Virus record (IMG/VR): IMGVR_UViG_3300045125_000040
Span: 32,001-96,000 of that record
DNA length: 64,000 nt
Source of the DNA: a virus
Direction: 5' to 3' (one strand)
The notes beneath the pieces were generated by a model. It was not told the origin of the DNA and made no database searches. It was given only the letters and a program-made list of their open reading frames with translations. A program made the translations under genes and the position numbers. Positions 1-64,000 of the stretch are shown here, piece by piece. Positions within the stretch are counted from its first letter, which is position 1, and each line of letters begins with the position of its first letter.

Positions 1-182
1 ACATTCTTATGACTAAAGATCTTCGTCTTGCTACTGTAGAATACGATAAGATGTCAGATGGTAATGCTTTAACAGCAAAACAGTATTGTGTTACAGGAAT
101 TTTGTCAGGAATTCATTTTAATGATTCTGTTGTAGAGTTCTTGTATGAAGCTCTACAGAAGGCAAAGGGACAGAAGGTATGA
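1..182 (+). CDS. hypothetical protein, probably truncated at the window edge
   Basis: Open frame ...TKDLRLATVEYDK...KAKGQKV* ends in an ATGA overlap with the next gene. Confidence 0.5.
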   Translation, partial: ILMTKDLRLATVEYDKMSDGNALTAKQYCVTGILSGIHFNDSVVEFLYEALQKAKGQKV

Positions 183-464
183 GTATTCTAGGACCAGATG
201 GTGGTTTGACTTTTCCCACAGGCGGATTAGTTAAGAAGCACCCTATTGAAGATATTCGTATGGTTATGTTTTGGTAAGATGATGGTTCATCCCCAGACAA
301 AACAAATGGTAATGGTTCCTATGCAGGATTTGCAGTATAAACGTCAGGGATCAGATGAATGGTTCTCTGTTCCTATTTTTGAAACTGAAAAGCATGATTT
401 TAATCCGGAGGAAAAAAATGAAGAAGTATCTGCTGGTAATCCTAGTGGGGTTATCCTTTCTTAG
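179..464 (+). CDS. hypothetical protein (one apparent indel near 270)
   Basis: MSILGPDGGLTFPTGG... joins ORF 246..464 after a one-base shift. Confidence 0.5.
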
Positions 465-540
465 CTTGGTTGGGTGCGCAGAATTGGCAACGGTCGTCAA
501 GTGCTCTGTACGGGACAGTTCTGGTAGACCCTGCCAATAA
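418..540 (+). CDS. small lipoprotein
   Basis: GGAGG SD at 407; MKKYLLVILVGLSFLSLVG-C has a basic N-terminus, hydrophobic core and lipobox-like LVGC. Confidence 0.6.
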   Translation: MKKYLLVILVGLSFLSLVGCAELATVVKCSVRDSSGRPCQ

Positions 541-552
541 GGAGCCGCTAGA

Positions 553-847
553 TTGAAGACTTTGAAAATACTCTTGACAAGTAGTCTGTTATTTGCTAAT
601 ATAGCACATAGCTTCGGATGATATCACATGTGAAAAGGATGTCAAGAAGGATCACATTGTTCACTGTAAGACAAAGAAGGTGATGGATGTTTCGCTGGTT
701 AGCATTAATGGTGGTGAGTGTAACGCTCCTTCATTTCACTGGCATGGTGAAGGTAAGTTCGCCTTACCAGGAACAAAAGACTGCTCTTATGTTGGTGCAG
801 TAACATTATCAGTTGACGGACATACAAAAACATTTGCTCCGTTATGA
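553..847 (+). CDS. small secreted Cys-containing protein (one apparent indel near 610)
   Basis: GGAG at 541, TTG start, signal-like KTLKILLTSSLLFANIAHA, then SDDITCEKD...FAPL* with 4 Cys. Confidence 0.5.
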
Positions 848-853
848 GTAAAG

Positions 854-980
854 TTCGCCTTCATCACGGTAACATCTGTCTTGGGTTTGGTATCCAGATT
901 AAAGATGCCGTATTGAGTTACGGTTCGAATAACCATTAGTTGAAAGACTATAAAACAGGTGTTACTTTGATGAAGGCGAA
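854..980 (+). ncRNA. unknown structured RNA closed by a 26-bp stem homologous to the pre-tmRNA acceptor/IVS stem
   Basis: 854-879 pairs with 955-980 (1 mismatch, 2 G-U); loop holds several short hairpins; lies in a non-coding gap. Confidence 0.5.
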
Positions 981-989
981 TAAATAGAA

Positions 990-1276
990 TTGCCGAGGTC
1001 GTTGAGAGGAACGACATAGACACTGAGGACGTGGATTTGCGACTCCACCGCCTCCACCACAGTAACATTGGTTCCAAGGTTGGAATAAACTTGGGTAATA
1101 GCTTCTCCAAACGTCCAGTGTTACTTTGATGGGGGCGAACTAGGATCGACTGGTGTAGTAAGGGTTCAAGGAGACCATAGGCAAATATAGGTGCTAACGA
1201 TAACTTTGCACCATTTGATTACGCTCTAGCAGCATAATCATTGGGGTGGCGACTTCCCTAGAAACAGAAAAGTCGC
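990..1276 (+). ncRNA. ssrA: circularly permuted two-piece tmRNA, alphaproteobacterial type
   Basis: Acceptor piece ends GTGGA..TCCAC-CGCCTCC-A-CCA (1059). IVS 1060-1130 is self-paired. Coding piece starts GGGGGCG (1131), giving G3-U70. Tag frame 1193-1237 reads ANDNFAPFDYALAA*. TTGCCgaGGTC pairs with GACCataGGCAA between pieces. Outer ends approximate. Confidence 0.92.
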
Positions 1277-1302
1277 AAATATTATGAAAGGATATACCAT
1301 GC

Positions 1303-1898
1303 ATGAATTTGTTTGACTTTTCTAATGATGTAAGATATAATAAGAACATAAAACAAATTAATAATTTCTACACATCAAGAGTAAAGAAGTTAAACTGTTT
1401 TTATGAAGAACATGGTGAAGGTCAGACCAGAAAAGAAACAGGTAATCTTTTCAGGATCTATTTTATTATATTTCAGAAACTATCAATCCAAATCTAGTCT
1501 TAAAAAAGAATGATTTTTTAACTGTTCCTAGTAAAAGTGGTAGATATAATCTAATAAATGTTCAAGTTGATTGGCATGTTTATTTTAATAACAAATTATT
1601 GTTTGTTTGTGAATGTAAAGCACATTTAGACAGATGTTATTTGTCACGTGCAGTCTCTGATATAAATGATATCAGAAAAGTGCATCCAAATGTGCCAGCT
1701 ATAATTTTCTGTGGACAGAGACATATATCAGAGGATTCTTTGAATTATTATAAAGAAGAATGTGATTTTGAATATTTTTTTGTTAATGAAGATAAAAAAA
1801 GATCATCTAAAACACCTTTATATAAAACATGCAATGCTTTAGATAATCATGAAATTCAAAGAGTTTGTGAACATATTAACTTTTTGTTATCTGGATAG
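1303..1898 (+). CDS. PD-(D/E)XK-family nuclease-like protein (apparent indel near 1450-1480)
   Basis: Rejoined frame contains ...QVDWHVYFNNKLLFVCECKAHLD, a D...ExK motif. Confidence 0.5.
1313..1341 (+). promoter_or_regulatory. sigma70-type promoter
   Basis: TTGACT-N17-TATAAT. Confidence 0.5.
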
Positions 1899-1971
1899 GT
1901 TCCGTAGCTCAACAGGACAGAGCAACCGCCTTCTAAGCGGTAGGTTGTTGGTTCGAATCCAACCGGGATCA
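1898..1971 (+). tRNA. tRNA-Arg (anticodon UCU); CCA not encoded
   Basis: Cloverleaf GGTTCCG..CGGGATCA; anticodon arm ACCGC-CTTCTAA-GCGGT; T-loop GGTTCGAATCC. Confidence 0.95.
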
Positions 1972-2041
1972 TTTCGTCTCCATGGATAAGTTTTAGCAAT
2001 AAATAAGACTAGACTATCCATGGAGCGTTCTAATTTTCAAG

Positions 2042-2677
2042 ATGTATTATATAGTTTATAAAATAACAAATTTAATTAATGAAAAATATTATATAGGATG
2101 TCATCAAACTGACAACCTAGATGATGGATATTTTGGTTCTGGTGTTTATCTTAAAAGAGCTATAAATAAATACGGAGTTGATAATTTTCATAAAGAAATT
2201 TTATTTTTCTGTCAAAATGAAGAAGAAATGTTTTAAAAGAAAGTGAGTTAGTTGTTGTCTCAAGTAAAACTTATAATTTAAAAGAAGGTGGACGAGGCGG
2301 CTTCGGATATATCAACAAAAACAAATTAAATAATGGCAGAAGATCCAGAAGAAACAGAAAAAAGAAGATTAAAAAATCTTTCAAAATATAGAAAACAAAA
2401 ATGTAAAGAAAAAGATGAATTAGAATTTATGAGAAATATTGCTGAGATAGGAAGAAAAACTATTTCTGAAAAATATCCTAATGGAACATGGAAAAACAAA
2501 AAACACTCAGAAGAAACGAAAATAAAAATTGGTGAAATAAGTAAGATACGTCAATTAGGTACAAATAATTCACAATATGGAACGTGTTGGATTACTAATG
2601 GTGAAATAAACAAAAAAATAAAAAAAGAATGTCTTGATATTTGGATTGAAAAAGGTTATTATAGAGGAAGAATATAG
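2042..2677 (+). CDS. GIY-YIG (Seg-like) homing endonuclease with NUMOD3-like C-terminus (apparent indels)
   Basis: VYKITNLINEKYYIG, YFGSG, YNLKEGG, KKHSEETKIKI. Confidence 0.85.
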
Positions 2678-2687
2678 GAGAACTAAA

Positions 2688-2816
2688 ATGTCAGACCGCC
2701 ATAATCACTGGTTTTGGAATAGTTCTTTTGTTGATGCAATTCATCAAAAATTGTTAAATCTAACTTCATGGATCTGGAAAAAGCAGAACCATAACCACTG
2801 AGGATAATATATTATG
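2688..2816 (+). CDS. small hypothetical protein
   Basis: GGAG SD, MSDRHNHWFWNS..., fills the gap before the next gene. Confidence 0.35.
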
Positions 2817-3211
2817 AATAAATTTATGATTGCTGTGATTGCTTTGTTTTCTACTTCTGCCATGGCTGACTACAATGTTGTCATTAGTAAACGGCAGCAG
2901 ACTATGAGTGTCTATGAGAATGGACAACTTATGGATATCTGGCCAGTTTCTACTGCTCGAAAAGGTTATGTAACACCAACTGGGTCTTATAGGCCCTATG
3001 CTTATCAACTAATGCATTTTCTAAGAAATACGATAATGCGCCTATGCCACATTCGATATTTTTACAGGGGTTATGCTATTCACGCTACTCCTCATATCGG
3101 CAATCTTGGTCGCCCTGCCTCCATGGGTGCGTACGTCTTCATCCAACACATGCTTCAGAACTTTACAATATGACGAAAGGTGAACCTACTACCATCACAA
3201 TCAAGGATTAG
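2814..3211 (+). CDS. L,D-transpeptidase (YkuD/ErfK family) with signal peptide (apparent indels)
   Basis: MNKFMIAVIALFSTSAMA signal; WPVSTARKGYVTPTG; YDNAPMPHSIF; YAIHATPHIGNLGRPAS-HGCVRL catalytic motif after indel correction. Confidence 0.85.
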
Positions 3212-3380
3212 TCACATGAAAAACTCCCGTCCTGCTTCTTTGTCTCAGGTTTATATGATGAAACATGCTTTTGAATATGAATTGAATAATATCTTGGCAT
3301 TTGAAGACAGGCAGGAGTTTTTTCAGAGTTATCAACTACCTTGAAGAAGAGTGAAGGAACTAAAAGAAGATGAAAAGAGA

Positions 3381-3601
3381 ATGCTTAAAAATTCAAACTT
3401 CGTAAATGAGATGGATCTTCTATGTAAAGAAAAAAATATTGAATATATTGATGCTATAGTATTTTGGTGTCAAAAAAACAATCTTGAAATTGAAACTGCT
3501 GCTTACTGGGTTAAAAAAGACCCTGTTATGAGGTTAAAAAATCCGAGGTAGAAGCAGAAAATTTAAATTATATGAAAAAAGGATCACGTCTCCCAATATA
3601 A
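3381..3601 (+). CDS. 33: late-transcription coactivator gp33
   Basis: YIDAIVFWCQKNNLEIE...EAENLNYMKK..RLPI; synteny with gp59 and gp32. Confidence 0.8.
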
Positions 3602-3604
3602 ATA
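3597..3604 (+). promoter_or_regulatory. T4-type late promoter
   Basis: TATAAATA upstream of the HEXXH gene. Confidence 0.5.
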
Positions 3605-3631
3605 TACGGTTAACCATTGTTAGGAGGCTTT

Positions 3632-4099
3632 ATGGTCATAAAAACAATTGGTAAACCATCGCATACGACTTTACAATTTGTTAAAAAATCAGCAAATTTT
3701 TATGCGAAATATCTTCTTAGGAATAAACTATTTTATAATGTATTTCTAACCATAAAATTTGAAAAATTTGAACGTGGTTCTTGTGATTATGCATATTGTG
3801 ATTGGACAGATGATAATCATCAAGCGAGAGAGTTTACAACAACAATTGACAATCGTCTTAATGAGAAAGAGACTTTATTGGCTCTTGCGCATGAAATGGT
3901 TCACGTCAAACAATATGCAAAAGGTGAATTAAAGGATATTTTCAGACCAACCAGAATGGTTAAATGGCAAGCGAAAATATCTTCATGAAGAGATAGATTA
4001 TTGGGAGCAACCATGGGAAATTGAAGCTTATGGACGTGAAAAGGTCTTTATATAAAGTTTATGAAACATTTAAAAGATGGCGATCTGGAAGATTTTTAA
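3632..4099 (+). CDS. putative zinc metallopeptidase (HEXXH)
   Basis: LAHEMVHVKQY, then YWEQPWEIEAYG after indel correction. Confidence 0.7.
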
Positions 4100-4101
4100 A
4101 A

Positions 4102-4677
4102 ATGTCTGCATTTGAAGTCTATAAAGACTATTTGGCGTTGAAAAATCACTTTTCAAATAAAAATTATGATTACTTTAAGTATAAAGGTAAAGTAAGAACG
4201 TCTATAGACTCTTTTAATAAGAGAAAAGACAAAATATTTTTCGAGAAAAATTAGCAAAAAACAAAGAATTTCATGAATTTTTGGTCTCAAATCTTTCAGA
4301 AGACCCAAAATTATGGATTCGTGACCTCGCATATTCAGATGATGCGTTAAAAAGATACTTAAATTGGAAAAAAAAGACAACAATCTCTGTCTTATACCTT
4401 CAAAAATGACCTTTCCAAGCTAAATTCTGACTTTGATAGCAATCTTTTATGTAAAAATGGTCATCCAACACTTCTGAAATTATACTTGGGTAACGAAATA
4501 AGCCTAGAAACACTCTGTATAGTGTTGAAAATGACTAAATCTATGAAATATTGGAATAAAAGTATGGAATATGATCTTATTTGGGAGGATATTAGAAATA
4601 AAGTTATAAAATATACACCATTTCTAACTTATGATGAAGAAAAATTTCTAAAAATAGTGCTTGACAAATTCAGCTAA
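4102..4677 (+). CDS. 59: helicase loader gp59 (apparent indels)
   Basis: YLALKNHF..YDYFKYKGK...F.KRKD..FFEK; C-terminal KYTPFL; upstream of gp32. Confidence 0.85.
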
Positions 4678-4689
4678 TAATGGCATACT
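4661..4689 (+). promoter_or_regulatory. sigma70-type promoter for gene 32
   Basis: TTGACA-N17-CATACT, about 80 nt before the gp32 start. Confidence 0.6.
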
Positions 4690-4768
4690 AAGTAATATCA
4701 GGTGGAAACACCAGATACAAAATATACGTAGAAACACATAGTAATACAAACAAATACGGAGAATATAC

Positions 4769-5687
4769 ATGGTAGATTTTAAGACACTTAAGGCACGTTC
4801 TGGTAAGAAGTCTCTAGAGGCACTTACAGTAGAAGTAAGTAAGCTAAATTCAAATGAATCCTCACGAGCAGATGATCGTTTCTGGCAACCAACAGTTGAT
4901 AAGGCTGGTAATGGTTATGCTGTTATTCGCTTTCTAGACTCTCCAGAGGGAGAAGATGTTCCCTTTGTTCGTACATTTGATCATGGCTTTAAGGGTCCTC
5001 GGTGGATGGTATATTGAAAGGTCTCTGACTACAATTGGAAAGTCAGATCCAGTAACAGAGTATAATAACAAGCTTTGGGAAAGCGGTATTGAAGCGAATA
5101 AGGACATTGTTCGTAAGCAGAAGCGCCGCCTCCATTACATTTCCAACATCTATGTTATTCAGGATCAGGGAAATCCTGATAATGAAGGTAAGGTCTTTCT
5201 ATTCAAGTATGGCAAGAAGATCTTTGATAAACTCAAGGAAGCAATGGAACCACAGTTTGAGGATGAAACACCTGTCAATCCATTTGATCTTTGGGAAGGT
5301 GCAAACTTCAAGTTGAAGATTCGTAATGTCGAAGGTTATCGCAATTACGACAAGTCTGAGTTCTCAGAACCAAGTCCTCTCTTCGAAGATGATAAGAAGA
5401 TTGAAAAGGTATGGAAGTCAGAATATTCTCTAAAGGAATTTCTTGATCCATCCAGCTTCAAGAGCTATGAGGAACTTCAGGCACGTCTTAACAAGGTTCT
5501 TCAGGAAAACACGAATGTTAATAAGAATGTTCGTGCAGAGGATCTTGGTGAAGATGATGCACCAACATTCAAGACAAAGAAGTATTCAACGGATGATGAT
5601 GAAGAAGATCCACCATTTAATGTTTCATCATCTGATGATGACGATGATGATGAATCACTGAAGTTTCAGAAACTAGCAGAGAAGTAA
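4769..5687 (+). CDS. 32: single-stranded DNA-binding protein gp32
   Basis: DDRFWQPTVDKAGNGYAVIRFL, KVFLFKYGKKIFDK, NPFDLWEGANFKLKIR, acidic tail; one indel near 5000. Confidence 0.95.
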
Positions 5688-5690
5688 TTT

Positions 5691-5712
5691 AGGGGGCTAA
5701 TGCCCCCTTTTT
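5691..5712. terminator. intrinsic terminator between convergent genes
   Basis: AGGGGGC-TAAT-GCCCCCT followed by a T run. Confidence 0.8.
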
Positions 5713-7796
5713 TATGCCCACATATTCTTTTTGAAGTTTTTCATTTCACCCCAATGATTTCCACCAATCATTGCCGCCCAATCAGGCCATGAATTGTCTG
5801 ATGGATAATTGTATGCATAACTTTCGCCACCACTCATGGATCTGACGCCCGGAGCAACTGGACCTGCTGTTCCTCCCGTTTGATCTTGTGTTGACATTTC
5901 TTGTGAAATTTCTTGTTGTGCTTGTTGCTGAACAGCAGTTTCGCTTACCATTTGGTTGTTCATAGCTAATCTGGAAAGCTGTTGAACCATTTCTGCACCT
6001 ATTACTTGTTTGTGGTTGTTGCATTTGTGCAATATCAGAAGACTGAACTGCAGACATTAATAATGGCGCTAAAGATGAAACTATTCCTCCAATTCCACCC
6101 ATTCCCATGCCCATTCCGCCCATCATAGACATCATTTGACTGTAATCTACGCCGCCACCAGCGGGCATAGGAGTTACTGGTGCTTGTGCTACTGGGTTCT
6201 GCGGGACCTGTTGCTGCTACTGGTGGCGGGGTGTCATTCCAGTTGTTGGAGATGGTGCAGCAACTGGTGTTCCACCTTGTGATACTTTTTCCGCATCAGT
6301 TGCAGTCTTTCCCGCCTGATAAGTGTCTGGCATAGGTTTAGCGCCACCAGAAGGCACTTCTGCATGAAGATGATTATTATGGCCTTTTGCACCATATTGA
6401 CCGCTTTCTCTCCAATAAACTTTATATCCAGCTTTAGTTAATTGTTCTGCTAATTTATCAAATTTTGCTCCAAGAGCAGGGTCTGATGCTTCAGTAACGC
6501 CTCTTCCAACATTTATGTCCAATTGCTCTGCCTTCATAATGAGCACGTCCTTTATGAACAGGTTTTACACCGCCAAAGGCAGGATGTTCTGATATTCTAA
6601 GACCTTCATTTTTTTCTAAATATTTACCAAGAGCTATAATGTCTCCAGAAGGAATTGCAGATGATCCTTCTACTTTTCTTTACCGCTCATTGCACCACTA
6701 ATAGGACCATGACCATGGCCAGCCATAGATTCTGGATTTAACGCACGGCTTGTATCAACGCCTGATGGTGCTTCTGTAGCACCGGAAGCCATTGGCGTAG
6801 ATTGTGGTGTAGCACCTGATGGTGTTGTTGCTTGACCAGTCTGTGGACTAGAATTTTCTGCTTTTGCGGTCCCGCCAGTTTTACCGGAAGCACCAGAACG
6901 TGCTGCCTCCATATATTTTAAATGTTTTCCGTGTTTCCAAGTTGTCCAATCTCTTGGAACACCATGTGCCTCACGAAGTATTTGTAATGCGACTCTTGCA
7001 TTAGTTTCTGGATTATATAATTCTTCGTTAGATTTTAAACCAAATTTTGCCCTTCTTTCTGGCCCAAGCTTATCAATCATATTAATTTGCCAAAGACCGT
7101 ATGAGTTGTCTCCAGTGCTTCTATTGGGGTTATGTGACATTGGGTTTCCAGCAGATTCTGGTTGAGATATTGCACCCAATACTGTTGCTTCTTCTTCAGT
7201 TCCGCCAACTTTTCGTATTAAAGCGGCTGCTTGAGATGCATTAACTTTTCCACCAGCCCCCGCAGATTGAGGAACATTACCCTCACCGCCTCCTCCTCCT
7301 CCAGCGCCAGTAGCTGCTTCATATCCAGCAGCACCAATTGCTCCACCAACAGCACCTATAGCCAAAGTTTTTAATGCACTAATAATATTGTCGCCAAGAC
7401 CAGTTAGTGAGGTACCTAAACCAGAAAATCCATTGGTTAATCCTGAAGACATATTTTGATTTAGACTGAAAATACTATTATCAACACTTCTTATTCCAGC
7501 AGAAATATCTCTTAATACACCTTGCATGTTACTTTGAATAGAAATCATTTCTCTGAATAGATTAGACAAATGATCCATTTTGGATGAAGTTTGTTCAGCT
7601 TCATATGCACTTTCTGACATTGTATTGGAAAGTTCTGCAATATCTCTTCTTTGTGCATTTAAGACAGATGATAAGTCTTTTATTATTTTTGACATAGCTC
7701 CGCTATTAGCGGCAGCTTTTCGAATTCACCCGAAACCTCACCCATTGAAGATTTAATGTTTCTTGATAATAGAGATATGTCTTCTGCTGCTGCCAT
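5712..7796 (-). CDS. tape-measure-like (gp29-like) protein with lytic-transglycosylase and LAS/M15-like peptidase domains (apparent indels)
   Basis: Helical N-terminus; ES.GNP...DNSYGLWQIN...LYNPETNA (SLT-like); H-YEGRAI-D...HNNHLH; follows gp26/gp51. Confidence 0.65.
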
Positions 7797-7798
7797 TT

Positions 7799-7984
7799 TT
7801 ATCCGCTATTCTTTTTGTTCTTTAACTCTTCTACTTGTTTGATATAATCAACTAGCATTTGAACATAAATGTCTCTTTCAAAGGGTATTAAGTTTTCAAC
7901 TTCACTAATAGAATATTTATGATGCTGAACTAATGAGAATACAGTGGCATAATAATTTTCAAGAGTATTATGACTTAACGCCAC
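7799..7984 (-). CDS. 51: gp51-like baseplate hub assembly catalyst (possibly a frameshift extension of gp26)
   Basis: YY..FSLVQHHKYSISEVENLIPFERDIYVQML. Confidence 0.75.
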   Translation of the reverse strand: MALSHNTLENYYATVFSLVQHHKYSISEVENLIPFERDIYVQMLVDYIKQVEELKNKKNSG

Positions 7985-8688
7985 GTAAAAAAATCATTTA
8001 ACGAAGACAAGATTATTTCTCTCTTGTTCCCTAATGAGTTATCATATTCAATTTTATATTCCATTCTTGGAACTGTTAATAGAAAATTCTGAATCTTTTC
8101 GAATGTTTTGATATTGAGACCTTCAAGAAACTCATTAAGATCATCTTTTTTATAATCAGAACAATTATAAACCTGATCTTCATAGTAAATTGAATCTATG
8201 CATCGAATTATCAATTCAAACATATAGTCTTTGTCAAGGTTTAGAAATTCCTTATCATCATATAAAGATGCAGAAGGATATTTCATGATAATTCCGGACT
8301 TGTTCGTAATTTTGATATTATTATCAGACTTTTCAGGAAATTTAACTTCAACCTCATCTAAATCTATTTCGAATTCATAAACTTTAGAATCTTCAGCGTC
8401 TCTATATGAAACTTTAATAGTATTTTCTACAGAAACCGCTCTTAATTTTAGAAAAATATATTCAAGATCGAATAGAGCTAATTTGTTGATATCAAATTTT
8501 GGATCTATCGCACAATTACTAATGATCTGTTTAATAGCTGTTAAGATATCAGATGGATTATTACTTTCTTTGGCCATCAATAAAAGTTTTTCTTCTTTTA
8601 CCAAAAATGGTCTAAAATGAAAATCTTTCTTCAATGAAGGAATTTTTATCTTATGAACTGGGTAATCAATTTTAGGCAAATTAGACAT
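7975..8688 (-). CDS. 26: gp26-like baseplate hub assembly chaperone
   Basis: LPKI.YP..FRPFLVKEEKLLLMAKES, FDLEYIFLKLRAVSV, ends NDFF. Confidence 0.85.
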   Translation of the reverse strand: MSNLPKIDYPVHKIKIPSLKKDFHFRPFLVKEEKLLLMAKESNNPSDILTAIKQIISNCAIDPKFDINKLALFDLEYIFLKLRAVSVENTIKVSYRDAEDSKVYEFEIDLDEVEVKFPEKSDNNIKITNKSGIIMKYPSASLYDDKEFLNLDKDYMFELIIRCIDSIYYEDQVYNCSDYKKDDLNEFLEGLNIKTFEKIQNFLLTVPRMEYKIEYDNSLGNKREIILSSLNDFFTWR

Positions 8689-8702
8689 AGTTTACTCCAT
8701 AA

Positions 8703-9362
8703 TTAAGGATTTATATTAACTCGTGACCTTTGTTGGCTGTTTCTTAAATTGTTTGGTTGTTGAGATACATTATTAGTTGTCCCAAAACTCTCTATAACGT
8801 ATTCAGTATAAACAAGGGAAACATTAATTCTCATTAGATTTGGATCACCCCATGAAAGAGGAATTTCTCTTATAGAGACAGGAAAACACTCAAATAGATC
8901 TATTCTTTGAATATTTCTACCAAAATGATCATAGAAGTATATTAACACGGTAGATGAATATTGATCTTTATATGAAGATGAGTATGCTGCTGTGTCATTT
9001 ACACTGGCAGAATTGAATTGGAAAATTGCACGAGTCCAGTTATACCAAAATTGCCAAAATTCACAATAATGATCGCCAAGCAAAGAGATGGTTACTTCCT
9101 GAAATTGTGCATTATATGGCTGTTTCTGCGTTGGACCAACACCATATCTACTATTATCAACCGACTGTAGGGAAATTCCAGGCGCTCTCACTTGGTCAAT
9201 ACGAAAGGACATATTTTCAGCAATATTACCGGTCGCAACAGTTCTGTTTTGCACATTATTTAAAAGAATAGGAGGAGTCTGAACATAGACATTAAACGAG
9301 TTATTATCCAGATAACCATAATTTGCTATATTTGATTTGAATTTATCAATATTGAATGGCAT
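8703..9362 (-). CDS. 54: gp54-like baseplate/tail-tube initiator
   Basis: Tube-fold-like motifs PGISL...YGVGP..PY...ECFPVSI..LSW; synteny. Confidence 0.65.
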   Translation of the reverse strand: MPFNIDKFKSNIANYGYLDNNSFNVYVQTPPILLNNVQNRTVATGNIAENMSFRIDQVRAPGISLQSVDNSRYGVGPTQKQPYNAQFQEVTISLLGDHYCEFWQFWYNWTRAIFQFNSASVNDTAAYSSSYKDQYSSTVLIYFYDHFGRNIQRIDLFECFPVSIREIPLSWGDPNLMRINVSLVYTEYVIESFGTTNNVSQQPNNLRNSQQRSRVNINP

Positions 9363-9371
9363 TGTTGTCCT

Positions 9372-9941
9372 TTAATATGGTGGTTTTCTACCAGTATAAT
9401 TTTTATTATAACTCCACTGTTCAAATGGTAATACAGCAACATATGCCCAATCTTTTGGGTCTACATAAGAAAAATTTCTACCCACAACATGACCCCATAG
9501 ATATCTTTTCACACATACTTTATATGTGGTATTTGTATAAAAACCTTTTCTAAAAATCTTTGTTGTTGGGCCATCTTTTGTGGTTCATCATATTTATCAT
9601 TGTCTTTAATAGAATCCATAAAGGCTAATATACCAAGTCTTTCATTTGGTGGTAAATAATGGAGATTTACTCCCAGAAATCCTTTATCAGTAAATTTAAT
9701 AGGAAAAACAAGAGGATATCTATCAAAGTAGGGAAGAACATCTTTATATTTGGCATCATAATTGAAGAAATACATTTGCCCTGCTACGGGGCCTTTAGTG
9801 TTTACGAACGTCTTTATGGAAGTCTTATGTCCAAAGTCCTTCACCATATTCTTAAACCAATCAGAAGCAGATTTGGATGTCTGCTTGATATTTTTGAGAA
9901 AGGTTTCTCAAAATTTTAATATATTTGTTTTCCTCTGCCAT
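9372..9941 (-). CDS. 2: DNA end protector gp2 (apparent indels)
   Basis: GQMYFFNYDAKYKDVLPYFDRYPLVFP...FLGVNLHYLPP. Confidence 0.85.
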
Positions 9942-10389
9942 CAGAATTTAACTCCCAGTTCATTTTCCGTCATTATAATGAATTCATAGCCTCTATCTTT
10001 ACAATATTCTCTAGCGGCTTTCCATTTGGCTGAATTCACGCCCCACGTCATTACTTCATTTAGATATTTACGTGACTTCTTTTTTAGCCTCTGTTATAAC
10101 AGGAGGTTGTGTTTGTTTGAATGGTTTTATTTCGACCAGTATTGTCTTGGACCCTGTTTTTGTTTTATATTTCACAGTAAAATCAACGAAGTATCTGTGT
10201 ATTCTTTGGTCTACCGGAGACCTATAAGGAATTACAGTTTCTTCGCTTTGCCACCATATAACTGTGGGGTCCGTATCCAGAACATGCATATTACCTATAC
10301 TCCCACCAACTACGATAAATTATGTTGGTAGGGTCTCCTTTGTATTTGTCTGGATTTATTGGTTTATATATGCCTTTGTATGTCGCCAT
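9941..10389 (-). CDS. 4: head completion nuclease gp4 (apparent indels)
   Basis: YKG.YKP.NP.KYKGDPTNIIYRS.WE; SEE..IPYRSPVD..HRYFVDF; EIKP; NSAKWKAA. Confidence 0.9.
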
Positions 10390-10441
10390 CTTATTTTTTG
10401 TGATAAATAATAATATATTTATCTTTATAAAGCAGGAGAAA

Positions 10442-11176
10442 ATGGCTGCACCTAATTTTCCATCAAAGCCACAAAGAGGGTTTGATAGTATGTCATTCCC
10501 GGAGATCTTGCTACGGGTCAAAGACAGTTTTATACATCAATTACCTTTATGGATTACAACTTTGATCTTCAAACATTAACGGCTGGTGGTGCTGGTGGGG
10601 GAGCGGCTATCAAACTTCCTATGCCAAGACGATTAAATGATGCTGAAAATATAATATGGGAAGAATGGTCTGGAAAAGATGTTATAATTGGTGGAGCACA
10701 AAGTTTAGCTTCTTTGGCTGGTATTCCTGCAAGTTTAGTATCAGGAATTACAACAGTTACAGAAGGAGCATCAATTGCCACAGGTCGGGCTTTAAATCCT
10801 TTTCAATATATGATGTTCAAAAGACCCCAATTCAAAGAACATACTTTAAGCTGGACCCTGACGCCAAACAGTCCGAGAGAGTCTGACACTTTAATAAAGA
10901 ATTATTAATAAATGTAAAAAGGCAGCATTACCATCTACTACTGGTAGTGTATTTTTAATGAAATATCCTCAAATAGCTCAAGTTGTATTAAAAGCAGCTG
11001 GTGGTGATAGATATTTGTACAAATTTAAACCATGTGCCATAATATCTGTTCAAGTAGAACATACCGCAGCTGGTATGCCATCATTTTTTAATAGTGGTGC
11101 TCCTACAGTGGTCAATTTAACACTTCAGTTGAAAGAAATTCAATTGTGGAAATCAGAAGATATTCAGGAACAATAA
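10442..11176 (+). CDS. 48: baseplate tail-tube cap gp48 (apparent indels)
   Basis: I.LPMP, ALNPFQYMMFKRPQFKEHTLSWTLTP.S..ES, LTLQLKEI. Confidence 0.7.
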
Positions 11177-12058
11177 ATGCCAGCAAGATATTTTGAAAAA
11201 TTTCCAACTATTACATATAGTAATAATGAAGTTGTTGATATAACAAAAGAGTTGCCCTTCTGGAGAGAGTTTCGACAAATCCGTATGTATTCTATCCATA
11301 TGAAATTGATTCATATGAAAAGAGCAGATCAGTTAAGTTTTAGATATTATGATGATCAATATAAGAGTTGGATATTATACCTTTCCAATAAAATAGTTGA
11401 TCCGTATTATGAATGGTATATGCATGAAAATGAATTTGTAGATTTTATAACAAAAAAATATGGATCTTATTATGATGCTCAGAACAAAAATAAAACATTA
11501 TGTAAATGATTGGGCACCATCAGAAGATATTAGTGTTAGTAGTTATAATGCATTAACTCCAGGAATGAAAAATTATTGGGAAGCAGTTTTAGGTCAAGGT
11601 AACGTTCCTATAAGATATAAGAGAAAACAGGTAAACTGGCAAGTTAATACTAATAAAGTTATACAAATATACTGTTTCTAATGCTAATTCATTCATCAAC
11701 AATGAAATATGCCACGTAGTATTCAGTCAATATGCAAACGGCCAAGGACAAGTTTTTGCTGCTTCTAATAATAAAATTCATTTACAGCACGTTTCAGGTG
11801 ATTTTTATGTAAGCAATACTGTTAGTATTACGGCATCCAGCTACATTTATGGTACTGAAAGTAAAGCAAATGTGTTATTTACAGATGTAATGTCGGTTGC
11901 TAATAATATTCAAGAAGAAGAACTTATATATTGGAAAAGGTCTTACTTACCTTGAATATGAAACAGAAAGAAACGAATTCAATAAGAGCGTAAGAGTTCT
12001 TGATAGTAATCTTAAACAAACTATGGTAGACAATTTAACAGACCTTATGAGTGAATAA
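11177..12058 (+). CDS. 53: baseplate wedge gp53 (apparent indels)
   Basis: YFEKFPTITY, RADQLS..YY, NKIVDPYYEW, YE...NE.NKSVRVL. Confidence 0.8.
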
Positions 12059-13320
12059 TGACAGGAAGAGTTAAAATTGAATCTATAAAAGTAGGAGATA
12101 TTGATGCAACGAGTCAAAACTCTCCTATGGCTGGATTTAATATCTATGAAGACATACTTAATCCATATGGCCCATTAGCAGAAATAAGATTGATTGATCC
12201 AACAGATCAGCTTGGTAAAAATATGCTAAATGGGTCGTATGATAAAGACGTTGAAATAAAGTTTGGTCCAGATGATAGTGGTTCTGGTGGTACAGGTGGA
12301 AGAACAACTTTAAAATTAAAGATGTATCAAAATAGAAATCTTAATGATCAATCTATAAACAATACAGGATCGGGTCATCACAAACAATATGATATAAGAG
12401 CAGTTGCACCAGAATTTTTACATGCACAAAGGTAATTTCGTTGAAAAGAGTTTTAATGATAAAACGAGCAAGGTTGTTGAACATATTTTGAAAAAAGGTT
12501 TCAAAACAAAAAGACAGATTGAGCTTGGTGAAACCAAAGGTAAAAAGACGAATTGTGATTTCAAGAAAACATCCTATGGATGCGTTGAAACAGGTTCAGT
12601 CAGAACACGTATCTGAAAAATATAAATCTTCTACATTTGCTCTTTTTCAACAAGGAAATAAAAGTGGTGAACACAAATATGTGTTTAAAACATTTGAAGA
12701 ATTATTTGAACAACAACCTGTTGTTAAAATTAAGACAAACTACTAATTTGAATTTTGAATCATCTGCAAAAGAAAAACAAAATTCTATTATGTGGTTCAA
12801 ACCATCCAAGAATTTTGATTCTGGTCCAAGAGCTTTGAACAAACCGGCGGAATACGCTTTTGATCATACAACACATAAAGTAATTGCCACGAAAGGCAAT
12901 GAAGCAGAAAAATTTAAGTTCGCTGATAAACAAGGAGTTTATGAAAAGACTCCTTCATATGTAGAAGATCATCCAAGTGTATTAAGATATGCACATGATA
13001 AAGCTAATAATAAAGATAAGCATGAAACTTCAAAAGCTATGACAGATAGAGCGGCATTTCTTTCTCATTTGGCTCAGAATTCCGCAGAACTTGAAGTATA
13101 TTACAATCCTGAAATAACTCTTGGCTCTGATGATTGAAATTGAAATACCCAAGAAAGTTAGTAAAACAGAAGGGCGAAGGCGAAACACAATTTAATGGAA
13201 AGTGTTTAGTTGTAGCTATACGAACAAAGTATAGAGTTGCAGGCGGAACCACCAAATTGTACAATGATATTGAGAGTCGTAAAAGCTTCATATAAGCAGG
13301 GGAGTGAAAGTAGTGGCTGA
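12058..13320 (+). CDS. baseplate hub protein, gp27-like (apparent indels)
   Basis: FNIYEDIL..P...RLID N-terminus and NGKCLVVAIR C-terminus; lies between gp53 and gp5. Confidence 0.55.
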
Positions 13321-13324
13321 TGAC

Positions 13325-13747
13325 ATGTTTGGACATCTTGTTATAGGTGAAGTAAGAAAATTCAAAGAAGATCCTACTAAATCTGGTAGATGTAAAGTAA
13401 GACTTTATAATCATCAGAATGATGAACAGGAAGTAAAGGATGATGATTTACCTTGGGCAAGCGTATTGCATCCAGTAACTTCTCCTGCGACATCTAAAGT
13501 TGGTATTTCACCATCTGGTTTAAAAGTCGGTTCAAGAGTTTTATGTTGTTTTCTTCCAGATGATACTGCAAAGCAGTATCCTATTATTTTAGGTGCATTA
13601 GCTCGTGGTGATAAACCCGAAGGCAATGAAAAAAGTAATGGTGGAGTATCTAAGGAAACACAAGATGCTCAAAAAAATTCTGGCGGTAAAATAAAAACTG
13701 CTGGTCCTGATAATCCTGCAAGTGATGGTGAGACACAGAATGGGTGA
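13325..13747 (+). CDS. 5: gp5 N-terminal OB-fold as a stand-alone ORF
   Basis: DPTKSGRCKVR, DDLPWA, GLKVGSRV..F, YPIILG. Confidence 0.8.
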   Translation: MFGHLVIGEVRKFKEDPTKSGRCKVRLYNHQNDEQEVKDDDLPWASVLHPVTSPATSKVGISPSGLKVGSRVLCCFLPDDTAKQYPIILGALARGDKPEGNEKSNGGVSKETQDAQKNSGGKIKTAGPDNPASDGETQNG

Positions 13748-15236
13748 AGACGCTTTTAAAGAACAAGGCAAAAAGAACATCTTTCATCATAAGAATGTTC
13801 TTGAACAAGAAAAGCCTAAACTAAAAGATCCAAAGTATGCAGATGCTCCTTTTGTCGATGCAGACCAAGGTAAAAAAGTTGATGATATTAGAGAAAAATT
13901 AGCAAAAAATGCTGAAAAACCAACATCAGCTTCTGCTGATAAAAAGGATGATCAACTTCCACAAATAATGCAAAAAGTTGATCCTCAGAAAAAGCTCAAG
14001 TTATTCCTGAGATGTATCAGCAAATGCAGCAGCTTAAAAATATACTAAATGCTGGCGCTGCATCTGGTGGAGGTGGTGGTGGTGGAGGTCAACAACAAAA
14101 TGATCAGGAAATCCTATTGTAGGAAATTCTGTCGTAACTAGTGTTTTAGATGATGCTTTAGCAGGAGCATTTGTTAATTTAAGTAAACTGACTCCTTTTA
14201 CTAATGTTATTAGTATTATACTTTCTGTTTTGGATAATGGTGGATTAGCAAAGATAAATTCTTTATATCAACAGACAGTTATAAATGCAACTTTAAATTT
14301 TATCAGACTTGCATTGTATTATGGACCTAATGATATTCCTGTTACGGCTTATCAATTAGTTCCAAATGCATCAACTACCGCTACACCATATAATGTTGTT
14401 GAATATTCCTGAAGTCCCATCAATGTATGTTAGACAATGAGGTATGTTTTAGAGTCTAATCCATATCCTTCATACATTACATGGTTATCACCTGATGGTA
14501 ATACCAAATTATATACTTTAAACGAATCATATTATTATTTTGAAACATCTTCACAGGAAATATATTATACTGTTGAATCTGGTTTAACTGAAGACCTTAA
14601 AAAATATTTTGTTTATGATTTAACCATTCAGCAAATTTTTACACTAACTCCAGAAATTCTTAGTGATATTTTAGACAAATATGCTCTTATCATAGAAAAG
14701 TATAATATTGATGTAAGTCTTGGTAAAGATGTTGGTGATGGAATTGCACAAGATTCTCAGAATTTAAATAACCAAAACCAACAAGGCGGTGGTGGCGGCG
14801 GTTCTGGTATTGGTCAAATGATGGGTATGCTTCAAGGCATGTTAGGAGGTCAAATTAAAAGACCATATGCAAAACATAATGCAAAAACAATTACCAAAAT
14901 CAGTTAATGATACACAGAAAATTAATAAAAACATACAGCTGTCCACACAAGATATGGCTAATAATAAAAAAAGCCGGTGATTCTATTGAAAAAATGTTTG
15001 GTATGGATTCCAATGGCGGTCTTGGTGGAATGAACATGCAAGGAATTATGCAAGGATTTCAATCTGGGGGCGGCGGGTCTTCTGGTGGTAATTCTGGTGG
15101 TGGAGGTTCTGGTGGCGGCGGTGGTGGCGCTGGTTCTGGCGTTCCTTCAGGTCAAGGACCATATACAGGTGGGGATGTTTCTTCAAGTGGTCTTGTACAA
15201 ATTCAATCTCTATTATCATTGTTAGGCGTATCATAA
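13740..15236 (+). CDS. hypothetical hub-associated protein with Gly/Met/Gln-rich segments (apparent indels)
   Basis: ORF pieces 13722-15236 chain together; TAATG junction to the next gene. Confidence 0.5.
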
Positions 15237-16086
15237 TGGCTAATAAAGACACTAATAAAAAAATACATAAAGATGCTATTAGCAGAGATAAAGTAAATCC
15301 AAAATATGGGTTTGTTTATGGAGAATGGTTTGAATGTGGTGAGTCACCATTTTAAATATGAAAATGCAGACGAGCCAGAAAAGTTCTTTCAACAAAAAGT
15401 AACAGCATCTGGTAGCTATAAGCATACAGCATATGATAAAGATGATAAAGAACATATTGGTCAATTTGATGCGGGTGAAGTAAGAGCATATACTCAAAGG
15501 AGGTCGTTCAGATCAATTTGATGGTCATTTAGATTTGAATGCAGAACTATCAGGAAAGAGAAGAATACGGTAAAGATCATGGATTTGCATGTAAAAATGA
15601 ATCATACAATGCCGTTGGTGGACAAAGACACGTTGTATCAAAAAAGGTAAAACTACTGCTATCGCCGGTAGTTCATTAGAACATAATGTAAATTATAATG
15701 GTGCTACTACTAGTAGTCGTAATAAAGGTGATAGTTGGTCTCATACAGACGGACATACGGCTTCTTATACTACAAAATCTAATATTCAATATACGGAAGA
15801 AGAAGATTCTAGATATACCGGTGGCAATTATGATAGGTATGTTGATAAAAAATATCACGTGTATTCAAAAGATGCTTATATAGCAAATACAGATAGTACT
15901 TTTAATACTTGGTCAAAACAAGACATGACCATGCAAACTGATGCTAAAGGTAATTTTAAATCAAAAAGTGATATGACAATTGAAAGTGATTCTAAGATTA
16001 CTATTAAAGTTGGTGGATCTAGTGTGGTTATAGAAAGCGGATCAATCACTATTAAATCCTCACAGATTAAATTTGAACAAGGTTAA
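15236..16086 (+). CDS. gp5-like C-terminal beta-helix spike (apparent indels)
   Basis: Ends MTIESDSKITIKVGGSSVVIESGSITIKSSQIKFEQG (VgrG/gp5 spike tip); followed by a PAAR-like gene. Confidence 0.65.
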
Positions 16087-16093
16087 ATAGTAA

Positions 16094-16382
16094 ATGGCAT
16101 ATGCACATAGACAAGACGACCAAAGATCTTGTGGAGCCACTACAGTTGTTACCGGACAATCATTTGTTTACTATAGATGGAAAATTATGGGCAGTTGAGA
16201 ATGATGAAAACACTCATGGCGGGGGCGGATTGATAGCTTCTAAAAGTTATATTAAAATTGGTGGTAAATCTGTTATTGTTCAAAATGATAGCGCAAATCA
16301 GGACAATTTATGTCCTTCTGCCGGTGGTGAACATTGTAATCCAAAAGCTACTGGATTCAGTAGTTTAATAGACGTAGCATAG
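16094..16382 (+). CDS. PAAR-like spike-tip protein (gp5.4-like)
   Basis: AHRQDDQRSCGATT...ND.NTHGGG...CP..GEHCNP with metal-ligand His/Cys. Confidence 0.75.
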
Positions 16383-16391
16383 AGAAGATAA

Positions 16392-16831
16392 ATGGCAACT
16401 TTACCAACAAGAGCAGATACTTTAACAGGCACTAAAAAACAATTAGAATTTTTTTCTGATTTCAATAATAATTTCACTAAAACACCATATCGGCAATCAA
16501 CTTGCTAGAGTGACAAACGTTGAATCTATCAATCAGTCTTTAAGAAATCTAATCAAAAACAAATCTTGGTGAGAGGCTATTCCAGCCTTTTGTTGGTTCT
16601 GACATTTATGCGTCGTTATTTGAGAACAACACCAGTGATTACATGGATTTACTTGAAATGTTTATCACTAATACAATTAATAATAACGAACCTAGAGTAA
16701 AATTAATACAGGTAGATGTAGCACAGACATCAGGATTTAATGAAAATGAGATTGAAATAAACATACAATATTATGTTATAAATAATCCAGAATCCTGTAA
16801 CTCTTACCGTAATATTAAAAGAGTCCGCTAA
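16392..16831 (+). CDS. 25: baseplate wedge gp25 (apparent indels)
   Basis: SINQSLRNLIKTN.GERLFQP..GS, INNNEPRV. Confidence 0.85.
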
Positions 16832-18657
16832 ATGGCTAATAATTCATTAAATTTAAGTTCTTTAGATTTTGATACTTTAAAGGGAAACTTTAAAGATTAT
16901 CTAAAAAATCAATCAGTATTCAAAGATTATAATTTTGATGGATCTAATATTAATGTCCTGTTGGATATTATGGCGTATAACTCATATTTAAATTCGTTTT
17001 ATTTAAATATGGTTGCCTCAGAAATGTTTTTAGATTCTGCTCAAAAATATGAATCTGTTATTTCTCATGCTAAAGAACTTAATTACGCACCAAGAAGTGC
17101 TCATGCTGCGGTATCTAATGTATCTTTTACAGCTGAAACCATTGGTCTTAATGGTAAATTAACTGTCCCTAAAGGCACCAGATTTTTTGGTTATAACTCA
17201 AATGGTTATTATAGTTTTGTAACCGGATCAGTCCACCTCATATATTTCTGCAAACAATACATATGTTATTGATAATCTTCAAATTAATGAAGGAACTTAT
17301 TTTCAAGATTCTTTCATTATGGATTATGATAATGAAACACAAAGATTTGTTTTATCAAATCAAAATGTAGATACCACTAGCATAACAGTTACAGTCATAT
17401 GGAAGATGGTATAGGAAATACAGTTTTTACCAAAAGAGATACTCTTTTTGGTTTAAATGACAAGTCAGAAATTTATTTTTTACAGGGCGCAGAAAGTAAT
17501 AAGTATGAAGTTGTTTTTGGTGATGGTCTTTTTGGAAGAAAGCCAATAAATGGGTCTACTATTACTGTTAACTACATAGTTACAAATGGTTCTGATGGTA
17601 ATGGTGTTGATAATTTTACATTAAGTGACGATTTAGCAGCCACTAATGGCGGAACTGTTAATGTTAATGATATAACTGTTGTAACCAATTCAGAAAATGG
17701 TGCTAATCCAGGAATCATTAGAATCTATAAGATTTTCTCTGCTCCTAGATATTTCGCTACCCAACAAAGAGCCGTATCATCAGATGATTATGCTTCATTG
17801 GTTGCAACTTCAAATTTGGTGGACAAATTGAGGATGTCGTCATTTATGGTGGTCAAGAACTTGAACCAAAATTATATGGAAGAGTAATCGTATCCGTGAA
17901 GCCATCAGGTTCTACTATTGCTCCTGAATATTTAAAAACAGAAATAGTTAATTATTTACAAGATTATATTGCCCTTCCAAATCGTGTTAAAGTGTCTGAT
18001 CCTGATTATTTTTATATAAAAATAATGACAAATGTTCAGTATAATGTAAAACTTGGAAATAAAACATTACCAGAAGTATCAGGATTAGTTCTAAATGGTG
18101 TTTCAAATTTTAGTGCGAATCATTTAGAAAAATTTGGAAATGATTTTAGATATAGTCGTTTAGTAACGCATATTGATAATACAGATATAAACGTAACAAG
18201 TAATGATACTAAAGTATATCTTGTTAAAAGATTAAGTCCTGTATTAAATTATGCTACTTCTTTCGATATTCAATTTAATAATAGAGCAGAACAAGAAGGT
18301 GTATATAACGGAGTTGCTTATCCAGATGAGAGAGTTTTATCTAGTTCATCATTTACATATGTAGATTCTAATGATATTCTATGGCCACTATCTTTTCTTG
18401 AAGATGATGCTTTAGGTAATGTAATCTGTATTTACTTATGTGAATGGCAGTAAATATATTATTAACAGTAATATAGGAACTATTGATTATGTTACTGGAA
18501 GAGTAATTATTACAAACCTTAAAACATCAGAATATGTTAATAATATATCTTTATATCTTTCAACCTTAAATAAAGATATTATTGCTTCAAAAAATATGAT
18601 TTTAATTATTGATCCAAATGATGTAACAGTAAATGTAATAGAAACTGTAAAAGTAAA
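16832..18657 (+). CDS. 6: baseplate wedge gp6 (apparent indels)
   Basis: LDFDTLK..FKDYNFDGS..LLDIMAYN..EMFLDSA; FGDG.FG; APRYFATQQRAVS.DDY; GTIDY.TG. Confidence 0.9.
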
Positions 18658-20966
18658 ATGGATTTTTATATAGAAAAATATATATCTAATTTCGTACAAA
18701 ATCAGTTCCTCAATTCTATCATGAAGAGGGCGAGAACTTCATATTGTTTATGAAGGCATATTACGAATGGATGGAAGAAACAGGTAATCCAGTCAGAGAA
18801 TCAAGAGAACTCTTAGATTATAGAGATATTGATAATACTCTGGAAAATTTTTGGAATATTTTCAGAAAAAATATCTTTATGGTATTCCATTCAATGTAAT
18901 TGTCAATAAAAGATTCCTATTAAAGCATATTCTTGATGTATATCGCTCGAAAGGCACTATTCAGTGTTATAAACTTTTATTTAAATTAATCTACAACGAA
19001 GATGTGGATGTATATCTTCCTGGAAAAGACATACTAAGAGTTTCTGATGGTATATGGATACAACCAAGATATCTAGAAGTAACCAATTCAGAAAATATTT
19101 ATTCTTTACAGGGAAAACTTATTATAGGATTGTCTTCAAAAACAACAGCTGTTGTTGAAAACGTAATTGTTGAGCCTGTTAATAACAACATAGTTTATAA
19201 AATTTTTATTACAAATATATCACCAAAAGGCGGTGATTTTATTGTTGGTGAAAGAATTGTAGAAGAAGTTTATAAAGAAAATCAAACCGTTATTTCTAAA
19301 TCTCCTATTATTATGGGATCTTTAGATAGGATTGATATTTATAACAGCGGTATTGAATTTAATATTGGTGATATTCTAAAGATAGCATCTAAAGACGTTG
19401 ATACTGGAGAAAATATCTCTTTCGGTAGAGAAGGATATTTAAAAGTCATTTCTCTTTTCCGTGGTTATGGGTCTTTAAATTTTAATTTAAAGAATGGTGG
19501 ATTTGGATTTGCAGCGAATTCTAATATATTCTTATATAAAAGTCTTTTAGATACCACAGGACAAAGGTGCTGAATTTAAATTAAAATTAGCAGATACTCA
19601 GAATTTAGTTTACAATACAGATCCTTTAATTGGATATCTAGATTTAACTTTAGATGCTACTTCTTATGGATTACCAGGTAATACTTCAGCGAATCTTACA
19701 TCAAATATTGGAAGTGCATTAACTTTTGCTAATAATACTTTTGGTAGAATAGCTGCTTTAAGAAACGTAAAGACAGGAAATGGTTATATAGCTCCTGCAA
19801 ATGTTTTTGTTAGATCTGTGATAACTTCCAAGAATTTGGTTGGAACCGTAACATACAATACAACAAATAATGAAGTAACTCTGATAGGAAACAACTTTAG
19901 CAATATGTTTGCTAATAATGATGTTATGTATTTACAAGCAAATAGTTCAGATGCAAATACATTTGAATTATCCGTAATCAAACAAGTTGTTAATTCTAGT
20001 GTTATACGATTATTCAAATATCCTTCACGTAATTCCACTGCAACCGCAGTATATGGAATAGCTCCTGTTATATTACCATCTCAATTTGCAAACACTGAAA
20101 GTATTATGTATAGACTTGATGGAACTATAAATGGTAAAAATGAAACAATTATCGCTCTCAATTCTAGTGGAAATAATATTGTTGAAACAGTTACTGCTGT
20201 TAGTTCCGGTGCGGCATATGTGGACGGTGAAGATGTAATTGCTTATAGATATGGAATTTTGAATATACCTACCATTGTTAGTGGTGGTGTTGGGTATTCT
20301 AATGGTGATGCTTTAATTTTTGCAGGAGGACTGACAGATACTCCCGCCAGAGGATCAATTTTAACAAATGCTAGTGGAACTATCACTTCTGTAAATACAG
20401 CAACAGGTGCCTGGTTTGGTGGAACTGGTTATAAAGTGGTCCCTCAAGTCACTGTTAGAAGTTCAAATGGTTCAGGCGCAGTACTAACCACAAGCTTCAT
20501 TGAGTATGATACTAGCACAGAAGTAAGAGGAATTGTAAGAAAAACTGGTATAGGAAGAGGATTTGGATTCTGGGCTTCTAATGATGGTAAATTAAACGAA
20601 GACAAGTATATTCAGGACAGCTATTATTATCAAGATTATTCTTATGAGCTTCGTGCTCCTATTGCTTTAGAAAAATATAAAAATATTCTATATAATACGT
20701 TCCATTCATCTGGAAGTGAATTATTTGGAAGATATGATACTTTAATAAATGAAATCCAAAATATTCATGTTTTATATGATCAAAATACAGCAAATACGAA
20801 TCAATTTACATATTTAACCGCAGATTTATCAACTCCAGTTGTTACTTGTGATTCAGGCCGAATAAAGGTTAGTGAATACATATATGCCAATAATTATCTA
20901 GGAGTTGATATAAATACAATAAATTGTAGCAATGCTACTCTAAGGGTAGATAGAATTTACGAATAA
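18658..20966 (+). CDS. baseplate wedge initiator, gp7-like (apparent indels)
   Basis: FMKAYYEWME, YRSKGT..YKLLF, SDG.W, IQDSYYYQDYSY. Confidence 0.75.
20909..20916 (+). promoter_or_regulatory. T4-type late promoter
   Basis: TATAAATA about 60 nt before the 20978 start. Confidence 0.5.
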
Positions 20967-20977
20967 AGGGGAAAACT

Positions 20978-21560
20978 GTGACAAAACAAACAATTGGCGT
21001 AGGCACAGCAGCAAATGATGGAACCGGCGATCCTTTAAGAGACGCCATGATTAAGGTAAATGCGAATTTTACAGAATTATATACTGATGCTTTTCCATCA
21101 AATACGGTAAGTGTTCGGAAATTCATCAGTTAATGCTGTTATAAATTCTACTTCCATGGTTTTTGCGAATGCATCAAGTAGAATAAGTGTTGGGAATTCT
21201 TCAAGTAATGCGGTGACAAATTCTACCGGATTTTATACTACCCATACTATCAGCGGCGCAAATGCTACTCTGAGCACTAATACCTTTACTCTTGGAACTT
21301 CTACAGCAGCTTCTAATGGATATACTTGGCTACCAAATGGTCTTAAATTAAATTGGGGATGGATATCTGCTAATAGTACAAACGGAAATGCCACATTTAA
21401 TTCAGCCTTTGATAACTGCTTGTTATACTGTAACAGCTACAAGTAATACACCAGTTAGTACATATCAAGCTGGTGTGACCGGAACTATACTACGGTTGCA
21501 CTTATAAGAACAGCTAATGTAACGTCAACAAATGTGTTTTATATGGCAATAGGTAAATAA
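20978..21560 (+). CDS. short fibre/connector protein with a gp9/gp10-type N-terminus
   Basis: KQTIGVGTAANDGTGDPLRDAMIKVNANFTELY; C-terminal NGYTWLPNGLKLNWG fibre-tip motif. Confidence 0.65.
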
Positions 21561-23097
21561 TGGGAAAATTACTTCCGTATTATAAAAAAGCATTAATTGA
21601 TGAATTATTAGATAATGTTTCTGCAAACGATTCTTATTATTATGCTTTTGGAGCAAATCCTATTGCTTATGCTGGTGATCCTCCAGCAATAGCTAATACA
21701 GATTATCAAGATTTGTTTATTAATAACTGGCAACTATTATTCGGTAAAAAATTAAATAAAACCAATTTTGCTGCTGTTATTGATAATAATCAATGGTCAT
21801 CTAATACAATATACAGAAGATATGATAACACTGATAATGAACTATATTCAAACAATCTTTTTTATGTTATATCACCTCCAGATTATATCGGAGGAAATTA
21901 TAATATCTATAAATGCATAGATAATGCTAACGGATTACCATCAACAATAAAACCAAATCAAATACAATATACTACATTCGAAACAGCAGATGGTTATAAA
22001 TGGAGATATTTGACTTCTGTTACATATCTTCAATACAAAATTGTTTTCTTCTGACGAATATGCTCCTGTTTTTTCTAACAATATTATATCTTTATATTCA
22101 GGATTATATTCTGGTATTGATGTTGTAATGATATCAAATTCTGGGTCTGGTTATAGTACATATCATGATGGAACTGTACAATCTGTTAATTCTACTGTTA
22201 TTCAGATCGAATCTGCAAATACTAGTGGTCAAAATGGATTTTATGTAAATAGTTCAATTTATTTGTATAATACTATTGATACAACGGGACAGTTATTTGG
22301 TATAACACAGTTTATTTCAAATAGTGTTGGTAAATGGGTGTATTTGGATGGTGAGGCAAATACTGATAATATTCTACCTAATTCATCATTATATAAAATT
22401 TCACCAAAAATAGTCTTTACATCAGATGGTAACACTCAACCAAAAGCATATAGTGTAGTAAACACATCAACAAATTCTATTTCGGAAGTTGTTATTTTGG
22501 ACACGGGTTCTGATATAACGTGGTGTAATGTTCATGTAGAGGCAGCTTTTGGTTCTGGATCGAATCTTTATGCTATTGTTCCACCTCCAGGAGGACACGG
22601 TTATGATGCTATATCTGAACTAAATGTAAAAGGATTGTCTATACAATTTAATTTTGCTAATAATGAAGGTGATACAATTTTCACCTCTAATGTTGTTTAT
22701 AATAAAATAGGAATTATTAAAAATCCATATTCTTTGAATGCGAATAATACTAAAGGAAACAAATTCACATCAAATACTTTTAGTCAATTACTCAAGGCCA
22801 ATGTTTCATCACCTACTGTTTTTGCTAATGGTGATTATGTTGTTGGAAATACATCAGGAGCTATTTGGTACAGTTGTGTTTTCTAACACAACACAGTTGT
22901 ATTTGACAGGCGATAGTAATTTTTCTAATGGTGAATTTGTTAAATCTAGTAATAATTCAGTTTCCGCTCAAATAGACATTAAAGAGCTTGGTGATCTTTA
23001 TATTAAAAACCAAAGACCTCTTTATATTGAAAACATAAATAATGTGAACAGATCTAATACACAAACAGAATCATTTAAACTGATAATTCAGATTTAA
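21560..23097 (+). CDS. 8: baseplate wedge gp8-like (apparent indels)
   Basis: W.SNTIY..YD, YKCIDNANG.PST.KP, DGYKWRYL, PP.GHG.D, YIEN...R...QTE.FKLII. Confidence 0.8.
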
Positions 23098-23111
23098 AAT
23101 AGGAATTAATA

Positions 23112-26100
23112 ATGCCTTTAAATACAGATTTTAATGTTTCACCATATTTTGATGATTATGTTGAGACAAAAAATTATCATAAAATTCTTTTTAGACCATC
23201 TGTTGCCGTTCAAGCTCGTGAATTAACTCAGCTTCAGACAATACTTCAGAATCAAATTGAAAGATATGGTAATTGGGCATTTAAAAACGGGGATATTGTT
23301 TCTGGTTGTGCAGTTTATGATTTACAATCAGTTCCTTATGTAAGATTAGCGGATTTTGCATCAAACGGTTCTGCAAACACATCACCTTTAGATGTTAGAG
23401 ATTATATTAATGCGGTTGCCACTAGTGTTAGTTCTGGTTTAAAAGCAAAAGTAGTATATGCAAATGCAGGATTTACAACTAATTATCCAGACACAAATAT
23501 TCTTTACGTTAATTATATCAATACTGGTATAAATGGCGAGCAAAAAGTTTTCTAATAGTGAATTACTTAGATTTGATATGGTTGATATAGCAGGTAATAC
23601 TGCGTTATCTAATGTTTATACAATAGCAAACACAAATCCTGCACAAGTAGCTACTGGAAATGCACATGGTGTAACAGTCACTGAAGGTGTTATCTTTATC
23701 AATGGTAATTTTGTAAGAGTTAGTAATTCGACATTTGGTCTTGTTAATAATTTTGGGACTTATGCCGGAAATAATGTTGTTGGTTTCATATTAGATGAAG
23801 AAGTCATAACAGAAAATCAAGATGATACTTTATTAGATAATGCTCTTGGGTATAGTAATGAAAATGCGCCTGGTGCTCACAGATTAAAACTAACTCCAAG
23901 AATAATTTCTCTTGATCCTACTACAGCCGCTAACACAAAAGGATTTAATCCTGTCGGTGCATATAATTATGGTGAATTTGTCACTAAATCTTCTGTAGGT
24001 GCAAATTTATATTCTATTGTAGGTGATGTTGTAGCAAGAAGAACATATGAAGAATCTGGTAATTATGTTGTAAATCCGTTTTTAGTAGATACTATTACAT
24101 CTGCTGGTAATACAAGTGAAATTCAAGCTGCTAATTCTAATTATGTTTTAGGAAGAGTATCTCCTGGTTTAGGATATGCACAAGGTAAAAGAGTAGAATT
24201 ACTTAAAACTTCATATATCAATATGCGTCGTGGTATTGATACAGAGACTAGAAAATCACAGCAAATTAGTTTTGGATATGGTAATTATTTTGTTCTAAAT
24301 GAAGTTTCTGGATCTTTTGATTTTACTAAAGCAGAAACTGTAAAATTATATGATACTCCTCAAAAGCTGTAACTAATAAAACTTTTAATAATACTCCTCC
24401 AACCGGTAATAATATTGGCACAGCATTATTACGTTGTTTCAGTTTTTCATCCGGAACTCCTGGTACTAATAATGCTTTATATTATTTACATATTTTTAAT
24501 ATAAGTTTAGACCCAAAATATAACACTAATCAAATTAAATCAGTATATTATGACGGAACTGTTAAAGGAATTGGTGACGTTACATCTGCAGGATTAATTG
24601 ATACCGCTAAAAAATCACAGTTATATACTTTTGGTGTTTCTGGATTAAAAAATCTAAGAGATGAATCAAATAACATTAATACAGATTATACGTATAGAAC
24701 TAAAACATCCACATCAATGGGAACGTCTGGTAATGTTACTGTAACATTAACCTCATCTGCCACTGGTGGTACTGATTATTTACCATATGGTGTTGGTGTA
24801 TTATCTGATTTTATAGCAAGTAATTCTCTTTAGTTGCTACTGCTAATGTTGATTCATCTGCTTTGACTGGGACTGTTAGTGTTAATACTACGTCAATTAA
24901 TGTTGTTGGTTCATCAACTATTTTTAATAATTATTTTAATCCAGAGCGACCAGATTAAAGTAGATGGAGCAACTCAGAACAGTAAATTCAGTAGTTAATT
25001 CTACATTTATGACTGTAGATATTCCATTTGCTTATACTAATGCATCTGCGCTTCATTATAAGAGTTATATAAAAGGTAAAATATTACCAATTATTAAAAA
25101 TATTAATGGTCCTAATGGATATATTCAAGTAACAAACACTACATCATTTACAATAGCTTCAGGACAAATACCAAGTAGTACATTAACTGTTGATGTTACA
25201 TATGACATATTAAGAACAACGACTGTACCAGCAAAAAAGAAATAAAGAGAAATAGATTTGTTAAAATTAATACAGCATCAAATCCAAAAGGACCTTGGTG
25301 TTTAGGATTTAGTGATATTTTTAATGTATCAAAAATATATGCAACAACTAATGGTACATATACAACTGCTGGTTCTGATGTAACAAATTATTTTTCATAC
25401 GACACAGGACAAAAAGATACCCATTATGACTATGGATATCTTTATTCAAAAGGCGGATATGATACAAGTAATGCTCAATTATTAGTGCAGATTGATTATT
25501 TTGTTGCTAATACATCTGCTGGAGTAGGTTTCTTTAATGTTGAGTCATATCCTATTGATGACGCTAATACAGCAAACACAAATGCTATCCAAACAAAGGA
25601 TATTCCTCTATACGTTTCTGAAAATGGTTTAAAAACACCTTTAAGAGATTATGTAGATTTTAGAACACCATCAACACCAACAGCAACAGATACCGGTGAT
25701 ATTAATACATCAAATAGTACACAGGTAACAACTGCTATATCATTAGCTTCTGTAAATCCATCTTCAACACTTTCATTAAAAATTCCAACGTCTGGTTTGA
25801 ATTTCCCATCATATGGAAAGAATTTCGAGGCAGATTATACTAGATATCTTCCAAGAAAAGATCTAGTAATGTTAACTCCTGATAATGCATTAAAAGTTAA
25901 AGAAGGTGTTTCATCTGACGCACCACAAACACCTCTTTTCCTGATAATGCTATGCCATTAGCTGTTTTAAATGTTCCTCCATATCCTTCGTTGTCAACTG
26001 ATCAAGTAGATCAATTTTTATCCATAAATCAGCGTTCAAGATCATTAGTTAGAGATACATCTACAGCAATTTCTGGTAGTATTGTGACATATCGTAGATA

Positions 26101-26889
26101 TACTATGAAAGATATTGGAACATTAGATCAAAGAATAACAAATCTTGAATATTATACACAGCTTTCTCTTTTAGAAAAGAAAGCAAAAGATTTAACTGTA
26201 ACGGATGAGAATGGACTAGATAGATTTAAAAAATGGTATTTTCGTAGATACTTTCTCTGATCGTATTTTTAGGAGATACTTCAAATCCAGAATATGCTAT
26301 TGCAATTGATACATCAAGAGGGGTTGCTAGACCAAAAATTATTAGAGAATATATAGATATTGATTTTAATAGCAGTGCTCCTTCATCAAATGTTGTTCAG
26401 ACTGGTAGATTGATTACTCTTGATTATGATGAAACATTTTTTATGTCGCAACCATATGCAACAAAATATCGTAATTCTGCTCTGGTTGCTTTTGCATGGA
26501 ATGGTAAATTGGTATTAGTACCAAACTATGATAATCATCAAGATCAGAATAATACAGGCTCTATAAATATTACTATTGATAATACTAATCCTTGGAAAGA
26601 TTTTGCTTCTGGACCATTTGGTTCGATTTGGGGTGATTGGAGAACAACTACTTCCTCTACTTCTAATACAGTAATTCAAGGAACCGCAAGAAATGTTAAT
26701 TTCAATGCAGGTCAGATTAGATTAGGAACAGGGACAACTACATGGAATCCCGCAGATGCTGCAAGAGTAATCAATGTAGTTAAACAAAGAGCAGCAGCAG
26801 CCGGTATTGACCCAAATCTAGTGGTTGGTAATTTAACTATTGTTTGGGAACGAGGTTGGGCAGGGGCCGAAAGAATAATTCAGGCGTGA
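23112..26889 (+). CDS. VrlC/DUF4815-like large virion protein, N-terminal part (apparent indels)
   Basis: NVSPYFDDY...KILFRP..VQARELTQLQTILQNQI; APGAHRLK; RRTYEESGNY; RYTMKDIG..RI.NLEYYT.LSLLE. Confidence 0.8.
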
Positions 26890-26900
26890 GGTAATTAAAA

Positions 26901-29898
26901 GTGGCAGCTAATCAGATAACAACTACAACTTCAACTTCAACTAGTACAAGAACAGGTACACAATTAGTTGTAAGTTCACAATCTAATACTACTTCTGTAG
27001 GTAACTTTGTAACAGATGTCACCTTACAGCCTTATATTGCAAACAGAGTTGTGTCATTTTTTGCTTATAATATGCGTCCTAATCAGAGAATGCATATTTT
27101 CTTTGATAGTGTTCTTGTAGATGAATTTTGTGCCCCATCTACTAGAGATGGAAGTAATAATTATTCTATTTCATCAATAACAAATACATCAGATTATAGA
27201 TCAATTCCTAAAGAAGGAAATTGGGGAACTGCAATATTTTCTGATAAAAGAGGTATAGTAGCTGGCCAATTTAATATCCCAGAAGGAAGATTTAAAACAG
27301 GCGATAGATTATTACAGATATCAGACGTTGATAGTTTGGTATATGGTAATAGTGCTTACACAACTATGTCTTCCGCATATTTTACAGCATCAAATCTGAA
27401 TGTAACAAAACAAGGTATCACTTTAACAACAGTAAATCCAGAATTGAAATGGGTTCCTGTATCAAATACTGTTGTTACCACCACATCTAATGTTGTAATA
27501 AAACAAATTCCTGATACTGTTAGATTTACTATTGATGCGTGGGAGCCAATTGCACAGGCATTAACTATTAATACTACAGGCGGCGAAGCTGGTATTTTTG
27601 CAACGTCTTTAGATATATTCTTCAAACAAAAGCACAAATATCTGAACATGGTGTAACTGTATATCTTTGTGAAGTTAATAATGGCTATCCTGATGGAAAT
27701 AATATATTACCATTTTCTACTGTTCATAAAGAATGGGGAAGTATTAGTACAAGTAATGATGCTACAATAGCTACTAATTTTAAATTCGAAGCACCTGTTT
27801 TTATGTCTAACGATAAAACATATGCTTTTATTGTAAAACCGGATGCTAATGACCCAGATTATTATGTATGGAGTGCTAATCTTGGTGATACTGATGTTAA
27901 ATCTGGATATCAGGTTTTCAGTCAGCCCGCCATAGGAACAGCTTTTTATGGGGCAACTACTACAGAATGGACAGCTTTACAAACAGAATATATTAAATTT
28001 ATTTTGTATAGAGCAAGCTTCTTAAATGGTATAGGTGACGCTTATTTCTATAATGCAAATGATGAATATATTACCGTAACAAATTTAGGTTATTCAAATG
28101 TTTCTTCTGGAATATTGTCTGGAGATATTGTTTATCAATCAACAAATTCCACAGCTAATTCTATAGGTGGAACTGTTAATACAAGTATTAAAGCCACAGT
28201 TGATTATTTTGATTCGGTAAAAGGAATTATTTACACATCAAATTCCACAGGTAATTTTGATAGTAATACTTATGTACAGATTCATAGATTTGCAAATAGT
28301 TCAGGAACGCCTAATAATTTAACATTAATAGCATATGCAAATACTGGTCAATTATATAATCCAGTTGTAGATTCGCTAGTACCTCAATTAGCAACTATAT
28401 CACCACCAGGCACAACTTTAAATATCAAATATAAGGGAACATCTAATAGTTATATTCTTGATAGCGAAGAATATAAAGTAACTCCTGGATATGAATCTGA
28501 ATTTTTTGATAAAGAAAGAATTGTTGCATCTAAATCCAATGAAGTAGACAATATGTCTTCTAATAAATCTTTTGCTGTTAGAGCAACTATGACAACAGAT
28601 ACAGAATATTTGTCTCCTGTTATTGATCTTGTCAGAAAAACACAATTAGTTATTAAAAATGATATTGATCCCATAGCATTTGAATATGATGAATTTTTTA
28701 ATTCTGGTGTTCAGAAATCAAAATATGTTTCTAAGGTTGTCACCTTGGCTGATGGACAAGATGCAGAAGATATTCAGGTTATTCTTACTGCATTTAGACC
28801 TATAAATTCTGACATTCAAGTTTGGGTCAAATTTTTAAATGGAGATGATACCGATTCAATAAACCAAAAAGTTTGGACTCCTTTATATAATGAAGGAGGA
28901 TCGATATATTCAGATCCAAGTAATCCTGATGATTTTAGAGAATTTGTGTTTAGTGTAGGTTCTTATTATACTATGCTTTCTACAAATGGCACGGTTACTT
29001 GTACTAACACTAGTAATGTTATTACAGGAACATCTACTACATTTTCAAATACACTTCAGCCAGGATGGTTTATTAATATGAGATCAAGCCAACAGGCTTT
29101 ACTCAACAATACACCATTCAGTGTTAAAGCAAATACACAAGGATTTAGTAATACAAGTGATGTACTTTTTGTTAATAATTCATTAAGTTATATTCAATCA
29201 AACAACAGAATAAAATATGTTGTTCCGACAAATAATACAGCAATTACTGGATTAACTGGAAATACATATTATTATGTATCATTTGCTAATACAACAGCAA
29301 TAGCATTGTCCACTACAGCTGGTGGCGCTAATGTTGATATAACTAGTGCTAATATAACAAGTTTAGAAGTTCATTCTGTATATGTTGAAAAACTTAGACA
29401 GTTATCTGAACAGACAAGAAAAGTTACTAGTATTACAAGTAATACAAGCTTAACAATAGATTCACCTTTTATTGGTAATTATACAAATCAACCATATTTT
29501 CTTGTTCCACCACCATCAACTCCATGGCTTTCTTTAGGGGTTCTACAAAAATAACAGGAAATGTTACTGCTAATTCAGGTACTAATATAATAACTGGATC
29601 TGGAACAGATTTCGTAACTCAAATTAAACCAGGATCAATCATTTCTATTGCAAATGATTCTCAAACAGTAGTTTCAGTAACCAATTCTACATATCTAACA
29701 GTAGGAACACCTTGGTCATCTAATGTTACCGGGTATGATGCATATACTGTTTCGACTTCTGGTTTAACCTATCTTAATGATAAATTAAACTTATATACTA
29801 CATTTAAACAATTTCAAATTAAGATAATTCTTCAGTCAAACGATAGCTCTAAAGTTCCGATAATTGACGATCTTAGAGTTCTAGCACTACAGTTGTAA
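26901..29898 (+). CDS. VrlC/DUF4815-like large virion protein, C-terminal part (apparent indels)
   Basis: GAGGT SD plus GTG; PIAQ...GIF.TSLDIFF; SKYVSK.VTL; F.QFQIKIIL...VP.I.DLRV.AL. Confidence 0.75.
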
Positions 29899-29901
29899 AA
29901 A

Positions 29902-30114
29902 ATGACTAAATATCATCAAACAGATGTAGAAGGTTTAGTAAAAGATCCAGCTAGTGGCGCAGTCTTATGTGTAGATAATTTAAAGTTGGATGCTTATAAA
30001 AAACAAAAAGCCGCTATGAAAATTAATATGGAAAATAATGAAAGAATTACAAAAGTGGAAAAAGATCTTAATGAAATTAAAGAAATGTTAAGCCAATTAT
30101 TAAAGAGAAGCTAA
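29902..30114 (+). CDS. small coiled-coil protein
   Basis: LVKDP.SGAV...DLNEIKEMLSQLL. Confidence 0.65.
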   Translation: MTKYHQTDVEGLVKDPASGAVLCVDNLKLDAYKKQKAAMKINMENNERITKVEKDLNEIKEMLSQLLKRS

Positions 30115-30117
30115 TAA

Positions 30118-33100
30118 ATGACAGTAAATATTGCCAACACCGCAAATAATAATACTTTTGATTATTGGCGTAATAGAACGAATGAACTAGCATATGCGAT
30201 GTCTACGTATGCAGTTACGGTCAATTCTAATACCGCTACTGGCAATGCAGCAATTACAGGAACCTTTACATCAAACAGTTTAATAGCTAACAGTGTTACA
30301 ATTAACACTTCTATATCTTTTTGGTAATTCAACTGTTAATACATTTATTAATTCTACTTATATATCAACTGGCAATAGTTCAGTTAATACAATTATTAAC
30401 ACATCTTCTATTAATACTTATAGTATAAATTTAGGGTCTAATTTAAGTCTGAGTACAAGTTTATTTTCTGTAGGAAATTCTACAGCAAATTTAACATTAG
30501 ACAAAACCCAGATTTATCTAAGAGCGAACTCTACAACTAGTTCTCTTATTAATTCTTCCACTATATATATAACGTCAACTAATGGCGACGCTGTATCTCT
30601 GACGCCTGCACTTTTTACATTCGGCACATCTGTAACTATTAATACTAGTGTAATAACTACAAATTCTACAGCTGGTTTTTATGCAAATACTAGTGCATTA
30701 AGAGTTGGTTCAAATGTAGTAGTCAATACTTCAACAATCAATCTGGTAATACTATTGCAAACACAGTTGTCAATTCAACTATTTTGCAAATTTCTAATGC
30801 TACTCATCTTGCTAACTTAACTCCATCAACTTTATTTGTAGGAAATTCTAGCAGCAATATTTTAATTTCCACATTGTCTGTTTCAGTTAATGGATCTTCT
30901 ATAGTCAATACTACAGGAGTTTATACTACAACAGTTAATGCTGCTTCATACACTGTAGGAACTTCTACAGTAGCAAACGCAACTGGTGTTTATACTGGTG
31001 TTGTTAATGGATCTGTTCTACAAGTTGGAACATCAACTGTTGCAAACTCAACTGGTGTTTATACTGGTGTTGTTAATGCTACTTCACATACCACAACTGG
31101 TGTTACAGCAAACGTAACAGGTGTATATCCTACTTCTAACACATCTGGTAGTTCACTAGGTTTAGCAGCAAATAGATGGATTGTTTTTGCCAATACTATT
31201 GATTCTTCTGGTTTGATCACAGGAAGTTCTGGTGCAACAATAACAGGTACAACAAATACTTCTGTAGAATTTAATGTAGGAAGTTCTTTTAAAGCTAATA
31301 CTACTGGAGTATACGCTGGTGTTGTTAATGGTTCTGTTCTTCAAGTCGGAACATCAACTATTGCCAATTCTACTGGTGTTTATACTGGTGTTGTTAATGC
31401 TGCTTCATATACAGTTGGAACTTCATTTACTGCTAATGCGACTTTAGTTAATGCTTCTGCTATTAACATAACAAACCAAACTAACACTGCTACTTTATTT
31501 GTTACAACTTCTGCAAATGTTGGTGTTAATGTTCAGGTCACTACACAAGGACTTAACATTACAGGCAATACCACAACACAACCAACATTGAATTTAGTAA
31601 GTAATTCAGTAGCTTCAGGATTATTTATAGGTAATAATACTGTAACTGGCGCTCCACAATTAATGGTAGCTAATAGTGCTGGTAATACTACAATCAATGC
31701 CACATCTATTGGTTCAAGTTGGGGATTTTCGGTTAATTCAACAGCCACTGTTATTCCCGGAACTTTAACTGCTGCTGTTAATGCTTCGTCTATTTCTCTT
31801 GGTAACTCAACTGTTAATACGGTTGTTAATTCAACATCTATAAGCACTGGTAATTCAACAGTTAATACATTTATTAACTCAACTGCTATTTCTGTAAATG
31901 GTTCATTAAGTGTTCAAAGAACAGCTAGTATTTCCGGTAATACTACTTTATCAGGTAATTGGGCGAATGTAACTAGTGATTTGTTCGTTCGTGGAAATCT
32001 GATTGTAAATGGTTCTGTCACATATACAGGTAATGCGACTGGAGATATCATTCCTGTAAGTAATAACTATTCTTTAGGTAATACATCAAATAGATGGAAT
32101 CTATATGCTGTACAAATTGATAATATTGGTAATACAATTTCTAATAATGTTATAGTAACCAATGTTGTTAATTCAGCTTCATTTACAGTTGGCACAAGTT
32201 CTGTTATCAATTCTACTGGTGTTTGGACCACAGGAACAACAAATTCAGCTATTGTTCAGACCGGTAATGGTTATAATGTTGCTGGTAACGGAATTTATGC
32301 TAATGCTACTCTAATCTGGATTGGTAATAATTCAGTTTCTACTACTGTGAATTCTACAGTCTTTTCAGGAACATCTAACAATACATCATTTGTTGGTTCT
32401 GTTTCTGCCGCTAATGTTGTTTCTAATGCTCAATTGTCTGCTAATTTAGCTAATTATGCGGCACTCGCAGGTGGAGCAACTTTCGTTGGTTCAGTTTCTG
32501 TTTCAAATAATGTCACTATTACTGGTAATTTGATAGTCACGGGAACTACTCTTTATGCAAATGTCACTAATCTTGATGTTAAAGATCTTAATATTACAGT
32601 TGCAAAAGGTGTAGCTTCTGCTGCAGCCGCAGATGGTGCTGGTATAACAGTTGATACTGCTAATGTTGGATGGTATTATCATAATTCTTCTAATACTTGG
32701 CAATCAAATGTTGGTATCACTCCTTCTGCCAATAATACTCTAAACCTTGGTACCACTACATTAAGATGGGCTAACGTTAATGCTAATAACGTTGTTGCTT
32801 CTAATCTGTATGGAACAGTATTAACTGCAACACAGGGTACTATTGATCACAATAGTCTAGCAAATTATGATGCCAATAAACATATTGACCATACTACTGT
32901 TAGTATTTCAACAGCAAATGGTGTTGCTGGCGGCGGAACTATTGCTGCTACCAGAAGTCTATATGTGGTTTCTAATAATGGTATAGTTGCTAATTCTACT
33001 GGTGTTTGGGCAGCAGCCGCTAATGGTATTTCTGTTACTGCCGCTGGTATCAATGTTCTAGGAAACACTGGAATTGTTTCTAATTCTTCTGGTGTATTTG

Positions 33101-33438
33101 CTAATTCTAGCTATATTCAGTCACTTGTAAATGTTTCAAATGGCTCTGTAGTAACATCCGGAACTTCTGCACAGAGTATTGATAATTTTGCTATAGCATC
33201 TTATATGGGTGCGGAATATCTTATAAGTGTTTCAGACAACTCTGCCAATAATAAATACTTATCAAAAGCTCATGTTATGCATGATGGTTCAATCGCTCAA
33301 ATAACAGAATATGGAGCAATAACTTCCAATAATTCTGTTGGTGTGTTTTCTGCTACACAGAATACTACACATATTATATTACAATTCACACCATCATTGA
33401 CTGCAACAACCGTTAAGTTTACTAGAATGGTAGTGTAA
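30118..33438 (+). CDS. long Asn/Ser/Thr-rich tail fibre-like protein (apparent indels)
   Basis: TFDYWRNRTNEL N-terminal anchor; ANSTGVYTGVVN repeats; NLDVKDLNITV and EYG C-terminal motifs. Confidence 0.7.
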
Positions 33439-33767
33439 TGGCAACAAAGTCAAATTTAGTAATAGATCAAGGTTCAACATATTCGGTCACTTTGGATCTT
33501 ACTGATGAAAATGGTGATGTTATCGTATTAAATGGATATGTTGCTAATTCACAGATAAGAAAGTGGTATACATCTTCTACACCTGCGGCTACTTTTACAA
33601 CATCAATTAATGTTGCTTCAGGAGAGTTATTATTATCATTAACTGCCAATCAGACCAGTAATTTAGTGGCTGGCAGATATGTTTATGATGTAGAGCTTAA
33701 TAATAATGGGATTATTTCCCGAATTGTAGAAGGCATAGTAACGGTTACACCACAGGTCACAAAATGA
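33438..33767 (+). CDS. BppU-like virion adaptor protein
   Basis: NLVIDQGST...QIRK.Y...LSLTA.QT..L..GRYVYDVE...RIVEG.VTVTP.VT. Confidence 0.7.
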   Translation: MATKSNLVIDQGSTYSVTLDLTDENGDVIVLNGYVANSQIRKWYTSSTPAATFTTSINVASGELLLSLTANQTSNLVAGRYVYDVELNNNGIISRIVEGIVTVTPQVTK

Positions 33768-34033
33768 CAACAGTAAACGTTGTAGTAGGTCGAAAGAAAA
33801 ATATACAGGTTTCAGCTAATGCTACAGGTGGAAGCATTAGCACAAATAGAAATCCGGTTACATTAAAATCTTCTATACCCATTACAACTAGATTAGATAG
33901 CCTAAATGATGTAGTAGCCACAGGAGAAGTTTCCGGCGCAGTTCCGGTTTATGATGCTGCAACAGACAAATACGTGGTCCAAAAACTTGATTTAAATAAT
34001 GTTATTGGCGATTTAGATGGTGGAACCTTTTAA
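33764..34033 (+). CDS. small fibre-associated protein ending in LDGGTF
   Basis: RLDSLNDV...VYDA..KY...LDGGTF*. Confidence 0.65.
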   Translation: MTTVNVVVGRKKNIQVSANATGGSISTNRNPVTLKSSIPITTRLDSLNDVVATGEVSGAVPVYDAATDKYVVQKLDLNNVIGDLDGGTF

Positions 34034-34082
34034 AAACATATTTTTAATAAATACTAAAAGATTCCAATAGGAGAAACATCAA

Positions 34083-36379
34083 ATGGCTAATAATAGGATT
34101 CAAATCAAAAGGAGTGCCACAACGGCAACACCTGCTTCGCTTCTACCAAGGCGAACTAGCGTTTTCTAACGTTACGGGTGGTTCTGGTGTCCTATTCATT
34201 GGTGATACTTCTAATTCAACGGTTGTAGCCATTGGTGGTGTCAGAAATCCTGGTACTCTAACAGCCAACCAAGCTCTTGTTGCTAACTCTACCAGTGGTA
34301 TTAATCAGGTTATAGTAGGAAATGTGTCATTTACAGGCGCAACTCAGACTATTTCCGCTAATGGTAGTACCGGAACAGCAGGATTTGTGCTTGCTTCTGG
34401 TGGTGCTAGTTCTAATTTATATTGGCAAACTGTTTCTAGCTTTGGTGTTAATACCGCTGCTCAATATACTTGGACTAATACTCAAACTTTCCAAATTGGT
34501 ACAGTAGTTGGTGCAAATCTTGTATCTGACAACACCTCTATAAGATGGGTTGGTAATACCACTACTTCTCCGACTGTTACATTTGCCAATTCTGGTACAA
34601 TTAGTATTGGTAATAGTTCTACCACACAGACTACAGGTCAGATTTTAGTTCAAAATAGTGCTGGTTTATCAACTATTAATGCTGGTTCTATAACAACAAG
34701 CACTTTATATGCAAATTTAATTGGTTCTACTGCAAACCTTTCGACTTCTGTTAATTCTGCTGTTCTTTCTGTTGGAACTAACTTTATCGCTAATTCTAGT
34801 CAATTAACGGTATCTGGAATTCCTATTTCTGCTAATGGAAATGTTGGCTCTGGTGGTCAAGTCCTAGTATCAAATGGTGCTACTGGTTCTCCATATTGGG
34901 CAGCAGTTTCTGCTCTTAGCGGAGGTGTTAATACATCTTATCAATATACTTGGACTAATACTCATACCTTCCAAGCAGGAATAACTGTTGGTGCAAATCT
35001 TGTAACAGATAATACTTCATTAAGATGGGTTGGTAATACTACTACTTCACCAACAGTTACTATAGCAAATACAGGTGCTATTTCAGTTGGTAACAGTACC
35101 ACTACCGAAACTACTGCTTCTGTTACTCTTCAGAACTCTGTATCAGTTTCTACATTAACTCCTCTTTCATTAGCTGTTGGTAATTCTAGTGTGACTTCAG
35201 CACAACAGATTGTTGTGCAGAATACAGCCGGAACAACCACTGTAAATTCTAACTATATTGCAACAACCACTGTTGGCGCAAATCTAGTCGGATCTTACGT
35301 ATCCGTCACCACAGCTAATGCTACTACCTTTAATGGTACTACGGTAAACGCTAACCTAGCAGGATCTTATGTTGCTGTAACAACTGCAAATGCTACCACG
35401 TTCAATTCTGGTGGTATTTTTGTAGCAAATACAATAACATTAAATGCTAATGGTTTGGTTGTTAATTCAACTGGTGCCTATGTTACTGGTCTAACCAATT
35501 CAACATCATTTAATGCTGGTGCAACTGGAACAGGAACAGGTGGTTCTGTTCAGAATACAACCACGATATTTGTTGGTAATAACACTATTAACACTGTTAT
35601 TACTTCTGCTGGTCTTGCTGTTAATGGAACTGCAACCATTGCTAACTCTACTGGTGTTTATACCGGTGTTGTTAATGGTTCTTCAATAACAGTTGGTTCA
35701 AACTTCATAGCAAATAGCACTAAAGTAACATTCACTGGTGCTAATATTGATGCCACTTCTGCATTCCTAAAAGTCGCAGATGCAGTGATCTCAGGAAACC
35801 TAGTAGTCTCAGGTTCTGTTGTATCTATTAATGTTGCAACTCTAATTGTTAATGATAACATCATTGAAGTTGGTCTTAATAATATCACTACAGACGTTGT
35901 TGATACTGGTTGGTATTCTCCTGCTGGTAATGCCACCAATATATGGTATTCCGGTCTTGTTCGTCAAGCAGCAAAATCAACTAATACTAATCCATATTTC
36001 TGGTTGTTCGCTTCAAATACTAATCCAAATACAGCAGCAACTGTAGATACAAGTGCGAATTCATCAACTGCTACTCTACAGGCTTACCTAGTTCCTTATG
36101 GAACCGGTGGTGCGTTTGTAGCTAATTCAACAACTGTTACATTAACAGCAAACTCTACTGTAAATGTTAATATAACAGCAAATACATTATCACTATCCAC
36201 TCCTCTTCCAGGAACATCTGGTGGTACTGGCCGTGCATCTTGGACTTCACAAGATATATTGGTCGCCAATGCAACTAATGGTATTAATGCACTATCTGTA
36301 GGAACTGGTGGTTATGTATTATCAGTATCAACTTGCTGGTATAGTTGTATGGGACTACTTAGATGGCGGAACCTTCTGA
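34083..36379 (+). CDS. tail fibre protein (apparent indels at both ends)
   Basis: MANNRIQIKRS...GELA N-terminus; internal duplication (VNT..QYTWTNT.TF...); ends LDGGTF*. Confidence 0.7.
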
Positions 36380-36401
36380 TAATAAAAAAGGTGATTATAA
36401 C

Positions 36402-36611
36402 ATGAATGAACAATTTGTCAATATGTACATTGAAAGTTTAGTAAAAGAAGTCACGGAGGGTGTGAAATCTCGCATCCTCCTTGAAACACAACTAAAGTTT
36501 GCTGAAAATTTTAATAAAGAATTACAAGCTAAATTAGAGCAAGCAGAAGCTCAATTAGAAAAACTAAATAAGAAAAAACCTAAAGAAGTAAATACTTCTG
36601 ATACTTTTTAA
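36402..36611 (+). CDS. small coiled-coil protein, possibly a fibre chaperone
   Basis: MNEQFVNMYIESL..EV...ILLETQL with heptad pattern. Confidence 0.6.
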   Translation: MNEQFVNMYIESLVKEVTEGVKSRILLETQLKFAENFNKELQAKLEQAEAQLEKLNKKKPKEVNTSDTF

Positions 36612-36648
36612 AACCTTCGGTACATACCGAACTGTATGAGGTAGCCAT

Positions 36649-38094
36649 ATGGCAAATAATAGGGTTCAAGTAAAACGCACGTCTACAACTGGACGTACGC
36701 CTAATACAACAGCATCATACGCCACAAATTCACAATACATTTCAGCGGGCGAACTTGCTCTTAATATGACGGATGGAATTCTATATTCCTCTAATGGTTC
36801 TGCGCTTATTACAGTTGGTGCTAATAACGTAAATGTTAATGTTTCTAACACTTTAACAACATATGCTTTAAGAGCTGGCGGTTCTTTAGGAACAGTTGGC
36901 CAAATATTAGTTTCTAATGGCACAGCTATTAATTGGGAAACATATCCTTCAACAAATGAACTATTTGTATCAAAATCTGGTTCTGATACAAATAACGGGA
37001 CAAACAATCGTCCATTCCTTACTATTAAAGCTGCTTTAAATGTAGCTACTAGTGGAACAACAGTATTCATTGACAATGGCGATTACACAGAAAATAACCC
37101 TTTAACTGTTCCAGCTGGAGTTGCTGTTGTTGGTAATTCTTTAAGAGGCGTTAACGTTATTGCTCAAAATCCCACGAGCGACGTATTTTGGGTAAATAAT
37201 GGGTCTTATGTGAGAGAAATTACAGTCAAAGACTATACTTCTCCGGCTGCAGCTTTTGCATTTCCGTCAGCTGGTGCAGGAACTATTACTAGAAGTCCTT
37301 ACATTCTTAATTGCACTTCGTTAACTACTAATGGTATTGGTCTTAGAATTGATGGTTCAAAGGCTACCGGAAATAAATCTATAATTGCGGGTCTTTATAC
37401 GATTATCAATCAAAACGGTATAGGCGTTTATATCAGTAATCAAGGATATTCTCAGTTAGTTAATATTTATACAATTTGTTGTAATGTATCTGTTCAATGC
37501 GAATCCGGAGGGTTCTGTTCTTTAAATTGTTCCGATACAACTTTTGGTAATTGGGGGTTAGTGGCTAATGGAACAAGTGCTGCTTTAAATTCTGGTAATT
37601 TGAATGGTGCTCAATCTGGTAACACCTTTTCTTTAAAAAATATAGCTAATGGCACTCCAATTATCAACGGAACTATAAAATTTGGATCTGACCCTAATTT
37701 CTATACTATTGTTAATACAACAGCCCCTGTTTCGAATGTTAGCACTATTAATATTCTCGAAACGATAACAAATACTATAGCAGATAATACTGCGTTTTCT
37801 ATTTTTCAAAGAAGTCAAATTACTGCTTCTGGGCACACATTCGAATATTGCGGCACAGGAACTAATATTTCAAACGCTTCTCCTTTTGCGGGTGGTATTT
37901 CTAATACAGCAACGCAAATTCTTTATAATAACGGAGGCGTTGTTAACTATACTTCTACTGATCAATTTGGTAATTTTAATATTGGTAATAATTTGACTAT
38001 TAATGGTCCTACTTCTACGATTATCGGTGACACTTTTCAAAGATCGTTGTTTGGAATATTAACTCCCTATATTCTTGCTTTGGAAGGAAGTTGA
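36649..38094 (+). CDS. tail fibre/spike with a right-handed beta-helix (pectin-lyase-like) domain
   Basis: MANNRVQVKRTS..GELALN; FVSKSGSDTNNG..PFLTIKAAL; SPYILNCT; QLVNIYTICC. Confidence 0.7.
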   Translation: MANNRVQVKRTSTTGRTPNTTASYATNSQYISAGELALNMTDGILYSSNGSALITVGANNVNVNVSNTLTTYALRAGGSLGTVGQILVSNGTAINWETYPSTNELFVSKSGSDTNNGTNNRPFLTIKAALNVATSGTTVFIDNGDYTENNPLTVPAGVAVVGNSLRGVNVIAQNPTSDVFWVNNGSYVREITVKDYTSPAAAFAFPSAGAGTITRSPYILNCTSLTTNGIGLRIDGSKATGNKSIIAGLYTIINQNGIGVYISNQGYSQLVNIYTICCNVSVQCESGGFCSLNCSDTTFGNWGLVANGTSAALNSGNLNGAQSGNTFSLKNIANGTPIINGTIKFGSDPNFYTIVNTTAPVSNVSTINILETITNTIADNTAFSIFQRSQITASGHTFEYCGTGTNISNASPFAGGISNTATQILYNNGGVVNYTSTDQFGNFNIGNNLTINGPTSTIIGDTFQRSLFGILTPYILALEGS

Positions 38095-38095
38095 T

Positions 38096-38620
38096 ATGGT
38101 TATTAAAAATTTGATAACAGAAAAACACAAAGAAGCAGAAAATACATTATTTTTTAAAAAATTAATATCCAAAAAAATAACAAAAGAAATTTGGGCTAAT
38201 TTTCTTTTTAATAAAATGTTATTCTATAATGAAATAGAACATAAATTGAATTTAGAAATATTTAAAGATCTCATTAGAACTGAAAAATTAAAAAAAGATT
38301 TTTTAAATCTAAAAGTAGAAACATTTTCTATCAAAAATTCTGTTTTTGAATATATAGATTATTTAAACAAAATTAATGAAAAAGAATTAATGGCTCATGT
38401 ATATGTTTGGTATATGGGAGATTTAAATGGAGGGAATGTGATTAATAAGATTATAGATTTTGAATCTTCCAGTTTGGTATTTGAAAATTCAGAATATCTG
38501 AAACAGAAAATTTTAGATTACATAGATATTAGTATGTTAGAGGAAATTAATAATTCGTTCGACTGGGCTATAAAAATTTTGAATGATTTTGAAAAAGATT
38601 TACTAGAGGAATCTAATTAA
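38096..38620 (+). CDS. heme oxygenase (biliverdin-producing family)
   Basis: TEKHKEAE carries the proximal His; LMAHVYVWYMGDLNGG resembles the HO motif AH.Y.RY.GDLSGG. Confidence 0.75.
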   Translation: MVIKNLITEKHKEAENTLFFKKLISKKITKEIWANFLFNKMLFYNEIEHKLNLEIFKDLIRTEKLKKDFLNLKVETFSIKNSVFEYIDYLNKINEKELMAHVYVWYMGDLNGGNVINKIIDFESSSLVFENSEYLKQKILDYIDISMLEEINNSFDWAIKILNDFEKDLLEESN

Positions 38621-38947
38621 TGGCAAATTTAAATACGTTTAAAAACGTTAGCGCAAATTTAACTTCATCAAATACAACAGTATATACCGCTCCAGCAGGA
38701 TATACTTCTATTGTGTTGATGGCACAAGTTACAAATATAACTACTTCTGTAGCTAATGTTACTGTTGGTTGGAACAATGGCACTACAAATACCGAATTAG
38801 TTTTTAATTTATCAACACCTCAAAATGATGCTTTGAATGCTTTAGTTGGAAAAATTAGTACTTGCAAATTCTCATTACGTATATGCTTCAGCTAGCTCAA
38901 ATAACACTTTAAAAATGACTTTAAGTGTTTTAGAATCATTAAATTAA
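38620..38947 (+). CDS. small virion/fibre accessory protein (one indel)
   Basis: MANLNTFK..VYTAP.GY.SIVL.AQV.N...LSVLE. Confidence 0.6.
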
Positions 38948-38956
38948 AGGTTTAAA

Positions 38957-41900
38957 ATGGTAAAAACTGTATCTGGATTTAATAATCTAACTGTTTCGGA
39001 TAAATTAACATTGAAAACAGTTGTTGCCAATGGAAGTGTTGGTACATCTGGTCAAGTATTGACTTCTAATGGTTCTGGTAACGCTTATTGGTCTACTTTA
39101 GTCGGTGTTAATACTTCTGCTCAATACACTTTTACTAATACAATAAATTTTTCTAATTCCATAACTATTGATAATAATAAAAATTTAAATTTCAGAACTG
39201 TTAATACTTCTGCTCAAGCATCATTCGTTCAACAGAGTGACGATAATTTCGTCATGTACACTACTAATTCTGCATATGGTCAAAGAGCAGTATGGTCGAT
39301 ATTTGCTAATAGTTCGTCAAGTAATTTAAACTTTTCTGTAAGAACGCAATTTAATGGCGGTTTGTATATACCAACGGGAGTCACCCTTCTTGATTCTACT
39401 GGTTCTCAAGGTTCTGCTGGTCAAATTTTAGCATCAAACGGTAGTGGTAATGTTTATTGGGTATCACCAAGCGTTGCATCAGTAAATACTTCTGCTCAAT
39501 ATACTTGGACAAATACGCATACTTTTCAGGCTAACGTTTCCTTTACAGGAAATGGTATTGGTATAACATCAAATACAGGTGCGATATACGTTGGTGGTAT
39601 TTCTGATGCTAATTGGAAAATTGGTAGAAATCTTGGAGTTTATACTAAATGGAGATATACGAATAACAGCTTAGACATTGCTGTAGCTAATTCTAATCTT
39701 GAAGGATTTACGATTGGTAATTCTATCAATCCAGGAAATGCATATTTTGAAACAGGTTTTCTTGGAACATTTATTGCAAGTAATGTTACTATTGGTAATT
39801 CTTCTTCAAATGTTTCTATTAATTCTACCGCTTTTTCAGGAACATCTAATAATTCTTCTTATCTTGGCGGTGTGTTAGCCGCTTCATATGTTCAAAATAC
39901 TGACTCTAGGACATTATCAGGTAATATATCTTTTACTGGTGCCAATTTAGTCGTTTTAGGAACTAATACGTATATCACATCTAATGTATTAATTGGTAGC
40001 ACCGCTTCTTTCTATAGTATAAATGGTCAGGCCAATGCTTCTGGTGGTAATTTCATAGCTAATGCATATGCAACATTAAGTGGGGCCGGTGGAAATTATC
40101 TAGCATTTGGACAGCAGACAAATTTTTCTCAATGGATTCAATCTGGATTTTCAAGTGCAGGAACGCCAGTTTATTATAATATAATTTTAAATCCGTTAGG
40201 CGGTAATATTGGTATTAACAATACGGCTCCAACTGATAGATTATCCGTAAATGGCAATACTTACATCGGCGCAAACTTAACTGTAGCTGGTGCTAATTTA
40301 ATTGTTTCAACTGGTGTTATTTCTGGTAATGGCACTTCTATCACTAGCGTTAATGCTATTGCTCTAAATGGTCAACCAGCATCTTATTATACTAATGCTA
40401 CTAATATTACAACTGGAACTTTGCCTTATGCTCAGATTCCAGCGAATATTGTAAATACAACAGGTTCGTTTACTCTTTCCGGTAATACTACATTAGCAGG
40501 AACTAATACTGTAATTAGTTCCAATTTAAATGTTACTGGAACTTTCATTAATGTTGCTTCGGCATTCGTAGCAAATTCTACTGGCGCTTATCACACTGGA
40601 ACTATGAATGCTGCTTCCCACACGGTGGGAACGGCTTTCACCGCCAACGCTACTGTTGTTAATGCTGTATCTTACTATGCCGGAACAACGTTAATTGGTA
40701 ATACTACTGGACCATATGGTAAGACTGAAGGTAATTTGAATGTCAATAGTAGTTTGATTTCTAATACCTTATTAAGAGTTGATAACAGAAGTATTGTTGC
40801 CAATGATACTCCTGCTGGTTATCTCCGTTTCGGTTTCACTTCTTTTGCTGTCAACAATACTTCACCGTATGGAGATTTTCTTCAATTAAGAAGTTATACA
40901 GATTCATCTGGCGGTAGTGATAACCTTTTAGTTTTTAATAAATCTACTATCGGTGTTCGAGTTTATCAAGCGGCTTGGACTAACTCCACAACTGGTAATA
41001 CTTCGGCTTATACCAATTATAAAGACCTTGCGTTTACTGACGGTACTAATGCTACTGGTACATGGAACATTACAGCCAATAATGCTTCAAATTTAGGAGG
41101 CACAGCGGCTGCATCTTATCAGTTAAATTCCACTTTGAATGCGAATATTGCCAGCTACCTTCCGAATTATACTGGTGTTGTTAATGGTTCTTCGTTAGCG
41201 GTAGGAACTTCTACGATTGCCAACTCTACCGGTGTTTATACAGGCGTAGTAAACGGGTCGTCGATAACAGTTGGGACTGCATTTACTGCTAATGCTACTG
41301 TAGTTAATGCTGTATCTTACTATGCTGGCTCTACTTTAATTGGTAATACTACTGGTCCTTATGGTAAGACAGAAGGTAATTTGAATGTTAACAGCGCATT
41401 AACAGCTAATAACTCTACCAATCTTGGTGGAACAGCAGCTGCTTCTTACCAATTAAATTCTACATTAAACGCAAATATCGCATCATATCTACCTACATAC
41501 ACTGGTGTAGTAAATGGTTCTTCATTGGCGGTAGGAACTTCAACAGTTTCTAATGCTACTGGATTATGGACAACAGGAACGGTTAATGCTGCTATACATC
41601 AGGCAGGATCGCCATTAACAGGAACTGGTGGATTTTATGCCAATACAACGACATTGATTGTCGGTAATAATACTATAAACACAACTATTACTTCGGCTGG
41701 TCTAACGGTTAATGGCGCTTCTGTAGTAAATTCATCAGTCGTTAACTCTGCAGCACATACAATTAGCACTACATTTATAGCCAACACTACTGGTGTTTAT
41801 CATACTGGAACTATGAACGCCGCTAGTTATACTACTGGTTCCACTGGAACTGGAACTGGTGGATTAATTGCTAATGTTACTACTTTGTTTATTGGTAACA

Positions 41901-42745
41901 ATACAGTTAATGCTTTCTTAAATACAACTCAATTAAACATTAATGCAGTAACAATAGCTAACACTACTGGTGTATATACTGGAACTATAAATGCTGCTAG
42001 TCATACAGTTGGAACTAGCACCATTGCTAATTCTACTGGCATTTATACTGGTATTGTTAATGCTACTACAATTTCTACTGGTTCTGTTAACGTAATTAAT
42101 GCTTCAGGATTAACAACTACAGCAAATGTAAGTATTGGCGCCGCTGGCGATCTTATTATTACTGCAGGTGCTGGTATTTCTGCTAATGGTGGATTTGGAA
42201 CCTCTGGACAAGTTCTTACTTCTAATGCTTCTTCAATTTACTGGTCAACCATTGCAGCTGGTGCTACACTAAACGCCAACAATACTGAAACTGGAACTTT
42301 CTATTTCGGTATGGCCAATACTACTTCAGGAACTTGGTCAAACGCTGTAGTTTCGACTACAAAAATATCATTCGTTCCTAACACAGGCGCACTAACTGTA
42401 AACGGTTCTATAAGCGCAACAACTAAGTCATTCTTGATCGACCACCCAACTAAATCTGGAATGAAGTTGCGTTATGCTTCGTTGGAAGGTCCAGAAAACG
42501 GCGTTTATGTTCGTGGTAAAATAAACGGTTATGTTATTGAATTGCCTGACTACTGGACTGGTCTTGTTGATGAAGATACCATTACAGTTCAACTAACCGC
42601 TATTGGTGAGCCACAAAATCTTTATGTTGTAAAAATTAGTGACAACCAAGTGTTCATTTGTGGTGAAAATGGTTCAATGCCTTATTGTTATTACACTGTA
42701 TATGGTGAGCGTAAAGACGTTGATAAGTTGATAGTGGAGTATTGA
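38957..42745 (+). CDS. long tail fibre protein (1262 aa) with a C-terminal KSFLIDHP domain
   Basis: Intact ORF; repeated fibre modules; C-terminal KSFLIDHPTK..LEGPENGVY.RG. Confidence 0.75.
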   Translation: MVKTVSGFNNLTVSDKLTLKTVVANGSVGTSGQVLTSNGSGNAYWSTLVGVNTSAQYTFTNTINFSNSITIDNNKNLNFRTVNTSAQASFVQQSDDNFVMYTTNSAYGQRAVWSIFANSSSSNLNFSVRTQFNGGLYIPTGVTLLDSTGSQGSAGQILASNGSGNVYWVSPSVASVNTSAQYTWTNTHTFQANVSFTGNGIGITSNTGAIYVGGISDANWKIGRNLGVYTKWRYTNNSLDIAVANSNLEGFTIGNSINPGNAYFETGFLGTFIASNVTIGNSSSNVSINSTAFSGTSNNSSYLGGVLAASYVQNTDSRTLSGNISFTGANLVVLGTNTYITSNVLIGSTASFYSINGQANASGGNFIANAYATLSGAGGNYLAFGQQTNFSQWIQSGFSSAGTPVYYNIILNPLGGNIGINNTAPTDRLSVNGNTYIGANLTVAGANLIVSTGVISGNGTSITSVNAIALNGQPASYYTNATNITTGTLPYAQIPANIVNTTGSFTLSGNTTLAGTNTVISSNLNVTGTFINVASAFVANSTGAYHTGTMNAASHTVGTAFTANATVVNAVSYYAGTTLIGNTTGPYGKTEGNLNVNSSLISNTLLRVDNRSIVANDTPAGYLRFGFTSFAVNNTSPYGDFLQLRSYTDSSGGSDNLLVFNKSTIGVRVYQAAWTNSTTGNTSAYTNYKDLAFTDGTNATGTWNITANNASNLGGTAAASYQLNSTLNANIASYLPNYTGVVNGSSLAVGTSTIANSTGVYTGVVNGSSITVGTAFTANATVVNAVSYYAGSTLIGNTTGPYGKTEGNLNVNSALTANNSTNLGGTAAASYQLNSTLNANIASYLPTYTGVVNGSSLAVGTSTVSNATGLWTTGTVNAAIHQAGSPLTGTGGFYANTTTLIVGNNTINTTITSAGLTVNGASVVNSSVVNSAAHTISTTFIANTTGVYHTGTMNAASYTTGSTGTGTGGLIANVTTLFIGNNTVNAFLNTTQLNINAVTIANTTGVYTGTINAASHTVGTSTIANSTGIYTGIVNATTISTGSVNVINASGLTTTANVSIGAAGDLIITAGAGISANGGFGTSGQVLTSNASSIYWSTIAAGATLNANNTETGTFYFGMANTTSGTWSNAVVSTTKISFVPNTGALTVNGSISATTKSFLIDHPTKSGMKLRYASLEGPENGVYVRGKINGYVIELPDYWTGLVDEDTITVQLTAIGEPQNLYVVKISDNQVFICGENGSMPYCYYTVYGERKDVDKLIVEY
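40620..41560 (+). repeat. internal duplications in the 1262-aa fibre gene
   Basis: TVGTAFTANATVVNAVSYYAG..GPYGKTEGNLNVNS twice; NLGGTAAASYQLNSTLNANIASYLP.YTGVVNGSSLAVGTST twice. Confidence 0.85.
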
Positions 42746-42746
42746 T

Positions 42747-43298
42747 ATGGCAGTAGCATATGGACCAACTTCCATAGCTAAATTTGGTGATCCTACAACT
42801 TCTGGTTTGTTGGGTAAAAGATATGTAGGATGCTATACCAATGGCGTTCCGACTCCTGCTCTAAATGACCCTTCATGGTTCAGAACGGCCACTTTGCAAG
42901 GTAGTACCAGCACAGTAACAGCATTAAACGCTTTTACCAGTAGCGCAGATACTTATAGCTGGATGTTCTTAGGTTATTTTAAACCAACAACTACAGAAAT
43001 ATATACGTTTTATTGCACTGTAGACGATAACGGGCAAATATGGATTGGAGATAAAGCAATAAGCGGTTATGACACTTCTAATTCTTTATTAACAACCACT
43101 TCTGCTGGCACAGAATTTTCTGCTGCTATATCGTTGATCGCAGGTAAATACTATCCTATCAGAATTATGTTTGGTGAAAATTTAGGTAATGATTATATCA
43201 CGGTATCGTTTGCTACAGCTACTATTGCAAAAACTACAAATGGTTCGGGATATTATTTTGGCGGCGATTCTGCCTGGAATAGATTTGGAGCACTCTAA
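42747..43298 (+). CDS. PA14-domain carbohydrate-binding protein
   Basis: YSWMFLGYFKP...YTF...DD....WIG...L.AGKYYPIRI.FGE. Confidence 0.75.
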   Translation: MAVAYGPTSIAKFGDPTTSGLLGKRYVGCYTNGVPTPALNDPSWFRTATLQGSTSTVTALNAFTSSADTYSWMFLGYFKPTTTEIYTFYCTVDDNGQIWIGDKAISGYDTSNSLLTTTSAGTEFSAAISLIAGKYYPIRIMFGENLGNDYITVSFATATIAKTTNGSGYYFGGDSAWNRFGAL

Positions 43299-43984
43299 TG
43301 GGGCTTAGTCATTCTCCTAGAATAGTCACTAATGGATTAGTTGGGTATTGGGATGCCGGTAACGCTCGTAGTTATCCTGGTTCTGGAACTACATGGACCG
43401 ATTTGAGTGGTAACGTTTTGAATGGAACCTTAACTTCTACAACATTTAGTTCTAGCAATGGCGGGTCTTTAGTATTTGATGGATTGAATAGTATTTCAGA
43501 TCATGGAACGTCATCAACTCTCAATTTAACTACTGCCCTAACACTTGATGCGTGGATATATCCTACTGGTTGGGGTGAGGGGTCATTAGGAAGAATAATT
43601 CAGAGAACTGATGCTTCAGAGCTTGGATATATACTTTTTGCAGGAAACACAGGTATATATTCTAGTGGCATAGTTTATGTCGTAAATGCGTCAACTAGTG
43701 TTTTTACTTATATAAACAATGTAGTAGCGTTAAATACATGGGCAAACTTTACTGTAACCCACGGCGGCGGAGTAGCAACAATATATAAAAACGGTATTAA
43801 TATAGGTTCTGCCAACTTATCTCAAGCCACTACAGTATCTTCTAATTTTTACATAGGAAATAGATCTGCCGTAGACAGAACATTCCAAGGTAACATACCG
43901 TGTGTTAAAGTTTATAACCGTGCTTTATCTGCAACAGAAGTTTTACAAAACTACAACGCTCTAAGAGGAAGATTCGGAATATGA
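43298..43984 (+). CDS. LamG/ConA-like lectin protein
   Basis: GLV.YWDAGN..SYPGSGTTW.DLSGN; WIYP; VYNRALSA.EV.QNY. Confidence 0.8.
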   Translation: MGLSHSPRIVTNGLVGYWDAGNARSYPGSGTTWTDLSGNVLNGTLTSTTFSSSNGGSLVFDGLNSISDHGTSSTLNLTTALTLDAWIYPTGWGEGSLGRIIQRTDASELGYILFAGNTGIYSSGIVYVVNASTSVFTYINNVVALNTWANFTVTHGGGVATIYKNGINIGSANLSQATTVSSNFYIGNRSAVDRTFQGNIPCVKVYNRALSATEVLQNYNALRGRFGI

Positions 43985-45474
43985 GTGTTTATGAAGGACC
44001 AGCTAACTGGTGGGCTGTTAATAACAATTCTGGCAGAACTCATATTTCTACCAAAGCTGTTTCTCAATCAGGTTTAATAATGAATCTTGACGCTGGTTCT
44101 TCTACTAGTTATTCAGGTAGTGGAACTACATGGACAGATTTAACAGGCACTAACAATGGAACTTTAGTAAACGGACCTTATTATTCTTCGTTTTCTTATG
44201 GTAGTATGGGATTTGATGGCACTAATGATTATATGACATCAACTTTAGCCACCACAAGTGGTCAAGCTGTGACTTATGAAGGTTGGTTATATTCTATAGA
44301 AACTACATCAACTGCCAGAAATTTTGTTGATAGCGGTTCTGCAAATCCTAGAATCTGGTGGAATACTTCTGGTCAAATTGAATTTGATTCTACAGGTTTT
44401 ACTACTACAACAGTTTATAGAAATCAGTGGGTTCATGTAGTATTATCTAAACCTTCAGGTTCGTCTGCAGCTTCATATTATGTTAATGGAGTGTTGGTTG
44501 GAACTGGTTCAGCATACACTACGCCTGCAGTAACTCCTGCTTGGTTTAATGTTGCAGCCGCATCTACTTGGAAAGGTAAATGCGCTATGATCCATGTTTA
44601 TAACCGTGCATTATCGGCTGCAGAAATTTTATCTAATTATAATGCCACTAGTAAAAGATTTACCGCAGTTGCAGATTTTTCATTCATAAGTTCTGGTGGT
44701 GTTGCAACGGGAGGTGACATTACAGACGTTGAAGGATATCGCTATCATATATTCAATTCTTCTAATAATTTAACAGTTTCTTCTGGTTCTGGAAATGTAG
44801 AATATGCTATAGTTGCTGGCGGTGGTGGTGGTGGTGTTTCTGGAGGTTGGGAAGCTGGTGGCGGCGGCGGCGCAGGAGGTATGCTTACTGGAACTATTAG
44901 TATTAATACAGCATCAAGTCCTTATACTATAACAGTTGGTGCTGGTGGTGCAGCTAGAACTACTGGATCTAATAGTTCTGCTTTTTCTTTAACTGCTAAT
45001 GGTGGTGGTAAAGGTGGCGTTGGAATTGATTCTGTATATGCTGGAGGTCCTGGTGGATCAGGAGGTGGTGCGACGACCGGCTCGGGTGGATTAGGAACTA
45101 CAGGACAAGGAAGTAATGGTGGATCTGGTATAGCAACAGGCACCCAGTGTAATATTGGCGGTCCTGGCGGCGGCGGTAAATCTGCCGTTGGTTTATCTTC
45201 TAAAGATAGTGTGAGGGTTGGTGCGCCTGGTGGAGCAGGACAGTTATTTGGTTTCAGTTATTATGCTGGTGGTGGTTCTGGTGGTAATGGAAATTCTAAT
45301 GTCGCACAAATAGCAGCATTAGGTGGTGGTGGCGTAGGTCAAACTAATGCAGCATCTGCTATTGCTGGAACGATAAATACTGGTGGTGGTGGCGGAGGAG
45401 GTCGATACGCTGCTGCAGGTACAACAGCAGCAGCGGGAGGATCTGGTGTAGTAATTATAAGGTATCCACTATAA
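43981..45474 (+). CDS. LamG plus glycine-rich fibre-tip protein
   Basis: N-terminal LamG motifs; VAGGGGGG...GGGGAGG; ends GGSGVVIIRY. Confidence 0.8.
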   Translation: MSVYEGPANWWAVNNNSGRTHISTKAVSQSGLIMNLDAGSSTSYSGSGTTWTDLTGTNNGTLVNGPYYSSFSYGSMGFDGTNDYMTSTLATTSGQAVTYEGWLYSIETTSTARNFVDSGSANPRIWWNTSGQIEFDSTGFTTTTVYRNQWVHVVLSKPSGSSAASYYVNGVLVGTGSAYTTPAVTPAWFNVAAASTWKGKCAMIHVYNRALSAAEILSNYNATSKRFTAVADFSFISSGGVATGGDITDVEGYRYHIFNSSNNLTVSSGSGNVEYAIVAGGGGGGVSGGWEAGGGGGAGGMLTGTISINTASSPYTITVGAGGAARTTGSNSSAFSLTANGGGKGGVGIDSVYAGGPGGSGGGATTGSGGLGTTGQGSNGGSGIATGTQCNIGGPGGGGKSAVGLSSKDSVRVGAPGGAGQLFGFSYYAGGGSGGNGNSNVAQIAALGGGGVGQTNAASAIAGTINTGGGGGGGRYAAAGTTAAAGGSGVVIIRYPL

Positions 45475-45830
45475 TGGCACATTTCGCAGAGATAGATGAA
45501 AACAATATTGTCATGAGAGTTTTGGTTGTTCCTAACGATCAAGAACATAGGGGTCAGGATTTCTTATCCAACGATTTAGGTTTAGGTGGAATTTGGATAC
45601 AGTGTAGTTACAATAATAAAATAAGAAAACAATATCCAGGTCCAGGTTTTATATATGATCCTGAAAAAGATATTTTCATAATTCCAAAACCACATGATAG
45701 TTGGATACTAGATGAAAATAATGATTGGCAAGCGCCAATACCTTATCCAGACGATGGTCAACAATACGTTTGGGATGAATCTGTATTAAACTGGAAAATT
45801 ATAGAGATCGTAGAGAGCATAGATGGCTAA
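45474..45830 (+). CDS. conserved partner of Gly-rich fibre-tip proteins
   Basis: MAHFAEIDENN.V..V.VV...W.Q.SYN..IRK.Y...W.APIPYP..W.E. Confidence 0.65.
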   Translation: MAHFAEIDENNIVMRVLVVPNDQEHRGQDFLSNDLGLGGIWIQCSYNNKIRKQYPGPGFIYDPEKDIFIIPKPHDSWILDENNDWQAPIPYPDDGQQYVWDESVLNWKIIEIVESIDG

Positions 45831-46688
45831 TACTTATAAAAATATAGTAATTACTCCAAATATAGGTTCGAACACTGCTGATCCAAAAGTAGTATATTCT
45901 GGCGGTAATACCACAGCTAACACAGATATAACTCTTTATGTGTATCCAGATTCAAATGGTTCTCTTTCTTGGGAAGGTTCTGCTGGCCAGTTATTCTCTA
46001 TAACTAACGATTTATCTAATAATCTTTTTGGTGTTAATGATATTTCTGGCATTCCTTATATCGAAGTTTATGCTAACGGTCTTGTTTCTGTTGCACAATA
46101 TGGTGGAAATGTCACAATAGGTAATACTGCAGAGTTTATATTGACTCCTGGCGCTGGATTATGGGCAAATAGTTCTGTTGGAACAGCAGGTCAGGTTCTT
46201 ACATCTAATGCTTCTTCGGTTTACTGGAGACCTTCAGTAACAAATGCAGCATCTGTTGCATTAACTACACAATCAACTGTAGACTTTACTGGTATTCCTT
46301 CTTGGGTAAGAAAAATTACAGTTTTATTCCATCAAGTTTCATTATCGGGCGGCGATAAACCGTTGTTGTACAGTTAGGAACTTCTGGTGGTTTTGTTACT
46401 ACTGGTTATCAATCATGGGAAAGTAGTGGAGGAACCTCCACTACTGGAATTTTAATTCCTGGAACAACTGCAACAGACACTAGATCGGGGTCATTTCAAT
46501 TTTTCTTAATTGATGGCGTTGGATTATGGGTTTGTACTGGTCTCTGTAATAATAATGGTGGTAGTATAAGTAGCGATCAAAGAATTTTAGCCATAGTAAA
46601 CCTTGCTGCTGCTCTTACACAAGTCAGATTAACTAGAACAGGAACTAATACGTTTGATGGTGGTACTGTAAATATATTTTATGAATAA
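45823..46688 (+). CDS. tail fibre accessory protein (one indel)
   Basis: LSWEGSAGQLFSIT...VNDISGIP; C-terminal FTGIPSW...FDGG domain. Confidence 0.65.
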
Positions 46689-46694
46689 CAATTA

Positions 46695-46702
46695 TATAAA
46701 TA
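46695..46702 (+). promoter_or_regulatory. T4-type late promoter
   Basis: Intergenic TATAAATA. Confidence 0.7.
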
Positions 46703-46730
46703 ATAAAAACAACCAAGGGGATAGGGAACC

Positions 46731-47580
46731 ATGGCAGATAAAAGATTTCGCCGTTAAAAATGGTATAGTTGTAAATACTTCTTTTTCAGCTAATTCTTCT
46801 GGCATATATTTTAGTAATACTTTATTAGCTAATTCTACACAAGTAAACGCTGCAACATTTACTGGGACTGCAAATAACACATCGTTTGTAGGTTCTGTAT
46901 CAGCCGCTAATGTGGTCTCTAATGCTCAGTTATCATCAAACTTAGCAAATTATGTCACAACAACAAATCTAACAAATAATTTATCTAATTATCAGACTAC
47001 TGCAGGTCTCTCTGCCAACGTATCCACTCTTACAGCAAATAATACTTCTTTTGTGGGATCAGTATCAGCCGCTAATGTGGTCTCTAATGCTCAGTTGTCA
47101 GCCAATCTAGGCAATTATGTCACAACAACAAATCTAACAAACAATTTATCCAATTATCAAACCACCGCTGGTCTAAACGCTAATATCGCCTCATACCTAC
47201 CAACATACTCCGGTGTTGTCAACGGATCTACTTTTTCTGTTGGTTCTTCATGGACGGCTAATACTACAAGAGTTGTTTTTGGAACAACAGTAGGGCTTCA
47301 AGCCAATGGTTCCATAGGTTCTGCAAATCAAGCACTATTTTCTAATGGCACTACAGTATACTGGGCTAATGTTTCTGGCGGCGCTGGTTATTACAAAGGT
47401 AATCAAGGAGCAGCAGGTTCTCCTTCTAACGCTAATAACCTTTTCAGAATCAATTCAAATACTATGTCAAACAATATAACCATTTCAGCGGGAGAAAACG
47501 CATTAACTACAGGCCCAATAACTGTAAATACTGGAATCACACTAACCATCGATACTGGTGGTAGAGCAGTAATAATATAA
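46731..47580 (+). CDS. tail fibre-related protein (true start probably MADKDFAVKNG)
   Basis: ATG at 46731 plus one indel; ends GENALTTGPITVNTGITLTI..G. Confidence 0.65.
46870..47180 (+). repeat. tandem 165-bp (55-aa) duplication
   Basis: ANNTSFVGSVSAANVVSNAQLS.NL.NYVTTTNLTNNLSNYQTTAGL twice; partial third copy near 32377. Confidence 0.85.
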
Positions 47581-47589
47581 GAGGCTACT

Positions 47590-48406
47590 ATGAGCACATT
47601 ATCCGTAACAACAATTAATACTGCTAATACAACCACTGATCTAACTTTGGCTTCAGGAAACAATTCTGCTGGTAAAATAGTTATACCAGCATCTGGTTCA
47701 GCTATAAAAGCTAACTCAATGCTTCTTCAAGTCGCAACTAATAGTTGGGCTTTACAGTGCAACACTAATGCTAATAATTCTTCTGGTATTTGGATGGAGT
47801 CTGGAGGAGCAGGACAGCTAGCATTAAGAGATAATAACGCAAATTTAGCTACCATTACAACTTCTGGTGGTGGTCTTACTACCAGCGGTGCTCTTACTAC
47901 TACTGGTAATTTTATATCTGGTGGAACGGTTACTGACAGCACGGCGACGCTTAGACCTCTGGTGCCTATGACTTCTGTTACGTTGTCCACACAATCAACT
48001 GTAGACTTTACAGGTATACCTTCTTGGGTAAGAAAAATTACAATTATATTTTATGGGGTTTCTTTGTCAGGCGGCGATAAGCCTCTAATACAATTAGGAA
48101 CATCAGGGCTTTGTCACTACTGGATATCAATCGTGGGAAAGTAGTGGTGGAACTAGCACTTCTGGAATTCTTTATCCGGGAACAACCTCAACTGACACTA
48201 GATATGGATTGACTCAGTTTGCTCTACTTGATGGTGTTGGTGCGTGGGCTTGCACTGGTCTCTGTAATAATAATGGTGGCAATATAAATAGTGATCAAAG
48301 AATTTTAGGTTTCATAAATCTCGCTGCTGCCCTTACACAAATCAGATTAACTAGAACAGGCACCAACACATTCGATGCTGGTTCTATAAACGTAATTTAC
48401 GAATAA
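47590..48406 (+). CDS. tail fibre accessory protein (one indel)
   Basis: MSTLSVTTI...; C-terminal domain paralogous to gene 45823. Confidence 0.65.
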
Positions 48407-48415
48407 GGAGTTATC

Positions 48416-48771
48416 ATGCAAAAACAATAGTAAACGCTGAAACTGGTGAAATAACAACAGTAGATTTAACTCCAGAGGAAATTGCTGAAGATTTAGCACA
48501 ACAAGCCATTATTGAAGCGGAACAAAGTGTTTTTGTGCCTGCTAAAGTCCCTATGTGGGCTGTTAGAACCGTTTTGCAAAATAATAATCTATTTGATCAG
48601 GCTAATACTCTTATTTCATCTTCTACTGATAATGCATTAAAAAATATTTGGGAATATGGAAATGATGTTTATAGAAATTCTCCAGCAATTGGTTCATTAG
48701 CATTAAGTTTAGGATTATCAAATGAACAAGTGGATCAGATGTTCAGAGATGCTTTTAGTATTTCCATTTAA
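48416..48771 (+). CDS. putative tail fibre assembly chaperone
   Basis: ETGE....LT.EE; WEYG...RNSP....LGLS.EQVDQMFR.A. Confidence 0.55.
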
Positions 48772-48783
48772 CAGGAATTAAAA

Positions 48784-49233
48784 ATGTCAACACTACAGTG
48801 CGCTAATATTCATTTCGAATCAACTCAAAACAACAGAGTTCAATATTTAGGTTCAAATAACTTTGCCTTTGTTGCCGGTGGATCTAATTTAATGGTTATA
48901 TCAACCAGTGGTAGTACATTAAATTCAGGATTTACTGTCACGCCCTATAATCTTGGTGTGATCACCACAGCATTAACTGCCAATGGAGCTCTAGGAAATT
49001 ATCAATATATGACGGCTAATGCTGCTTTCACGTTAACTGCTCCTACTTCGGACACTGCTATCGATATTCTTGTTACCAATGGAACTGGTGCCGGAACCAT
49101 TACGTTTTCTGGTTTTACTGCTCCATCTGGAGGTGGTGGCGATACGTATGCGACTACTAGTAGCAACAGATACTTGCTTATGATTCGTCGTATTAATAGT
49201 ATTGCAACATATGCTTGGAAGGCATTACAATAA
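48784..49233 (+). CDS. fibre accessory protein
   Basis: GNYQY.T.N.AFTLTAP...ILVTN..GAGTITFSGFT. Confidence 0.55.
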   Translation: MSTLQCANIHFESTQNNRVQYLGSNNFAFVAGGSNLMVISTSGSTLNSGFTVTPYNLGVITTALTANGALGNYQYMTANAAFTLTAPTSDTAIDILVTNGTGAGTITFSGFTAPSGGGGDTYATTSSNRYLLMIRRINSIATYAWKALQ

Positions 49234-49234
49234 T

Positions 49235-49858
49235 ATGCCTACGACTACAACAACAACTTATAGCACGCCAGGAACATATACATTTACAGTTACTGCATAT
49301 AGTACCATAGTTGTAACTTGTTGGGGTGCTGGTGGAGGTGGATCAACCGCTAGTGGTAGCGTAGATTATCCAGGTGGAAATGGCGGATCTTCCACTTTTA
49401 ATACTACATTATCCGCCGGAGGCGGATTCGGTGGAGGTGGAAAATCATTACCTGGTAATGGAGGTACTGCTTCTGGTGGTACAACAAACACTAATGGTAA
49501 TGCTGCAACAGGTATGAAAGGTGGAGATTGTCCCAATGGTGGAACTGGAGGAGCAGCACGAACAGGTTTGGGAATAGGTAATAACGGAAATGCACCAGGT
49601 GGAGGTGGTGGAGCAGGTTATTTTTGTTAACAATGCAGGTGGAGGTGGATCAGGGGCTTACGTTAATAAAACTTATGTTCCTGGAGATTTATCAATAGGA
49701 TCTTCAATAACAGTAGTAGTTGGTTCAGGAGGAACTTCTGGAGGAGCAGGAGGCCCATTAGATAGTTACAGAGGAGTGTTGGAGCCGCTGGACAAGTAAC
49801 TGTTGAATTAACAACTCCATTACCAACAAATTTTAATATGCCAATTCTAGGAATGTAA
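49235..49858 (+). CDS. glycine-rich fibre-tip protein (apparent indels)
   Basis: TPGTYTFTV...CWGAGGGG...GGGGSGAY..K...VVVG.GG. Confidence 0.65.
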
Positions 49859-49867
49859 GGAAAGAAA

Positions 49868-50379
49868 ATGAGACAAACAGGATATTGTTTAATAGATAAA
49901 GATAATAATATTATTGAAAGTTGGTATGAAAATGCAGGTATGCGTTCTATTCCGGAAATAATTATATTACCCAATGGAGATATTCTAAACGCTCCTGAAG
50001 TATACGGAGTTTATGGTGATTACACTCTTGTAAAGAAGATTTCTTGTTGATGAGAGTACAGGTCAATGGTTCAGTCATACATCTTCTACAATTAAATTTA
50101 ACGGGACAGATGTTGTTGAAACATATATTTATCCACAAACTCCTAATATTGTTCCTCAATCTGTTACTTCCATTACAGTTTAGAAGAGCATTAAATCAAC
50201 TAAATTTGAGAACTCAGATTGAACAATATGTTCATACTTTAGATACTGATTCCAAAGATGCCTGGGAATATGCTACTGTTTTTGAAAGAAACAATCCTAT
50301 CATTACAAGTGCAACGCAGGCTTTAAATAAATCAACCGAAGAAGTTGATGATTTGTTTAGGTTAGCTTCTAGTTTATAA
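49868..50379 (+). CDS. putative tail fibre assembly chaperone (apparent indels)
   Basis: QFRRAL...WEYATVFERNNP....L....EEVDDLFR.A; paralogous to gene 48416. Confidence 0.55.
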
Positions 50380-50382
50380 ATA
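50375..50382 (+). promoter_or_regulatory. T4-type late promoter
   Basis: TATAAATA 20 nt before the gp13 start. Confidence 0.75.
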
Positions 50383-50401
50383 GAAACAAATAGGATAAAA
50401 A

Positions 50402-51143
50402 ATGGCAATACCAACATCAAGAGCAGAATTTACTTGAGAATTGCCTAAGACGTTTAGGCAAACCAGTCATTGAAATAAACGTTGATGATGATCAGGTTTC
50501 TGATCGTATCGACGAAGCTCTACGTTATTATTGGGATTACCATTTTGACGGATCAGAAAAGACATATTATAAACATATTATAACAGAACAAGATATTACA
50601 AACAAATACATAATAATACCAGAAAACATTATTGGCGTTGTTAATATATTTGATCTTGGTTCTGCTCTTGGTCTTAATAATCTTTTCAATATTCGTTATC
50701 AGGATTGCTTTGAATGATCTATACACTCTTACATCTGTCTCTATGGTTCCATACTATATGGCCATGAATCATGTTCAGTTTTTGGAACAAATGTTAATTG
50801 GTAAACAACCATTAAGATATAATCGTCATATGAATAAACTTTATATTGATATGTCATGGGATCAGATTTCTGTTGATAATTATTTGATTGTTGAGGCATA
50901 TCAAGTCGTTGATCCTGATGTTTATACTGATGCCTGGCTGATCGCTGGTTACTTAGATATGGCGCTTGTTTGATTAAACAACAGTGGGGTCAGAACTTGA
51001 AAAAATTTGAGGGCATGAAGATGCCCGGTGGTTTGACGTTTAATGGTCAGAAGATCTATGATGAAGCCACACAGGAACGTAATGAATTAGAGAAAGAAAT
51101 GATCATGACTTATTCTTTGCCTTGTACAGATATGATCGGATGA
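50402..51143 (+). CDS. 13: neck protein gp13 (apparent indels)
   Basis: CLRRLGKPVIEINVDDDQV.DRIDEAL; YHFDG; KQQWGQNLKKF.G...PGG.T.NG. Confidence 0.9.
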
Positions 51144-51166
51144 TATATACATAAAGAGTGTGAATA

Positions 51167-51196
51167 TATAAATATGTTGAGCAAGGAGTTCAACAT
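51167..51196 (+). promoter_or_regulatory. late promoter plus RBS/start-sequestering hairpin
   Basis: TATAAATA at 51167-51174; stem ATGTTGAGC/GTTCAACAT around AAGGA overlaps the SD and ATG. Confidence 0.7.
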
Positions 51197-51796
51197 GAAA
51201 ATTAATTATAGAAAAATATATGAAAAAATTAAAGGTCCAATACCAAAAGGTTATGAAATTCATCATATAGATGGTAATCATAATAACAATGATATTGATA
51301 ATTTAAAATGTGTTTCTATTCAAGAACATTACGAAATACATAAAAAACAAGGCGATTGGGGTGCTTGTAGAAAAATATTAAAAGAATGAATATGTCAGAA
51401 GAAGAAAAAAGCAAATTATGTTCTGAATATTCAAAAAATTTTTTGGTTAAATCTTTCTCCAGAAGAACGAAAAATAATTTGTGAAAAAATTTCTAAAAGT
51501 CAAATAGGAAAACCAAAAACCGGAAAAATTGCTAAAGGACACGTCAAATCAGAAGAATGGCGTAAAAAAATATCAGAATCAAATAAAAAAACAAAAAAAG
51601 CAAATCCAGACAAAACTACAAAAGGTAAACTGTGGTGGAATAATGGGATTATAAATACAAGAAGTAAAGATTCACCGGGTTTAGAATGGGTTAAAGGTAA
51701 ATTGCCACATAACAAATCATATAATTCAGATAAAATGAAAGAAATCTGGGCTTTAAGAAAGGCTGGTAAATTACCTATGCCAGACTACGGTAAATA
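51195..51796 (+). CDS. HNH homing endonuclease (apparent indels)
   Basis: GPIPKGYEIHHIDGNHNNN.I.NL....EH; NUMOD3-like SEEWRKKISES; WWNNG. Confidence 0.85.
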
Positions 51797-52519
51797 ATGT
51801 CCACAAACTTTTTCTTCAATAATTTTCAAGCTTCACAAGAACAACTGCTTCTTGAGAATCTTATTATTGAATCTATTCGTATATATGGTCATGATGTATA
51901 CTACATTCCCCGTAAATTAAACAATTATGATTCGGTTTATGGCGCTGATGATGTTTCATCATATGAACAAGCTATTCCAATTGAAATGTATATTAAATCA
52001 ATTGATGGATTCACTGGTGATGGTGAATTCCTATCAAAATTCGGTATTGAAATTCGTAATCAAGTTATATTCTCAATGTCTCGCAGAATTTTCTCAGAAG
52101 AAGTGGGAACTATAACTACTCAAGTAAGACCCAATGAAGGCGATATTATATACTTTCCATTAAATCAAAGATTGTTTGTTATCAGATATGTAAATAAATA
52201 TGAAATGTTTTATCAATTAGGTGCGCTTCAAACGTGGGAAGTAACAACAGAAGTATTCGAATATGCTGGTGAAAAATTCAGCACTGGTATAGAAGAAATA
52301 GATTCTATTCAAACAAAATTCAGCACTGATATTCTTAATTGGGGTATTAAAGATGAAGATGGTGCATATATTCTAGACGAAGAAAGTAATTATCTAATTC
52401 TTGAAAATGCTGCTATTGATGATCTTATTGCCGCTTCTGATAATGATGAAATTCAACAAGAATCTGATCTATTTGTTGATTGGTCAGCACAAAATCCATT
52501 TACAGAGGAACATATTTAA
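51797..52519 (+). CDS. 14: neck protein gp14
   Basis: LIIESIRIYG.DVYYIPR; LSKFGIEIR; RPNEGDIIYFPL. Confidence 0.92.
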   Translation: MSTNFFFNNFQASQEQLLLENLIIESIRIYGHDVYYIPRKLNNYDSVYGADDVSSYEQAIPIEMYIKSIDGFTGDGEFLSKFGIEIRNQVIFSMSRRIFSEEVGTITTQVRPNEGDIIYFPLNQRLFVIRYVNKYEMFYQLGALQTWEVTTEVFEYAGEKFSTGIEEIDSIQTKFSTDILNWGIKDEDGAYILDEESNYLILENAAIDDLIAASDNDEIQQESDLFVDWSAQNPFTEEHI

Positions 52520-53395
52520 TTGTTTTCCAAACCATTTTATTTTTCATTAACACGTAAGTATGTCATCCTCATGGGCACTTTGCTCAATAATATTCGTATT
52601 ACCAGAACAGATAAAGATGGTAATATGATTGATCTATTAAAAGTTCCAATTACATACGGTCCAAAAGATAAAATGCTTGCTCGTATTATGCAAGATCCAG
52701 CACTTGATAGACCAACAGCAACTGCTCCTCTCCCAATGATCTCATTCGAAATGGGTGAAATAAGATATGATGGTAGTCGTAAATTAAATACTATTGGAAA
52801 AAGCACAGTTAAAAGTGTTGGTGCTGATCAAAGAAACATTTTTAAATATCAATATAATCCTGTTCCATATAATATAAATTTTAAAGCATATATCTATGCT
52901 AAGAATGTTGAAGATGGAACAAAAATCATTGAACAGATTTTGCCATACTTCACTCCGGATTGGACTACAACATGTAATCTTATTCCAGAAATGGAAATCT
53001 CTATGGATATCCCTGTGATATTAACAAATATTAATTATGATGATAAATATGATGGTGATTTTAAAGACCGTAGAACAATTATATGGTCTTTAGATTTCTT
53101 ATTAAAAGGATATTATTATGGTCCTGTTAAGAAATCTGCTATTATTAAATTTATCAACCTTAATTTTTATATACCACCAGTTCCAGATGGTAAACTAGCT
53201 GATGCTGTTGGTAATACTGCAATCGCAGAAAAAGTGACTATTCAGCCAGGTCTAACAGCAAACGGTCAAAAGATAACTTATTCTGGTAAACCAAATGCTA
53301 ATACTGGAACTGTTCCATATGCTGAAATTGAAGTTGATGATGATTATGGATTCATAACACAAATTTATACAAAAGATGATTTAGATCAACAGTAA
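52520..53395 (+). CDS. 15: tail terminator/sheath stabilizer gp15
   Basis: KVPITYGPKDK; LPMISFE; PVPYNI; IIEQILPYFTP. Confidence 0.92.
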   Translation: MFSKPFYFSLTRKYVILMGTLLNNIRITRTDKDGNMIDLLKVPITYGPKDKMLARIMQDPALDRPTATAPLPMISFEMGEIRYDGSRKLNTIGKSTVKSVGADQRNIFKYQYNPVPYNINFKAYIYAKNVEDGTKIIEQILPYFTPDWTTTCNLIPEMEISMDIPVILTNINYDDKYDGDFKDRRTIIWSLDFLLKGYYYGPVKKSAIIKFINLNFYIPPVPDGKLADAVGNTAIAEKVTIQPGLTANGQKITYSGKPNANTGTVPYAEIEVDDDYGFITQIYTKDDLDQQ

Positions 53396-53406
53396 AGTGA
53401 AATAAA

Positions 53407-53817
53407 ATGTCAGATAATAATGAAGAACCATCAAAAGATTTAGAACCTTTTGTAGAGAATTATTCTGTTATAGATAAATTATTAGAAAAAGGTCATGATG
53501 ACTCTGCTTCAAATGATTTTGAAATGGCACGTGCAAACATTCATGAAATGATAAACGATGGAAAAGCTTCTTTATTAAAATTAGCACAAATAGCTGCATC
53601 AAGTCAACATCCCAGAGCCTTTGAAGTTTATGCCAAGCTTATGGATACAGTTCTTAATGCGAATAAAGAATTACTCAACCTTCAAACAAAAATTCGTGAA
53701 ATTAATCATGCTGATTCTCCAGTTAATGAAAAAGCTAAAAGTGTGACAAATAATCTATTTGTAGGGTCTACTGCAGAATTACAAAAAATGATACAAGAAA
53801 TGAAAAAAGATGACTGA
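53407..53817 (+). CDS. 16: terminase small subunit gp16
   Basis: HPRAFEV; NNLFVGSTAELQK. Confidence 0.9.
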   Translation: MSDNNEEPSKDLEPFVENYSVIDKLLEKGHDDSASNDFEMARANIHEMINDGKASLLKLAQIAASSQHPRAFEVYAKLMDTVLNANKELLNLQTKIREINHADSPVNEKAKSVTNNLFVGSTAELQKMIQEMKKDD

Positions 53818-55465
53818 TCCAGTTGGTGGGTATAAGGGTAATGTACTTCTAAAAAAGTCTAACCAATCAATTGATTGGACGCCAGACCTTGTTTCCGAAT
53901 ATATGAAATGTGCGGAAGATCCAATTTATTTTATTGAAACCTACATGAAAATCATCAACGTTGATGAGGGTCTGGTTAATTTCAAGTTATATCCTTATCA
54001 AAAGGATATGATAAATTCTTTCAAAGATAATCGTTATAGTATTGTAACAACCGCTCGTCAGGCAGGTAAATCTACGACTACTTGTGGATTTATTCTATGG
54101 TATATTATTTTTCATTCAGAAAAAGTTGTTGCTCTATTAGCCAATAAGGGTGATACTGCTCGTGAAATCCTTGGACGTGTTCAGTTAGCGTATCAACATC
54201 TCCCAAAGTGGCTTCAACAAGGCGTTGTTGAATGGAATAAGGGATCTTTTGTTCTTGAGAATAATAGCCGTGTTATTGCTGCTGCTACCTCTGCATCAGC
54301 GGTGCGTGGTTATTCTATTAACATGCTATTCATTGATGAGGCGGCATTCATTGATAATTGGGATGAATTCTTCACATCAGTCTTTCCTACAATTTCATCT
54401 GGTTCAGAGTCTAAAATAGTTCTGGTGTCCACACCAAATGGTTTAAATCACTTTCATAAAACATGGGCTGGTGCTTTTAAAAAGGATTTAGAACATAACG
54501 GATATAATCCAATTCTTGTCCGTTGGCAAGATGTTCCTGGTAGAGATGATAAATGGAAGCAAGACACTCTTGCTGGTATGAATTTTGATGTTGAAAAATT
54601 CGATCAAGAGTATAATTGTGAATTCTTAGGTTCATCAGGAACGCTTATTGCTGGTTGGAAACTTAAAGAACTGGTCCATAGACCACCAGTTGTTGAAAGA
54701 GATGGCCTTACACAGTATTTTCAACCGGAAGAAAATAATGTCTATATGATGATATGCGACGTTTCTAGAGGCAAAGGTCTAGACTATTCGGCATTTCAGC
54801 TTATAAACGTTTCAAGAATGCCATATCAACAAACCTGTGTTTTCAGAAGTAACGCTGTGACCCCCCATGATTATGCTGGTATTATTCATAGAGTCGCCAA
54901 AGCATATAATAATGCGTCTATTCTTGTAGAAGTAAATGATATTGGTGAGCAGGTATCTCATGCTCTACATTATGACTTTGGATATGAACATATCCTTTAT
55001 ACTGAAAATGCGGGTAGATCAGGAAAAAGGATTACATCAGGATTTGGCGGCGGACAGATTGATAAAGGAATTAGAACGACCAAAGTAGTAAAATCAGTTG
55101 GGTGTTCAATATTAAAACTATTAGTAGAACAAAATCAATTAATTATCAATGATTTCAATACGATAAATGAATTATCAACATTCTCCAAAAGAAATAATTC
55201 CTATGAAGCAGAACCGGGTAAAAATGATGACCTAGTTATGTGTATGGTTCTTTTTGCTTGGTTATCTGAGCAGCAATATTTTAAAGATTATACAAATATT
55301 AATACATTAGCATCATTAAGAGATAAAACAGAAGATGAGATAGAACAAGATTTGTCACCTTTTGGTTTTGTTATGTCCGGTAGAGATGAATTTGAATATA
55401 TTGATGAAACTTATGACGATTATAGCCCTGATGCGTGGATGTGGAGACAGGTAGAGAACTTTTAA
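53810..55465 (+). CDS. 17: terminase large subunit gp17
   Basis: Walker A ARQAGKST; Walker B FIDEAAF; STPNG; DVSRG; DDLVM. Confidence 0.97.
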   Translation: MTDPVGGYKGNVLLKKSNQSIDWTPDLVSEYMKCAEDPIYFIETYMKIINVDEGLVNFKLYPYQKDMINSFKDNRYSIVTTARQAGKSTTTCGFILWYIIFHSEKVVALLANKGDTAREILGRVQLAYQHLPKWLQQGVVEWNKGSFVLENNSRVIAAATSASAVRGYSINMLFIDEAAFIDNWDEFFTSVFPTISSGSESKIVLVSTPNGLNHFHKTWAGAFKKDLEHNGYNPILVRWQDVPGRDDKWKQDTLAGMNFDVEKFDQEYNCEFLGSSGTLIAGWKLKELVHRPPVVERDGLTQYFQPEENNVYMMICDVSRGKGLDYSAFQLINVSRMPYQQTCVFRSNAVTPHDYAGIIHRVAKAYNNASILVEVNDIGEQVSHALHYDFGYEHILYTENAGRSGKRITSGFGGGQIDKGIRTTKVVKSVGCSILKLLVEQNQLIINDFNTINELSTFSKRNNSYEAEPGKNDDLVMCMVLFAWLSEQQYFKDYTNINTLASLRDKTEDEIEQDLSPFGFVMSGRDEFEYIDETYDDYSPDAWMWRQVENF

Positions 55466-55477
55466 AATGTCTCTTTT

Positions 55478-55485
55478 TATAAATA
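55478..55485 (+). promoter_or_regulatory. T4-type late promoter
   Basis: Intergenic TATAAATA before gene 18. Confidence 0.8.
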
Positions 55486-55532
55486 AAACAAGAAAATCAT
55501 AATACACATTCTCGCATAAAGGGAGAGAAAAT

Positions 55533-58174
55533 ATGGCATTTCAATTAAGCCCCGGTGTTAATATCACAGAAATTGACCTTACTACGGTTGTTCCTGCAGT
55601 AGCTACTTCAGATGGTGCATTTGCAGGTGTTTTCCGTTGGGGTCCAATTGGTGAGAGAGTTTTATTGAGTCTGAGAATGCTCTTGTTCAAAGATTTGGTA
55701 AGCCAACAAATCTTAATGCCGAAACATTTTTCACTGCTGCAAACTTTTTATCATATGCTAATCGTCTATATATTTCACGTGCAGCAAACACAACTGGTGC
55801 AACTCCAGGCGCATTAACTTTTAATGTTAAGGCAAACACAACAGTTTCTAATACAGTCCTAACTGGTTCTGCTGGTGCAAACGTAGCAAATCTTGGTCTT
55901 GCTATTGGCATGTATATTAATCAGTCAACAAATGCATCTTCAATCCCAACAGGTAATTCATATTATATTACTTCAATTAATACAACTGCGATTGTTCTAA
56001 ACAAAGGTGTTTATACAACTCAGACTGTTGCTACTGGCAGTTCAACTGCTAATGCAGAAATTTATTTTGGTCGTCCAGAAGTTGCTTATAATTCAATTGG
56101 TATAGATCCTGATTCTGTTATTAATACAACAAATTCAACATATGGTTTCGTTTCAAATCTTGTTAATCAGATTGTTAAAAATGAAACCGATTATGTACTT
56201 AAAGATGGTAATTTTGATACTGATGCCTTTTATGTAGCAAAATATCCCGGTCTAATTGGTAACTCATTAAGAGTTTCTGTCTGTGATAATGCTACTAGTT
56301 ATCAGTCAAATGTTAATTTGAATGCTAATGCTGCAGCAAATGTTGCTGGTCAGTCAACTGCTATTAATACAGCAATCCACTTTGTTGTTGGATCAAATGT
56401 TGCTACTATTAAATTCCTTGGTAGTTCAAATACCGTTGCTTCTCCAGTTGCTTCATTAATTTCTGTTGGTGATCAGATTCTTACTGGTAATAGTTCAATT
56501 GGTCTACAGTATATGCTTGTTAAAGGCAAATCTGTTGTTACAAATTCAACTGCGACAGCATCATTCAATGGTAACTCTAATATTAGTAACACATTGAACT
56601 TTATTTATCTTTCCAGCAATCCATTCTCAAATGGTGATGCTGTTGTATATGCAAACTCTGCTGGTAATAATACTATTGGAGGTCTTTCTGGTGGTACTTA
56701 TTATGTTGTAGAAGCAAACACTCTTGGTGTAAAACTATCTACTACACCATTTGGTGATGTAGTTAATCTAACTTCTACAAATGGTGCTAATGGTTCATTG
56801 ACTTCAAATACTACCACAGTAAATATTAATTTTGAAGATCCATTTAGACTTCGTGTAGCTTATACTTCTAATGTCGTCCAGCGTAATTGGGAATTCTTCA
56901 ATGTTGTAGATACTGCACCAGGTCAATCAAATTGGCAGCTTTATCATGGCAACACTTCCGCACAGGACGAAATGCATGTTGTTGTAGTAGATGATGGTGG
57001 ACAATTCACTGGTACTCCAGGAACAATCCTTGAAGTATATTCTGGTGTTTCAAGAGCCACAGATGCACAAAATGAAGATGGTTCTGATAACTATTATAAA
57101 AATGTTATCAACAAAGATTCAAACTATATTTGGTTTGCAAATGATAGAACAACTGCTCTATCAAACACAGCTGTAAATCTAACTTCTTCAACATCTAGTA
57201 GTCCAGCAAATATTCCATTTACTCTTGGTGCTGATGGTCTTTCAGAAGTAAACGCAACTCTTGGAATTCTTGGTCAAGCATATGATCTATTCAAGTCTGC
57301 AGAAGATATTGATATTTCACTTGTTCTACAGGGAAGACCAATTGGCGGCGTAACAGTTGTCAATGGAAGAACTGTTCAGAATTTCCAACTTGCAAACTAC
57401 ATAATTGATAACATTGTTGAAACAAGAAGAGATTGTGTTGCTCTGATTTCTCCAGATAAAGGTCTTGTTCTTAACAACGTTGGTAATGAAACATTAGATC
57501 TCATAGCATGGAGAGGAGCCATTCATAGTTCTTCATATGCTGTAATGGATTCTGGATATAAGTATCAGTATGACCGCTATAATGACATCTATCGTTGGGT
57601 TCCTATGAATGGTGATATTGGTGGTCTATGTGTAAGAACTGATAATACAAATGATGCTTGGTGGTCTCCAGCAGGATTTAATCGTGGTCAGATTAAAAAT
57701 CTTGTTAAGTTGGCATTCAATCCAACCAAACCACAAAGAGATCTTCTATATCCAGCAGGAATTAACCCAGTTGTTACATTCCCTGGTCAAGGAACTGTTC
57801 TTTATGGTGATAAAACACTACAGGCTAAACCATCTGCATTTGATCGTATCAATGTCCGCAGATTGTTTATTGTTCTTGAGAAGGCAATTTCTGCTGCTGC
57901 TAAGTATTCACTATTCGAGTTCAATGATGCATTTACTAGAGCACAGTTCAGAAATCTTGTAAATCCTTATCTAAGAACTGTTAAGGGTCGTAGAGGTATC
58001 ACTGATTTCTTGGTTGTATGTGATGAAACTAACAATACACCACAGATTATTGATACCAATCAGTTCGTTGGTGACATCTATATTAAACCTGCGAGAAGCA
58101 TTAACTTTATCCAACTTAACTTTATTGCTGTTCCAACTGGTGTTCAGTTCAGTGAAGTTGTTGGCAAGTTTTAA
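55533..58174 (+). CDS. 18: tail sheath gp18, enlarged to about 880 aa (one indel near 55670)
   Basis: LSPGV...EIDLT; WWSPAG.NRG; FDRINVRRLF; IKPARSINFIQLNF. Confidence 0.95.
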
Positions 58175-58205
58175 TAAATAAATAAAACTCAAAGGAGTAA
58201 CATAG

Positions 58206-58822
58206 ATGGCTTTTAATATTAGCGCATTTAAATCAAGAGGTCTGGTATACGGTGGTGCCAGACCATCCCTCTTCGAAGTAATTCTAACACCACCAGTTGG
58301 CATAGCTCTTAATCCTGCTGCCTTACAGAAATTCATTTTCACATGTAAGTCAGCAGAATTACCAGAATCAACAATTTCAAATATTGAAATTCCATACTTT
58401 GGTCGTAGAATCAAAGTTGCTGGTGAGAAGAATCATTTGCTGATTGGTCAGTAACAGTAATGAATGATGAAGATTTCGGCGTTCGTTCAATGTTTGAAGC
58501 ATGGCATAATGCTATCAATACCATTGTTTCAAATGTTCGTCTACAGTCTGCATCAAGAGAAGAATATAAGACCGTTTTGGACGTTACTCAGTTCTCCAAG
58601 GATGGTGAAATTCTTCGTACTTATCAGCTAGTAGGTGCATTCCCAACTTCAGTTGCCGGTATTGGTCTTGGATGGGACTCACAGAACGCAATTGAAGAGT
58701 TTGCAGTTAACTTCTCATATGATTACTGGCTACCTGTTATTGAGAATGCTTCTGGTAAAACCGCTGGTCAAGTTACAGAGTTTCTTGGACAGACTGAAGC
58801 TGGTCCTCAATCAGTACTATAA
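58206..58822 (+). CDS. 19: tail tube gp19 (one indel)
   Basis: GGARPSLFEV; LP.STI..I..PYFGR; NDEDF..R; IEEF.V.F.YDYW. Confidence 0.92.
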
Positions 58823-58842
58823 TAAATATTCTATATTATTAA

Positions 58843-58862
58843 GGAGGGAAATATTTCCCTCC
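58843..58862 (+). promoter_or_regulatory. perfect 20-bp palindrome after gene 19 (terminator or processing hairpin)
   Basis: GGAGGGAAAT-ATTTCCCTCC. Confidence 0.55.
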
Positions 58863-58881
58863 ACATTTTGGGAGAAAAAAT

Positions 58882-59463
58882 TTGGCTTACACTTATTTAA
58901 TAGGTTGGTCTGACCATAATAAATATTATTATGGTGTCCGTTATAGTAAAAATTGTGACCCATCTGATTTGTGGGTCACTTATTTCACTTCATCAAAATA
59001 TGTTCATGAATTTAGAAAACAATACGGCGAACCAAATATAATAGAAATAAGAAAAACATTTGATAATACAGATAAAGCCAGATTATGGGAACATAAAGTT
59101 CTTAAAAAAATGAACGTGATTAAAGAAGACAAGTGGTTAAATAAAACAGATAATGTTTCAATTGATCCATTATGTGCTATTAAAGGTACATTAAGTCATA
59201 TAGGCAAAAAACGTTCTAAAAAAACTATACAAAAAATGCGTGGACCAAAAACATTAAACCATAGAAAAAATATGATGGGAAAACGACCAAATGTTAATCA
59301 AACTGGTTCAAAAAACAATGCATTTAAAGGTTTAATAGTAACACCTTTTGGTATATTTGAAAGTTTATTTGAAGCATCAAAAGTTGAGGGAATACATTAT
59401 AGTACAATTTCTTTAAGAATAAAAAATGAAAATTTTAAAGAATACATGAGGTTAGATATATAA
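58882..59463 (+). CDS. GIY-YIG (Seg-like) homing endonuclease
   Basis: YTYLIGW....YYYGVR...YFTSS...E..VL...WLN. Confidence 0.8.
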   Translation: MAYTYLIGWSDHNKYYYGVRYSKNCDPSDLWVTYFTSSKYVHEFRKQYGEPNIIEIRKTFDNTDKARLWEHKVLKKMNVIKEDKWLNKTDNVSIDPLCAIKGTLSHIGKKRSKKTIQKMRGPKTLNHRKNMMGKRPNVNQTGSKNNAFKGLIVTPFGIFESLFEASKVEGIHYSTISLRIKNENFKEYMRLDI

Positions 59464-59464
59464 T

Positions 59465-61280
59465 ATGGGTCAATTATATGGATTTGAACTACGTAGACGA
59501 GTTCCTACACAACAGTTAACATCATTTGCGCCTCAAAAGGATGCAGATGATGGTGCAGTTGTTGTATCTGCCGGTGGTGCATATGGAACTTACGTAGACC
59601 TTGACGGTACCGTAAGATCCGAAGCAGAGCTTGTTACAAAATATCGTGAAATGTCTCTTCAACCAGAAGTTGATTCTGCTGTTGATGAAATTGTAAACGA
59701 ATCAATTGCAATTGATGAAGAACATGTTGTTAGCATCAATCTTGATGAATTAAAAATAAAAGAAAACATCAAACAAATTATAAGACAAGAATTTCAGACC
59801 TGTCTTAATTTATTAGAGTTTAATAGATTTTCATATGAGATTTTTCGTCGTTGGTATATTGATGGTCGTTTATACTATCATGTAGTAATTGATGATAAAA
59901 ATCCAATAGCCGGTATACAAGAGCTTCGTTATGTTGATCCACGAAAAATCAGAAAAGTAAGAGAAGTTCAGAAGAAAAAATTCAACTTAATAATCACTGG
60001 TGATTCTGTTGTTTCAAAGACAGTAAACGAGTATTACATTTTCAATGATAAGGGATTTAATTTTGGTAATAAATCAGTTGGTACTTCAACCACTGGATTA
60101 AAAATTGCAAAAGATTCTGTTCTTCATGTTGTTTCAGGTTTAACTGATAATCAGGGAACTATGGTTCTCTCATACTTACATAAAGCTATTAAGCCATTAA
60201 ATCAGTTAAGAACACTTGAAGATGCTCTTGTAATTTACAGACTATCACGTGCTCCTGAACGTCAGTATTTGGTATATTGATGTTGGTAATCTACCTAAGA
60301 TGAAAGCGGAACAATACGTTCGTGACATTATGGTTAAGCACAAGAACAGATTAATCTATGACGCCCAAACAGGCGACATTAGAGATGACCGCAAATTCAT
60401 GACAATGTTGGAAGACTATTGGCTTCCACGTCGTGAAGGTGGTAGAGGTACGGAGGTTACTACCCTACCTGGCGGTCAGACATTAGGTCAAATGGATGAC
60501 GTTCTATATTTTCAAAGAAATTATTGAATTCATTAAATGTTCCAATCAGTCGTTTGAATTCTGATGCATTGTTTTCTATTGGACGTGCTACTGAAATTAC
60601 TCGTGATGAAATTAAATTCATGGGTTTCATTACAAGACTAAGATCAAGATTTTCACAAGTATTTTTAAAACTACTAGAAAAACAGCTTGTTCTTAAAAAT
60701 ATTATAACAGTTGAAGATTGGGAACTATTTCAAAACAATATTAAAATTTGATTTTGCCAAAGACAATTATTTTGCAGAATTAAAGAATGCTGAAATTGCA
60801 AATGAGCGTCTTCGTTTAGCAGGTGCATATCAAGAGTTTGCTGAAAAATATTGATTCTCATTATTACATTCGTAAAAATGTTCTTAAGCAAACTGATGAT
60901 GATATCATGCAGATTGATCAACAGATTGCGATGGAAAATCAATCACAAGATCCAAGATGGGTCAATCCAACTATACTATCAAATGAACAAATGGTTATGC
61001 AAACACAAGCAATGATGCAACAACCAGTACAACCTGCTGCTGATTTATCACCCAGAACACAAGGTTCTCCGGGTCCATCAGAAGAAGCGAAGAAGATGGA
61101 AGATGTTCGTAAAGGCACAAATCATTGTTAAGCAGATGAAAGATTTAGGTAAAGAAAATAGAACAGACAAAGATAATCAAAAATATAAAGCTGCTGTTCC
61201 AGATTCTTGCTAAAAACAAAGATATTGCAACTAAAGTTGCTGGCACAGCTGGCATTCAAGACGATAAAGGTGGAAAATGA
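59465..61280 (+). CDS. 20: portal protein gp20 (apparent indels)
   Basis: WYIDGRLYYH; LHKAIKP.NQLR.LEDA.VIYR; YIDVGNLPK; EDYWLPRREGGRGTE. Confidence 0.95.
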
Positions 61281-61530
61281 CAGATAATAAATATGAAGTA
61301 GCAGATTTAATTAATTACACTTTTGAAAAAAGCCTATTGAATTTGAAAATGCTTTTAATGATGTTGTAATTGATAGAATTAGAACAGCAGTAGAAGATAA
61401 GAAATTAGAAATCGCTCAACAAATGTATGGTTACGAACCACCAGAAGAATTTGATACGGACGAATATGATGATGAGTTTGGTGTTGATGATGTAGAAGCA
61501 GAAGACTCAGAGGAAGATTACGATGGCTAA
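61277..61530 (+). CDS. small acidic prohead core protein, gp67-like (one indel)
   Basis: Directly after portal; F...AF......RI..A....K..IA..; acidic tail. Confidence 0.6.
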
Positions 61531-62251
61531 ACCACTCAGACACGTCACTGGTGTTAAATCCAGCAAAATAGAACCAATGGATCTTAAAGATTTAGACAAA
61601 TCACCAGATGGTGCCAAACTTGACGCCAAGTATCATAAGATCGAAAAACATGCTGATCGTGCTGAAACGGTGATGATGTCTATAAGGGAACAACTAAAGA
61701 AGCTCCTTATAAAAAAGCAAAGGTAGCCGAAGAAGTTGATCTTGGTGAAGGCAATAAAGAAAACAAAGCCAAGAAAAAAGAAGTAATGGGTGATCGTCCA
61801 AAAGAAAAAACTAAAAAAGAATTTGATCCAAGAGAATTTTTTAGTGCTGCTAGACGTGGACGTAAGGTAGATGAAGCAGCTGCTTGTAATCATACCATGG
61901 AAGGTGTTCATTGTGAAGTTCATGGAGAAGCTGCATGTCCTTCTGATGACAAAAAAGATTACAAAGATAAAAAAGGTCGTAGACTTTTAATTGATAAGAA
62001 AAAAATCGCAGAAGCAATAATGAATGAAGTTGCTCCTCCAGACCCTAAAATAGAAAAATGGGTTAAGGCAAATAAAGAACGTTTTGTCAAAGAATATGGT
62101 CCGAAAAAGGGTATGGAAGTTCTTTATGCAACTGCATGGAAAAGACATGGAAAATCAGAATCAGGAACATCTCCTGCAACAGAAACAGATTAGTGCTGGA
62201 CCCGGTGCTGCTGGTTGGACAACCGGTAGACATGATGTAGGAACATTATAA
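61523..62251 (+). CDS. charged prohead/internal head protein (apparent indels)
   Basis: Lys/Glu-rich; YG..KG.EV.YATAWK motif; lies between gp20 and gp21. Confidence 0.55.
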
Positions 62252-62493
62252 TGATTATTAAACTTTTAGGCGCAGAAATTTCTATTGCATCGGCAAATAA
62301 TGTAGCTAACGCTAACCTTGTAAGAATTATCAATACGGGTGCTGCAGCTGTAATGAATGTAGCATATAGCAATGGTGTTGTTTATGCAAATGTAACTGTA
62401 ACAAATACAGAAAGTATTATTTTACAGAAATCAACAACAGATACTATTATTGGAGCTAATATGAAAGCGGTTCCAGTAGCATATAGATATTAA
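62251..62493 (+). CDS. small hypothetical head-region protein
   Basis: Intact 80-aa ORF, TAATG-coupled, before gp21. Confidence 0.6.
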   Translation: MIIKLLGAEISIASANNVANANLVRIINTGAAAVMNVAYSNGVVYANVTVTNTESIILQKSTTDTIIGANMKAVPVAYRY

Positions 62494-62503
62494 GGTAATA
62501 AAA

Positions 62504-63165
62504 ATGAAACTAATAACAGAACTTAATGAAGATACTCATTACATAACCGAAAGATCCGAAGACGGTAAAAATTACCGTTATATAACTGAGATCGTTTTAT
62601 TGTGGCTGAAGAAAAATAAAAACGGTCGTATGTATCCAATGGATGTTCTTGAAAACGAAGTTTCAAGATACGTTAGAGAAGTTGTTAATATGAACAGAGC
62701 CTATGGTGAACTTAATCATCCATCAGGACCAACTATTAACCTTCAGAATGTATCACATATTATCACAGAATTGAAAAAGACAAGAATTATTTTATTGGTA
62801 AGGCAAGATTAACAGAAACACCAATGGGTAAAGTTGCTATTGGTCTTTTGGAATCTGGTGGACAACTTGGCGTATCTACTCGTGGAATGGGTTCTTTAAA
62901 AGAATCAAATGGCGTCATGATAGTTCAAAGAGATTTCAGCTTTCAACAGTTGATATTGTATCAGATCCAAGTGGTCCTGATTTGTTTTGTTAATGGTATT
63001 ATGGAAGGTGTTGAATATTTTTATGATCCAGTAAAGAATACTTGGATGGAAGAAAAATTAGATAATACTAAGAAGAAAATTAAAAAGCTATCAAGATCAC
63101 AAATTGAAGAACAAAAGATGGCTATTTTGAGAAATTATATTTCTTCATTGGTAAAGTTCAAATAA
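62504..63165 (+). CDS. 21: prohead protease gp21 (apparent indels)
   Basis: MKLITE; NKNGRMYP; GELNHP; GVSTRGMGSL; FVNGIMEG. Confidence 0.92.
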
Positions 63166-63166
63166 T

Positions 63167-63174
63167 TATAAATA
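63167..63174 (+). promoter_or_regulatory. T4-type late promoter
   Basis: Intergenic TATAAATA before gene 22. Confidence 0.8.
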
Positions 63175-63207
63175 GTTAAAGCAAATTCACAATAGGAGAC
63201 TATTCTA

Positions 63208-64000
63208 ATGGCTAATTTAGAACAAGAACACGATGTAGAAGACTTCGCCACAATGGATGAGGCAAAGATGAATCTGGTGGAAAGCACGAAGAAGAAGGAA
63301 GGAAGAAGAGGAAGAGTCTTCTAAGAAGCATCATCGTGGTAAAAAGAAGATGAAAAAGGTTGAAGAGAAACTGAAGTTTCTGAGGAAGCTCTCGCCGCTG
63401 CCTCACTTCATCCCGGTGCTGCTCGAGGTGAAGGAATGTCAAAGATTGGCATGATGTCATCTGTACTTGGTAAAATGCATAATATGTCTAAGGGAGACCT
63501 AACCCATTGGTTCAATGCAACCATGGCACTGGTTGGTCCGGTAAGACTCTATGGTGTTGGTGATAATTCTGTTCGTAATCAAGCAACCGTTGATTCCAAA
63601 GCTTGGTTCAGGACCAAAGACAAGAGATCCAATGCCACGTCTAAATGTTAAAGAAGACGTAGAAGAAATGTTTGATGGACAGGATCTATCAGAAGAATTT
63701 AAAGAAAATGCTGCGACTCTATTTGAGGCTGCTGTTTCTGCACGTTTGATTGCTTTGAAACTGCTCGTCTTGAGGAAGAGTATGAAGCAAAGTTACACGA
63801 AGAACTTGCTGCTTTCGGTGAAGAACTAACATCACAGCTAGATGTATATCTTGATTACGTTGTCGAGAACTGGATGAAAGAAAACGAAGTAGCTATTGAA
63901 TCAAGCCTTCGCAATGAACTTGCAGAAGAGTTCATTGAAGGATTGAAGAACTTATTCGCTGAACATTACATTGATGTCCCAGAGAATAAGGTTGATGTTC
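63208..64000 (+). CDS. 22: prohead core scaffold gp22, truncated at the window end (apparent indels)
   Basis: LSEEFKENAATLFEAAV; YLDYVVENWMKENEVAIE; FIEGLKNLFAEHYIDVPE. Confidence 0.92.

Follow-up and report, generated by a model that had tools for sequence, protein, structure and literature searches.

A free-standing paralogue of the tmRNA spacer hairpin as a variable cassette upstream of a circularly permuted phage tmRNA gene

Positions 846 to 980 of the window (the whole 64,000-nt stretch of DNA that was analyzed) form a free-standing hairpin paralogous to the one excised from the phage's own two-piece tmRNA precursor. The element is one unit of a tandem cassette family that is present in 0 to at least 7 copies upstream of the tmRNA, and its stem-plus-insert modules are exchanged between such cassettes and the true tmRNA spacers of different phages. 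On comparative grounds, and with moderate confidence, we consider an RNA processing and expression cassette to be its most likely role. A processing cassette that excises a small RNA had already been suggested in the initial annotation, and this suggestion appears to give the best fit to the comparative data, namely, a compensated helix and insert exchange.

The tmRNA locus

The window corresponds to bases 32001-96000 of a 158.8-kb IMG/VR record (96% complete; G+C content, ~34%) and includes T4-type baseplate and tail sheath genes. A circularly permuted tmRNA gene of the alphaproteobacterial type lies on the plus strand at 997-1279 (Rfam models RF04321, 78.5 bits, and RF01849, 72.8 bits). Matches to Rfam placed the acceptor piece at 997-1059, with the T-arm, CGCCTCC (1049-1055), and ACCA (1056-1059), and the coding piece at 1131-1279, with GGGGGCG (1131-1137) and the tag reading frame (1193-1237), which specifies ANDNFAPFDYALAA followed by a stop codon. 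Between the two pieces, the 71-nt spacer, i.e., the true intervening sequence (IVS; 1060-1130, plus strand), forms a hairpin in which 1061-1068 pair with 1118-1125 around an insert at 1069-1117.

The same window contains a tRNA-Arg gene at 1898-1971, and a regular-expression search of relatives for a counterpart of the hairpin that follows this gene returned none. A remnant of a GIY-YIG homing endonuclease gene lies ~0.9 kb downstream. No SmpB gene was found in the phage genome, and the tyrosine integrase family PF00589 was absent from this 96%-complete genome in a search in which the controls were positive. A blastn search with 560-1300 against 50,697 deposited phage genomes gave zero matches.

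The region 5' of the cassette contains a small-protein gene at 574-847 (plus strand), whose products in relatives are ~90 to 100 amino acids (aa) long and have a signal-peptide-like N terminus. In the window, this gene is frameshifted by a 1-nt difference near 606-610, and an open reading frame (ORF) of 55 aa remains at 680-847; the differences between the window and locus L016 in this gene, read by eye, were mostly synonymous. A sigma-70-like site, TTGACA-17-TAATAT, at 574-602 overlaps the 5' end of the gene and was set aside as a promoter, given its position inside the 5' coding part. A further ORF at 844-939 (31 aa), which overlaps the upstream stop codon as ATGA, was rejected as coding sequence because all relatives are one T shorter in the T-run at 886-888, a 1-nt indel that shifts its frame.

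Structure of the cassette

Two pairs of direct repeats connect the cassette with the tmRNA gene: 856-875 and 1049-1068 match at 85% of positions, and 959-980 and 1118-1139 match at 91%. Within the cassette, 29-nt arms at 854-882 and 952-980 form an inverted repeat that is 86% complementary. The predicted folding energy of 826-985 was -62 kcal/mol, compared with -30.3 ± 3.5 kcal/mol for shuffled sequences (z = -9.1), with most of this signal being supplied by the closing helix, and two independent hairpins were predicted for the natural precursor, 826-1145. The repeats and the z score confirm the duplicate of the acceptor and IVS arms described in the initial annotation, and its shared register, its C.U mismatch directly after NCA, and all of its listed base changes were correct when read from the sequence. 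Relative to the tmRNA, the cassette has U-A for C-G, U-A for U.G, G.U for A-U, and U-A for C74.A. The covariation that the annotation claimed is strong across relatives but amounts to a single true double compensatory change within the window's own pair of copies.

From 5' to 3' on the plus strand, the cassette begins with a 10-nt leader (846-855), delimited by comparison of filled with empty sites and with the sub-lineage 2 leader, that also provides the TGA stop codon of the upstream ORF. This leader (846 to 855/856) is probably, from its sequence, a diverged copy of TAAATAGAATT, which precedes the tmRNA acceptor piece. It is followed by the pseudo-acceptor 3' strand CGCCTTC (856-862) and by A-UCA (863-866), the equivalent of the discriminator A plus CCA, in which C74 is changed to U, closing the C74.A(-2) mismatch that the true tmRNA has. 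The remaining parts are the C.U mismatch position and the spacer-stem 5' arm, GGTAACAT (867-875), with pairing extending to ~882; the insert, or cargo, of 83 nt (876-958); the spacer-stem 3' arm, GTGTTACT, together with the mismatch U and a UGAU leader that pairs with AUCA (959-971); and the pseudo-acceptor 5' strand GAAGGCG plus AA (972-980), which duplicates the initial 9 nt of the tmRNA coding piece except that position 3 is A rather than G. The alanine identity pair and the CCA are lost in the window copy, as had been annotated, and the flanking stem carries A3-U70 and UCA where a true IVS is flanked by G3:U70 and an encoded CCA.

The helix that prolongs the acceptor stem through NCCA/UGAU into the loop-closing stem is present in the cassette, in the same register as in 99 distinct true IVSs. 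The cassette lies outside the tmRNA gene rather than between a T-arm-bearing acceptor piece and a coding piece with the D-loop and tag: its 5' flank is the end of the ORF plus the 10-nt leader, and its 3' flank retains just 9 nt of the coding piece. At the 3' edge, 979-986 (plus strand) reads AATAAATA, a T4-late-promoter-like motif that we presume to be a late promoter from its position and from what is known of T4. TATAAATA occupies this position, directly 5' of the acceptor piece, in relatives with an empty site and in several others; the motif was not enriched within the window (15 occurrences versus 12.4 expected). The sequence 3' of 980 is AUAAAUAGAAUU, without a U-tract, and no promoter or terminator was found by a scan of 846-980.

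A 7-bp hairpin at 833-852 (plus strand), whose 5' arm consists of the last codons of the ORF and whose 3' arm is the cassette leader, was recovered in the minimum-free-energy fold and is identical across the sub-lineage 1 copies. The T-arm-like role initially proposed for it was not upheld, as no equivalent was seen in the sub-lineage 2 sequences, which were compared by eye.

Several known types of element were rejected as identities for the cassette. A PeSL regulatory cassette was discarded, the strong sigma-70 early promoter and the terminator being absent from 846-980. A MITE- or IS-derived element was discarded, since inverted ends are present but dispersed copies are absent, and a tRNA or tRNA-like structure was discarded, ARAGORN and the Rfam tRNA and tmRNA models being blank for 826-985.

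Presence and copy number among relatives

Boundary, tmRNA, and acceptor-piece patterns on viral contigs yielded ~126 phage tmRNA loci and 52 loci of the window's sub-lineage. Searches of viral contigs with a 15-nt boundary pattern and with a gapped pattern for the insert, in which chance matches dominated the output, added just two new loci, L159 and L240. An empty site was seen in L019, L063, L128, and four other loci, in which CCGTTA is joined to TAAATAG precisely where the window has 846-980; in L019, both flanks are 97% identical to those of the window. The distance from the ORF stop codon to the acceptor piece was 7 to 8 nt in these loci without a cassette, 123 to 184 nt in 13 loci with one cassette (including the window), and 227 to 249 nt in 5 loci with two cassettes (L005, L012, L375, L388, and L391). 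It reached 380 nt in L384, with two cassettes (one RNA unit and one ORF unit), 391 nt in L006, with three, and at least 965 nt in L382, with at least seven, including ORF units.

The window cassette lies directly 5' of the acceptor piece, and both presence and copy number vary among close relatives. The initial annotation had staked its reading on relatives that carry the element and show covariation; covariation was found, and the element was absent from about half of the sub-lineage's 52 loci and is therefore dispensable. Neither the 158.8-kb genome nor the records of five relatives had the boundary motif outside the tmRNA locus, and the element is therefore a locus-bound cassette and not a dispersed repeat. 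In loci where the upstream gene was visible, the cassette was found only behind this upstream ORF.

Conservation and covariation of the helix

Covariation was assessed in 22 distinct upstream cassettes that align without gaps at both ends. The 23-pair basal helix was 95.5% paired, with changes on both sides at 12 pairs, although these pairing statistics are inflated, since the selection required a minimum of 7 pairs out of 8 in the stem and of 5 out of 7 in the acceptor, and many of the cassettes share descent. The covariation score was 0.427, compared with 0.159 in shuffles, none of 500 of which reached 0.427, and slid registers scored at most 0.135. Compensatory change in these 22 cassettes keeps the helix around an invariant A-N-C-A and U-G-A-U, and A73, C75, A76, U-1, G+1:C72, G-3, and U-4 were identical in all of them (22/22). 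Bacterial RNase P reads U-1, G+1:C72, A73, and the CCA end as determinants.

Four fully complementary types of pseudo-acceptor stem were found beside that of the tmRNA, from which they differ by double changes. Among the 24 distinct upstream cassettes listed, 17 had UCA and none had G3:U70 in an intact stem; a CCA-type cassette is present in L388. G at position 3 occurred only in cassette 1 of L006 and cassette 2 of L382, which are register-shifted or chimeric units; all others replace G3:U70 by a Watson-Crick pair. Chimeric cassettes with pseudo-acceptor pairing of 5/7 or 6/7 were cassette 1 of L005, cassette 2 of L012, and cassettes 2 and 4 of L382. The upstream helix is more perfect than that of the tmRNA, with Watson-Crick pairs in place of C.A and G.U. 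In the spacer-stem columns of the upstream cassettes, there were ~19 G.U and no A.C combinations; the overall totals were 34 G.U and 13 A.C, with the conserved C74.A counted in. The abundance of G.U without A.C is a strand-specific pattern pointing to a helix in the plus-strand RNA.

The true tmRNA precursors gave a similar picture: in 99 distinct spacers, ten stem positions were 92 to 99% paired, with four to seven pair types each, and the C74.A(-2) mismatch was present in 95 of the 99. Permuted tmRNA genes of alphaproteobacteria themselves already have the same helix, with short loops. Stems were observed to move together with inserts from true tmRNA spacers, and their pairing is therefore possibly inherited rather than maintained in place.

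Insert exchange and insert content

Clustering gave ~79 insert families in ~170 loci, and a search at Rfam gathering scores of the loci of 20 relatives matched no insert to a known family. Identical modules were found in the two contexts: the insert of the window's tmRNA spacer is that of upstream cassette 1 in L382 (49/49), and cassette 1 of L388 is the true tmRNA spacer of L381 (71/71). The window's upstream insert also has a counterpart in the true IVS of another phage, L008, with which it shares sequence blocks and is homologous by global alignment (54/83; z = 5.4 against shuffles); blastn gave no link between these two inserts, their similarity being below its threshold. Lineages that share identical inserts have left flanks that are merely ~80% identical and acceptor pieces that are ~90% identical. 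The same insert was never found twice in one genome among the genomes examined.

The 83-nt insert at 876-958 is 96 to 99% identical among eight relatives; a metagenome scan for further diverged homologues gave known contigs only. Folded alone, it showed no significant structure (z = -1.75; 11 of 200 shuffles folded equally well), and the homologous L008 insert gave a z of -0.08 and a different predicted fold. The small hairpins that the initial annotation had drawn within this loop, as a structured RNA, are accordingly not above chance. An Rfam search of 500-1400 with E values of up to 10 returned only noise for the cassette (mir-9437 and CRISPR-DR33; E values, 2.7 to 4.6).

Several other inserts have recognizable content. 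One insert superfamily consists of a hairpin whose loop pairs downstream to form an H-type pseudoknot, with full compensatory switches: in L103, every one of the six loop pairs is switched, and L054 and L075 show one such switch. In addition, L095 carries a tRNA-Arg inside its tmRNA spacer, and several cassettes contain mini-ORFs with a Shine-Dalgarno sequence right behind ACCA.

Origin by duplication

The cassette probably arose when the 5' part of a permuted ssrA gene was duplicated in tandem. The duplicated block would have started with the leader, included the acceptor 3' strand, ACCA, and the spacer hairpin, and ended 8 to 9 nt into the coding piece; the upstream copy would then have lost its T-arm and body by internal deletion. 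The predicted remnant comprises the pseudo-acceptor stem CGCCUUC/GAAGGCG, the AUCA-UGAU pairing, one pyrimidine.U mismatch, and the spacer stem, which together would make up the ~29-bp helix that closes the 83-nt insert.

Tandem duplication followed by internal deletion fits the layout in sub-lineage 2 and the less decayed copies in L071 and L116. Each first cassette in sub-lineage 2 is preceded by a second copy of TAAATAGAATTG, a sequence found 5' of the acceptor piece, and at the cassette end the first 8 nt of the coding piece are joined to that same TAAATAGAATTG sequence. In L071 and L116, which belong to a GC-richer lineage, the tandemly repeated unit spans an entire acceptor piece, the spacer, and 24 nt from the coding piece; this unit is single copy in the related L023. 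Permuted tmRNA genes themselves have been proposed to originate by tandem duplication and decay of this kind (summarized in PMC3978253).

Proposed processing and alternative explanations

As an RNA processing and expression cassette, the hairpin would be transcribed on the plus strand along with the upstream ORF and/or the tmRNA and would fold apart from the tmRNA hairpin, the diverged cassette stem limiting cross-pairing with the true acceptor strands. Its helix base would be cut by the host enzymes that split pre-tmRNA, with RNase P cutting 5' of G972 and 3' trimming occurring at A863-UCA, possibly after a first RNase III cut across the 20- to 29-bp helix; a helix of this length would suit RNase III. 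The predicted outcome is an acceptor piece freed from the upstream mRNA and a released stem-capped RNA of ~105 nt. The features of an RNase III or RNase P substrate that are present are the geometry, with 29-nt arms that are 86% paired, and the conserved U-1, G+1, A73, and C75. A role for RNase P is favored because the invariant nucleotides match its determinants, and its cleavage is expected to be weaker because no T-arm stacks on the 7- to 9-bp stem and the UCA/UGA pairing hides the 3' end.

We also put forward, tentatively, a broader and rather less probable proposal, in which the tmRNA locus of aquatic T4-like phages would be a capture-and-expression array. The acceptor/spacer mimic would serve as a universal plug, and any insert placed in it would be released, stem-capped, by host tRNA-processing enzymes. 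The inserts, such as the pseudoknots, the tRNA-like pieces, and the window's 83-nt RNA, would then be accessory RNAs with functions in, for example, host takeover or counterdefense, and phages would trade them horizontally.

The leading alternative, possible but distinctly less probable than a processing cassette, is that the hairpins are neutral or selfish by-products. Under this explanation, coinfecting phages recombine preferentially at the tmRNA spacer, unequal exchange leaves idle extra hairpins, and the arms are kept complementary by recent copying from functional spacers or by DNA-level quasi-palindrome correction through template switching, a process known in T4. Presence and absence among phages that are 97% identical, chimeric stems, fast insert turnover, and an insert without a fold signal would all be expected, the replacement of C.A and G.U by Watson-Crick pairs could be palindrome correction once CCA and G3:U70 had become dispensable, and the GIY-YIG remnant nearby could raise local recombination. 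However, the strand-specific occurrence of G.U without A.C in the spacer stem fits RNA better than a DNA cruciform, and eight boundary nucleotides are invariant while adjoining pairs covary freely. In addition, no examined genome holds one insert twice, identical inserts recur across lineages despite the divergence of their left flanks (only ~80% identity), and some inserts demonstrably contain a structured RNA, a tRNA, or an ORF preceded by a ribosome-binding site.

The other explanations considered are much weaker. It is improbable that the hairpin is a 3' structure of the upstream mRNA, i.e., a hairpin that stabilizes this mRNA or a terminator/attenuator between the small-protein gene and the tmRNA. 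Such a structure would account for a very stable helix that begins at the ORF stop codon and is found only behind this ORF where the gene is visible, but a U-tract is missing after the hairpin, the terminator scan was empty at 980, and seven relatives keep the ORF without the hairpin; arrays of two to seven, ORF-bearing units, and identity with excised spacers are likewise unexpected for a terminator. The initial annotation had also raised a tRNA-like decoy, which could act as a sponge for RNase P, SmpB, AlaRS, or the CCA-adding enzyme. We regard this as very unlikely: although U-1, G+1:C72, A73, C75, and A76 are retained and a hairpin lies at a T-arm-like position, the T-loop, D-loop, and cloverleaf are all missing, in line with the blank ARAGORN and Rfam results for 826-985, and the phage lacks an SmpB gene. 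SmpB binds the elbow formed by the D-loop and T-arm, which is missing from the cassette; moreover, G3:U70 is missing from every intact cassette stem, the 3' end is sequestered within a helix, and the 833-852-type hairpin was unseen in sub-lineage 2. Just as unlikely is a DNA-level site for site-specific recombination, an integron-attC-like or MITE-like hairpin moved by a dedicated enzyme, even though the inverted-repeat ends, the arrays, gain and loss precisely at the hairpin base, and the conserved mismatch of an extrahelical type recall such sites. Against this, no tyrosine integrase is encoded in the 96%-complete genome, copies of the boundary motif away from the tmRNA locus were lacking here and in the records of five relatives, and the G.U asymmetry speaks against a DNA helix.

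Significance and comparison with known systems

The spacer of permuted tmRNA genes, usually treated as discarded, behaves as a modular socket, and in one phage group, it is found in arrays. Such a spacer may serve as a platform for small phage RNAs. Provided that the hairpins are processed, they would offer a simple general route to many small phage RNAs from one transcript with host tRNA enzymes only, as well as a ready source of uncharacterized phage RNAs; if they are unprocessed, they would be a clear natural example of duplication and decay remodeling a permuted RNA gene. The element had initially been called undescribed, in agreement with which no published description of such hairpin cassettes was found in the literature searched, and no Rfam family corresponds to it.

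The circularly permuted two-piece tmRNA with an IVS was reportedly described by Keiler, Shapiro, and Williams in 2000. Permuted tmRNA gene forms are reviewed in the 2025 tmRNA database paper (PMC11915505), in which a tRNA inside one IVS is called "unique" and arrays or swapping are unmentioned. The spacer of these genes is the closest known object to the cassette, which differs in lying outside the gene. The two share the acceptor stem, A73-U(-1), position 74 opposite A(-2), C75-G(-3), A76-U(-4), a stem of 8 to 11 bp, and a loop; the cassette is clearly IVS-derived, and its inserts are exchanged with those of true IVSs. Unlike an IVS, the cassette has pseudo-acceptor strands without a T-arm, D-loop, or tag, lacks G3:U70 and usually CCA, and occurs in tandem arrays.

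PeSLs of T4-type phages consist of a sigma-70 promoter and a terminator between ORFs and are dispersed in hyperplastic regions (PMC2839356 and PMC4122927). In both systems, short conserved stem-loop repeats bracket variable, nonessential modules in T4-like genomes, and exchange between repeats leads to gain, loss, and replacement among close relatives. The cassette repeat, in contrast, is a mimic of the tmRNA acceptor and IVS, the variable module lies within the hairpin, the modules are mostly noncoding, and all copies are at one locus. Integron attC cassettes are also tandem, exchangeable units with imperfect inverted repeats at one defined locus, but they depend on an integrase, which the phage lacks, and their cargo lies beside the hairpin and not inside it; for the phage cassettes, the evidence is for a helix at the RNA level.

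RNase III processing stalks are known from the leader-trailer helices around 16S and 23S rRNAs and from the sites in T7 early RNA. As in the cassette, a long, near-perfect helix is formed from flanking sequences, and the released RNA is the "loop"; cleavage of the cassette, by comparison, is only predicted, and the invariants at its helix base resemble RNase P determinants rather than plain double-stranded RNA. The T4 tRNA cluster includes the small stable RNA species 1 and 2, which are cotranscribed and processed. These are likewise non-tRNA small RNAs on a tRNA-type precursor that are released by host tRNA-processing enzymes, whereas they are fixed genes and not swappable cassettes and are unconnected to the tmRNA gene. 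By analogy, then, the cassette would work most like a processing stalk or a passenger RNA of a tRNA cluster, and it appears to evolve like the shuffling cassettes bounded by PeSLs.

Exchange and diversity of inserts in cassettes and spacers

In the phage relative L382, upstream cassette 1 (L382:2793-2881; a hairpin derived from the tmRNA intervening spacer) held an insert identical at 49/49 positions to that of the true tmRNA spacer in the window (1069-1117). The acceptor pieces of the two are only ~91% identical, which suggests that the module was recently exchanged horizontally.

Other phage relatives had inserts belonging to a superfamily with an H-type pseudoknot, in which a 5-bp hairpin carries a 6-nt loop that pairs with a downstream hexamer (alignment A2). 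Its members were L054:3723-3802, L075, L081, L108, L057, L058:1025-1087, L093, L062:456-531, and L103:2006-2079. The loop and the partner hexamer were changed jointly at 6/6 positions in L103, and a joint change was found at one position in L054/L075. No Rfam family matched this superfamily.

The cassettes of L382 (2780-3740), L384, L388, L391, and L376 contained mini-ORFs of ~45 to 60 amino acids, with a Shine-Dalgarno sequence directly 3' of ACCA, and the conserved 3' boundary supplied the final codons and the stop. In L388 and L391, an ORF unit was located within the tmRNA spacer itself and was followed by a second RNA unit.

In two further relatives, L116 and L071, the acceptor piece, the spacer, and 24 nt of the coding piece were repeated in tandem, the copy being located ~230 nt upstream of G+1, the first nucleotide of the tmRNA coding piece; L023 was a single-copy relative of both. 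The middle unit resembled an unpermuted tRNA-like domain of ~90 nt, which had ACCA and the alanine identity pair G3:U70, lacked the tag, and may be a CDS-less mini-tmRNA.

Neighboring genes and RNAs

In relatives such as L381, L390, and L007, the gene upstream of the cassette (window 574-847) encoded a small protein that contained Cys and had a signal-peptide-like N terminus. The frame of the window gene was broken by a 1-nt difference near 606-610, leaving a 55-amino-acid ORF, and its product matched no Pfam or PHROG family.

Downstream of the window tmRNA was a tRNA-Arg(TCT), and 7 nt past it began a hairpin (1978-2026; fold of 1965-2045, z of -4.1) whose 11-bp stem was perfect and whose loop was 27 nt long. 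This hairpin could be a candidate terminator or another stem-closed unit; none like it turned up when relatives were briefly searched. Two neighboring ORFs followed (2042-2236 and 2333-2677), the first of which matched a SegE-type GIY-YIG domain and homing-endonuclease PHROGs. Lying ~0.9 kb from the tmRNA, the pair may represent a homing endonuclease that has been split or has decayed, and such a remnant could promote local recombination. In L058, a manA RNA motif (RF01745; 55.9 bits, barely above the gathering score) lay immediately 3' of the phage tmRNA (L058:1273-1446).

Comparison with other permuted tmRNA genes

ARAGORN did not call the permuted tmRNA of the window (997-1279); it did call those of L016, L382, L388, L116, and L095, and both permuted Rfam models detected the window tmRNA. 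The tmRNA 5' pattern search also matched several contigs labeled as SAR86 MAG.

In bacterial genome contigs (L434-L553), many permuted tmRNA genes of Alphaproteobacteria, among them Hyphomicrobiales, already carried a short-looped ACCA-stem...stem-(C/U)UGAU|G helix, which indicates that the putative processing helix is older than the phage cassettes. The phage permuted tmRNA spacer of L095 (L095:3299-3720) contained a complete tRNA-Arg(TCT) at 3532-3608, the same species as in the window; one case of a tRNA within a permuted tmRNA spacer, a tRNA-Ala, has been reported and was termed unique (PMC11915505).
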